Part shown: positions 1 to 64,000 of the stretch, in pieces
How the letters are laid out: each line of letters starts with the position of its first letter
How positions within the stretch are numbered: position 1 is the stretch's first letter
NCBI RefSeq assembly: GCF_006345805.1
Contig: NC_043002.1
Span: forward strand, 102,300,001-102,364,000
Source of the DNA: Octopus sinensis
Lineage: Eukaryota
Reading direction: 5' to 3'
Length of the DNA: 64,000 nt
The notes under the pieces: model-generated
The model's input: only the letters and a program-made list of their open reading frames with translations
Database searches by the model: none
What the model was told of the DNA's origin: nothing
Program-made: the position numbers and the translations under genes

Positions 1-158
1 ATATATGCGTGTGTGTGAGTGTATTATATATATGTATGTTAATATAAAGAGTAAAGATAGAACTCAAAATATGAGTGCATGTATATTTTCATTAATATTT
101 AGCAGAAATTATAGAGCGACTTAACGCTCGAAACTCACTGACGTTTAGTCACTCTTTT

Positions 159-316
159 GCAGAAGTGGTTGTGTGGTAAGTAGCTTGCCCACCAACCACA
201 TGTTTCCGGGTTCAGTCCCACTGCGTAGTTACCTTGGACAAGTGTCATCTATCATAGCCTCAAGCCGAACAAAATCTTGTGAGTGGATTTGTACACGGAA
301 TCTGAAAGAACACGTC

Positions 317-369
<53 letters not shown>

Positions 370-590
370 ATATACATGTGTGTGTGTCTGTGTATGTTCT
401 TCCCCACCCCACCATCTTGACAACCAATGTTTGTGTGTTCACGTCCATGTAACTTAACGGTTGGGTAACAGAGATCGATAGAATAAGTGTTAGGCTTACA
501 AAGAATAAGTCGTGGTGTCGATTTGTTCGACTAAATGCGCTGCTCCATCATGGCCGAAGTCAAATGACTGAAACAAATACAAAAATAAAA
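159..590 (+). mobile_element. tRNA-derived SINE, family A (internal microsatellite, LINE-like tail)
   Basis: A-box-like gtggttgtgtggt and B-box-like gggttcagtccca, then ccttggacaagtg, an internal (TA)n(TG)n tract and a tail ending catggccgaagtcaaatgactgaaac. Homologous copies lie at about 7.1, 24.0, 31.8 and 45.2 kb. Confidence 0.9.
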
Positions 591-868
591 TAATATATGT
601 GTGGGTGTGTGTGGACGTCGCTACTATTGTGGCTAAGATACAGCTCTTAGCCAAAATAAAGCACTTACCTCAAGACTGACAAAGGAGGCGTGTTCCTTGC
701 CATGTCTTGCGCGAAGCCAGATCACCCGTGGTTTCACATTTTTATTAATGCTCGTCAGTGGCTCTTATCCAGCCTAGAAATTCTGGTGCTAACCAGTACA
801 CTCAATCGCTTTAGTGACGTCTATATTTCTGTCTTTCGGTCGTAAATTGCGAATAAGCTACATTTATC

Positions 869-917
<49 letters not shown>

Positions 918-918
<1 letters not shown>

Positions 919-1378
919 GGGAAATACGAATTCACTTGTCTATATAAAAGTGGATATGCTGATTAGCTTTTATATGTTCCGATGACGCTTGTTCGGAAAT
1001 ATAAGGGGTAAGTTTTCCTAGCATTTCTAGATTTATTTATCGGAATAATATATTGATAAAGGAAATGAGTCTTATGATTCTAATCCAGAAACGTACGTCC
1101 ATAATTAACCGAAGACTGTTTGATTTCATTATTTTTCTTCTTTTTTTGCCATATATTGTTACAAATATTGTCGTCTGTGAAGACATATTTTTGTAGAAAA
1201 AGGAAATAGTTGTCCTTTGGCTGCTATTTCTAAAATTTTCGGTATGTGGTCAAGCAACTGGCTGCAAAACCCTTATTGTTATAATTATATAAGTTTTTAC
1301 CGAATATGGTCCTTTTCCATACCGAAATACAACTAGGTGAAATTTGTTGATTTTATTAAATTAATTATCTTTCCCCCT
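918..1378 (+). mobile_element. Short (TA)n-flanked element with a degenerate hammerhead-like motif; probably Penelope pLTR-derived
   Basis: Bounded on both sides by (TA)n. Contains TTGATAA-agga...tcca-GAAAC-GTAC-GTC (1053-1099) and an atatggtcc motif resembling ones at about 43060 and 56890. Confidence 0.4.
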
Positions 1379-1381
1379 ATA

Positions 1382-1412
<31 letters not shown>

Positions 1413-1689
1413 GATGCATGTGTGTGCGTGTGTATATACATCTTGTCCTTGGCCACGTAATTTTGGTTTTCTCCTGAGAGTGTCTTCTTTTTGTCGACGC
1501 CCCTGATGCCCACCAAAGCCAATCTTCGCGTATAACAGTCAGGAAGAAACTAACACGGAATTTTCAGTAGATGGCGGTAATAGTTTGTTGTTGAATTCGT
1601 TTTAATTACATTCCTCACCAATTTCCCCGTTTCCTTGTCACTTCCAAATGATTGATTCACTAGTGTTAGGGAGACACCAATTAGAGACT

Positions 1690-2340
1690 TTCTAGGTTGA
1701 TTCCGTCGCATTTAACCCTATTCTACTCATACTTTCGTCTGGTTATTATAGGTCTTTTTATAGGAGTAGATACCTCGGCCCATTTCTTCTGTGATTAATT
1801 CACTGTAAATGATTTCACGTGGAAATCTATTTCATTTAGTCACATTTCCTAAATAGTCGATCCGGTCTTTCAACAAGTTTCGTTCAATGTTTCGAATGAT
1901 GGCTTTTTCTGGAACAAAACTGAAGGATATCAGATCTCCTCCTATGGAAGCAGAACATTTGTTGACAGAAATTATATAGATTGTTGACATTCCGATCCCA
2001 GGGTCCAGCTTCCACAAACGTCTACATATGTCGAGATTATAATTGCTTAACACAGAATCGGCGTCGTTATTTGCTGGCTTTGTATGTTCGGTTTTTAAAG
2101 GCTCGTTTTGCCGGATGGGTTCACAACTATTTATAGTACGTCTTTTCAGAAGTGTTTTACTTGGAAAGAATATTTGCGGATATGATATATGACTGATAAG
2201 TACAACTTGTGTATCAAGAATGGGGATATTGAAATCAGGGAAGTTGGTCATTGCAGCCAGTTGAGTGAGTACTTTAGTTTTCTTCATATACATTTGGAGG
2301 CCAAAGCGATTTTCGGCTCTAGAAAATATACATATTGATA
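1690..2340 (-). mobile_element. Degenerate RTE-clade LINE, RT C-terminal region
   Basis: The minus ORF reads FSRAENRFGLQMYMKKTKV... and, across the stop, RIDYLGNVTK*NRFPREIIYSELITEEMGRG..YKKTY. This parallels RTE motifs FGLTINxKKT and LRWxGHVxRM..RLPKxxxYxEL..GxR.RG. Confidence 0.7.
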
Positions 2341-2589
2341 TCTGGTGTGTGCAAAAAAAAAAAAAAGGAAATTGCTTTTTGTTATTTGTATAAGGTAACT
2401 CCGAAATCCGTTGGATTTTCTTAATCGATGAAATCAAAATTGGGTTATTTCAATTAGTGAGCCCTCAAAACAATATATGATATCAGCCCCTAGATTGCCA
2501 GAAAAAATAAAAGCAAAACCATTTTAGTGCAGACGAATATAAGATGTCTATAAGGGGAAGAATATAACCCAGCTTCATTCAACACATAA

Positions 2590-2990
2590 TCGACAAGTAT
2601 TCATAAACGATTTTTTTTTGCTGGCTAAAAATCCCATCTGAAAGCACAATCTGACATTCCAACGTCTTGAACCATTTCGGTGAAGCAGTTAGAGTAAGAG
2701 AATCACTAAAGATCCAACCGCGTGGCTTGTCTTCTTGCACCATTAAAATATCTTCCACGTTGCAGAAAATAAGGAAAAGTGATCACTGTTCGCCTTTGCT
2801 TTTGTTCGTCTTTGTTCGTCTTCTGTTCATCTTTGTTCGACCCCTGTTCGTCTTTGCATTGAAGCAGTTTGCAAGTTTCACGTATCAACAGTGTTGAAGA
2901 GGCAGGAGAAGCGTATTGAGATTCAGGAGGAAATTTTTCTACATTGTTCTTGGGAAGGTTTCAGAATATTCAACCAAAGAATAATCCAGT
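2590..2990 (-). pseudogene. Possible Mutator-like (MULE) transposase relic
   Basis: One minus frame gives EDILMVQED...LTLTASPKWFKTLECQIVLSDGIFSQQKKIVYEYLSI, loosely like the MULE first-D motif (DGTF....K.FYQLYTI). Similarity was judged by eye only. Confidence 0.25.
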
Positions 2991-3451
2991 GATGGAAAGC
3001 CATGCGATTTCGTGATACTTCATGATTCTCAGTTTCGTTACTTGAACATAGTAACAAAAGTTGCATTTCTAACTAGCTTTGAGTCTCTTTGACATTTACA
3101 ATAATCGAGATTTGAATGAAAAGTTTAGATTAGGGAAGTAATTAGCCACGCTTCAATCAGTGAAGAGGGTTTCTTGTCTCCTTTCGAAGATGATTCGTGA
3201 CTTCATAAAGTCTATGACATTTTAAAACTCATGAAATAACTTACGTTCAGCCATAATTGTTCCGAAAGATGTGAGACATTTCTTAATAATCTCTTGCTGT
3301 TGCGCGGATCGATTCAGCATTGCAGAGGCAGGTGAATGTGTGGGTGGGTAAGTGTGTGTATGCATAGGTGGATGTAAAGTGCAAGTTTCAGAGAAAATTA
3401 TGGAAATGATGTTTGGTCATAAAGCAATATGTAAAGAAGCTTAGAAATTTT

Positions 3452-3630
3452 TAAATATTGGTTTCAAATATTTTAACACAAGCGGTAGAAGCTAAGTTGA
3501 TTTCACTGACACTGGGCTCAACTGGAACTTGTTTTACCGGCCCCGAAGGTTGAAAGGCAATGTCGACTCCGGGACAAAATGCCGCTAAACATTTTACTCA
3601 CCGTGCTGACGATTCTGCCAGCTCACTGCT
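3452..3630 (-). mobile_element. SINE family B fragment
   Basis: The reverse complement matches the 7988-8222 copy (gagctggcagaatcgt...gtcgacattgcctttcaaccttcgggg). Confidence 0.75.
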
Positions 3631-3734
3631 TCGAAAACTTTTATATATTAATATGAAAATCTATTAAGAATTCTGATATGTAATGTACGGCACACCTTCG
3701 CGCAAACGTATGCAGTGATTCATATTGAAACTAT

Positions 3735-4145
3735 CAGGGGCAAAGATTTCATGGCTGCTATAACTGCTTGGGATAATATTGCAAGCAGTCGAGGACCACG
3801 AGGACACACTGAAACGGCAATGAAATTAAATGCGATGGGCGGAGGAAAATAACATGCAATTCAGCGCTGAGAATTTTCCAACACTCTTCTATCGGTTCTT
3901 AAATAGTTTGAAGTCGGAATCCACAGGATGAGGGAGTAGTGCTATTCCAAAATGAGAATCGGTGCGTGTCCTCGAAACTGACAGGACCAATGACGCATCA
4001 TTCCTTGTGCTTAATATTAAGATAGTAACACTGTATAGGGAAAAGACTGGCTGGATTCTGGGACCATTGAGAACCAGGCAAGAGAATATCACGCTGTTCC
4101 TCTGGAAAACATTTGTTCTGAGGCGCCTGAATTAAAGCTCCCAAC
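3735..4145 (+). mobile_element. Degenerate CR1-like LINE RT fragment
   Basis: Colinear similarity to 38350-38760 (ggcggaggaaaataacatgcaattcagc; ggctggattctgggaccattgagaacc; ctctggaaaacatttgttct). Confidence 0.75.
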
Positions 4146-4289
4146 CAAGGTCAATACCAAAGGTTAAACTCAATGCGGAGTTCGAGTTACTGCGACACTA
4201 ACAAAGAAAATTCACTCAGTGCAACAGACGAGTTACTGGGAGATGTTAAAAGAAGTGAGACGCCCACCACTAGAGACGAATGAAAGCTA

Positions 4290-4334
4290 TGTAGTAGTAA
4301 TAGTAGTAGTAGTTGTTGTAGTAGTTGTTGTAGT

Positions 4335-4378
<44 letters not shown>
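4290..4378. repeat. (TAG/TTG)n trinucleotide microsatellite
   Basis: Directly visible gtagtagta... run. Confidence 0.95.
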
Positions 4379-4797
4379 TGGAAGGTACTGGAAGGTCTAG
4401 CTCATAACCACCGAATTACGCAACACCATATTGTAGCAAAGATGTTGTTCTTTCTATTAGGATTAAAGACATAGAACAAGATGAACTTGATTTTTAAAGG
4501 CCCATACGGTTTTTTAACATTCAGCCAGAGTACTTCAGAGATCTACATGGTGTAAATGGGGAGCTACTGTGAGACACAGAAAGAGGTAGGAGTCTTTGAT
4601 TTTATGCATGTTTCTTCTTTAATATTGATTTTTCTGGTTTGTATATTTTATATCATTTAAGGTCGCATGCCTATTTCAATACCTTTCCAAAACATCTCAG
4701 AGATCGGAATGGTGTAAAGTTTTCAAAAGAAAACTCGACTTCTTAAAGTCCAAAGTCGCAGATGAACATACAAAGCAAGAAATTCAACGCACACACA

Positions 4798-4844
<47 letters not shown>

Positions 4845-4999
4845 GAGTATATTAAGTGATAAGTGTCGTCTACTCTCTGTATATATTTAGTGAGAATACT
4901 TCACAGTCATATAGGAACGCGTGCTCATGCAAAATATACAAACCAGAAAAATCAATATTAAAGAAGAAACACGCATAAAATCAAATATACCAAATATGA

Positions 5000-5185
5000 A
5001 AGGCAAAGTCGACCACAGTGGAATTTACTCTCAGAAAGTAAAGACCGACGAAATGCCGATTAGCATTTTTACCTGGATTGCTTCGGTTTGTGTCAGCTCT
5101 CTGCTTTCATGTGGAGTTCAATATTGGTTCCAATTTTTGGCGCAAGGCCTGCACTTTCGGGGAGGGGCTAAGGTGAGTCGGCCGT
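5000..5185 (-). mobile_element. Rearranged SINE family B fragments
   Basis: tgaaaggcaaagtcgacc...gaatttactctcagaa and atattggttccaatttttggcgcaaggcc match the reverse strand of family B. Confidence 0.6.
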
Positions 5186-6094
5186 CCATTCGTTCGTATA
5201 ACTGATTAGGGAACAAACCTTCTCGTAGTATACTTCGAACTTACACGCTTCTCCTACCGACTTTAGAAAATTTCTCAGTTACATAGCTTCTTCTGCGATA
5301 ACGATACATAACTTTATCCGGATGCGCAAACAACTCATAGTTGAGGAAGAATATGGAAACAGTAGGAGCAAAACTTATGGACATGCAGTATTCGAGAATT
5401 ATTTGCGTCACGAATGACGCATAGTTGCCCGGTAGTTTAGTTCCCATTTAGCTTTTAGTCAATAGTGTTTTGCCATTAAACAAAAATGAAGAAATAATAA
5501 TAATAGCGACAACAACAAAATAATTATAAGAGTTATAATAAACAAATAAATACATTAAAAACGTTCATATGAAAGAGAATATTTACGAGGGGTAAAAATT
5601 GCATCACAATGGCGATGAAATGGCGTCGGGAAAGATAGGGGAGTTAAAATAAACTAGAAACAGTTTGAACGCTAACTCACTAGGGAAGAGATAATTGAGT
5701 GATTAAAGCTGTTAGCAGCTGCTTCCTTAGGGGATTAAGATAATTCGAGGTTATTATATGTGAATATAAAACTATATTTGAAGACAATGAAGAAGAACGT
5801 TTGCTCATAGAGTTTTGGTGAGAAAAGTAGCAGATAAGAGCAAAATAATCAGAGGTAAAGTGAAATGTAATTAAAAGAACTGGCGGAAACCGATTCTGCA
5901 ATGGCGTCCGAGTAAAGATGTCATTATTTATAAGAGTTAATACAGTTTGGATGGCACTTTCAACACCATTGAATTTTTGACGCAATAGCGAATACATCGA
6001 TGCATTTCTGCTACGCCATCACGCTATTAAATACGCACACATTCGCGTATATACGTAAACATTTACAGCATATGTGTGTATGTATGTGTGTGAG

Positions 6095-6152
<58 letters not shown>

Positions 6153-6155
6153 ATA

Positions 6156-6342
6156 TGTGTGTGTGTGTGGCGGGGTAGAGTATATGTATATATGTGTGTG
6201 TGTGGCGGGGTAGAGTATATGTATATATGTGTGTGTGTGTGGCGGGGTAGAGTATATGTATATATGTGTGTGTGTGTGTGGCGGGGTAGAGTATATGTAT
6301 ATATGTGTGTGTGTGTGGCGGGGTAGAGTATATGTATATATG
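6156..6342. repeat. Minisatellite, 5 copies of (GT)n-GGCGGGGTAGAGTATATGTATATAT
   Basis: Five identical GGCGGGGTAGAGTATATG cores separated by variable (GT)n. Confidence 0.95.
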
Positions 6343-6777
6343 TCCGTGTGTGTGTGTGTGTGCGCCTGTGAATATGCTTGTGTGTTCCTACTAGATATTA
6401 AAAATAAAAATGGAAAATTATACGCCATCAAAAGCTTGTTTATTAAAGTATTATCGTAGCGAGAATAAATTCAGTTTAAATAGCACAGATATAAAGTGAA
6501 GCTATTGCATAGAAGAGTGTAATAAACAAGCTTTTGAGGATGGATGATTCTATATACTAGTTTTAATGTGCTGAATTTACAATCTGCAAAATATATAAAA
6601 TCATGAACTCATGATTTACCTATCGGATGCAACCCTTAAGGAATTTCCCGTTGTTCCATGGGATTCGATGTGGTTAGTCAGAACCTGGAATATACTAGAC
6701 TACTTGTAAGGTAACCGGTTGGATTGAAAATCCCCAATCCTGTGTTATGTACACACACACTGACACACACACGTACA

Positions 6778-6835
<58 letters not shown>

Positions 6836-7081
6836 CATACATACATGTATGTATATATAACGGTAAAGTCACACATCGGTCATAAATGATCTTGGGGTTG
6901 CACCTCTCCGGTGCACAATTCCAGGCAAGGTCGCTTATGGTTTATGGAAGATCAGCAGTCACCCATCCACACCGCCTCCCCTATCCACACCACCGATGCT
7001 CTCCCAGATAAAAGCAAGGACCGTTACAGCTTGGCACCATTGACGTAAAATTTTCGTAACAAGGAAGCATATATACTTTTT

Positions 7082-7291
7082 TATTCTTTTACTTGTTTCA
7101 GTTATTTGACTGAGGCCATGCTAGAGCACCGCCGCCTTTAGTCAAACAAATCAGCCTCAGGACTTATTTTTTTCTAAGCCTAGTATTCTATTGGAGTCCT
7201 TTGACGAAACGCTACGTTACGGGGACATAAGCGCACTAACATTGGTTGTTAAGCTATTGTGGTGTTGGTAGCAACCACAGACACGCACCCC

Positions 7292-7342
<51 letters not shown>

Positions 7343-7497
7343 TACGACGGGCTTCTTTCAGTTTCTGTCTACCAAATACATTCACAAGGCTTTGGTCGGC
7401 CCGTGGCTATAACAGAAGACACTTGGTCAAGGTGCTACGCAGTGAGACTGCACCTGGTTGCTAAGCAAGCTATTTACCACATTGCCACTCCTGCGCC
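7082..7497 (-). mobile_element. SINE family A, full length
   Basis: Reverse complement of the family A tail (ttttacttgtttcagttatttgactgaggccatgctagagcaccgcc), internal (TA)n, and head (...accacattgccactcctgcgcc). Confidence 0.9.
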
Positions 7498-7987
7498 TAT
7501 GTATAAACATTTCCATTTTCATCCCCTGGTTTAGGAAAGGGTTTCAATTTAATGAAAAATCACCAACGCATTGACACTTTTGGTAAGAATATGGAAATGG
7601 AATTCTTCGTAACTAAAAGAAAAAAAAACTGTATCTAACCAGTTTAATTAATAAATCCTTATATCCGATTCTAAATATTTCGTATTATTCCATAACATTT
7701 AATACTATAAATTCTGCGTTTAGGAAATTGGAAAAAAGAATCGAAAATGCTAGGATAAATATTACCATGTGGTATTTCGGTGCCTCTTGATAGTGTCTGT
7801 GCTAATCTATCGTGAGAGTCGACGTTGCTTCTATGACAATAGAGAAATTACGATAGTTGCCCATTAACGCTGCCCTCTAAGAAATATACCAACGCCAACG
7901 GATCTTCAAATATACTCTTAAGCATAATGCTTCATATTGCATCGGATAAAGTACTTTAATACATATAGTTACAAGTTATATGGTCTA

Positions 7988-8222
7988 AGGCAGCGAGCTG
8001 GCAGAAACGTTAGCACGCCGGGCGAAATGCGTAGCCGTATTTCGTCTGGCGTTACGTTCTGAGTTCAAATTACGCTGAGGTCGATTTGTCTTTCATCCTT
8101 TCGGGGTCGATAAATTAAGTACCAGTTACGTACAGAGGTCGATATAATCGACTTAATCCGTTTGTCTGTCCTTGTTTGTCTTCTCTGTGTTTAGCCCCTT
8201 GTGGGTAGTAAATAAATAGGTT
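7988..8222 (+). mobile_element. tRNA-derived SINE, family B (Deu/Nin-domain-like core)
   Basis: Head gagctggcagaaacgttagc...gagttcaaatt, then gaggtcgatttgtctttcatcctttcggggtcgataaattaagtaccag, which resembles the Deu/Nin SINE domain as I recall it. Confidence 0.85.
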
Positions 8223-8879
8223 ATATGGTCTTTAATTGAAATCACGCGGATATGACTAATACCTCCGCCATATGTATGTCTTAATTTTAAATTAATATCA
8301 AATGTATTTCGAAGGAAATTATTTAGAGATCCAATTCTTCCTGGATATATCTTCCAGGGGAAAAAATTACAAATAAAATACAAATCAACAGACTACGTGT
8401 ACCTGGCCTTAACATTACCAGAGATTCATCCATATGCTATAGATTATTAGTAATATGGTTTAAAATTAATTAAACCTGCGCTTCCATCAATGTTCACACT
8501 CCATCGAAAACTCTATATGGCTAGAGATGACATATAAACATAAAGCAAGCTTAAAATAGGAAGTGCATTATAGTTATATAAACCTATATGCAAATATATT
8601 ATTTTCTAAATTCCCAGCTGTATCGTAAACTCATTAAATGTTTCACCCTTTGATCGTCCTTCTTAAATATTATGTCAAATGCATCTAAATAGAAATATAA
8701 CATCGTATTAGTATTTTGTGAAGTAGAATTTGAATTAGATATATTTACATTCGGCTCCATACCTACTGAATATCCACTTTTTTCTTTCCTCTCCCCCTTT
8801 TTACCTCTTTTTCTTCTTTTTTCATTTTTCTTTTCCTTTTTCTTTTTTTTTCTTTTCCTTTTTCTTTCTTTTCTTTTTT

Positions 8880-9010
8880 TTGTTCTTTTTTCCCTTTTAC
8901 GATCCCTTTTGATCGAAAACCTACGCCTTTTTTTTTCTCCCCCAAAAGAAAAGCTCTACCTTGTAACTTGTCCCATCTGTGTGCAGCCCTGTGTGGCCAA
9001 TAAAGACACT
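8880..9010 (+). mobile_element. 3' terminus of a retroposon (probably an L1/Tx1-like LINE 3' UTR)
   Basis: Near-identical to 47900-48012 (acgatccctttgatcgaaaa...aaaagaaaagctctaccttgtaa..tgtgcagccctgtgtggc.aataaaga). Ends in AATAAA followed by (TATC)n. Confidence 0.6.
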
Positions 9011-9113
9011 TATCTATCTATCTATCTATCTACCTACCTACCTACCTACCTACCTACCTACCTATCTATCTACCTACCTATCTACCTATCTATCTATCTA
9101 TCTATCTACCTAC

Positions 9114-9156
<43 letters not shown>

Positions 9157-9472
9157 TCTGTCTGTCTACCAATATGTCTATCTATCTATCTATTGTCTGT
9201 CTATCTATCTATTTGTCTGTCTACCTGTCTGTCTACCTGTCTATCTACCTGTCTACCTGTCTATCTATCTGTCTACCTGTCTATCTATCTGTCTACCTGT
9301 CTGTGTATCTATCTATCTATCTATCTGTGTGTGTCTGTCTGTCTGCCTGCCTGCCTGCCTGCCTATTTACCTAGCTAACTTTATTAATTTGTTTGTATGT
9401 CTCTTTGTCTCAATCCCTCTGCCTATCGGCTGTCTGTCTGTCTCTCCCTTTATCTATCTATCTATCTATCTA
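9011..9472. repeat. Compound (TATC)/(TACC)/(TGTC)n tetranucleotide microsatellite
   Basis: Directly visible; it accounts for ORFs 8909-9601, 8979-9374 and 9193-9378. Confidence 0.95.
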
Positions 9473-10099
9473 TGTAACGAAATCTCAATTTCTCACTTTT
9501 TCGCCAACTTTTTTATACTCTCGTTCTTACGTTCGCCATCTTTTACTTTCCATACCGTACCAAAACCGTCTCTAACTTTAACTAGACACTATCTCATCTG
9601 AATTATCTAACATGGCCTATTCGTTGTTGTTTCAAATCTCATAACATCTTCATACATATTCCTGTCACTCACTCAGGCAATTAGTTCAGTCAAAACACAA
9701 CTTCCTCATCCGCCTTGCAGCACAAATCCAAACCCAATTTCATGTTTTCCCATTATTTGAGGCCGATGTTGACAATGTGTTTAAACGTTCCGTAGACTAC
9801 GTCTTAAATATATGTAGAAGATACGTCGTTTCTAACAAAAATAGGAAGGAACGTATTAAATTATCTCGTTTCGACTGTAATTCTGGTTTTGACTGGATGT
9901 TCGGATGAATGCAAGTTTCCAATGCTCAGAACAATTAAAGTAATCTTTAAGAGACCATATTGCCAAGGACGATAGTGTGTCATGTCAACTGAACTATGAT
10001 CAAAGATGTTCCAGTTGTATCTATCCTATATTGGTTTTATATTTTGTGTATATCTCGAATGCGTCTTCCTTTCATAAGACGGAAAGTTGAAATTATTGG

Positions 10100-10650
10100 T
10101 ATACTTGAACGCAAGTCTAGCATTCCGAGCGTTGCAATATTAGCTCTAAGTTTCGGAATAAATCAGAAATGGGAGATAATTGTTTAAGTTTATAGTTGTC
10201 TGAGGTTTTAAACGGACACAAACTGTTAATCGAAGAATTGTGCATTCTTTGTAAAGTGGATTCACAGATTGTGCCATAGAACACGCTGTACCACCACTTT
10301 CGTACGATGTACAATAGGTCGAAGATATCTTTCCTGAATGCAGTTTATAATCAAAGAATGCAAATAATGTTTTATTAAGAACAGAGTAGGAATCTAATAG
10401 AGATCAAATATATAAAGAAAAATAATTTCTTGGAGCTGAAATATATTGCATTTTCGAAATAGAAATTCAGCCGTTGAGAGACAGGCATGGCAATGTGTGA
10501 TCTTGTATTTGAGGTTTGGCCACCATGCAGTTCCGACTGATCATATACATAATCAAAGAATATTCCAGTCATCAACAATGAATCTTAGATTTTGCTCAGT
10601 ATTACTCCATTCATAAAAACTGAAGGCGTCTTTCAAAACAGAGACGTAGA
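10100..10650 (-). pseudogene. Possible L1/Tx1-like LINE endonuclease relic
   Basis: Broken minus frames give LRFIVDDWNIL (compare APE GDWNAxLD) and, downstream, TAFRKDIFDLLYIVRKWWYS (compare FRDRI...NRWW). Many stops and frameshifts. Confidence 0.3.
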
Positions 10651-12018
10651 GCAGTTGCTGTTTCTAGCCTGTCTAGTTACCAGGTAATATGATCACACGC
10701 TTTTGTCTGTGGATATGTATCGTTAAACAAAACTTGATTGAATTTGCAAGTCTGCCTTTATAGAAGTTAAATCTACATTGAGACAGATGTCTAAGTTCCG
10801 TAAGAAGGAAAACAATTCCGAATGTGTCACGTACATAAATGATGATTTGTCACTTCATTTCATTATCCGATATTTCTTCGGGAAATATCGGATTTCAATG
10901 ACATCTGATATTTCAAATACAATAGATTCTTGTAAACAATACTTTAACGAACATCTTTCATAAAATGAAGATTTCTTAAGGGGAACATATGTTTTGTAAC
11001 GAAACCTGGCAAAGTATTTGATCTAAAGGACAAATATATGGAGAGATTATATCAAGACTGAGCGGCAAGTTATTTTATTCATTTACAGGCTTCAGTCGTT
11101 GCACTGTGAAACGTGGAGGCATTCAACTTCAATGAGATTTTATTGATTATATCGACCTTTGTATTTTGTATGGAATATATGATTACTTTTATGTTGAGTT
11201 ATTTTATGTAATATGAGTTATAGAAAGTAAAAGCATAAAGGACATAAATGGGATAACGCAGTTATAATTTGATATACCTGTGGCCCCGTGCCGTCAAAAA
11301 TAACGGCTAATTGTTGTATTTTACATATAAATATGGAGGGTAAATCAAATTAATACACCTGTCAATATTATGTAGTGGTTGTCATTTTGAGATGTGACAT
11401 CGATCATCGTTTGTTACTGAAATAATGCTGGTTCACACCTACATTCACATACTTCCCTTGTACACGCACGCACATGCACACACATACACACACAGTCGAA
11501 ACGCTGTTTGATTTTTCTTTCATCACACTTCTATTGCACACACACGCTCACACATACTCACACAGACACACGTGCACAAACCCCCTTTTTACATACACAC
11601 ATTTATGTACTCACACAGTTGAAACGCCCCCACTGCAAGTTTGTCATCACACCTTCCTTCCTTATTCATCTATCACTCTTTCCTATCTCATATGTTGTGA
11701 CTGAGAAAAACACAAGAGTATTATTATTGTAGATTTGACCATCCATTGCCTACACACAAACTTATATACACATTCACGTACATACAAATATAGTATGAAA
11801 CACAAAAGTATACACACATATTGATATAGAGAATTAAATACATCAGTTCCCGGCCATACGTAACGTCCGGACGTCTATATTTACCAGCTTGTAAACGGTT
11901 TTTAGAATGCCTAATGGCATCAGGCAATATCTATATGTCTTTCGACATATGCAAGCTAATTAAATTTCATTTCGCAGGTTAATCCAATTGACATTTTACT
12001 AATTATAGCTCTTCAAAC

Positions 12019-12810
12019 ATGGAAGTGTCTATGGAGAATTTGCGACAAATAATATTTTATGAGTTTAAAAGAGGAAACTCTGCAGATGAAGCAACTTGAA
12101 ATATTCACTCACCTTATGGAAAAGATTGTCTGGGTGAAAGAACTTGCAGAAGATGGTTTGTAAAATTCAGAGGTGGAGCTTTCCGCCTTGGAGATGAGGC
12201 CCGAACTGGACGTCCATGAAAATGTCCCCAAACTCGGTAGATGTGTGCCTCATGATACATCTAAAGCCAAATGCAAATCCCGAGTGGATACCTGTTTTTC
12301 TATTCGTTCTCGTGTACTCATCTCGCCCGTTTTGTACGGACAGGTGACCGCTGATGCAAAAAATGGGTCTTCTATCAAAATGGTGAGCGACGTAGACGTT
12401 AGCTTTGTGAAGGGGAAAAGACCCATCCGCAACCGAAAAGATACATGCGAAGAAGGTTCTCTCTGTTTGGTGGGATTGCAAAGGAGATATCCCCTTTGGG
12501 TTGCTATCAACGAATGATACAGTCATTGCTCAAATCTACTGTTAGCAATTATAGCGTTTAAATGCTGCTTTGAAGATAAATATTCCCGGGTTTAGAGAAT
12601 AGAAAAGCAGTGGTGTTTAATCAGGACAATGCAAGACTCCACACTGGAAAGTTCACGTCATAGGAAATAGAGGTGTTTGGCTGGGAGAAAATTGCTCATC
12701 CACCTTACTCCCCAGACCGTGCTCCTTCAGATTACCATTTGTTCCGATTTTTGCAGAATCGTTTGGAAGGATTAACTCTCGAAACAACTGAGGAAGCTGA
12801 AACTAGATGA
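12019..12810 (+). mobile_element. Mariner transposase pseudogene (D,D34D), internally deleted
   Basis: MEVSMENLRQIIFYEFKRGNSA...ERTCRRWFVKFRGG..GDEARTGRP, PKLGRCVPHD, VTADAKW, QDNARLH and HPPYSPDRAPSDYHLF. I count 34 residues between the last two Asp. Contains stops and frameshifts. Confidence 0.95.
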
Positions 12811-13334
12811 GGTTTCATTAATGGGTTTAAAAAAATTACGCTAGAATATTTAATTAAATAAGCAGACAAATTTGCAGCAATTCTTCACTCTGGCTGTAAG
12901 ATAGTTAAAATCCTCTCACAAAAAAAAAATAATTATCCTCTTATCAAATAAACTGTATGACAATAGATTAATTGCCGTTGAATGAATCCTGTAACAGTCT
13001 GTATAGAATAACATGGAATCGAAAGCATATATAACCTAACCTAACATCTGAATATCTATAACTTTATGTATTCTCTATGATATTCTGCGAGATGTTGTAA
13101 TTTGAAGAATACCTGCAAGATAGGTACATTGAACAGTAGTAAATGTCAGAATAGCACCGCTAAAGTAGCGGCCACAGTAACATTTCTGCTCTTCTTTTTG
13201 GAGAAGACAAAACGACAGATAAGTCAATGGAAAAATTTGCCTTGAAGTCAACAGTTTGTAGCGAAGATTCCAAAGCTATGTTCCAGTTATGTTTAAGACG
13301 AAGTCTTCATATATACTTCATATAGTTTTCATAA

Positions 13335-13828
13335 TGATATGCATAAGATCTGGTCATCAAATCTAAGTAGAGATTTCAAACTTAAAATCTTCAAAGCCAC
13401 AGTCGAACCAATTCTACTATATGTCTCAGAAACCTGGACGTTATCAAAGAAGCTTGAGAGGCGGTTGGATGGAACTTACACTCGCCTCCTTATGAGAGCT
13501 CAAAATCTTTCGTGGAAGCATCATCCAACCAAAGTACAACTATATGGGAAATTACCACCTGTATCATCTCTTGTAAAAGGTAGAAGAGTCCAGTTTGCTG
13601 GATATTGTTGTAGAGCTGAAAACGAGGTAATTTCTACTCTTCTCTTCTCTTCTGGAAACCATCTGCTCGCGATACCAGGGGGCGCACACTCTCATACCCT
13701 GGAGTAATCTCCAGAAATACAGGCATCCAGCAACAGGACCTCCGTAATGCTATGACGGACCGTGAAGTCTGGCGTAACATAGTAAATTCCATTATCTCGA
13801 CCACGATCGAACAATGATGATGATGATA
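13335..13828 (+). mobile_element. 5'-truncated RTE-type (RTE-X-like) LINE 3' end with (TGA)n tail
   Basis: KIWSSNLSRDFKLKIFKATVEPILLYVSETWTLSKKLERRLDGTYTRLL...RRVQFAGYCCR; after a frameshift, ...DLRNAMTDREVWRNIV, then atgatgatgatga. Confidence 0.9.
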
Positions 13829-14675
13829 GAGTTTCAATTTATTTGCTCCTGATCATTTTCCGATCGACTGAACGTGAGTAATATTCGGGTAAACTGTATA
13901 ATAATTTTCTGGAACACAGTTAGCAATGTGTCTGTTCGTCTTTCTAACACATAAGCTATGAAACAGGACAGAAATGACTCCTATTCCTAGGAAATTGATC
14001 ATGATTGTTTTAATATGTTTCAAATTCTTCCCTGCAGAAATTGACATAAACGTGTATAAGTATCGATTTGTAACATTGGATCATTGAAGTGATTAACTCA
14101 GCTGATTAGCTCGATCCCTGTATTGGATTAGAGCAATCAAAGAAGGAACAAGTCCCAAAGTCGCTACCTTCGAAATTTCAAGTGGAAACATACTGGGTCA
14201 TAACTAAATAATGCAGGACATTTTGTCTGACCTCCTAAAGATTCTGCCAATTATACCCGTAATAGATTCAAACACTACAATCTTTGGAACGAAACCCAAG
14301 GGTCTTAATTTAGAAAAGAAGAGAATTACTTCAATGGGGTGTCGCGGGGTGATAAGGAACAACTTCTGGATATCCATCGACGAAGTTGAATAACTTGAGT
14401 CAGAGAGAGAGAGAGAGAAGAGAGAGATAGAGAGAGGGAGATCTTCGTAATATATATCTTGTCTCACTTCTCGTTATAAATGAAATATCGATAATACAAT
14501 TATCACCATACTCGGAGGAAAACTTATAAAGCTATAATTCGTATTACTCAAGAAACCGATATAATTAACTGCCATATTCACTCACCGTATCATTATTTAT
14601 AAATAGTTATTATTTATTTCTAGTGGATAGGAGTTTGTATTAATCTTTTAATCTCTTGTGTATTAATACACATAC

Positions 14676-15388
14676 ATACTTACATATATATATGTGCATA
14701 TATAAGTGTATAATGATATAAATGCATAAAATGCGCGCACACAAACATGTACACACACACATACACTCGTGTATATTGATGTGTGTTTCTAAACTTGATT
14801 GTTTCTCCATGGCAAATATGTCATTTGGTTTAATGATAGTGAAACGGATTGATGAGTACAGATAATTATTTGATACGAAATGATGGATACGAAGCGACGA
14901 ACTAATCCAGTTCAGTTCTTACAGGCTCCATAAAATAATGACAATTTACTCATCGCACCGTGTATGTATCTGTATGTATGTATGTATGTATGTATGTATA
15001 TATATTTATAGGATGAAATATTTTTCAAAAATCTCATTTTTGAAAAATATTTCATCCTATAAATATATATACATACATACATACATACATACAGATACAT
15101 ACACGGTGCGATGAGTAAATTGTCATTATTTTATGGAGCCTGTAAGAACTGAACTGGATTAGTTCGTCGCTTCGTATCCATCATTTCGTATCAAATAATT
15201 ATCTGTACTCATCAATCCGTTTCACTATCATTAAACCAAATGACATATTTGCCATGGAGAAACAATCAAGTTTAGAATCACACATCAATATACACGAGTG
15301 TATGTGTGTGTGTACATGTTTGTGTGCGCGCATTTTATGCATTTATATCATTATACACTTATATATGCACATATATATATGTAAGTAT
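14676..15388. repeat. Near-perfect 713-bp palindrome (arms 14676-15032 and 15036-15388, loop CTC)
   Basis: Base-by-base comparison: the arms are reverse complements apart from one substitution and one extra TGTA unit in the left arm. Confidence 0.97.
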
Positions 15389-16824
15389 ATTAAAATACCT
15401 TTATTTAATATGTAAGCATATTAAAATACCTTTAAAAGTGAAAATTATAAATAAGGGCAAAAGAAAAGGTCACTATGCCAATATGCTGAGAAATAGACTT
15501 TCAATCATCTTTCACCACATACAATATACATGACTATGATTACACGTTTGCCTTTCCCAAGGGTGCTTGTAAGTATTTCTTTTATTTCCTATCGTATTCT
15601 CTACTGATGAGGGGGAAATCCCTTGGACTAATCCCGAAGCTGATTCAATATAAAAATAACGCATTAGAAGAAAAAAGTCTGTTACCTTGCTTTCCTCGAT
15701 TTCAGTGGAACATGTATTCATTATGAAGTATATTGTATGAGGTGATTGACGATTTAAAGTCTATTTCTCGGCATATTGACATAGAAATCTTTTTTCTTTT
15801 GCCCTTATTTATAAGGATATCAAATTATTTATCGCAATTCTAGGTGCGTTTTCATATTATTCAAATATATTCATGCAAACTTTCACACACGGATATGTTC
15901 AACATGAAACACAGGCGAGTAAAGAGTCTTACACACTAATAAGCAGATTTGGTCTCCGTATGGTTGCTTTACCAAAAGTCAACTGCCGAAAGTCTTTCTT
16001 TAAATGATTCGTAAGAAACAGATTTGTAACTGTTTCTCTGGAAGTTTTAAGCCTTCCGTCTTATGTGTGTGTGCGTGTGTGTATGTATGTATATACACAT
16101 GACCGCAGTGGAATGACTGAAAAAATTGAAAGAATATATATATATACATATACACACACACACACACACATATATGTATATATGCATATATATATGTACA
16201 TGTATGTATGTACAGATGCGTGTGTAAATGTTCGTAGTTCCCCTTCATTGATAATTTTCGTTTCTATGTTTTCTAATAAAACTCAAATTTCGCAATAGAA
16301 AATGGCAATGAAGTCCATTTTCGATGAAATGTGAGTCTGTTATAACACGTGATTGTATTCATATCGATGATATATATAAAAAAAATAGGTAGATATATGA
16401 TACACACAGAACTAGAAAGATGTTGGATTGAACAAAAAGACAAGCGATAACGCCATAATATACTAGAAATGGTAAATGTATCCTACCTTAGAAAGCAACT
16501 CCGCTTCTTTGCTAAACATGCTGCTGTGGAATTCTGTGGAATATTTATTTGCAAATATTTATGAAAATTTTCGGCAATATGCTCTGAAGAAGTACTTTTT
16601 TTTCAGTTTTGAAAATTTTAATCTCTTAAAAATGACAATGAATCATTTAGATAGTTTCATGTACAAGCCTATGAACAAAGAAACACCTATACACACACAC
16701 ATACAAGCACGCACACACACAGACACATACATCCAAACATGTAATAATGTTAAATATATCCACGCATACTCATGCATAAAACATTATGTATATGCAGTTT
16801 GCACATATACAGGTATGGAAATAT

Positions 16825-16876
<52 letters not shown>

Positions 16877-16918
16877 TATATTCATGTTTGTCTATATTAG
16901 ATTACAAAATCCATATCA

Positions 16919-16957
<39 letters not shown>

Positions 16958-16958
16958 G

Positions 16959-17115
16959 CATATTCGTGTATGTCTGTGTGCTTTTACGAGTGTATATACA
17001 CATGCACATACATATGTATACATATATATATATACACATATATATATACACATATACATATTCGTGTATGTCTGTATGCTTTTACGAGTGTATATACACA
17101 TACATATGTACACAC
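16959..17115. repeat. Tandem duplication (period about 98 bp) bracketed by microsatellite
   Basis: catattcgtgtatgtctgt(g/a)tgcttttacgagtgtatatacacat starts at 16959 and at 17057. Confidence 0.9.
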
Positions 17116-18129
17116 ACTCACACAGCTATATATATATATATATATATACTATAGAATGGCATATACACACCCATGAATAGAGACGTGTATATTTGTATGA
17201 GAGTATTGGTATGAGCGTGTATGAATGGAAATGGTTTCATGCGCATGTGGAAGAAAAGCATAAATTGCTATACGCATGTAAAGAACAATTTTAAATGTGT
17301 GCCTAGAAAAATATTCTTTTTATTTATTACCACTTCATAATTCTTAGAATTTATATAGATATTTAATATTAAATACGAAAATAAATTACATATTTGGAAA
17401 TATATTCGTATGCATACGTATATCTACATATTCACATGTATACATGCATTCAGCTTTATAGTTTAAAATAACAGTGAAATATAATGTCCTAAAATGGTTT
17501 CTAACTATGAAAAAATATTAAATTAAGATTTTATAGAAGGTTGCTATTTTTTTTTAAACTAAATACTTAGATTTCATGAGTCTTTTTGCCCGATTTCCAT
17601 AATTTATGGAAACGCAGTCTTTATTTCTGGTCTCCAGTTATGTATGTCTCGCTAAATACTGATCTAGAGACACGCACAACACACTAACAAACACACACAT
17701 ATACTCATATACACACTCACACATACACATACACACACACATACAGGTGAATACATAAATGTACACACACGTGAACACACCTATGTTGAGATATTTTTTA
17801 GGGTTTTTAATTTACGAATGAGAGGAAAAAAATACGTAATGGAATATGATTTGTATATTTATTTATCGTGGAAACTCCCTTCAGTTGCTTCAATGAGCTT
17901 CTCCATAACATTTGTCATAACAAGTAATAATTAACGCAGAAACGAACAGGCAGGCACACACACAAACACACACACGTTGATATAAACATACACACAAAGA
18001 TATGTATATGTGGTGGTGGGGGGTGAGGGAGAGACAAAATGTGTTTGTGTGTGTTTACACACAAATGTCTATTAACAGTTATATATGAGTGGATATATAT
18101 GTAGATATGCCTACACAAACAGAAATATA

Positions 18130-18560
18130 TATTGTAAACTGTGCTTGGTAAATCTATGGTAAAGAGTACGCTTCCATACTTTGATGCAGTACCTGAGTAA
18201 TAATGGATTCCGAAATATTTAAAAATCCGAAGATAGGATAATCTGCACGACAGTCACCTAATTTCAAGGAGGTTAGAGAATATTTCCGAGAGAAATCTTA
18301 TATGAGGGATAAATTCATATATAAACATTAGACAGGCCTATATATGTCCTTTTCAAGAATGGAAAAAAATTTGGTCCTTTGCAGGAAAAAATCTTTTTCC
18401 TCAACAAACATTCTTACAATTACAAGTATTTATCCTTTTTCACCGATTTCTCATTCAAAAGAATTTCCACGAACGCTGGAAATTCGAGTTGTTTTTGCAA
18501 ATGTTTCCAGCACATCCTCAACGATTACTGTTCCCCATTCACGTCTAAGATTAGACTATT
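18130..18560 (-). pseudogene. Possible ancient LINE RT relic
   Basis: A minus frame gives FRNPLLLRYCIKVWKRTLYHRF, resembling the RT motif YRPISLL...KxxERxxxxRL. The rest is heavily decayed. Confidence 0.3.
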
Positions 18561-21244
18561 ATCATGTAAATAGGTTGGAAGTGGGACGTTAGTGTACTTG
18601 CCAGAGATAATGAAAACGTGAGACGACAAATATTCCTTCCACTTAAAGAATTATGCCAATAGAACCATTAACTTTGGATCTATAAACGGTAAGTTTAACA
18701 TAAATGAAAACGCATCTAGAACTGCGATAAATAATTTGATATCCTTGTACTAACGAACTACAGTAATCAAACTGTCTGGCAGACGGAGAGACCTATGATC
18801 GATTCTAACTTTTATCGGATCAATATATACATACATACATATATATGTGTGTGTATGGACGTATGTATATACATATATATATACATACATACATGCATAC
18901 ACACATATATATAAATATATATATGCCTATATATGTATGTATATGTATGTATGAATATGTATGTATGTATATGTATATGTGTGTGTATTTGAGCGATAAT
19001 GGTCGTTGTTTGCTTCATAGTTTTGCTGTTTTCTTTCATTTACGTGGGTTTTGCTTGGTTGTTTTTATACAAGGGTCACCCACAACCGACATATTGCATT
19101 TTTACTGTGTTAATGACTCAGACATTGAACGGAATTTGAACGTAGTTAATCAGAAGTAACTCGTTGACTCCGTATTGTTTCCGATAAATAACAAAAATCT
19201 GATGTTTCCTTAGAATTCGAAGCAATTTCCTGCAGAATGATAACATTTCTAGACATCGCTCTCCGTGATAAAAATATAGTACAGCAGGAGATTTGTATTA
19301 ATGTAAATATTGAAGTCGTGCAAAGCAGTCAAAAAATTTAATGCATTCAAATAAGAGTAAATGTTTTCAAACTGTAATATAACTGAATTTGTCAGAGTTT
19401 AGTGATTTAAATGTTTATAAAGTTCAGTTCGGAATGAACATATGACATAATTCATTATACAATGTAATGCTTGAAAATGGCATGTAAGACAGGAGAAAAA
19501 AATGAAAGAAAATTTCAAAAGAATATTATTTTCATATAAGCAAGTAAACAGAAGACTTGGCTGTTTATATGTCAGTGTTTCTTTTTTCTGAGAGTGCTTT
19601 ATCATCAGATTCGCAAATGTCTGACGTTAGGGACTGCTCTGGTGTTGACTGTATTTATCACTTTTCAATAGCTCAGAGGACTTCCAGCTGAGTATGCCTT
19701 TGTTAGTTAAAAACTCAAAATGGTATGCTCAGCAGGAAGCTATTTGAAAGAAGTATCTATGAGTTATTTGACCAAGGACTTAGGGCAACATAGTGTGAAG
19801 CGCCGTCAGCTGATATTCTAAAGGAGGCTGTCGTCTGGAGCGTCTGTTATTTATACTTATCATATAAATATAAAGTAAAAATAGAAATCCAAGTGTCACG
19901 TGGTGCACCAAACAGCGAACAATTTTGAGTCACATCTTGCTTGAACGTTGGACAAAATAAAAATTCTCAATAACATCCGCCCCCATATTATTGTATATGC
20001 GGAGTTTAAGAAATCGATAACCAAAATGATTTTGCTATAACGGTCGAGTTTATCGAGGCAAATAAGCATGTCGCCCGGATGGTTTTATCGAGCGGGGAAT
20101 GAGTAATGCAGAGGGGAAAAAATGACTGATATATTTGAAATAGAGTGGGTTTTACATGGATCTCAACATAAGCTTTATTTTTTTATTATTTTTTCAATAT
20201 TAATAGTTCCTCCTTTTGTCAACGTATAAATTAATCAAAATAGTGAGTGATATTGAAAAGCGGCGGGAGGCGTTAGCATTCTGGTTGAATGAAAAAATAT
20301 TAGTGGTCTGCTTCAGACTACAAATATATCGAGTTGAAAATCGAAAGATTGAGTAAATAGCAAGAAATGGGAATAGTCTCTAATGATTCACAATCAAAAT
20401 GAGGGTGTATACAGTTAATGCTGATCAAACTGTCAGAAGTAGATATGAAATGAGACTTCAGACTAGCCGCTGCCTCAATGTATGGCTTTTACATCGATAT
20501 CATTTTCAAATTTAGTAAGATCTCACTAAATCAGATATCTTGTAAGTTTGTGGCAGCAGGTCTCGAACTAATTTCTTCTGATGGTTTTAATCTTAAATTT
20601 TAGCGTTCCCTATAGCCGTGTGGTTTTTAATACTTTCTGTTAGCATGGATATATTTGTCCCGAATTTCATATAGGAGTTGATATTTTGGGGGAGAACTGT
20701 AGAAAACTCATCCTTGCATCAGTTACAATCATTACATATAAACACTCGTCCAAGCATACGCGTAAACACACACACAACACACACAAATACTTACACAACG
20801 GATGGAGTGATCCTTCATATTAACGTGAAAGTTCTTTTAGTATAACTCGACATTAAAAAAATCATTAATATATATAAATAATCTCATTCAATTGGTTTAT
20901 TTCTAGTTGTTAATGTTATTGAAACAATAATTATTTCCATTTGTATTAAGAGAACTAGATCTGAACATAGCCCGTATATTTGTGTCAAGCCTTTCAACGC
21001 ATTTTGGCTGAGAATTGGTGTTGAGTTGATCGACTGTACTACACTGTCAAATAAACAGGGCTCAGCTTATATTTGTCCCCTTTCCACGGTACGTAGCTGT
21101 GTTGTCATCGTACACAGAGAAATTCATTTCGCCATTACTGCACCCTAAGCAAATATTCTCAGATTCATTAATTTTTTTAAAACTCAATATTATAGTTATC
21201 CACAATAAGAATATTATCGAAGAGTATGATGATAAGAATGTGTA

Positions 21245-21490
21245 GGCGCGTGGCTTAGTGGTTAGGGTGTCAGCATCACGATCGTAAGATTGTGGTTTCG
21301 ATTCCTGGACCGGGTGCTGCGTTGTGTTCTTGAGCAAAATACTTCATTTCACGTTGCTCCAGTCCACTCAGCTGGTAAAAATGGGTAACGCTGCGATGGA
21401 CTGGCGTCCCGTCCAGCTGGGGAACTCATACGGCATAGAAACCGGGAAACCGGGCCCATGAGCCTGGTTAGGCTTTAAAAAAAGGAAGCA
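21245..21490 (+). mobile_element. tRNA-derived SINE with V-domain-like core
   Basis: tRNA-like head ggcgcgtggcttagtggttagggtg...ggtttcgattcctgg, then gctgcgatggactggcgtcccgtccag, which resembles the V-SINE core as I recall it. Confidence 0.75.
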
Positions 21491-21693
21491 TTTATTTTTT
21501 TAACTTATGATGATAAGAAGTAATCATAACAGTAGCTTTAATGGATCATGCAGAAGGATTATGAAAGTGGGAAATATTTATAAGGAAACCATGTTAAAGG
21601 ATTTTCTTATTATTCATTAATTCAAAGATTTAGAGATTCTTCAGATTAAACAAATCTGAAATTAATTGACAAAAATGTCAAAAATGCATTTAT

Positions 21694-21750
<57 letters not shown>

Positions 21751-22022
21751 GTGTGTGTGTGTGTGTGTGCAAATTCCTTAATGCATTTTTGACATATATA
21801 TATATATAATCATATGAATAATATATATATATAAATAATTATATGAATAATATATATATTATATGAATAAGGCCTTTATATACATGTGTATGCATATACA
21901 TGTTTATATATGTATATAAATGTGAATGTATATACATGTATATTTGTGCGTGTGCATATGTATAACAACAAACATTTGTACGTATTTAAATACACACATA
22001 CACAAACACACACATATGTATG

Positions 22023-22058
<36 letters not shown>

Positions 22059-22528
22059 ATGTCACATATACACATCAATTCTACTGTGAAGCAATATTTA
22101 TGAATTTCAAAATAGATATTTGCATTACATGGTATTTTATTAGAAAAATCTTGTGTGTCCATTTTAAATAAATATTTGTCCCATTTATCATATTCACCTA
22201 AACATCTGCATCAAGAATCAAGCAGCGACAATTTCTCGATGTTCATCTTCCTATAAATTATTTTCACTAAACCAAGCAGTAGTGTATATTTACTTCCCCT
22301 CTCTTCTCTGTCTCTCCCGCTCTTTCTCTCTAGATATATCTCTCTTTCTCTTGCTCTGCCTCTCTCTCTCTCACACACACACTCACATTGCATCGCATCT
22401 ATATTTCCAGATATGAGCAAGCATGTACACAGCAAATTTATCCACTCACCTAAGTGCGCGCACGTATACACACACACACACACGCAGACATATGCACAAA
22501 CGCAATAGTACACACACACACAACACAG

Positions 22529-22559
<31 letters not shown>

Positions 22560-22750
22560 CAGTGTTGTGTCTGGGGAGAGTCATTTTCTTTTTGTGCTTT
22601 ATAATTTAATACACTCACCGGTAAAATTTCCACTTTTTTCTTATTTTTATTTTCCTAAAATTTTCGTTGGGTTTTGCAGCATTTTCAATAGTTTTGACTC
22701 TGTTATATTAAAAGACACAAAAATAAAATGACTCTCCCCAGACACAACAG
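22560..22750. mobile_element. Tc1/mariner-type MITE
   Basis: Perfect 25-bp inverted repeat TGTTGTGTCTGGGGAGAGTCATTTT (22563-22587 / 22725-22749). The left end reads TA|CAGTG, a Tc1-like terminus. Confidence 0.8.
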
Positions 22751-23042
22751 AATAAGCTTCAGCACGAACTCATATAAACAATCTTGCAAACTAAATCTAA
22801 AAACGAATTATATATATATATATATATATACCAAAACTCCTAGCAACGCATTCAGTATGCAGGACCATATATCCCAACAGCTTGTGCTTTGAGTGGCATT
22901 TTCTCTTCAATATTCTCCCACAAAACCCCAAGAAATGCAGATAAGGGCAGCAACCTCAAACTCACGCATTCATCAAATGATATATATCAGAGGGGCTCCA
23001 GCATGGCCGGAGATTTCGAAATGAATCTAGCCATATACATAT

Positions 23043-23073
<31 letters not shown>

Positions 23074-23310
23074 AAAATTAAAATAAGTAACAGGATATCA
23101 AATAGTGATACAACACGACCGTTTCAAGCGAATCATTTTAATTGAACGATGCAATCATTGCATCAATTTAAATGCACTCCCATCATCAGCTGCACAAATA
23201 AATAAATAGAATTTTAACGAGTTGGACACAATATCATTTTTCTGTAATACTTTAACAGAGAAAGAAGACGAAAGATATTCATGTCGTCGCTATTGTAGAT
23301 GAGAATAGAC

Positions 23311-23342
<32 letters not shown>

Positions 23343-23385
23343 TATAGATATATATATATATATATATAGTTTAATCATTTTCCTA

Positions 23386-23600
23386 TTTTACTTGATTCAC
23401 TCATTTGATTGCGGCCATGCAGGAGCACCTCCTCAAAGGGTGTTAGTCAAAGAAATCGACCCCAGAACATATCCTTACTAAGCCTAGTACATCTTCTATC
23501 TTAGGCAGAACCGCTAAGTTAAGGATACAGAAACAAACCAGCATCGATTGTGAAGCGATGCCGAGGGGAACAAACACGAACACACACAAATATATATACA
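23386..23600 (-). mobile_element. SINE family A, 3' half
   Basis: tttacttgattcactcatttgattgcggccatgcaggagcacc is the reverse complement of the family A tail. Confidence 0.8.
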
Positions 23601-23757
23601 TGTACATACTTACATACAGCCATATATAGTTTGTTCCAGTCTTTAACTGTAGACATGCTGAAACCACCACCTTACTAGGTTTAGCCGAACAAATGGAGGC
23701 CTGCGCTTCTTTTCATCTTCTTCTTCTTCATTATTATTATATTATTATTATTATTAC

Positions 23758-23966
23758 TAGGACAATCGTTAACACGCCGGGCTGAATACTTAACGTCATT
23801 TCACTCGTGATCACATATTGAGTTCAAATTCCGCCCGGCTCCGCATTGATTTTATTCCTTTCGGGGTCAACAAATTATATACCAGTGCACCACTGGGGTA
23901 CATGTAAACGACTAGAATCCTTCCCACAAATTTCAAAACCTTGTGCCTTCAGTAGAAAGGATTATT
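23758..23966 (+). mobile_element. SINE family B
   Basis: aatcgttaacacgccgggc...tgagttcaaattccgcc...attcctttcggggtcaacaaatt...accagtg...ggggtac. Confidence 0.8.
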
Positions 23967-23975
23967 ATCATATAT

Positions 23976-24392
23976 GCGTAGAAGTGGCTGTGTGGTAAGT
24001 AGCTTGCTTATGAACCACATGGTTCCGGGTTCAGTCCAACTTCGTGGCAACTTGGGCAAGTGTCTTCTACTATAGCCTCGGGCTGACCAAAGCCTTGTGA
24101 GTGGATTTGGCAGACGGAAACTAAAAGAAGCCCGTCGTATATATATATATATATATAATATATATATATATACACATATGTGTGTGTGTGTTTGTGTGTC
24201 TACGTATGTTCCTCCAACATCGCTTGACAACAGATGCTGGTGTGTTTTCGTCCGCGTAACTGAGCGGTTCGGCAAAAGAGACCATTAGAATAAGTACTAG
24301 GCTTACAAAGAATAAGTCCTGGGGTCGATTTGCTCGACTAAAGGCGGTGCACCAGCATGGCCACAGTCAAATGACTGAAACATGTAAAAGAG
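23976..24392 (+). mobile_element. SINE family A, full length
   Basis: Intact head (gtggctgtgtggtaagtagc...ccgggttcagtcca), internal (TA)n(TG)n, and tail ggcggtgcaccagcatggccacagtcaaatgactgaaac. Confidence 0.92.
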
Positions 24393-24399
24393 TATTATT

Positions 24400-24892
24400 A
24401 CCATTGTCTTTGCGCAGCTTCTAACGCTGGAGATGTAGTACAGTGTCAGCTGTTCACTACCAATGAACTAACGTAACATATCTTATTTTTCGAGCACCTT
24501 CCGGAGTATTCGAGCGGTTCCAAGCAGTGCTGTTTTCTGCAAATGCTCCACCCTTATTGCAGCCCCTATTTGTTCACACGAACTTCTCGAGATTTTTGCT
24601 CACTGTTCCCAGGGCACCGACAATTATTGGTACTACTGCTACCTTTCTCATCGACCACAACTGCTTAACCTCCCAAGCTAACCTGTCATATCTGTCAACT
24701 TTTCTTTCTTCCTTATCGCATAGCTTGTTGTCAGCTGGACATGCTATATCTATGATCCAGCATATATCACTTTCTTTCTCAATTAAGACTGTCTGGCTTC
24801 CTATTCTCAATCACATGATCACACTGAATCATAAAATCCCATAGGATCTTTGCATTTCTAGTTTCGACGATGTCTTCAGGTTTGTGGTCCTA
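24400..24892 (-). mobile_element. 5'-truncated R4/Dong-like non-LTR retrotransposon (RLE endonuclease end)
   Basis: HKPEDIVETRNAKILWDFMIQCDHVIENRKPD/VLIEKESDICWIIDIACPADNK..DKEERKVDRYDRLAWEVKQLWSMRKVAVVPIIVGALG, i.e. the PD-(D/E)xK restriction-like endonuclease region. Short TAA runs lie at both ends. Confidence 0.9.
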
Positions 24893-25224
24893 ACAATTTT
24901 TATTATTATTATTTCCTTTATAATTATTATTGTCTTACACCAAGAAGACACCTAAGTTGCAAAGCAGTGGGACTGTACTTGGGACAATCGGGTTGGGATG
25001 CACAGTTACATGGATATATATACACATCTGTGTATGAGTGTATGTGACTGTGTGTTCGCGTGTATACTTGTGTATTGGTGTGTGCGCCTGTGTGGCACGT
25101 TCAGCCCGACATTTGATGACAGTTACACGAGTTTATGGACTTTTGGTTACTCACTCGCTAATTAGGACGATGAGTCGTTGTTTGCCCGCTGTGCCATTGC
25201 TAAGAATTATTGCAGTGAACATGA

Positions 25225-26050
25225 AATAATCAATATCATCACCATCATCATCGTTATCATCGTCATCACCATCATCATCGTTATCACGTTGAACATTGTC
25301 GTCATCGTCGTCGTCAGTTTTTTCATGGTTGTCATCATCCTACTCTTCCACCTCCACATCCTTCTCCTCTTCCATTCTCCTTACTATCATCATCATCATC
25401 ATTCTATCAATATCGTCGTCATCGCCGTCACCATCATCAACATCGTTGCATTCATAACCCCTATCATTATTGGTTTGCAATGTTTTCCTTGTCTTTTTTT
25501 TTTTTTTTGGCGAACGGGTTTAATCTATTATATTGATTCCCCAATAATATGACTGGTATTTTAATTAACCAACCACGCAGTGATTAATCTGCAGATTGAC
25601 CATAGCGATTTTGATCTCAGAAAATAAAATGTTACAACACATGCAACCAGGCATCTTATCTGTTGCTCCACCGATTCTACAACACTCGACATCTTCGTTA
25701 CGAAGATCGTTAATGCCGCCATCTTTACACCCGTCGTCATCATGAAGATCGTTTCGGTTGACGTCATCGTTGTCCCCAGAATGATCCTCATCATCAATGC
25801 TTATCATCAACATAATCAGCCTACACCCCTCCTCCTCCTTCACATTATGATCTTCGCCGTCGTCATCGTCGTCATCACCATCACCGTCATCATCACCACC
25901 AACATCAGCCTGATTGTGATCATCATCATCATCTTCAAAATCCGTATCAGCATCACCAGCTTCGTCACAATCTTCATCAGCATCATCATCAGCTGCAGCA
26001 GCAGCATCAGCATCCTTATAATGGCGATATTCATCATTATGGTCATCGAC
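25225..26050. repeat. Degenerate (CAT/CGT)n low-complexity region in two blocks
   Basis: Visible catcatcat/cgtcatc repeats; these explain the I/V-rich and D/M-rich ORFs. Confidence 0.9.
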
Positions 26051-26502
26051 TTGTTGATACAGTTCAAAATAGTTTCCCTTCAGTTCAATAGATCAGCAAA
26101 TGATAAACGAGCGATCGGCAAAAACCAGAGAGACATTATTCAATCTACTATTTCTGGAGAATCCTCAGCGGAATTTGGTCAATAGATTGTGAGGATTGGT
26201 GATGCCTAATCAATAGAGCTATGGTAAAAATCTTCAGAGGATGTTGGAGACAGAATGAATGCTTAAGTGACTACGAAAAGCGAAGACAACGGGGCCAAAC
26301 CTACCACTCTTTCCTTCGTTGCATGCATCTGGTATATTTCCCTCGAGGCATAACCTACATCTACGTTGCACGTGCCTCGGTGCTTGCCTGTAATTCTCTA
26401 TGTATCTATAGGCGCACTTGCGCTCACAAACACAATACTTATTTGTATGTGTAAATATACACATATATATATATACACACACACATATATATATATATAC
26501 AT

Positions 26503-26555
<53 letters not shown>

Positions 26556-26565
26556 TATATACACG

Positions 26566-26605
<40 letters not shown>

Positions 26606-26722
26606 GAGAGATGAACGTGTGGAGTGATGACGTATTTGTATGTGTATGAATGTTCAAGTAACTCTTTGCGTGCGTGCGAACGTGTATTTATATGACTATT
26701 CAATTCCGAATTTACTCTCTAA

Positions 26723-26765
<43 letters not shown>

Positions 26766-26784
26766 CTATATATATATATATATA

Positions 26785-26818
<34 letters not shown>

Positions 26819-27318
26819 TGCGCAAGCCCACATACTTACACAAATAGGTATGTAGGGGTCCCTTCCTTCGGTTGCTTCTCTTCTGCAGCCAGGTGAAAGG
26901 ATATGTAAACGTCTGATCCGCACACCACTTGACACTACATATGTTTATCGTGTTTTTATGGGAAATAGGTCCCGCACGTTCTTCCCTCTTAATGTAATTC
27001 TCGTCCTGCTGGTGTTCTTCTCATCGGATTCCAGGGGTGTGCGATGAAAGAAGAAAATTAATGTTTTAATTCAAAAGCTGCTAAAGACACAATCTATCTC
27101 TCATCGTTGAGTAAGGGGTAGAACGTTTATACGCATGAGAATAACTGCAATCTTAATAGCCTCCGTCGCTTCAAACCGTACGTTGTCAGCACATCGACTT
27201 CAATTATAGTCGACATGTAATGTTTAACTATGACAGGAACGTGAAACCACTAAACGCTATCACATCAAATCCAGCGCTCTGTCTCAAATACCTCATGAAA
27301 TGATAGGAACCGCACAGA

Positions 27319-27357
<39 letters not shown>

Positions 27358-27419
27358 CTGTTTATCAAGATCTCCTTCTCTCTATCTGTCTGTCTCTGGG
27401 TTATTATTTAGTTTTATTT

Positions 27420-27510
27420 TAAGACTTCTTACCAATAGAGGAAGAGTCAGTTTCTAAACAAGATCCAAGCCTCCTTCATCGGAATTTCAGCATCAACAAC
27501 AGCGCATTTT
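27420..27510 (-). repeat. Short dispersed repeat with a decayed hammerhead-like motif (second copy at 38095-38175)
   Basis: The minus strand reads CCGATGA-aggaggcttggatcttgttta-GAAAC-tgactc. It is homologous to 38095-38175 and similar in layout to 15604-15646. Confidence 0.45.
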
Positions 27511-27602
27511 TGTATGTATACTTTTACTTTCAAATTTGTATGTTCTGTCTTATGTAAGTTTTCTCACGTTATACTTGCATATCTAGACATGTAGTATATA
27601 CT

Positions 27603-27742
27603 TTGTCCGTCAATGCGACGGAGACCATCCAGTCATCCTGGGGTTGGGGTGGGCTTGTTTTGTGAGTCCGCAGATGGCTAGTGAGGCCAATCTGCGCCGG
27701 AAAGAGTCTTTGACAGTGTGGACAGGGAATAGTAGCGACTGC
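27603..27742 (-). mobile_element. RTE/BovB-like LINE extreme 3' end (C2H2 finger)
   Basis: IPCPHCQRLFPAQIGLTSHLRTHKTSPPQPQDD, the terminal CxxC..HxxxH motif seen in some RTE elements. Confidence 0.8.
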
Positions 27743-28000
27743 ACATATATGCATAAATGAAAATGTGTGTACATGTATGCGCGCATGCATATCTGCATGC
27801 CTATACGCATGTATGTATGTAAGTATGTACTTACGTTTCTATGTAAGTATTTAGGAGAGTGTGTAGACATGTATGTGTGTGTGTACATGTGTATGTACAT
27901 GTGAACGTATGTTTATGTACTGATATGTGTTTGTTCAAGATGTATACATAACTGTTACTTTGTTGAAGGTTGTATATATACACACATATACATGTATATA

Positions 28001-28073
<73 letters not shown>

Positions 28074-28326
28074 ATCTACGCTGCAATTGTTTTCGTTTCG
28101 GCACCCGATCTCAGATCAGGTCACTTGCTATGCAAGTACATCTCCGTAGTATATATATATATATATATGGATATTCTATAAAAGTAAAACATATATATAT
28201 ATATATGTATATGTGCATATTCCATAAAAGTAAAACATATATATATATATACACATATATATGTGTGTATGTGAGTGTGTGTATACACAAACGCATATAT
28301 TTAATTATATTTTATATTTATGTATG

Positions 28327-28367
<41 letters not shown>

Positions 28368-29181
28368 GATAGATAGCGAGAGAGAAAGAGTTTAATAATA
28401 GATGCAACATCTCTACTGCAATCATATATTTGTTTTCACAAATCCACGCTCATTTGTTTTGATTCCCTTTAAAAACAAATCGAGACATTGACACACATAA
28501 TACTCCTTCTCGTGCAAACTGTCCTCCACCTGCTTTAATTCGGCCAAGGTAACTAACCAGTCAAGCTTTGACGACAAGACAGCTTCGTAAACATCAATAT
28601 AATAATAAATCTTTTGCACGATTTGTTATTCCAACTTGTCTCACCCAAGACATTTTCAGTTATAAATAGCACAAACAACATGTTATAATGAAGTGATAAT
28701 TTAAAACAAGCAATAATGACAGAACGACGAAAATAAACATGTTGAAACAGGTAAGCATTATAAGATAAAAGGAATCGAGGCCATTGAGGCGGCCAAAACA
28801 AATTCCTAACGACATGAAACTTCTAATTAGTGTCTCTCTATAATTGGAACATATTTAAATGCTTAGATATGTCAATTATCTCAAAGAGGAATGGTGGAGT
28901 CGGTAGTTCTTTGGATAAAATGTTTAACTTTATTTATTTGCGTGTCTTATTATTCAGAGTTCATATCTCGTCAAATGCGCCTTTCAGTTCCAACCTGTTT
29001 GAATCGATAAAAATCAACTCAGTCTGTGTAATGTAAGAGTTATTAAATTTTCCTTCAAATCAGGCTTTCTGCCAATGTTAGAAATACTTATTATAATCCA
29101 AAAAGGCGTCACCTAAGAGAAACACATAGCGTCCGAGAGCCTGTTTGTGGAAAAACATAAAAGAAATATAGTTTTATCAAA

Positions 29182-29576
29182 TCTTTATATATAAAAGAGA
29201 GATTGTGTGCTGTCTGTCTCCTACGATTTAGATTCCTAACTACTCCCACATTTTACAGTGCAGTTTAACCAAAACCGGATATCTTATAGTCGTGATTCTT
29301 TTCGAGCCCTTCTGGGTATTAGCGCGTGTCTACGATGAGTCTACGATTAAAATAAAATACCATCAATTTTCCCCATTTTAATGCGTTTTTGGCATATATA
29401 AGGGAAGTAACTCTCTAAAAATTTATTATTAAATCTCAGAACGTAAAAAGCTACAGTAACACGCCACCCCCTTTGTGGTTAGCCATATTGAGATGGCTAT
29501 TATACTTTACATCTCTAAAAATGCTTATATAGTTATTTCCCTGACAAACCCGAGCAACGCCTGGCGATACTGCTAG
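29182..29576 (+). mobile_element. Non-autonomous Helitron
   Basis: Starts A|TCtttatatataaaag. Ends with a GC-rich subterminal hairpin-like cccgagcaacgcctggcg and then CTAG|T. No TSD or TIR. A second copy lies at 57516-57891. Confidence 0.85.
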
Positions 29577-29909
29577 TACAAAATAAAATCTTAATCCACT
29601 TAAATTAACTCTACCTGAAGAGGCAGCATCTCAGTTACCAAAAGGCACAGAAAGTATCAAAGCACCGAATTTTTTCTTAAAATATGTGTTGCTGTCTCGT
29701 CGACAATTATTTTGCCATCATCGTATATGTATTGGTTAGTTGTATGTAAGAATACAGCCGAATGAAACGAACCCAGCTCTCCTGAATATTTGGAAAACTT
29801 TATTAATTTTAGAATCATGGGGGAATCTCGGAATCTGACAAGCAAAATATCTAGCGGTAATTAACCTCCTTCATTTATGTCTGATTTAGAAACCTCCAGA
29901 AGATATCTT

Positions 29910-29944
<35 letters not shown>

Positions 29945-31167
29945 TGGGGGGGGGCGGTTCGTACACACACACATATATATATGTGTGTGTGTGTGACTTT
30001 TCGTTTTATCCGTGTTCTCCTCCACCGGTATTGGTGTTTTTATCTGCCTGTAACATAACGGTCGAGCAAAAAGTGACCGATGGAATATGCACCCGGCCTT
30101 AAAAGATATATATGCAGTAGCTTCGATTCATTCGACGAAAAAATCCTTCGAGTCTATGCTCGAACTTGGCCGAAGTTTATTGACTGCAAAAAAAATAAAT
30201 AAATAAATAAAAACAGGATAAATTCTGTCCCAGACCTTTATTAACGCTAATTTCATCAATTGTAGCATTACCTAAAGTTTAGGATTAGTAAATGGTTGGC
30301 TAAAACTCCTTATTCAATATTTAGTTATGTGCTTTTAAATTGAGAATTTCAATCTCGCCGCCAGCAGCATTGGTTTGCCCCTTCCAAAATTCAATAGAAA
30401 CCATTATTAACATTCTGCGTGCATCAGGATGTATTCTGCGCGGGTAAGGAAAAAACAGGGTACTGAAATCATTCGCCTTTGCCTGTTTGTCTGAGTTGTT
30501 GCAACTTATTGGAAAATGGCCGAACTGATTTTCACCAAATTTCACAGAAATACTCTATTGGGCGAGTTGCTGGAAATAATGAAAATTTGGTTTATCTTCA
30601 AACATACATAAATACATACATAGGTATGCAACTGTGTGTGTGCATGTGCGCGCGTGTGTGTGTACAGTGAGGGATTCGAGGATTTCGTTTATTTATAAGT
30701 TAATTCCTTAATTTCACCTATAAGGGGGCCCACCCACAACTGCAATGCTATCCTTTAATTTTTTTGTTGTTGTTAAAAGTATTCTTTACCACTGTCTACA
30801 AACACGACCAAGCTGAAACAATTAATGCATTCTTCCAGGAGAATAAAACATTCACAAACTTGAGGGGATGGGCCCTTTACATAGAAACATAACCCCCATA
30901 TATGGATTCTAATGACGCAGGAGCCCACTTGACATCGGGCAAGCTGTCAACCTGTGTTTGTGTGTAAGTATGTGTGTGTGAATAGGAGTGTGTGTGTGTG
31001 GGTCTCAAACACCGCTTGAAAACCTGTTCAGCAAAAGCACCTCAAGTACAAGGTTTAACAACCATACGTACGAGGTGAATTATTTCAACTAAGAAAGACT
31101 TCTAGGGCGGTGCCCCAGTAAGGTCGCATTCTCATGACTGAAAGAAGTAAAGAGTAAAAGTTATGGA

Positions 31168-31547
31168 AGCACTCCGTCGGTTACGACGATGTGGGTTCCG
31201 GTTGATCCGACCAACGGAACAGCCTGCTCGTGAAATTAACGTGTAAGTGGCTGAGCACTCCACAGACACGTGTACCCTTAACGTAGTTCTCGGGGATATT
31301 CAGCGTGACACAGAGAGTGACAAGACCGGCCCTTTGAAATACAGGTACAACAGAAACAGGAAGTAAGAGTGGGAGAAAGTTGTGGTGAAAGATTACAGCA
31401 GGGATGACCACCATCCCCTGCCGGAGCATCGTGGAGCTTTAGGTGTTTTCGCTCAATAAACACTCACAACGTCCGGTCTGGGAATCAAAACCGCGATCCT
31501 ACGACCGCGAGTCCGCTGCCCTAACCACTGGTCCATTGCGCCTCCCC
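31168..31547 (-). mobile_element. tRNA-derived SINE, family C
   Basis: Minus-strand head ggaggcgcaatggaccagtggttagggcagcggactcgcggtcgtaggatcgcggttttgattccc; highly similar to 33604-33962. Confidence 0.88.
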
Positions 31548-31791
31548 AGTAAAAGTTATATACATACACACAAACACATTCACGCGCCCGTTCGTCGGAC
31601 GGCTGTGATGAAGAATTTTCATTTTCCCGCTCTCTCTTCAAAGGAGCCGGATATACAAGAGTAAGCGCATCAAAGCAAAACAAAGTGGAAACAGCCTTCA
31701 TCAAAACTACCCGTCGAACCGCAAAGTGAAGTTCTGCGTAACAGTTTTTTTTTGTGATGTTTTTGCAGCATTAATAAAAAGAGGAAATATA

Positions 31792-32256
31792 GGCGCAAGA
31801 GTGGCGATGTGATAAGTAGCTTGCTTCCCAACCATATGGTTCCGGGTTCAGTCCCACTGCCTGACACATTGAGCAAGTGTTTTTCACTACAGCTTTAGGC
31901 CGAATAAAGCCTTGGATTTGGCAGACGGAAACTGAAAGCCCGTCATATATATATACTTATATATGTGTGTGTGTGTGTGTGTATATATGTGTATGTGTGT
32001 GTATATATATGTGTGTGTGTGTACATATATACATATATATGCGTGTGTATGTATGTGTCTGTGTTTGTCCCCTTCCCATTACTTGACAAACGATGCTGGT
32101 GTGTCTATGTGTCCCCGTAACCTAGCAGTTCGATAAAGTGGACCTATAGAATAAGTGCCAAGCTTAAAAATTATAAGTCTTGATGTCAATTTGTTTGACT
32201 AAAGGCGGTGCTCCAGCATGGACGCAGTCGTATGACTGAAACAAATAAAAGTAAAA
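31792..32256 (+). mobile_element. SINE family A, full length
   Basis: Head, internal (TG/TA)n and tail ggcggtgctccagcatgg...tgactgaaac are all present. Confidence 0.9.
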
Positions 32257-33205
32257 TGTATGTGTGTGTGTGTCCACGTGTGTGTATACACACACACACA
32301 CACACACACACACATGCACATTTATTTATACATCGATGTATGCACATACGTATATATATATATATGTATGATTCTGTAAGTGCATGAGTGTTTTTGTGTT
32401 TGTATTTGTGTGTGTGTGTGTGTGTGTGTTAAATTCTGTAATCAGAAGGCGAAGATGGAACCACACGATGTTGCTACAAACGATATCAAATCCGTCGTTA
32501 ATTTCGAAGAAAACTAATTTAAATCAGAAACCAAACGAAAGCCCGTAACTCGTTTTAATGAACTGTTCAAACAAAAATTATACCACAGCTCTCTTTGACA
32601 TCCACCTAGATCCAGGAGAAATTGAACTCGTTCCTCAAAAATGGAGGCCGTGACGATTACACACTACGCAGAGGATTTCATTGCAATGCTGTTAGGTTTT
32701 CTTTAAAATAAATGTACGTGACCAGGCAGCGCTTCTAATATTTATACAACCGTACATTTCTTTTTTTGTCCACATTGTTCTGCAAAGAGATGTATTCGTA
32801 CACTATAGTATAATTGTGTGTACTCTCTGGACTGTGAGTATTTGTTAAAGATAGTAGTGTACTGGGTGAACATATTATATTTGATCGTCGTTTCTCTGGA
32901 TAAAAACAACAAGACTTCGTGTCGTTATTGTTTATTATTATTTTCTCTTTCCAAACGCTGGGTCTAAAGAAAACAAGGCCGCTGCCCATCTACCCCCACC
33001 TCAACACATCTTAAACCTCATCAATAACCCGCTGAACACACACACACTCACACACACACATTTGCACACACATACGCTTCAGAGCGTGTAAGTATGTGTA
33101 TGTATTTATATAACTATGAATACGTATATACACGCATATATATATATATATATATATATATACAAACACACACACAGATAAATAGACATATACATACATC
33201 CAGTT

Positions 33206-33243
<38 letters not shown>

Positions 33244-33539
33244 CCTCAAAAAGTAATTGTCTTCTATCTCTCCCTCTCCCCCTCTAATTTTCTCTTTCCT
33301 TGACTCTTCATGTATCTCTCCCTATACCTCTTTTCTCACACACAAACACGTAGTGGCAGATATGTAACTATTTTTTGCATGTTTGTATGTATGAATATAT
33401 GCATACACACGCACACAGACACACACATATATCAATGTAAGTCAATATACTTAGCCATATATATAATGCATATATATGTATATACATATACACATATATA
33501 CATAGACACATATATGCACAATGCATGGTGTGTGTGTGC

Positions 33540-33570
<31 letters not shown>

Positions 33571-33603
33571 TATATATATACACACACAGACATATATGTA
33601 TTT

Positions 33604-33962
33604 GGCACTCTGTCGGTTATGACGACGAGGGTTCCAGCCGATGCGTTCAACAGAAGAGCCTGCTCGTGAAATTAACGTGCAAGTGGCTGAGCACTCCACA
33701 GACACGTGTACCCTTAATGTAGTTATCAGGGACATTCAGCGTGACACAGAGTGTGACAAGGCTGGCCCCTTTGAAATACAGGTACAACAGAAACAAGTGG
33801 AAAGACTGAGAGGATGTTGTGGTGAAAGAATACAGCAGGGTTCGCCACCAGTCCCTTAAGTGTTTTCACTCAATAAACACTCTCAAAGACCGTTCTGGCA
33901 ATCGAAACCGCGATCTTACGACCGCGAATCCATTGCCCTAACCACTGGATCATTGCGCCTCC
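33604..33962 (-). mobile_element. tRNA-derived SINE, family C
   Basis: Colinear with 31168-31547 (cctgctcgtgaaattaacgtg...cacagacacgtgtaccctta...). Confidence 0.88.
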
Positions 33963-34179
33963 ACACACACACACGCACATATTTGCCTTCAATCCACTCA
34001 TCACAGATCTTATACATATACCTACAAGGAATTGCACACATACACTCTGTATATATTCTACAGTCATACATACGCAAGAATCACATTCATTCATACTGTC
34101 TCTCTTTATATATACTTTTATACATACATAAATGCGTGTGTTTGTGTACTTAACCCCACAATGTAGCATTCATTTACCC

Positions 34180-34704
34180 AATCCTTCTTCTCTCTCTGTC
34201 TGTCTGTGTGTCTTTTTCTCTCTCTCTCCCTCCTTCTTAGAATCACTTTCAATTGCAGAATAACTTTTTTACTCTCTCACACATCAGTTCAAACTCCTTA
34301 CTCTCCATTACGTACTCAGTCCTCTTTCTCCCCTTTCCTTACTCCCCATTTCCAGAAATGCATCCGTTCAATATTCTTCGTGCACTCTCTCACCCAACTC
34401 TCACTATCTATTTTCTCTCTCTATCTCTCTCTCTCTGTCTCTCTCTGTCTCTCTCTCTACGAATTTCTTTCATCTTATTTTCTCCATACTTTCTCATCGA
34501 TTTTATCTCTTCCACTCTCACACTCAAAAACATCGCAACCATATACACACTCACACATACACACTCACACACACACTATCTTTCTCTCTTATTCACTCTG
34601 CCTCCCCTCTTTCTCTCCCTATCCCTCTCTCTCTCTCTATACCTATATTTCTACCCATTTCCTCTCTTTCCTACTCATGAAGTGCTTTAGTCTCCATCTA
34701 TCTT

Positions 34705-34743
<39 letters not shown>

Positions 34744-35190
34744 CTGGATATTTTTCTTTCACTCATTACACCAACTTAATGTACTAACCTTCACTCATAC
34801 TCACCGAGTATTCACTCAGCTTTCATTCCATTTGTCCCAACCCTTTCTTATTACTAACTCACTTCCTACTTCTCGCTGACGTCTTCCCTCATTCTCTTCA
34901 TTTCCCTCTTTCATCTTCTTATCTATTTTTCCTTCCATTCTCCTCTATTTATTTCTATCTTAGCTCCTCTTCCTACGTATTCTCTTTCTCTTTCATTCAT
35001 TCTTTCTTTCTTTTCCTTCTCCCCTATTATCTCTCCTTTTTCACAATCGCCACACTGGCGCTCCTATTATGGACATCACTATATACACATTCATTTACTG
35101 ACCTAGTCCATTAATCACCTTTATCTACCTCCTAATCTTCTTCTCCGTAATTTTCCCCACCTTCCACTTATCTTATTCACTTTGTGTCCA
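34180..35190. repeat. About 1 kb CT-rich polypyrimidine low-complexity tract
   Basis: Directly visible (CT)n and pyrimidine runs; these explain the S/L-rich ORFs. Confidence 0.9.
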
Positions 35191-35791
35191 TTATTTACAA
35201 CGCAGTATTTACGTGTGTATATATATATGTATATATATATATATATATACATACATACATACATGCATATATATGTTTATGTATATGTATTATAAATATA
35301 TATGTTTGTGTGTGTGTATATATATATATATAATGCATGAACACACACACATATAGAACTACATATACAAAATCACGTATACAAACCGGAAGGCCCATAA
35401 ACAGACGAACACATATAACTCACATAACTTACAAATATAACATACACACCAATCCACATGCACAGGTATACGCTCGCACTTATATAAATCTATAGACCAA
35501 CATGTAGCTAATACAGCCGAGTACATAATATCCTAATATGTCTAAATCGACGACCATTGCAGGAACAGGCAACAGAGAGAGAGAGAGCGAGAGAGAGTGA
35601 GTTTGAGAGAGGAAAGCAATTACCGAGTGCACCTATTATATACCAAACAATACAGAAAAATGGATTTCTACTAGTTCTGGGTTAAACAAATCTGCTCAGA
35701 CACTTTCGGACAGAATTTATATAATTAACAGAAAAAAGAGAGATATATAGTGATGGAGAAGGAGGAGGAGGAGAGAGCAGAACGAGGGAAC

Positions 35792-35832
<41 letters not shown>

Positions 35833-36244
35833 GGAGAGAGAGATGGAGTGTGTGTATGTGTGTGTTGAGAAAGTAGTGACGTTTAATACAAAATAACAAG
35901 TTTATTAAGGTCGGAATTTTTAGAACGTCTCCGCCGTGTAATAATTGCTAATTGCTACGGACTTCTTGAACCTATATTGTTTTCTGTACAACAAAGCAAG
36001 ACTGGTTTGGTTCGAGAGGAGATATTGGATTGAAGGCAGCCAATGTCCGAAGTCTAATAACAAAGGATGAGTTACTAAAGTGAGGATGACTGTTAAACAG
36101 AGAGTGAGAGAGAGTGGGGGTGGAAGTAAGGGGTAATTGACTTAATGGAATACATCCCAAATAATAGCAACAGGTGAAAGTATATTTATATATTCGTACA
36201 AATTCAGCAGACGTTATTAGTATGGTTTTCGAAAGTAAATTCGC

Positions 36245-37095
36245 CTATACATACACATATATATACACACACATACATCTTCATACATATATATATATAT
36301 ACATATACATACATATATACATACATACATATACATACATATATACATACATACATATATACATGCATACATATATATATAATATACATATATATATACA
36401 TATATAATACATACATATATGCATACATATATACATACATATACATACATATATACATACATGCATATATATATACGTATACATATATATATACATACAT
36501 ATACATACATATACATATATATACGTATACATATATATATACATACATATACATACATATACATATATATACATATATATATACATACATATATATATAC
36601 ATATAAATATACATACATATATATATATACATATATTACATATATATATATATATATATATACATATATATACATATATATATATAACATATATATATAC
36701 ATATAAATATACATACATATACATATATATATACATACATACATACATATATATACATACATACATACATATATATACATACATACATATATATATACAT
36801 ACATACATACATACATATATATATACATACACATATATATATATACATACACATATATATATACATACACACATATATATACATACATACACATATACAT
36901 ACATATATACATACATACATATATATATATATATACATATATATATGTACATGCATATATATATATGTATATACATATATACATACATAAATATACATAT
37001 ATATACACATTCATATATGACATACATAGATATGCATACATAAATATATAGATATACATATATATACGCACACACGCATATATATATATCTATAT
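36245..37095. repeat. About 850 bp compound (ATAC)/(AT)n microsatellite
   Basis: Directly visible; explains the 142-284 aa Y/I/M/C/V ORFs. Confidence 0.97.
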
Positions 37096-37766
37096 ATTAA
37101 AAGTAATTAAAAGGGCAAGCAACAGGCTGCTTCGCCGCATACCGAAGGAATTAGAAATGGCAGTCAAAGACTGCTTTTTCCATTTTCTATAAGTGGAGAT
37201 TCCATATACGACGGACCCCGCGATTCACATACGCAAAATCGGAGTAGCAAATAAACGAAAACAATCTCTTACCGTTAATAGTGAACATGTTTCTAGATCA
37301 CAGGCTCGAAAATAGCTTGATTTCCTTTGTCAACACTATATTCGATAGGTTTATCAAATGCCACAAGCCCTCACCTCTGACCAAGTGACATCAGATAGTG
37401 GGGGGAAGTGTGCAGATTTTAAAACTAAGTAATGACTGGGAACGTAAATTTTCCCTCCAAAATTCTGCCAAGCGCGCCGTCTGGGTGATCGCAATGGAAT
37501 AAGAAATCCACATGGTAATACAATAAAAATAGCTTGATTTCCTTTTTTCGAGCTTGTGATCTAGAAACATGTTCACTATTAACGGTAAAAGATTGTTTTC
37601 GTTTATTTGCTACTCCGATTTTGCGTATGTGAATCGCGGGCTCCGTCGTATATGGAATCTCCACTTATAGAAAATAGAAAAAACAGTCTTTGACTGCCAT
37701 TTCTAATTCCTTCGGTATGCGGCGAAGCATCCTGTTGCTTGCCCTTTTAATTACTTTTACTATATA
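37091..37766. mobile_element. Foldback element with about 220-bp inverted arms
   Basis: Arms 37091-37312 and 37545-37766 are near-identical reverse complements. The spacer is about 230 bp. TATA lies at both outer ends. Confidence 0.85.
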
Positions 37767-38187
37767 CTGAACTTTACAAAAGTTCCTGACGATGAATTTG
37801 TCATATCTACATACCGAAATTTACCGGTAAATAATTGTTGGTTATATGAAAAACCACTGAAAAATTATTTACCATTTTTATTGTATATATATATATATAG
37901 ATAGATAGATATTATGCAGATATATACATATATAATGGCATGCAAGACATTATAGGCGCAGGCGTGGCTGTGTTGTCGAATGTTTGCTTCCCAAACATAG
38001 GGCTCCGGGTTCAATCACTCTGTGTGGCATCTTCGGCAATATCTTCAAATATCTGTGTGTGTGTATTTGGTGTGACATTGTTCAGTTTTATTTCAAGATG
38101 TCTTGCCAATAGACAAAGAATCGGTTTCTAACACAGTTCCAATGCTTCTTCGTTGGAATTTCAACATCAACAGCCGGACATTTTTAT

Positions 38188-39292
38188 GAATGTATGTATT
38201 GGAGGCAGGCAGTGGTGGCCAATGGAGCCACCTCCAATGAAACACAAATAAGAAGTTGTGTTCCACACGGCACACCCTTGGGGCCACTGCTGTTCATAGT
38301 GTCCCTTATAGACATGCTCTCAGTTGCTAAGATGGCCACCCTTACTAGCTATTCAGATTACAGAAAAAGTCTCTCTGGCAATACAAAACCCTGGAAATAT
38401 TGCACATCTGCAACGAAAGTTGCATACAATATACAAGAGGGCTGAGGAGAACAACATCCAGTTTAGTGAAAGGGGGTTCCAAGCCCTGCGTTACCGGCAC
38501 ACAAAGCTGAACGATATGCAGACCGGATTCTGGCCCGGGAAGAATTGCAATTCCTGAGTCAAAATCAGTGCGTGACCTGGGCATTGACACGAGCAATGAT
38601 GAATATTTCCAAGAGCATATTGCAAATTTGGTAATAAAATGCAGACGGCTAGCTGGATGGATCCTCCGAACTTTCAGAACAAGAGAGAAGGAGACATTGA
38701 TGGTCCTTTGGAAGATATTCGTCCTCAGCCGCTTGGAAAACTGCCCCCAACTCTGGTCACCATACAATAGAATGTTAACAGCAGAACTCGAAGCAATCCA
38801 CCGAAGCTATACTAAGAAGATCGTCTCAATGAAACATATCAGCTACTGGGAAAGACTGAAAGTATTAAAACTATTTTTCCTTGAGCGAAGACGGGAGAGA
38901 TATGCAGTGATATACATCTGGAAAAGCCTGAAGGGCCTTGTTCCGAATTTTGGTATTGAAAGTTACCCCAACAGCAGAACGGGGCGCCATTGGATACTGA
39001 AACAGCTTGAGTTTCAGGAGACCAGAGCTCTTTAATATCCTTCCTAAATGCCTAACAGACCTGCATGGTGTGGATGGGATTTTTTTAAACCTAAACTGGA
39101 TCTCTTCTTGTCAGGGGTTCCAGATGAACCTACCTCTCGCCAGGAATCACAAATACGAGCAGCGGTGTCGAACTCCCTTGTTGACCAAGTGCCACGTATC
39201 AGATGTCGTTTCACATACTAGCGTAGCTCATTCAACGGTGGTGCCGCAGCATGGCCGCAGCTTTCGGCCTGAAACCTTTTAGAAGGATTTAC
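38188..39292 (+). mobile_element. 5'-truncated CR1-like LINE (RT domain to 3' tail), decayed
   Basis: RQAVVANGATS...VPHGTPLGPLLFIV...SYSD (QG and YADD motifs), AEENNIQF, VRDLGI...HIANLVIKCRRLAGWILRTFRTRE...SRLENCPQLWSP...YWERLKVLKL..LERRRERY. Tail ggtggtgccgcagcatggccgcagctttcggcctgaaac. Confidence 0.93.
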
Positions 39293-39589
39293 ACACACAC
39301 ATATATATATATATTGGCCTATCGCTTAGCCAGCGGGGTGGCGTCATTTGAAGACTAAAACAATGCAAAACGCATTGTGACCAGCGATGTGCAGCAACGT
39401 CTGATAGCCTGGTCGGTCACGGTGATCACGGTGATATATATATAAGTAGACAAAGGAAAGAAGGTCTTTGAACGCATCTGTTGGGATTTAGATGCATAGA
39501 TCAAAATAGTCTGATTAAGACTCCTTGAAATTCAGATTTCAAAGGAGTGATAGTCAAACCGTTTTGATTCACACATACACACACGCATG

Positions 39590-39623
<34 letters not shown>

Positions 39624-39873
39624 ATCACACTCATATATGAATACGTATAGATGTGTGTGCTTTTGTGTTCGTGCATACGTGTGTACGTGTATGTGTGTGT
39701 CTTCAATTCTTATAATTCTACGAAAGTGGAACTACCTGTTGAGTGATTGTACACTCTCAGATACGAAAGAACTTGTTGAGATGTACTAAAATTGTACCGT
39801 GCTATGTACGTGCGTGTATGTACAAAAGATATATATATCTGAGTGGGTGATAGTGATAAAGAGTGAGATACAA

Positions 39874-39909
<36 letters not shown>

Positions 39910-40169
39910 AAAGGGAGATATATATAGAGAAATAGAGATATTGTGTGTGATTGCGTGCAACCATAAACATAGAGTTCCAATTGTCTATAAGTATGTGCGA
40001 CTAAGTGCGAATACAGTTACAGAGGGGAAATTGTAGTATAATTTCAATGGAGAACATCGTGTCGATGTAGTTGTGAAGTCATTGAAGGAAGCTGCATGTG
40101 ACGTGTTCTGCAGTTCTCTGAGATGTCTTTTTAAATGTGACCACTTTTTGTTGACGTTATGTAGACATA

Positions 40170-40287
40170 TGTTTATATGTATGAATGTTTGAGTGTGTGT
40201 GTGTGTGTGTGCTTTTATGTGTATGTCTACGTGACTGTTTGTGGGTGGTTTTGTGTAATCAACCACTTTTCTCCACCTCTCGGCCTT

Positions 40288-40320
<33 letters not shown>

Positions 40321-40560
40321 CTGCTTGAAGATATACGTACGTTTATATATATACGAATCCCAAAAACTTGTCCGTGTGTGTGTGTGTGTGCTTCTTTGTG
40401 TATGTGTATGTCTGTGTGCCTATTTGTGGGTGGTTTTGTGTAATCATCCACTATTTTCTCCCCTCTTTTTCTCCCTTTTCTGCCCCCCCTCTCTCTGCTT
40501 GAATATATACATCTGTTACATATCTACGAATTCCAAAATCTTGTCAGTATATACGTGTTT
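40170..40560. repeat. Diverged tandem duplication (unit about 190 bp)
   Basis: Both units contain tttgtgggtggttttgtgtaatca.ccact..tttctcc, ctctctgcttgaa.atatac and tacgaat.ccaaaa.cttgtc. Confidence 0.85.
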
Positions 40561-42923
40561 GTGTGTGTGTATTCTCTGATTGAGCGATATTGGGAGATAG
40601 ATTACATATACAAAGTCAGTGTTTTGTACAGATAAATGGACAAGCTTACCTGATGAATATAAACATTTATACGTAGACTAAATGATGGTAGATTTATAAA
40701 CAGTCTGTTTATAAGAAAATTGCAAAGCTTAATAGTGCATGGCTTACAAATGGAAATCATGTAATAGCAGATATCGTGCATATATTCCCATGCTATCCTA
40801 TTACTTCCGGAGTTGAATTGACGCATTCGAAAAAATTTAAGACAGTCTCATAGAATAGCACGTTCCTTCTGTCTACTTTTTCATTTCAAATTTCGTCGAA
40901 GTTAAAGTTGTATTCACTATTCTGGGGTCGATATAATATACCAGTCGATTACTGGGTCTGATGAAGCTTTTTGTCTCTCTCTTAGATATTTGATGTCGCG
41001 TTTTGAGGTGATTTTTATTTTATTTCATGTCATTTTTCTTCCGTAATTGAATCGGATAGATCTTAGAAGAACTTGTTCTCATAAAAATATAATTTACTGC
41101 AAAAAACAGGGGCTGGAAATGAAGCATTATTAAATTTGAATATTATGTTTACCTTGGTTATTGCATTAATATTGGAAGGCGATAAACTGACAGGATAGTC
41201 TCCACGCGACTTCAAAATGCTTTTAAGCATCTTTCCGAATTGATCTTTAGTGAAGGACGACATTTCAGCGACCCGTGGAATAAACTGTTCATTTGTTAAT
41301 CAAAGCCTTACAAATAACTTATTTCTGCAGCACAAAATGCCTCCTTGCATACAAGAGATAAATTCTTTGAAGCGTTGCCAGCTCTATACCAAACAAAACT
41401 AACTTTCATAAGAAGAGGTACCGAGATGCCTCGCCTTATGAACATTAACAGTAAACTTCATTAAATCCTGAAATACTCACTTACATACCAATGATGCACC
41501 ACATCATATCTTGTTAACATTTTCAACAGAAATGCCATCCAGATGAAATAGAAATCACTCAAACCATGACTACCATGTTTTCAGAAAAAAAAATTTGAAA
41601 TCCAGCTTGAACACACAGATACTTCCCTCGATATCCTGCACCCCACCCAAGCTATTCACAGATAACACATCACAAAATCCTTTATAAATTTAGATACAAT
41701 AAACCTCGCAAAATGTGACTCTTTTTTTTTTTATCAGAAACCTAAACTGCATCAAACTTGATCCAATTCATTTCTAAGTTTTGTATAGAAATGCATTGTG
41801 GTTACGCTGCGGCACCACACAGGTAACCCTCATTTGTTTGGCAGAAATTTAACCGATTGGTAACAGTTCACTCGTGCTCCCTCTCATCAATTACTTTTCA
41901 TTGAATTCAATTTATTGTTGCCAACAGTGCCGGTCTTGCACCTGAAATTTTCTCAATATATTTTACTTGTATCTAGAGCTCCCTCGAAAATACTCTGCCT
42001 AATTATTTCTTCTGTAGAAACCTACGTTTCTTCACGTTCAGCAAAAGATCCGTGCATCATTGTTACATCTGTGGAAGGTCCGAAAATATCAGGGCTGTGC
42101 CCGTCGCTATTCTGTGAAATATCTAGAAATGCCAACGCACATACAAACAACACACTCACAGATACAAATATATGACGTATGTATCTCCCCTTAGGAGGAC
42201 TCGCTTTATCAGACCCCAGGGTTATGGGCTGGCTTCTTTTCGGATGTAATTGGATAACATAGGAATATATGCACAATGTGTGCTACTATGTGATTTCCAT
42301 TTGTTAGCAGTGCACTTTGCAAATTACTTATAAAAACACTGTCTATGAATCTACCATCGTTTAGTCTACGAGTAAACATTTATATTCATCATCAAGGCCC
42401 GATATTTTATCTGTACAAAACATTAGTTTTGTATATATGATCTTTCTTCAAACATCACTCTGTCTGAGAATACACTCAGTCGAACTGGGTGGGCGTATAA
42501 CAACAAACCAGCCGACACAAAATATCTCTACTGAAACTTCTTTATCATTGTACCTGAAGAGACCCAATAAGTCTATTATGAAATCCATCTCCTGCTATTA
42601 TTAATACTATTACCTTAACTTCCATTTCAAAGTTCCTGAAGTAAATCCAACGGAAGTGTACCACAACTACAGATGACAACAGCTAACCTGAACTGTGCTG
42701 GAGCTGTACTCAGCATTTAAACATGCTAATCTAATTATACGTATTCATTTTAATTTTATATATACATACACACACACAGTGTGCGATGGGTATATTGTCA
42801 CCATTTTATATTTCTAAATTCGCAGATCCTGCCTCCCTTGTAAGTCATTAAGATTGTGATTCTGAGGCTAGTAAGGTGTTTTGACTCTTATCTCTAGCAA
42901 CGCTAGTTTTGATTAGTTCCTTT

Positions 42924-42959
<36 letters not shown>

Positions 42960-42963
<4 letters not shown>

Positions 42964-44170
42964 TAGATATGTTTCGATCAAAGATTGGTCCAGGTCATGT
43001 CTAACTTAATAGCACCACCTGATAGGATTATTCGAATCCTCTTTAAGTCAAGTTTTGTTTATGGTCCATTCAAGTAGTGAGTTCTTGTTGGGTGAGTTGT
43101 ATCCAATTATGGGTGGCTTATCTGGTATTCTTTGATGGAATCTATCCAGACTCCGTTTAAAGTTGATGGGATCCTTTTCCTCTTTGATCTCCCTCGGGTC
43201 AATGTTAAATAGGGCAGGGCCTGTTGATGAAAAGAAATTATGTTGCAGTGTACATGTATGCTGTGATCTTGAATTGGGAAGGGGACGTATGGCCCGTGGT
43301 CCCAGTCTTGGATCAACCTTGAAGCTATTTTAGAAAAAAAAATGAAAAATAGCTCAGAATTGCAGAGAAGACAGAATTCCTTGCCTTTGTCATATGGTAT
43401 CGAAATTGGGAGAATCAACCATTCTAAATAAAATTGTTTATTGTGGTCTTTTAAATCCCAAATCAGTTTGCTGAGACCGGTACTATTACGTTTATTTCTA
43501 TCCCTAAATGTTGCGTAATGGATAGAAATTCTTTTAGATAACTCTAACGATGTGCTTCCAATGTAAAATCGTACTTTATTACGAGTACTGATTATACACT
43601 GGTATACAGAATTTTTAATCTTAGAGTTACTTGACATAAACTTAATTCTATTGGAATTGACTTCAGATACAACAACCTTGTTATTAATATTTCTAGAGGG
43701 TTGGATAGTATTAGCTAAATTAATGTTAGTATTAGTAAATGTATTAATATTTAACAGTTTGTTATTATGTGAAGAGATAATTTGCAAGAGATATTTTGTG
43801 TTTGAAAAACCTATCCTGACCTTATGTGAATTGATAATAGAGTAATATCTAGAATTGTTTGGAAAATTCCTAGCAATAGCTTGACGAAACAGCAGTGGGA
43901 GATTAGATTTAATTTGTCTCCCGTAAGGAATTATTAACCAAATATTTTTACTAGTATTCATAGCGTAATTACTTTTGAAGGTGTTATATTTACTTTTAGA
44001 TCGATAATAGGGGATTAAATAAGGGATATCTGCCGTCATTCGCTTTGTATCGGTGCGTAAGTTATGTTTATTATCAATAATTCTTTTACGACTAGAAATC
44101 TTATCTACATTATTGAATTTACAATTAGACTGAGCAGAATCAATGTAGAAAATTATCTCTGTATAACCTG
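42960..44170 (-). mobile_element. 5'-truncated Penelope-like element (RT thumb/linker plus GIY-YIG endonuclease)
   Basis: NIWLIIPY..QIKSNL..FRQAIARNFP...RYYSIINSHKVRIGFSNTKYLLQIISSHNNKLL; GIY-YIG VYQCII...FYIGST...KRISIHYATF...STGLSKLIWDLK...LEW...FCLLCNSE. The element ends next to (TA)n(TG)n. Confidence 0.9.
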
Positions 44171-45247
44171 CTTTAAACAAGGTAAACATACACTCATCTA
44201 TATATATATATATATACACAAACATTGATATATACACTCTTTTTATGTCATGTATGCAAGTAATATTTTTGCAACAATTTATTATACATCGAAAAATGAA
44301 CACACAATATATATTGCGGAATAAATATTTATCGTATTATGATAGCCGAAAGTGACAGCATACCTATACTTTATTCGTACTGCCAAGAAAAATTCATCTT
44401 CTGATAATATATCTAGATGTTCACTACAGCAGTGCCTGATAATAATTAAGACCAGTTAAGTTATCATTCCTTGAATTCAGTCTTTCTCATTCGCTTGTCA
44501 TCCATATAAAATACAAATGGCTGGGAGGTAATATAGTAGAATGTTTCTGAAGACTTCTTCAACTGTTAAAAATCCGTCAATCTGTCTGTATAATAAACAA
44601 GCAGAAAGAAGACCGATAAAGGAAATAGAGACAACGTATATATGAAAGAGAAAAATGTTTTGTAGTGTAATAAACAATGATATTACCTGATATTGTTTTG
44701 TATTTCAAAGAAAGCATCTTTGAACTTTAAGAGATAATTTTTAGCGATACTTTCATTGGTCAGATAAAATTGGAATGAAATGATGCGGAAATATGTAATA
44801 TTATATTTTGTCTGTGTAACTAGATTTATTTTTTATTACCTTTTTAAATAGTAATATTGCAAATATATGACAAAGGTTACTGGAAATCAGAGAGACAAAA
44901 ACCACGCTTGATTCATTAAATAAACAAATGCTTAAAAGTGTAGGAGAAGAAATTTGTTTTAAGTACAGCAACACAGCAAGTAAATGTGTTACGCTGTTCT
45001 ACTGGAAGAAACATACGAAATACAGACATGGTACGTGGTGTGGATACGCAGGTATATGCACGCACACCCCCACAGACACGAGCACACACCCACACACATT
45101 ATATATATATATATATATTTGTTGTATTTAGGAATGGTCACTTTGCCAGTTTAGCTAATAATATATATATAAGTATATTTGTATACATGATTATATATTT
45201 ATATATGTATATATATATAAGTATATTTATATACATATTTATATATA

Positions 45248-45607
45248 GGCGTAGGAGTGGCTGCTTACCGAACACATGGTTCAGGGTTCAGTCCCACTGC
45301 ATGGCCGACCAAATCCTTGTGAGTGGATTTGGTAGACGGAAACTGAAAGAAGCCCGTCGTATATATGTATATATATATGTATGTGTGTGTATGTGTTTGT
45401 GTGTCTGTGTTTGTCCTCCCAACTTCACGTGACAACCGATGCTGGTGTGTTTACGTCCCCGTAACTTAGCGGTTCGGAAAAAGAGACCGATATAATAAGT
45501 ACTGGGCTTACAAAGAATAAGTCCTGGAGTCGATTTACTCGACTAAAGGTGGTGCTCCAGCATGGCCATAGTCAAATGACTGAAATAAGTAAAAGAGTAA
45601 AGAGTAA
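45248..45607 (+). mobile_element. SINE family A with small head deletions
   Basis: ggcgtaggagtggctgcttacc...gggttcagtcccactgc...aagaagcccgtcg(TA/TG)n...ggtggtgctccagcatggccatagtcaaatgactgaaa. Confidence 0.9.
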
Positions 45608-45613
45608 ATATAT

Positions 45614-46515
45614 ATATTATATAAAATCCGTTCTGTCTGCTTGTGTGTGTGTCTTCTTGGATCTCTGGCATCCTCCATCCGATTGCACTCAAATGTGATA
45701 TGTAGCTGCCGACGGTATCTGGGCGCGTATAAGTCATGAAAAACTTACAAAATTCGATTCCAGGTGAGAATGAGATCGATAAAGCCGTTTTTGCCTTGCT
45801 CTTCTTCCGTCAACCTGTACATAACTGCACCTTCCATTTTTTGTTCATTTGAACTGCTTAAAAGCATGTTTCTTTCCAGCCAAGCTTACTTTTTAAACCA
45901 TGTTTGTGTTCTCTCAGTCAACGGACTTGTCATTACTGGTACTTTAAACTCTTCGGTTGCATACTTGTGTGAATAAAATCGTTTTTCTTTGGAATAGAAA
46001 GAAAGGCTATCTTTATTTATTCTTTTGCTGGTGTCTCAAATTTAGGTTAAATCAGTGTTTCTCAAAGGGGAGGCCTATGGGACGGTAAGACAGTTGTTTT
46101 GACAAAATTTGGTTTAAATGCTTGACAACGCAGCACCGTCCATTGGACGGGAGGCGTTTTGCTCCTCTATTATATAAAATCCGTTCTCTCTCTCTGTGTG
46201 TTTTCTTCTAGGATCTCGGGCATCCTCCATCCGATTGCACTCAAATTTTATGTATAGATGCCGACGGTATCAGGGCTTATATAAGTCTTGAAAAAATTAC
46301 AAAAATCGATTCTAGGTGAGAACGTGATCGATAAAGCCGTGGGAATGTGCATTTCTAGGGGCAAGTACATCAGCTGTTGCGATCGATACAACGCGTACGC
46401 GAGAAAATCTGTTCTCTCTGTCTGTGTGTGTGTCTTCTAGGATCTCGGGCATCCTCCATCCCATTGCGCTCAAATTTAATATGTAGACACCGACGGTATC
46501 AGGGCGTGTATATAT
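45614..46515 (+). mobile_element. Three partial copies of a Helitron-like 5' module (45614-45790, 46165-46340, 46403-46515)
   Basis: Shared ggatctc.ggcatcctccatcc.attgc.ctcaaat...ccgacggtatc.gggc. The copy at 46165 begins TCtattatataaaa, like Helitron 5' ends. No clear CTAG-hairpin 3' end was found. Confidence 0.6.
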
Positions 46516-47079
46516 AACCGTATGAGCGTGCATTGTTTGATACGTATGTGCATATGTGTAGATGTATATGTGTGTAAGTATTTGTATGTGTTGTGTATGT
46601 TAGTGTATAAGTATGTACATGCATGTACATATAAGTATGCGTAGATATATGTATGTACTGTATATGCAAAAGAAAAAAAAGAATAAATAGAATAAAATAA
46701 AGCAAATTTGAATTTTTACCGTAGTCCTTGAAAAGCGCGTCATATATATATATATATATATGTTATTGTTTTTACGTTTTGTATTCTTATTGGTGTCACG
46801 TATTCTGTATTTTTGTTCGTGTACTTCGTTCGTTTTCCGTCCTCGTGTTGTATACATTCGAAGCTTTCTTCTCCAGGGATCTAATGCGCTTGGCTTAGAT
46901 TTCCCTTGGCGGGCTGCCCATATCGGAGCAATCTCAAGATTAATCAGCCGAAATTGCTAAGATGATCTGGTTCTTGACTGATGACTGAGGGCTTCGAATG
47001 TCCCGTCCTGTGGTTCTTGTGTCGTCTCTGTGGTGTTTCATGTTCTTGTCCATGTCTGTAATTATTTTTACTGTTTACC

Positions 47080-47147
<68 letters not shown>

Positions 47148-47639
47148 ATATATATATATATATGTGTGTGTGTTGTGTGGTGTGTGTGGAGATGGATAAG
47201 CGTTATGTGTGTATACTTTAAGCTTAAACGTATATTTGTGAGTATGTGTAAGTGTCTATATGATTGTGTCTACTTGTATATATATATAAGGTTATATGTG
47301 TATATATGGATCTAAGACGTTGTATCCATTCACCGTTAGGCGGTGATGTGAGGTACAAACTCACGCACACACACATATATATATATATGTGTGTGTGTGC
47401 GTCTATATACATGTATATGTGTGTATATATACACCCTTCAACAAGCTATCAGTGAATTCTACAACTTGAACTGACATATATCAGTACGTAAACATATGTT
47501 CACACGTACAAACACATGTACACACACACGTCTACACACTCTCCTGAATAATAACATACATACGTAAGTACATACGTACATACTTACATACATACAGGTA
47601 TCGAATGGTTACGTTTCATTCGGTTTGGTAGCAGTGATG

Positions 47640-48012
47640 CGGCTGCTCATCCGTCTACTGAAGTAAGCTACCAATACTTTCTCCCTCAGAGAGTTACTTA
47701 TTTGTAAAAAAAGATATGTAGCATGTGACTTCATTGACCGAGGTTACTGTGGTCTTTTCCGTAGGCTTTTCTCTCCACGAGTAAACCTCACCTGTCTTCC
47801 CCTCTACACTTTATATTGACATTTCTGTGATAACGATCCCTATTGATCGATTTTTTCCTTTTATTTTTATCCACCACCCTTTTTTTTTTTGCTTTTGCTT
47901 TCCTTTTACGATCCCTTTGATCGAAAATCAACTCCCTTTTTTTATCCCCAAAAGAAAAGCTCTACCTTGTAATTTGTCCCGTCTGTGTGCAGCCCTGTGT
48001 GGCTAATAAAGA
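47640..48012 (+). mobile_element. Longer copy of the retroposon 3' terminus also seen at 8880-9010
   Basis: The last 110 bp or so are shared with the 8.9 kb copy; ends in aataaaga followed by TATC-rich repeats. Confidence 0.6.
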
Positions 48013-48065
48013 AACATAACTATCTTATATATCTATTCTTCTATCTATCTATCTATCTATCTACA

Positions 48066-48106
<41 letters not shown>

Positions 48107-49122
48107 CCGTCGCTCTCACTCCTGTTTCTCTCACCTCTTAGCTGCAACGCGATCAACTGCGCCAGTCGATTATCTATCTCTTGCATACCTGTAATTTAGA
48201 TATGGTAAAGTATTAAAGTTATATGGTTTATATAATGTTTTCTAGATTCTTAAATACAGATTCATATTCATAATTTAGGCAAGGACTTGCACTAAACTTT
48301 CTAATTTATAACTCAGAATTTATTGAAACTTTTAGTGACAATCCTGATATTTACAGGACATAACTTACATTTTTATAATAACTTACATACGTACACGTAG
48401 GATTACACAAACATACACCTACGTCTGAGAATGTGTGTGTGTGTGTAAGTGTGTAAATGAAAGGATGTTTGGTATGTGTATATAGTTGCAGGTGAACAGC
48501 GCTCAACAAATTGTACGTACAGCCAGAGCAAATGATAAAATACCAGAGTATTGGTTTTCATATATATATTAAAGTGAATTTGATAGGAGCATAAACTACA
48601 AATAGGCTCTTATCGCAAAGACGTCATAAAAAATGTATTTTGTAAAAATACCAGTCGTTAAATAATACCTAACGTAATATAGAGAATGTCGTTAGATAAT
48701 ACCTAACGTAATAAAGAGAATGTCGTAAAATATTCGCAGTTGTGTTATCTCTACCAAAGGAAATTAATTTTGGAATGTAAATCAAGTTTTTTATCAGTTA
48801 TCAATATATTTTTCACATTATCATATTGTCAGCCTAATATATTACGTAACTACATACCCGGAGACTCACACCTAATGCAAGCGCTGCGTTTCAGTATATA
48901 CAAATGTATCTTCATAAAATCGTATAATTACACAGCTCTATATTTTATTTTATATATATATATATAAAATATTGGAAAAAAAACAACTTTTATCAATTCA
49001 GGATGAATAATTAAATTACACCATCTAGAAAATTACATATAATAGAAAAGATAAAATTAAAATAACAATAAAAAGTGAAGATTAAGTAAATTAGAAAAAT
49101 AATATATAATAGGTAGAAAAAC

Positions 49123-49197
49123 GACACATGTTTCGCTACTATATTTAAGAAATGATTATAGTAGTAGAAAAATCACTTACATATAGTCGCTCATCAG
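49123..49197 (-). ncRNA. Minimal type-I hammerhead-ribozyme-like motif (stem I missing)
   Basis: Minus strand: CTGATGA-[gcgactatatgtaag...cttaaatatagtagc long stem II]-GAAAC-ATGT-GTC. The core is intact but the flanks cannot form stem I. Confidence 0.55.
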
Positions 49198-49221
49198 TTA
49201 AAAATAAAATAGAACAATAAA

Positions 49222-49275
49222 TCCAGCATGGCCGCGGCCTTCGGGCTAAAACATTTTTAAGGATTTAAGGATTTT
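49222..49275 (+). mobile_element. Very short 3' tail of the CR1-like LINE
   Basis: ccagcatggccgcggccttcgggctaaaacatttttaaggatttaaggatttt matches 39243-39292. Confidence 0.7.
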
Positions 49276-49370
49276 AATTAATAAATACTTTTTTTGTATG
49301 GAATTGATTTAGTATTTCTAAATTGAATTCTTTTTCCTTTAAGTTTGGATTTTATTCCTTCAAATAATAG

Positions 49371-49412
<42 letters not shown>

Positions 49413-50532
49413 TAACGCAAGGATATGGGGGTTATGTGATCCTGTGTTAGAGTTATTGTGTATATATACACAAACTCATACATAAACACACATATACATA
49501 CATAGATGTCCTGCCTGAGATATAGTTTTATAACGGTCATTCTACGTTCAAGCTAAGTACATATAACACTGAATTACGAAATAAACATACATTCACATAT
49601 GAACAATATCTGAATATAAATATCTATAATTGCTACGCATATGTGCAGGCATGTGCCGTGATGTATGTGACAGTTGAAATTGAAAAAGAAAATATCTTAT
49701 GAAACACACACACACGTATATGTATGTATACAATAACACAGGTATGCATGTATTTGTGTGTGTATGCGTATATATATATATTTATATGTATTTATATCTA
49801 TTTATATTTATTTATATCTAAATATATTTATATTATATTTATTTATATATAGACAGAGAGAGATATATATACACGCGTTTAGATGTGTTACTGATATGGT
49901 TTCCTGTATATTCACATATCGTTCTCCAAACACTGAAGATTGTTTACAGCCAACAGACTCTGCTGAGTTATAATATATCATTACGATTTAATATAAACCT
50001 TCATTTTATTCAGCCAGGAATATTGCTGCTGTCATTGGAAATTACCAATCGTTCTTATTCCTCAGAATATGTTTCAAAGCGTTGCATAATAGCTATAAAT
50101 TCTACAGAAATTCGATACACTCTCTCTGGACTCGAATTACAAATATCCATCTATATTAATATCTTCAAGTTTTCTGCGAATAGTATGAAACCCCGTAATT
50201 TTCACAGAATACTGACCCAAGGGAAGCGTACGCGTACACGCATATTTCATGATTAATTTATATGCATATATGTGTGTGAATGTGATTTTGTATGTATACA
50301 TATACGGTATACATGTATGTGTTTGTGAATATGTGTGTGTATATATACATCAATATCTAAACATTATATATATATATATATATATAAATAAATGTATATG
50401 TATACTGTGTGTGCGTATATTCATTTACACATGTACGTATTTATATACACTGGCGCACGCACATATTTTTAACATGCACGCTTATTCTGATAGATGTAAA
50501 GAGTCAAGTATATAACAAAATGCAATTTTATA

Positions 50533-50688
50533 TATATGCATACATATAGGTATATGTATATATATATATATATGCATACATATAGGTATATGTATATATA
50601 TATATATGCATACACATAGGTGTATGTATATATATATATGCATACATATAGGTGTATGTATATATATATATATGCATACATATAGGTG

Positions 50689-50700
<12 letters not shown>
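50533..50700. repeat. Minisatellite, 5 copies of ATGCATAC(A)TATAGGT(A/G)TATG-(TA)n
   Basis: Directly visible. Confidence 0.9.
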
Positions 50701-50727
<27 letters not shown>

Positions 50728-51256
50728 GTGTGTGTGTGTGTGTTAGTTCAGTGTCAGAAATGTGTACTCGTATCAATTATGAATTGCACTGAAAATCTCT
50801 TTCTGAACAAATCTGATTGTGATTTACACTCACATAACACATAATCCGGCACAGATACAACTTTGTTTTATATTACTCACTCAGACCGTCTTACAGTTTC
50901 TCACATCCCTTTATGCATGCATATGTTATATGTGTGTGTTTGTGTTCGTGTTTATATGTATATATATATACACTGATACGCAAATTCTTAGTTGTTTTTT
51001 TTTTTATTTATTAGCTTCAACTTGAGAGCTGAGGCCCTGCTGGAGCACCACCGTTAGCTTTGTTACATCTTCACTGCTAGAAACCTCCTGTAGTATGTAA
51101 GTTTTGGTGAATCAGTGGCTTTGTTGTCGGTAGGTAGGTTCATCCAGAACTCTTGACCGGAGGAGATCCCTTCTTCTGTATACACAGACACTCACATCTA
51201 GACACACATGTGCGCGCGCACATATGTATGCACATGTGTGTATATGCGTGTGTGCA

Positions 51257-51752
51257 CAATTCCGGCCTTCGGTGCCCTAACGCCGTGTTTGCCTCGATGT
51301 CAATGTCCCACAGGATTTTTGCCCTACTGTGCTCCTCCATTATCTTTTCCGGTGTATGTTGGTACCAAGCACACATTACCTCTTATGCACACTTCCGGAA
51401 TAGTAACAGTGAGGTTCTTATGCTACCATGTGTCTTCGCTCGTACCATTTCCGCGCAAATCTTTTACAAGCACTATCAAAGTGATTCACGTTTCTCCCAC
51501 ACTCTTTTCTCACAGATTCTACCTAAGTTCTTTTAAGAGGTTTAGGTCTTACTTGCTCGAGTTCTTTCTGCGATAAAGGACAGCAACCTGTTTTTAGAGG
51601 TCCCAGTGGGGCTCTTTCTTCAAACTTCAGCTTTCGTAATTCGATGTAATATTATCATGGAAGACACTCAGTACTCAAGCACCAGTCTCAAAATCCTAGT
51701 CGTCCCCAATAAAGCAATTTTAGGTGCCCTCATGTCTATTCCAGTTCTTCTA
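51257..51752 (-). mobile_element. R4/Dong-like RLE LINE fragments in non-colinear order
   Basis: 51752-51668 encodes the ORF terminus RTGIDMRAPKIALLGTTRILRLVLEY*. 51560-51257 encodes the upstream CCHC-like region ECGRNVNHFDSACKRFARKWYERRH and WYQHTPEKIMEEHSRAKILWDIDIEANTALGHRRPE. Confidence 0.8.
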
Positions 51753-52391
51753 GGATACATATATATATCTTGTATTTAGAACTTATTTTATGGAACCTGG
51801 GCGTTAAAATTAGTATATGTGTTTATAAATAATGCGTCCATAGTTAGTAACCGCATCTATTTCATTAAAACCCGTGTCATTTCTAACAGTAATAGGTACC
51901 GAAAAACGTGTATTGGGAATGCGAATTAAGGAAGATGACAAATGTGTAAAATTACTCGGTGCATTCAGATATATACTCGACATTTGTGACCCACAACGGC
52001 TGAATACTTTTGAATAACACTGGCAAAAATACAGAAATAACGAATAAAAACTGAAATAGGCTCTGTTTTACATAGAAGACGATTCATGCATGAAGTTGTT
52101 CAATGTAACAAAAAGAGAAAGTAACAAGAATAATGATTAAATTAAATGTATGAAAACGAGCAACGTATAGAATATATTATTAAATAAAAAAAACATGTAC
52201 ATATGTTGGTCAGTCTAGTTTTGAAATATTACTCTGGAATGGAAATGTCTTGGTGAACGGTTCATATGATTACTCATTTTATTCCCAATCCGATACAAAC
52301 TCAATTCAATATACATACATACAAGCGTGCAAATATATTTATAGACGCACACATAAATGTATGTATGCTTACACATAGCAATGAATGTAAA

Positions 52392-52432
<41 letters not shown>

Positions 52433-52454
52433 ATGTGTTTTTATACGTGTCTTT

Positions 52455-52655
52455 GTGCTTGTGTTTATCTTCCTCCACTGTTCGATAACCGGTGTTGGTA
52501 TGTTTGCGTCCCGTAATGTAGCGTTGAGGTATAAAGGAAAAAACGACAGAATGAGAACCAGATTCAAACAATATAAGTACTGGGATCGATTCCTTCGTCT
52601 AAAAAGCCTGAGGCTGGGACCCTAGTTAAATGACTTAAAGAAACAGTAAGTAAAA
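52455..52655 (+). mobile_element. Degenerate SINE family A 3' half
   Basis: ataaccggtgttggtatgtttgcgtcccgtaa...aagtactgggatcgatt...tgacttaaagaaacagtaag. Confidence 0.6.
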
Positions 52656-53789
52656 GATGCACACAAATATATATATATATATATATATATATTTAGATAT
52701 AAGCATATACATATACACACACATACATATACATAGATATTTTTGAGACATTGAAATGCTGTCTGGAATAGAAATTTTGTTATAATTAATAGTCGTTAAT
52801 ATATCGGATAAAAAATGTACCTCGCATAGCAGCAGGGCGATGAGTCACTCATATGAATCGATCCACGTTTCTTCGTTATTAGGAATAATTGTGATACAAC
52901 AAATGGTACACACACACAAATTTTATTTATATTTATATATATATATATTTGTGTAAATCTATGTATGTTAATATGTCGATGATATACCTGTATCGATATA
53001 AGATATACGTGTATGTTATATCGCAATATTTATATTTGTATAGATTTTCATGTTTTTATATGTTGGTAGGGGCATATTCAATATGTTTAATGGGTTCTGC
53101 TGAATATTGTGACAAGCCGCAGATTACTACTGCAGGATGGGAATCAACCAATTATAAGAACTGTCTTCTAAAGTTTCCAACTTTATAAGTATTTATTCGA
53201 TATGTTCGTAATCTTTAGTTACACACTGGCATCGCTATTCATACTTACACACTAGGACACACAAATATTCGAGAGTATATACACACACATGTTATTAGAT
53301 ACTGAATCTGCACAAATATTTAACTCTGCATTAGTGTTCAGCGATATTGTCCTCCAGTAACAGAAACTGGTGAAGTTAGAACAACGAATGTTCATATGTG
53401 AAGAACTCAGGCATTGTTTCTCCTAATCTATGATCTTGTCATTATTTAGTAGTAGAAAACACAGTGTAGATATAGCCAAAGTAAATATACATTATTGAGA
53501 AGATTAATCGACCATACAGGGTTAATCTTAGTGATTTAAATATTAAGGCAATCAACGGACCTATTAATTATGCTAATATCACTAATTAATTAATATTACG
53601 CTCTAAAATTATACTTAAGAGTTGATTACACATCTCTCAAAGAATAACGTGAAACAATACAAACATAGGAAGATATATTTTACACATAAATCACTTGGAC
53701 GTTGCTTTGTTTTTGTATTTAAGACTAATGAAGGGCGTTTGATAGAAATGTGGACACTAGAACCACCGTGCAAATGTACGCCTTATCTG

Positions 53790-54175
53790 ACCTCCAAGAA
53801 ACATTACTGGCGTAATGCATTGCATCATGTAGTTTGGCAAACATAGATATCTTGATATTGAAGTCGTATAATCAAACAAAAATCCTTTGAAATACGTACA
53901 CATGGAAGATTATCAAGAATTCTTTGAAAAGGATAAGTTTAATGAAGAAGCATTACATGTAAGAAATATTGTACAAAAATATTATTAATAACAACTATTA
54001 GAAAATGAAGCTGTATTACTTTGGTAAAAATACAATGTATACAAAGATTAATAGTAAAAGGCAAATTAGATGGTAAATGCTGAGAGGGGAGAACCAAGAA
54101 GAAACTGTTTTGATATGATTAAGGAGTGGACTATCCCGAATGAAGATCATCGATGCTGAATCTGCTGAGAGCAGA
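53790..54175 (+). pseudogene. Degenerate RTE LINE 3' fragment
   Basis: Broken frames: LLITTIRK...QRLIVKGKLDGKC*EGRTKKK...LLRADD, paralleling RTE C-terminal TIRKRQL...GKIEGKRSRGRP...LLRA. Confidence 0.55.
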
Positions 54176-54811
54176 TGATACCTGATAAGGAAGATGATCA
54201 AAACGAGAAAATGTTCATCCTGATCTGCTTTATCGGAACTGACCTGTTGCAAAACAACTTTAGCATAAAGGAACTGAAGTTACATACACCACACCGGTTA
54301 AATCGGTCGTACTGGTTAGTATAGCGTTAATAAGAAAAATCTAAGGAAATGTAATTATGTATCGAGGAACAAGATATGTTACATTGCTAAATAATGCTTT
54401 GCTTTATGTTTTTTCTTCTTTTTTTTCTTTTGACAGAAATGTATAAAGCACATTCTCACACGTTTCAATTATTTTCTCAGGTTTCTCTGCGAAGTATAAA
54501 AATGAGTTTTGCTGTGAAATGAAACAGATGTTGTTGAAATGAATATAGACAAGAACATCTCAAAACGGAATTCAGAATCACACACACGAAGATTAAAGGA
54601 AAAAAGAGATTTAAAACATTGATAATGTTCGATACGTCGGGCTATATTATTACGAATGAGAAACGGCCGCTTCCAGCTAAAATGTTCACTATGAATATTT
54701 ACCAAAATATTTAATAACTGAGAGTAGACAGGCGGTAAATCGTCGACCAGTGGATTCTTCGTTAATCACAGGAAAGTGTTTTATTTTGGGATAATATATG
54801 TCCCTTACATC

Positions 54812-55587
54812 ATTAAAAAGTATGGCAAAACAACTTGTAATTTAAAGTGCATCCTAACTTAACGACTATAAATTTTTTAACAGATCAGATTTCGATGTTG
54901 TCTTTGCATGATCGGATGTCTGGCGAAAATTAACAAACAATGTATACTTTATAACAGTATGCACAAGAACAGGAAATTATGCATGATATTTATTATTTAT
55001 GTGTTATAATGGATTATATATTTACATTGATCTTTGGCTTACCACAAAACCAAGTTCAATTTGTAAATCCTATTAAGTCATCGAACGAATTCCATAGCAT
55101 TTGCATTTCAACAATTTCAAATATTTTAGCACAAAATGACAGCTTCAGGCACCTGTAGCAATTTGTCCCTCTTAACTATTTTGTGAAATATGTTATAATA
55201 CCACAGGTTCCTATTTTTCTTAGAAGACGACCAAGACAATGTCTATATTGGCTTTTGATGCAGTGTCCTCTTTTATCTTTTAAAACTATTGGACTTCCAG
55301 TTATTTATTTGCCAGATTCTAGTGCTCAGCCCCAAATCGTCGTAGACTGCGGTGACCTAACTTCAGAGAAATTGTCTATGTAACCGTTCCACGTTTTTCT
55401 TCTTGTTTATTTCAAACTACGTAATCGAATGAGACTTTCATTTTGATCGATATTTGTTTGTTAATTTTCGCCAGACATCCGATCATGCAAAGACAACATC
55501 GAAATCTGATCTGTTAAATAAATTTATAGTCGTTTCTTAACTTAGGATGCACTTTAAATTATAAGTTGTATTGCCATACTTTTTAAT
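54812..55587. mobile_element. Foldback/MITE-like element with about 130-bp inverted arms
   Basis: 54812-54940 (attaaaaagtatggcaa...gaaaattaacaaacaa) is the reverse complement of 55454-55587, with few differences. The spacer is about 510 bp. Confidence 0.85.
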
Positions 55588-56300
55588 ATTCTAACATAAG
55601 AATAGCACCGACAGAAATAAAGTCTCATGCGGATAGACGTTTGCAATAGATGACGTACATAGATGCTGTAGGTTCTATTGTCGAAAACCTACTGACTTTA
55701 AAATATAAAAAGTATATCAAAATACGAAAAAAATTACTGTTGAGAAAACTGAAGAGATTTTTTTTTAAACAATGTATCTCCCAGAAGAATACCTGAAGGA
55801 ACCAGTAAAGCAATTAAGGTCAGAACGCTAAGACCTCTGAGGAATACACGATGCATCTGTTGGTCAGTTTAGGATTCCCTGCAATATTTTTCGTATACGA
55901 TAACTATCTCAAAGAACATTTTATGCAGTATGTTATTCTGCTCTTCGAGACCATTTGGGAAATACGATGAAGTAAAAATTCACTGCGAAATAGAAAAAAT
56001 ACGCGCAGATCAACGACTTAAATCTATTTTATTCCCGTGAGTAGTTGTGTTTATTTTCGAAAATTCAGTGCAATTACTTCGAATGGTCGAGTAGAAAACG
56101 GATGAAGAATTTTGTTTTATCAAATAGGTTTCAAATTACAAAAATATTCGGAAGGAGACGTTCGTTAAAGTTTACGATATGAATTGACTTTTCTTTCGTC
56201 TTGTTACTTAACTGACTATTGTTCATTCGTATAATATTTTCGCACATATTCACAAGTATATGCAGACATACACACCCGCACATACATAAACTCACATGTA

Positions 56301-56362
<62 letters not shown>

Positions 56363-56364
<2 letters not shown>

Positions 56365-56637
56365 GTGAAGGGAAGAAATGGAGCTGGACGAAGATTCTAT
56401 AGAATTCCTTTTATTACATTCTACACATGTTTCAAAGGCCACAAATTTCCAAATTCTGATTGAATAAGGATACCATATTGCAGCTTTCTCTTCAGAAAAA
56501 TCCAGGAATTACGATGTCCAAAGAAAACAAAATTCTGGAATCAGAATTTGGAAATTTGTGGCCTTTGAAACATGTGTAGAATGTAATAAAAGGAATTCTG
56601 TAGAATCTTCGTTCAGCTCCATTTCTTCCATTCACTA
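56363..56637. mobile_element. Inverted-repeat element (99-bp arms, 77-bp spacer) carrying a hammerhead-like motif; Penelope pLTR-like
   Basis: Arms 56363-56461 and 56539-56637. The minus strand has CTGAAGA (56495-56489), stem II and GAAAC-ATGT-GTA. The element abuts (TC)n(TA)n. Confidence 0.75.
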
Positions 56638-57515
56638 ATTATATTAAACTTCAATTATCCGCGCCAACGCACGGTTGCAACACCCTATGGTCATAACTGC
56701 AACCGTGTTTTTCCTGCTGTGATTTTTGCTACCCAGGTATCGGTTAAACTTTTGAATAATCCGTAACAAGATAATTCATCTTTCCATTTCAACAAACATA
56801 TATATATATATATCATTTATAAACAAACGCGAAAGGCTTTGTAGGATACGGAGTAAGGTAAAATAAATAAAACAAAATAGATTAAAAATAGATAAATGAA
56901 TAGACTCACAAAATATGGTCTTTCACGCCTTAAAAATTCATTATTCAGCTAGACTAATAAAGGTATGGGATAAAACAATTAAAAGTTTCAGATATGCAGC
57001 GCGCCCTTCGTGAGATACTGGATGTAAATTGTTAAGAAGCAGAAGTAAGTAGATATAGTATTTAACATAAATAAAAATTAAAGGGAATAAATATATGATA
57101 ATTTAAGTATCCATAAGGGCTTAAATATGGGTGAATTCAACAAGTTAAATTAAAGCATACTAATAAAATTATTTAAATAGTTAAGAATAATTCGCTCAAA
57201 ACCGAAAGCAGATATTTGATAAAAAGGTGAAGAGCTAAAAACAGGTGAGAATAATTTAAAGCGAAACCAGGTAGAAATAAATATGAACAGTTTACAGTGA
57301 GTTAGAATATAGCTTCAGGTTGGTTTTATACAGTACAAATAATTTAGTGAGGAAGAGCCAATAAAACTGAGAACAATCTAATTTAGGGACATACAACAAA
57401 TGAGACCGCATAAATAAAAACTATATTTTACAGTCAATAAGAAAATAGCTAAAATGTGAGGGTTTTTTTAATAGAATAATTCAAAATTAATGCAAATACA
57501 ACTTATTATAATAAA

Positions 57516-57891
57516 CTAGCAGTATCGCCCGGAAAATAACTATATAAGCATTTTTAGAGATGTAAAGTATAATAGCCATCTCAATATGGTTAACCACAAA
57601 GGAGGGTGTTACTGTAGCGTTTTACGTTCTGAGATTTAATAATACATTTTTAGAAAGTTACTTCCCTTATATAATAGCAAAAAGAATGCATTAAAAATGG
57701 GAAAAAAATGATGGTAATTTTTTTTTTAATCGTAGACTCATCGTAGACGCGCGCTAATACCCAGAAGGGCTCGATATAAATCACGACTATAAGATACCCG
57801 GTTTTGGTTAAACTGCACCGCAAAATGTGGGAGTAGTTAGGAATCTAAATCGTAGGAGACAGACACACAACTTCACTTTTGTATATAAAGA
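57516..57891 (-). mobile_element. Non-autonomous Helitron, second copy
   Basis: Reverse complement of 29182-29576, retaining A|TC and CTAG|T ends, with a deletion through the subterminal hairpin. Confidence 0.85.
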
Positions 57892-58635
57892 TGAATGCGT
57901 TAATGTTAGATATACCTTCATGCAAGGAAATATAAAGCCGTAAAATGTTCATTGTACAAGAAATGGCAATACGTAGAAAGATTAATTTTTAAGTAACCTA
58001 GTATTAATTTAATATACCTTATAAGTCTTTTAACTCTTTCGATATTTATAATAAGTTATATACTGCATAGAGTGTCTTCTACCTTAATTAAATATTAACA
58101 ATAACTATACATACATGACTTAAAATCTACCAACTAATTTTCTATTGACTTAATATGGATGGACACAAAATCACAATGTGTGACATTTATACCAATATAT
58201 CTGCTTCGGTATTTCTTTTACTACATACTTTACATAAATATATCGATCTATTCTTACTATACAACTCCAATATACACTACCTTCCTCTCCTTCCTACAAT
58301 CTGTACCATGTTTTATACTAATTGTTTATGTATAAATGTTATCGGTCAGCGGTTTGCAGCCATACCTCAGCATGCAGGAATTGAACATGTAATATATAGT
58401 AAACGACCTTTGTCAATTTTCTAATTAAAAAATAATAATTTATTAATTATCTCTCGTTTTTCTTCTCTTATATAAACACTACGGTTTATATAGTTGTTTA
58501 TATAGCTGAGTATTAACTAATGTCCAAAATTCTTTGTATAGGTAACTAGCCAGTGATTTCATAGGATTTTGCTATCCCTAAACGAGCTTTGTAACCTGTA
58601 TTTGTATGTATGTGAATATATATATATATATATAT

Positions 58636-58760
58636 AACGGGAATGTTTACGAAAATAAACAAAAGACGAAGGCAGGTGGAGTACAAACAAACAAATGTAT
58701 TAGTATAGCGCTCAGGAATAGAAAAAGTCTTTTACGTTTCGAGCATACGCTCTTCGACAG
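58636..58760 (-). mobile_element. Short (TA)n-anchored element with an atypical hammerhead-like motif
   Basis: The minus strand reads CTGTCGA-a-GAGC-gtat-GCTC-GAAAC-GTA-aaagac, followed by a U-rich tail into (TA)n. Confidence 0.45.
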
Positions 58761-58761
58761 C

Positions 58762-59998
58762 AGGCACTAAGTCAATTGTTTTGAAACCTAGCATATATTG
58801 ATGTCATAATTATACCTAACAATATTATCCTTATCTTTTCAGAAACTTTTTCCCATATGAGTAATCAAGAAAGAAAACGCCAAAGAGTGTGTGATTTGCT
58901 GAATGCACTCATCACACCAAAGGAGATTTCAAGAATAGTTGGAGTGTCCATAAAGACTGTATTATGTAAAGAATAGAATGACTATGAGCAAAACTATTAT
59001 GAGGAAGAATGGAAGTGGAGGAATCAACAAAAAACGTATCAAAGATTTTATTAAAGCTCTCAAATCCCAAATACTAAAGGATCCAACCAAATCCATGAGA
59101 AAAATTGCAATGGAACTTGAGATGGACAACAAGACCATTAGAAATGCAGTAAAATTTAATTTGAGGTTAGAATCTTACACAAGAACACCAAAACACTTGT
59201 TGACAACAGCTATGAAGGAAAAGAGATTGGAAAGGTGCAAGAACATTATTACATGTTTCAAGAAAAAGTCCTACATTGTAACGATCTCTTCAAATGAAAA
59301 GATCTTCACTGTCGATGCTGTTCTGAACCGCAGAAATGACAGATTTATCGCAAAATCGACAATTGAGATTAAGAGGACATTCAAAACAAAACACCGTGCT
59401 CATGTTATGTCTTTTGGTGTTGTGGTTTCCGATGGAAAGGAAATGCCTATAACATTCTACAAAGCTGATGAAAAGATCAATGTTAATACTTACTACAAGA
59501 CTCTGAGGTACCAGGTATTACTATGGCTTAAATAAAGCTACCCAGATGGTAATTATGTATGGACACAGGATGGTGCTCCAGCCCACACTGCAGAAATCTT
59601 GTATTTTCCTGGCTAATACAAATTTAGCAAATTTTTGGAATCATGTTTATGGCAGCCTTCTAGCCCAGATCTAAACATTCCGGATTATGTTATTTGGGGC
59701 TTTTTAGAACATGGAAGCAAAATAACATCATCGAGCAACGTCGACTCTCTTAAAAATAAAATTAAAGAAGAATGGGAAACGTTGTCTCCCGAATATTTGA
59801 GGAACGCTTGAGCAAGTTTCAGTAAGCGTATAAAAGCAGTTATTGAGAAAGAAGGAGGACACATAGCATAACACGTTTTTGCTCTTATGTAAATTTTCTT
59901 CTAGCAAATAAATTCTCATGACAATCAATAAACTAATTGGTCATACAATGACTTTAAATCCCTGCCTCAAAATATTGAAACATTTTGCTACCCCACCC
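58762..59998 (+). mobile_element. IS630-Tc1-mariner transposon, D,D37D (maT-type), inactive; transposase 58857-59871
   Basis: MSNQERKRQRVCDLL...HTH region, SSNEKIFTVDAVLNRRNDR (first D mutated to N), HVMSFGVVVSDG, TQDGAPAHT, WQPSSPDLNIPDY. I count 37 codons between the last two Asp. One 5' frameshift and internal stops. The right end is ...gctaccccaccc|TA; no left TIR was seen. Confidence 0.92.
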
Positions 59999-60032
<34 letters not shown>

Positions 60033-60365
60033 ATATATTTGTAAATATTTATATATGTAAAAGAATATATATAAATATATATATGTATAAATGTGTGTAT
60101 ATATATGTGTGTATATATATATGTGTATATATATCTATATGTATATCTATATGTGTGTGTGTATATATATATGTGTTTGTATATATATATATGTGTTTGT
60201 GTATATATATATGTGTGTGTGTATATATATGTGTGTGTGTATATATATGTGTGTGTGTATATATATGTGTGTGTGTATATATATGTGTGTGTGTGTATGT
60301 GTGTATATATCTTTTGTGTATATATACATATATGTATATATATATATATGTGTATATATATACAT
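59999..60365. repeat. Compound (TA)n/(TG)n microsatellite
   Basis: Directly visible. Confidence 0.95.
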
Positions 60366-60973
60366 ACGCAACCAAATATAAGTGTCTAATAAATGCGTGT
60401 TTTACATACGAACGATATAATTTCATCACTTTACTTGAAGAAACGGTAAAACGAAGATTGAGAAATCTAAAATTCCTCCTTGGCATCACTATTTAATTGA
60501 AAAGGAACTGAACGAAATCGACTACGAAATACAGTAGAAATATATGCGACCAGAATTCAAACTTCTCAAAGACGTTTGATGGATACCAGTTTTAATGCCA
60601 ATTTTGTTTATCAACATAGAAATCTTGTCACTAAACATCGGCTCTCTTGGCTAGGTATAGGAGCAGTGTGTGCGTGTGTTTGTGTCTGTATGCATGTAAC
60701 TGATTGCAAGTGTGTACGTAACTGTATATTGTGTGTGTCTGTGATAACAAAACTACGATCATGTATAAAAGCAAATTTGTTGCTACAACAATAACTACTA
60801 ACACACGCACACATTCCTATGTGTAAATAAGGAATATAAATGAGTACATACATACGTACATACATATGTGTGTGTGTGGGTATATATATGTATATATATA
60901 TATATGAACCATCCGATCTTCTGAGTACGTCATTTCTTCTAATATATAATACCTGTACATTATCTCCAAACCT

Positions 60974-61018
<45 letters not shown>

Positions 61019-63189
61019 GATAGATAGGTATACAGATAGACAAGTATATATATATAGAGAGAGAGAGACAGAGAGTGAGTGAGAGAGAATAGTTGATATT
61101 TTCGTAGGTAGTAGACAGAGAGATTGATATACTGAGAGAGTGAGAGAGAGAGAAAGAGGATGCGAGAGAGAGAGAAAGAAGATGCGAGAGAGAGAGAAAG
61201 AGGATGCGAAAGAGGATGCGAAAGAGAGAGAAGCAGGCAGATAGACACACACATCCGTACACCGATACACGAACATGGTAACTGGATATATCATGATAAT
61301 GGTATTCACAGTGATGTCAGATAAATGACATGCAAAATGTGTGCAGTTCAGACATTCAATATTCAGAGTTTATAGAGAAACAGGTGTTCCTGGATTCCTT
61401 TTGATTTGAGCAACAGCAAAAGCTCCCTAGTTGTATTATATATTTAGGCGTCAGCTTTCACTTTAAGGACCAATCAAGCATGATTATGTTGACCACGGAG
61501 TATGAGTACTAACAATTTTATTCAAACATTAAAAATGGAATGTTTCCCTGCAATAGAAATACTTATGTTGCCAAAGGTTTGTGGCGTGTTTTATTATAGC
61601 ACTCACATATTTTGTAGTCAACCTCAAAGCTGGTTGTAAATTATCGTGACAACTTTCAGATGCTTTCAAATATATTTTGCTTTATAGAATGTTGTCTCTT
61701 CTTAAAATATATATTCGCACCAAAACAGTATGGTATTTGCAAAGAGATAAGTCCCTGTACACTTACTAGACTGGTATCCGATGCTTGAAAATAATTTTGG
61801 CTTCATGAAAAGCTAACTTGAGGCAATATTTATTGGTACCATTACAAAGTAGGATTTACTAACAAATATATCCCAGTAAAATCACTAGAGCCCGATAGAA
61901 GCAGAAAGCAAATACACGTATTGCGCAATGTATACGTTTACAGCGTTGAATGGAAACGGTTACGATCCAAATATGATTTCCAAGGTAATTCAAAGTTGTA
62001 TCAAGAGTATAATTGAGAGTACGTGATGTCTATGCCACGAGGAAGATACAAACTTTGGACACTACACAGTGGCTCGTCACCTCATTAAAGATGTCAGTCA
62101 AAGTAGCCAATAACACCACTGGAATTACACAGTATTCGGAGAGAACACTGAAGGTAGTCAGAGATGAAGTTTTGTCTGAGATAATTTATTTGATGCAATC
62201 TAAAATGAATTTCTTATGCGAACATATGCACGCATGTATACATACTTTCATAACTGTACATGCTTATATACTTACGTATATATTAAATGTATAAATTTAA
62301 TAGTATGTAATTTCGTAATAATCCTTATTACACACACACACAAACACACACATACATACATACATATATATATATATATAAATGTGTGTGTGTGGATAAA
62401 TAGGAAAAATAGAAATTGAAAAAGCACTGAGAAGAGTTAAAATATTTTTATTAATATATTTGAAGCTTTAACCGGTTTCACAGTTTACATTGATTTTCCG
62501 CTCCCACCGTGTCACGCGACGCATTTTGTGCCGAAAATGTAGGCCGATGTTCTTCAAGGATTTTAATGTACACTATCAAATATCATAAGCCACACAAAGC
62601 TTACTCTAAGAAATAGACTGACCACTCAGTGACAACAAATATGAGGCCCCGGAACACATAGACATATCTCAAAATAGTAAGTCCCCCACATTCCAAGTCT
62701 AATTATTTTCAGCGAATACCACAGATAAAGCACGGATAAACTAAGAAAATTCTTTCTTACAAAAGTACAAATCAAGACTCAACAGATTTTAACAGAGTAC
62801 ATACACAAATAGTTTTTCCCTCACAACTCATTTTGCTACTTATCGTGAGGAACCTACACAGCTAACAACCTAATCTTAACCACTGGACTACAATCAGATA
62901 ACACCTGTCCACTCTCCCACCAGTCAGATTAACTTTGGAATGCCTTGATTTTAATTAAACCTGTTCATTCAACTGTGTCGGCCATCGTTTTAGGCATAAA
63001 ATATACAGAAAACATTCATAGTATTGACTCTTTGGACATGTTCAGTCAACCGTCTCAGCTTTAACTTACGACCCCAAACAGTTTCACTTGATACTAACAC
63101 ACGGACGTAGCGAGGAATCTACAAAAAATTCTAGGACCAGTCATGTGACTATCCTCTACTAATCAAATCCTATTCAAAACTTAATAGTG

Positions 63190-63830
63190 TGAGCCATAAG
63201 GATGGAAAGTAAAGTAGAAGAACAACAAGTGCAGCCTGCCGAAGAAGAAGGGTCGGAAATAGAGGAAAATAAAGAAGAGACATTTATTGGTGTAAATAAG
63301 CGAAACAGAAAGGAGCTGGGGAACTCTCCGACGGAGAACCAAAAAACGGAAGAAGGAAGTAGAGGAGAAAATAGTGGAGGTACTGAGGAAGGGGGCATAG
63401 AGTGGCGGGTATAATGGTGGACGATTGAGGTTATATACGAACAGGGGAACCAAAGGAAATGACTAGCGCGGACAGTTCAGGTCTGGAGCATAAACACGTA
63501 AATACCAATACGAAAAGGTGGCATGTAGTAACATATTTAAAAAGTACCGCCATAGAGCGGAAAATAGCGAAGTTTAAAGGTGGCATAAGGATTAAATTAC
63601 CAGCTGAACGTTACCCGGAACACATAAAGCGAGTGGTGATATAAAAGGTTAAAAGAACCATTTAAAGGTTATGTGAACCCTTTGGGGAAAGAAATTGAAT
63701 TTGAGGAACTACCAAAAGTAGTTACATACGAGGAGTTAATACCTCTAATGAATGGTAATAAAGGGGTACTTTAAAAGAGAGAATAAAAGAAATAGACTTT
63801 TTAGCAAAGGAGAAAAAGAAAGAAAAGGAA
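63190..63830 (+). pseudogene. Purine-rich degenerate coding-like tract, possibly a LINE ORF1 remnant
   Basis: MESKVEEQQVQPAEEEGSEIEENKEETFIGVNKRNRK is an acidic tract followed by F..V.KR.RK, as in some ORF1 N-termini. Later frames are broken and there is no diagnostic domain. Confidence 0.3.
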
Positions 63831-64000
63831 ATAGATCTTGATTTAAAAAAAAAAAACGGGAAAAGGATGTAAAGAAAAAGAGAAAACTTTCATAACTTGT
63901 ATAAATCAACAGTAAAATGGTTTTCTGCTTGAGAAGTGGCGTTCAATGCAGCCATTTCATTATTATCATTTAAATATACATTTTCTTTTTTCATTTTCAT

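What the first reader, a model, noticed from the sequence alone, without database searches (positions are those of the whole stretch)
14676..15388. 713-bp near-perfect palindrome with a 3-nt loop
The arms (357 and 353 bp) differ by only one substitution and one TGTA unit, with a CTC loop at 15033-15035. They contain mixed content: microsatellite, unique sequence and a transposon-end-like motif (cacggtgcgatgagtaaattgtca, similar to about 42780). This argues for a foldback duplication of ordinary genomic DNA rather than a MITE. If real, it can extrude a cruciform and, if transcribed, form a roughly 350-bp dsRNA hairpin, a potential ADAR or siRNA substrate (extensive A-to-I editing is established in coleoid cephalopods). 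A library or assembly foldback artefact is the main alternative.
Basis: partly seen in the sequence, partly recalled or inferred. Interest (0 to 1): 0.7.

Follow-up and report, generated by a model that had tools for sequence, protein, structure and literature searches.

The report
Young 713-bp palindrome in octopus-like DNA
A 357-bp stretch of ordinary, repeat-rich non-coding DNA sits next to an almost identical inverted copy of itself, most likely a recent DNA-repair or replication accident, and nothing here shows that it has a function.

Summary
Arms 14676-15032 and 15036-15388 pair around a CTC loop. They differ by one substitution (14786/15278) and one TGTA unit. The boundaries are sharp and the unique core of the arm has no third copy in the window.

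The arms are mixed ordinary DNA: degenerate (CATA)n/(TA)n, a unique core, a 29-nt motif shared with 42781-42809, a (TGTA)n tract, and 36 nt of AT-rich sequence.

The best reading is a real, young, interstitial inverted duplication. It was probably made by foldback (snap-back) priming or template switching at an A5/T5-rich centre. The outer junction was probably closed by microhomology: a 27-nt direct repeat straddles the right boundary.

A read-scale foldback artefact does not fit, because the right flank is not the reverse complement of the left flank. A two-switch chimera cannot be excluded without reads. A mobile foldback element or MITE is unlikely (low-complexity ends, no informative target-site duplication), but genome-wide copy number could not be tested.

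Transcription, editing and small RNAs could not be tested. Octopus genomes are already reported to be unusually rich in loci able to form long, near-perfect dsRNA, so this is a new member of a known kind. Interest is modest.

The parts
14676..15032 (+). Left arm of the palindrome (357 nt)
   Evidence: Alignment and repeat pairs I1/I3. In order, the arm contains degenerate (CATA)n/(TA)n/(CA)n, a unique core of about 170 nt, the 29-nt motif, (TGTA)n, and 36 nt of AT-rich DNA.
15033..15035 (.). Unpaired centre, CTC (3-nt loop or spacer)
15036..15388 (-). Right arm (353 nt), the reverse complement of the left arm apart from one substitution and one TGTA unit
14786..14786 (.). The only substitution between the arms: T here opposite T at 15278
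14961..15003 (+). (TGTA)n tract, 10.2 copies. Its mirror (TACA)n at 15065-15103 has 9.2 copies. This is the only indel between the arms.
14938..14962 (+). Motif ATGACAATTTACTCATCGCACCGTG directly upstream of the microsatellite, mirrored at 15102-15126(-). A relative with 25/29 identities lies at 42781-42809(-), also followed by a microsatellite in the same orientation.
15020..15048 (.). Centre: ATTTTTCAAAAAT-CTC-ATTTTTGAAAAAT. Each arm tip is itself a 6+1+6 mini-palindrome. AAAAAT/CTC/ATTTTT is a possible snap-back seed. The central 75 nt have only 13% GC.
   Evidence: Read directly from the sequence; GC content. The seed role is inferred.
15377..15434 (+). A 27-nt direct repeat with period 31, 26/27 identical: ATATGTAAG[T/C]ATATTAAAATACCTTTA. 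The first copy straddles the right boundary of the palindrome, with 12 nt inside and 15 nt outside.
   Evidence: Family D5. Such repeats occur at only about 10 loci in 64 kb.
14668..14687 (+). Left boundary inside a degenerate 4-nt-periodic tract, ACAC ATAC | ATAC TTAC ATAT. ATAC appears on both sides of the junction.
   Evidence: Read directly from the sequence.

Best explanation
This is a real, evolutionarily young, interstitial inverted duplication: a 713-bp near-perfect palindrome of ordinary non-coding, transposon- and microsatellite-rich DNA in an octopus-like genome.

Inferred mechanism. A break or stalled fork occurred next to the AT-rich tract ...ATTTTTCAAAAATCTC.... A 3' end folded back, or switched to the complementary strand, with only a few base pairs of seed. 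About 353 nt of its own sequence was copied back. The new end was then joined to the other side by microhomology.

The last 12 nt of the right arm (ATATGTAAGTAT) match 11/12 a site 31 nt further on. The 15 nt that follow that site are also present twice. This looks like an annealing, extension and re-annealing (templated-insertion) scar. On this reading the left arm is the original and the right arm is the copy. The opposite polarity, with a pre-existing 31-bp tandem duplication, is not excluded.

The palindrome probably has no selected function. By its structure it can extrude a hairpin or cruciform (3-nt spacer, 36-bp perfect AT-rich inner stem). It is expected to be a fragile or deletion-prone site. 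If it lies in a transcript, it would form a dsRNA of about 350 bp.
For: Shown:
- The arms are 99.4% complementary over 709 aligned columns, with a 3-nt centre.
- There is no similarity beyond the arms above shuffled or genomic controls.
- The core of the arm is single-copy in the window.
- The surrounding 12 kb has no other duplications apart from the neighbouring inverted-repeat element at 15445-15814 and a tandem repeat near 17 kb. There are no Ns in the window.
- Both outer boundaries lie in low-complexity (CATA/TA)n-like DNA.
- A 27-nt direct repeat straddles the right boundary. Comparable repeats occur at about 10 loci per 64 kb, so a chance overlap with a boundary is about 1-2%.
- The centre is 13% GC and carries A5/T5 mini-palindromes.

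From the literature:
- Foldback priming at short inverted repeats near breaks, and templated inverted insertions closed by NHEJ or alt-EJ, are established (PMC10622511, PMC11724301, PMC5728401, PMC2943611).
- Pol theta can start stem-loop synthesis from 2 bp (PMC11292364).
- Long-read foldback artefacts are read-scale and symmetric about the read midpoint, and are a small minority of reads (PMC12870357).
- Octopus has an exceptionally high fraction of loci able to form long, near-perfect dsRNA (PMC5625713).
Against: No reads, second assembly or second individual could be examined, so whether the structure is real rests on argument. Experimentally documented foldback insertions at breaks are mostly 5-34 bp (PMC11724301), about ten times shorter than this. 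The polarity and the templated-insertion reading of the right junction are not unique: a pre-existing 31-bp tandem duplication explains the same letters. The seed at the centre cannot be seen, because any seed becomes part of the palindrome. Genome-wide copy number of the arm is unknown.
Confidence: 0.6

Rival explanations
1. Assembly or library artefact. One arm does not exist in the animal. It came from a chimeric molecule with two template switches (amplification, gap filling from a single raw read) or from a mis-traversed assembly graph.
For: Near-identity of the arms is what the two strands of one molecule would give. The two differences, a microsatellite unit and one base, are compatible with residual consensus error. 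Foldback chimeras exist in long-read data and can recur at a site (PMC12870357). Amplification produces palindromic chimeras (PMC6218980).
Against: Documented foldback reads fold at about the read midpoint and continue as the reverse complement of the upstream sequence. Here the complementarity stops after 353 nt, and unrelated unique DNA continues to the end of the window, about 48 kb. An artefact would need read support for two novel junctions, the centre and one outer boundary. Such reads are a small minority and are normally outvoted by the consensus (PMC12870357). There are no Ns or gap signatures in the window, and it holds no other palindrome with a spacer this short.
Confidence: 0.17
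2. A mobile foldback element or MITE. The whole 713-bp unit is a transposon copy that inserted here.
For: The window holds several other hairpin-like inverted-repeat elements: 15445-15814, 37091-37766 and 56356-56644. A TA can be read at both ends (14677-78 and 15386-87). Porath et al. note approximately palindromic repeats as dsRNA sources in the frog (PMC5625713).
Against: The termini are low-complexity (TACTTACATATATATATGTGC...), not specific transposase-type ends, and they resemble none of the other inverted-repeat elements. The TA is self-complementary and uninformative in 70-78% AT DNA. The interior is a patchwork of three microsatellites, a motif shared with another locus, and flank-like DNA. 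There is no other copy in 64 kb. No relatives turned up in any accessible collection. The other inverted-repeat elements have spacers of 77-226 nt and 79-96% arm identity, unlike this one.
Confidence: 0.07
3. An older palindrome whose arms are kept identical by arm-to-arm gene conversion, possibly because the hairpin is used, for example as a long hairpin RNA source.
For: Arm-to-arm conversion is well known for large palindromes (general knowledge). The octopus shows very high hyper-editing of dsRNA-forming loci (PMC5625713). hpRNA loci are long inverted repeats (PMC10317233).
Against: There is no decayed extension of the palindrome beyond the sharp boundaries. No gene-derived sequence or protein-family signal is present in the arms. 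Rfam gives nothing at gathering thresholds, and only generic both-strand hairpin hits below threshold. A 3-nt spacer would make long persistence difficult.
Confidence: 0.08

Closest known systems
Human palindromic AT-rich repeats (PATRR11, PATRR17, PATRR22)
   Same: Both are single-locus, non-coding, near-perfect palindromes of several hundred bp with central symmetry and an AT-rich centre. PATRRs are about 190-600 bp, and their cruciform extrusion depends on length and central symmetry (PMC1851657). This one is 713 bp with a 3-nt spacer, a 36-bp perfect inner stem and a central GC of 13%.
   Different: Overall AT content is only 69%. There is a 4-nt bulge 37-70 nt from the tip. Polymorphism, breakage and translocation are unknown here. 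The two share no sequence relationship.
Foldback (snap-back) templated inverted insertions at double-strand breaks (SD-MMEJ, Pol theta end joining, the yeast Pol delta plus NHEJ pathway)
   Same: The inverted copy directly abuts its template, with a spacer of a few nt. The distal junction carries microhomology and a locally templated direct repeat (PMC11724301, PMC5728401, PMC2943611).
   Different: Documented events are mostly 5-34 bp. This copy is 353 nt. No break, enzyme or ancestral allele is known here.
Local inverted repeats that form long, near-perfect dsRNA and are hyper-edited in octopus
   Same: It is a long, nearly perfect intramolecular duplex in an octopus-like genome. Such loci are reported as exceptionally frequent in Octopus bimaculoides, 4.4e-3 of random 50-mers (PMC5625713).
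   Different: According to that paper, most such structures come from two neighbouring inverted copies of an interspersed repeat. Here the two copies abut and include non-repeat DNA. Transcription and editing are untested.
Drosophila hpRNA loci and plant proto-miRNA inverted duplications
   Same: A long inverted duplication that would give a hairpin RNA if transcribed (PMC10317233, PMC10292708).
   Different: Those arms derive from target genes and yield siRNAs. Here no gene-derived sequence was found and no small-RNA data exist.
Long-read foldback artefacts
   Same: Near-perfect forward and reverse concatenation with little or no sequence between the halves (PMC12870357).
   Different: The artefacts are read-scale and symmetric about the read midpoint. 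This structure is 353-357 nt per arm and is embedded between unrelated flanks of 14.7 kb and 48.6 kb.

Membership tests
PATRR-like palindromic AT-rich repeat | Near-perfect palindrome of hundreds of bp | tested here: met
   713 bp; 704/709 aligned columns complementary.
PATRR-like palindromic AT-rich repeat | Central symmetry (no or minimal spacer, no mismatches near the tip) | tested here: met
   3-nt spacer, then 36 perfectly paired bp. For comparison, a 9-nt spacer plus 4 mismatches abolishes extrusion in PATRR22 (PMC1851657).
PATRR-like palindromic AT-rich repeat | AT-richness | tested here: inconclusive
   GC is 30.7% overall against 35% for the window, so the enrichment is weak. It is strong only at the centre (13% GC over 75 nt) and at the ends.
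PATRR-like palindromic AT-rich repeat | Size and symmetry polymorphism, breakage at the centre, recurrent rearrangement | not testable with these tools
   Needs population and read data.
MITE / foldback transposon | Target-site duplication flanking the element | tested here: inconclusive
   The flanks ...ACACATAC and ATTAAAAT... are not direct repeats. Only a self-complementary TA can be read inside the ends.
MITE / foldback transposon | Multiple dispersed copies | tested here: inconclusive
   There is no other copy in the 64-kb window or in any accessible collection. The source genome itself could not be searched.
MITE / foldback transposon | Specific terminal sequences shared within a family | tested here: not met
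   The termini are microsatellite-like and differ from those of the other inverted-repeat elements in the window.
Foldback-primed templated inverted duplication at a break | Inverted copy contiguous with its template, with a spacer of a few nt | tested here: met
Foldback-primed templated inverted duplication at a break | Microhomology or templated sequence at the distal junction | tested here: inconclusive
   An 11/12-nt match plus a duplicated 15-mer lie at the right junction, with a chance overlap of about 1-2%. A pre-existing tandem duplication is an alternative explanation.
Foldback-primed templated inverted duplication at a break | Typical length (mostly 5-34 bp in yeast amplicon data) | tested here: not met
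   353 nt against PMC11724301.
Read-scale long-read foldback artefact | The second half continues as the reverse complement of everything upstream | tested here: not met
   The flanks beyond the arms score no better than shuffled or genomic controls.
hpRNA / endo-siRNA hairpin locus | Arms homologous to a target gene; transcribed; yields siRNAs | tested here: inconclusive
   The arms contain no protein-family or homologous ORFs, and the window holds no second locus related to the arm core. Expression is not testable.
Rfam miRNA precursor families | Score at or above the family gathering threshold | tested here: not met
   There are no matches at gathering thresholds. The best sub-threshold hit is MIR6217 at 94 bits against 110, on both strands, with plant or microsatellite-type families only.

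The most novel reading that the evidence does not exclude
The palindrome is real and transcribed. It would then be a newly born hairpin-RNA locus in a cephalopod: a near-perfect dsRNA of about 350 bp made from non-genic DNA. It would either be hyper-edited by ADAR or diced into endo-siRNAs. It would also be a PATRR-like fragile site outside mammals, with the formation scar still readable at its junction.
Probability: 0.1. Interest if true: 0.5.

Novelty: new member of a known kind. Interest (0 to 1): 0.3.

Why it matters
If real, this is a very fresh example of how a genome acquires a long perfect hairpin from ordinary DNA, and both junctions are still legible. It could serve as a natural test case for foldback or template-switch repair in a mollusc. 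It adds one concrete locus to the reported excess of dsRNA-forming sequences in octopus. If it is an artefact, it shows that assembly errors can mimic editing substrates. Either way it is a single neutral-looking locus with no evidence of function, so its value is illustrative rather than conceptual.

Tried and rejected
1. An older, decayed palindrome extending beyond the arms. Local alignment of 60, 120 and 300 nt of flank scores no better than shuffled or genomic controls.

2. The left arm as the 3' UTR and tail of the upstream LINE (RT tail ORF 13339-13707). Homology to two independent copies (L014 at 90%, L015 at 71%) ends at 13827, which is 850 bp before the arm.

3. The 29-nt motif as the 3' terminus of the element that encodes ORF 43107-44303(-). 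The O. sinensis relative shares coding and 3' segments but lacks the motif. In the window the shared 3' segment ends at about 42932, upstream of the motif.

4. A tRNA-derived SINE head in the arm. ARAGORN finds nothing.

5. Known RNA families. None reach gathering thresholds. Only generic hairpin hits appear below threshold.

6. Independent copies of the locus.
- Exact-product look-ups for ORFs that cross the centre or the right junction found none.
- A 25-mer from the arm in the metagenome collection found 0.
- The degenerate motif in the metagenome collection gave 12 matches with no extension into the arm. Three contigs (L002, L008, L009) share 27/30 nt with the 42.8-kb copy only.
- A 760-aa concatenation of arm and flank reading frames against 5.8 billion proteins found none.

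7. Two independent SINE or LINE insertions lying tail to tail. Rejected because identity runs through the microsatellite tail and 36 nt of non-element DNA to the centre.

8. Inverted repeats in two other octopus-like loci as a control. L001 has only microsatellite-based ones and L015 has none, so this is uninformative.

Full report
**1. The observation**

Reading 14400-15700 and aligning the left half with the reverse complement of the right half confirms the finding as described. The arms are 14676-15032 (357 nt) and 15036-15388 (353 nt), around an unpaired CTC at 15033-15035.

The arms differ by one substitution and one TGTA unit:
- The substitution is 14786 T opposite 15278 T.
- The pure TGTA run has 7 units on the left and 6 on the right. 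Tandem Repeats Finder gives 10.2 versus 9.2 copies.

The repeat finder recovers the same structure independently. A self-alignment gives 704/709 complementary columns.

The predicted single-strand fold is one continuous hairpin. The DNA fold is -417 kcal/mol against -75 +/- 4.5 for shuffles (z = -76). The RNA fold is -602 against -162 (z = -79). Chance is excluded.

**2. Boundaries and uniqueness**

Complementarity stops abruptly. 60, 120 or 300 nt of left flank against the reverse complement of the right flank scores no better than shuffles or random genomic segments.

The non-microsatellite core of the arm has no other copy in the 64-kb window. The only exception is a 29-nt motif, described in section 3.

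The 12 kb around the palindrome contain no other duplications apart from a neighbouring inverted-repeat element and a tandem repeat near 17 kb. The window has no Ns and is 35% GC.

**3. What the arms are made of**

Reading the left arm from outside to centre:
- a degenerate (CATA)n/(TA)n/(CA)n region
- about 170 nt of unique sequence
- the motif ATAAAATAATGACAATTTACTCATCGCACCGTG
- the (TGTA)n tract
- 36 nt of very AT-rich DNA ending in ATTTTTCAAAAAT

Its core does have one: a 21-mer with 3 mismatches at 42781-42801(-), with 0 expected by chance, and 25/29 identities by BLAST.

At both loci the motif is followed, in the same orientation, by a microsatellite: (TGTA)n here and (TG)n TATGTATATATA there. 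This fits the end of a small repeat unit associated with simple-repeat tails. I could not name a family.

Three tests of the motif's origin led nowhere:
- It is not the end of the upstream LINE. Homology to two independent copies ends at 13827.
- It is not the end of the element encoding ORF 43107-44303. The Octopus sinensis relative lacks it.
- There is no tRNA-like head.

**4. Context**

Upstream lie a degenerate mariner (Mos1-type HTH, E = 9e-17) at about 12.0-12.95 kb and a LINE reverse-transcriptase tail at 13332-13827.

Starting 57 bp downstream of the palindrome is a 370-bp hairpin-like inverted-repeat element (15445-15814, arms about 83% identical). The window holds three more:
- 37091-37766: 225-nt arms, 96% identical, 226-nt spacer
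- 56356-56644: 91% identical over its length
- 40564-40809 paired with 42241-42478: 79% identical

No host-gene exon was recognised near the palindrome.

The organism is probably an octopod. The best protein hit for a window ORF is to Octopus sinensis at 41% identity. The LINE has 90%-identical relatives in ENA assemblies. The species was not identified.

**5. Real or artefact**

No reads or second assemblies were accessible. All attempts to find the locus elsewhere failed. The argument is therefore indirect.

Heinz, Meyerson and Li (PMC12870357) describe long-read foldback artefacts as follows:
- They are reads whose two halves map to the same place on opposite strands.
- They are symmetric about the read midpoint.
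- They make up about 0.6% of ONT genomic reads and virtually none of the HiFi reads.
- Other reads at the same site show no breakpoint.

Such a read would continue after the right arm as the reverse complement of the left flank. Here it does not.

Any artefact therefore needs two template switches 353 nt apart, and support for two novel junctions in the consensus. Amplification chimeras (PMC6218980) or a gap filled from one chimeric raw read could do that. I keep the artefact reading at about 0.17.

The single substitution and the microsatellite-unit difference fit either a very young real duplication or residual consensus error, so they do not discriminate.

**6. Junction anatomy (shown) and formation model (inferred)**

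Three features of the junctions are shown directly:

(a) Centre. ATTTTTCAAAAAT-CTC-ATTTTTGAAAAAT has 13% GC over 75 nt. Each arm tip is itself a small palindrome. AAAAAT/CTC/ATTTTT is the kind of 6-bp, 3-nt-loop seed used in foldback priming.

(b) Right boundary. A 27-nt direct repeat, ATATGTAAG[T/C]ATATTAAAATACCTTTA (15377-15403 and 15408-15434, 26/27 identical), straddles the boundary with 12 nt inside the arm and 15 nt outside. Non-simple repeats of this kind occur at about 10 loci in the window. A chance overlap with one of the two boundaries is therefore about 1-2%.

(c) Left boundary. It lies inside a 4-nt-periodic tract, ACAC ATAC | ATAC TTAC ATAT. This suggests that the left arm is continuous with its flank.

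Inferred model:
- A break or stalled fork occurred just right of ...CAAAAATCTC.
- The 3' end snapped back, or switched strand.
- About 353 nt was copied.
- The new end ...ATATGTAAGTAT annealed to ATATGTAAGCAT in the right-hand DNA (11/12 match).
- That end copied 15-19 nt, dissociated, and re-annealed at TTTA.
- The result is the 31-bp duplication.

Every step has precedent:
- Foldback priming at short inverted repeats near breaks: PMC10622511.
- Templated inverted insertions closed by NHEJ or alt-EJ: PMC11724301.
- Snap-back synthesis-dependent MMEJ: PMC2943611 and PMC5728401.
- Stem-loop extension by Pol theta from 2 bp: PMC11292364.

However, documented events are mostly 5-34 bp. This one would be an unusually long example.

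The mirror-image polarity is not excluded. In that case the right arm is ancestral, the 31-bp tandem duplication was already present, and the left junction has 4-nt ATAC homology. I favour the first polarity about 60:40.

**7. Transposon reading**

The window is rich in MITE-like hairpins, which raises the prior for this reading. This unit differs from them in several ways:
- It has a 3-nt spacer and 99% arm identity.
- Its interior is a patchwork with three microsatellites.
- Its termini are low-complexity and unlike those of the other elements.
- There is no informative target-site duplication. Only a self-complementary TA can be read.

Copy number in the genome could not be tested. I put this reading at about 0.07.

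**8. Function**

Nothing indicates a selected function. At gathering thresholds Rfam finds nothing in the window. With a relaxed threshold the centre matches several plant miRNA families with long stems, and the microsatellite-rich mir-466 and mir-297. These matches are on both strands and all below threshold (best 94 bits against 110). They reflect hairpin shape and base composition only. The reading frames in the arms have no protein-family or homologue signal.

What the structure can do follows from general knowledge:
- The human PATRRs (about 190-600 bp) extrude cruciforms in proportion to their length and central symmetry. A 9-nt spacer plus four mismatches abolishes extrusion (PMC1851657). 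With 713 bp, a 3-nt spacer and a 36-bp perfect AT-rich tip, this locus is on the extrusion-prone side.
- If transcribed, it would be a duplex of about 350 bp with one U:U mismatch and one 4-nt bulge.
- Porath et al. report that Octopus bimaculoides has an exceptionally high fraction of loci able to form long, near-perfect dsRNA (4.4e-3), and one of the strongest hyper-editing signals among the animals they surveyed (PMC5625713).

It also places this locus in an already described class.

**9. Verdict**

- Observation: confirmed.
- Interpretation: partly supported.
- Best explanation: a real, young, foldback or template-switch inverted duplication with no demonstrated function (0.6).
- Rivals: artefact (0.17), an older palindrome kept identical by gene conversion and possibly functional (0.08), a mobile element (0.07).
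- Novelty: new member of a known kind.
- Interest: 0.3.

The decisive data are read-level k-mer depth and junction support, PCR in several individuals, the orthologous site in relatives, and RNA and small-RNA mapping.

Noticed in passing
window 15445-15814: A 370-bp hairpin-like inverted-repeat element starts 57 bp downstream of the palindrome. Its arms are about 106 nt and 83% identical, with termini TTATAAATAAGGGCAAAAG... It looks MITE-like and is single-copy in the window. A transposase-induced break here could have triggered the neighbouring foldback, but this is speculation.
   Followed up: partly
window 37091-37766: A 676-bp element with 225-nt terminal inverted repeats (96% identical) and a 226-nt spacer. 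TATATA lies at both ends, so a palindromic target-site duplication is possible. It abuts the large microsatellite block at 36.2-37.07 kb.
   Followed up: partly
window 56356-56644: A 289-bp element that is an inverted repeat over its whole length (91% identical, with a 106-nt core at 95%). Its termini are TAGTGAAkGGAAGAAATGGAGCTG, and it lies next to a (TA)n run.
   Followed up: partly
window 40564-40809 and 42241-42478: An inverted repeat of about 240 nt (79% identical) separated by about 1.4 kb. It lies just beside the second copy of the 29-nt motif and the GIY-YIG-like ORF.
   Followed up: no
window 43107-44303 (-): A 398-aa ORF with a GIY-YIG-like motif by eye (FYIGSTS...H) and no Pfam hit. 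The best relative is the Octopus sinensis protein named 'myb-like protein I' (41% identity). Weaker relatives carry PF26215. The O. sinensis locus shares about 72-75% nucleotide identity over coding and 3' segments. This is probably an uncharacterised mobile element.
   Followed up: partly
window 42781-42925 (-): A unit of about 145 bp bounded by (TA)n(CA)n on one side and (TG)n on the other. It ends in the 29-nt motif shared with the palindrome arm. Three metagenome contigs with 36-37% GC (L002, L008, L009) share 27/30 nt with this motif and nothing more. This is unexplained.
   Followed up: partly
window ~12000-12950 (+): A degenerate mariner transposase with stops and frameshifts. The N-terminal part matches the Mos1 HTH_48 domain at E = 9e-17, and typical C-terminal motifs (HPPYSPDxAPSDYHLF) are visible.
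   Followed up: partly
window 13332-13827 (+): The C-terminal tail and 3' end of a LINE reverse transcriptase. About 100 relatives occur in ENA 'metagenome' assemblies at up to 90% identity (for example ERZ27289496 and ERZ25072740). Those assemblies therefore contain DNA from the same or a related host species.
   Followed up: partly
window 36200-37075: A compound (TAYA/TGYA)-type microsatellite block of about 870 bp. It produces spurious ORFs of up to 284 aa (runs of YIYMYV...). Many of the window's long ORFs are of this kind.
   Followed up: no
window 6150-6290 and 50525-50650: Minisatellites with periods of 35-39 nt and 32-34 nt, built from microsatellite-plus-unique units. Short tandem duplications of this size are common in the window, at about 10 loci.
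   Followed up: no
window 58978-59535 (+): A 185-aa ORF with a weak Tc3-type transposase HTH match (E = 7e-4, below the Pfam threshold). It is probably a Tc1/mariner remnant.
   Followed up: no
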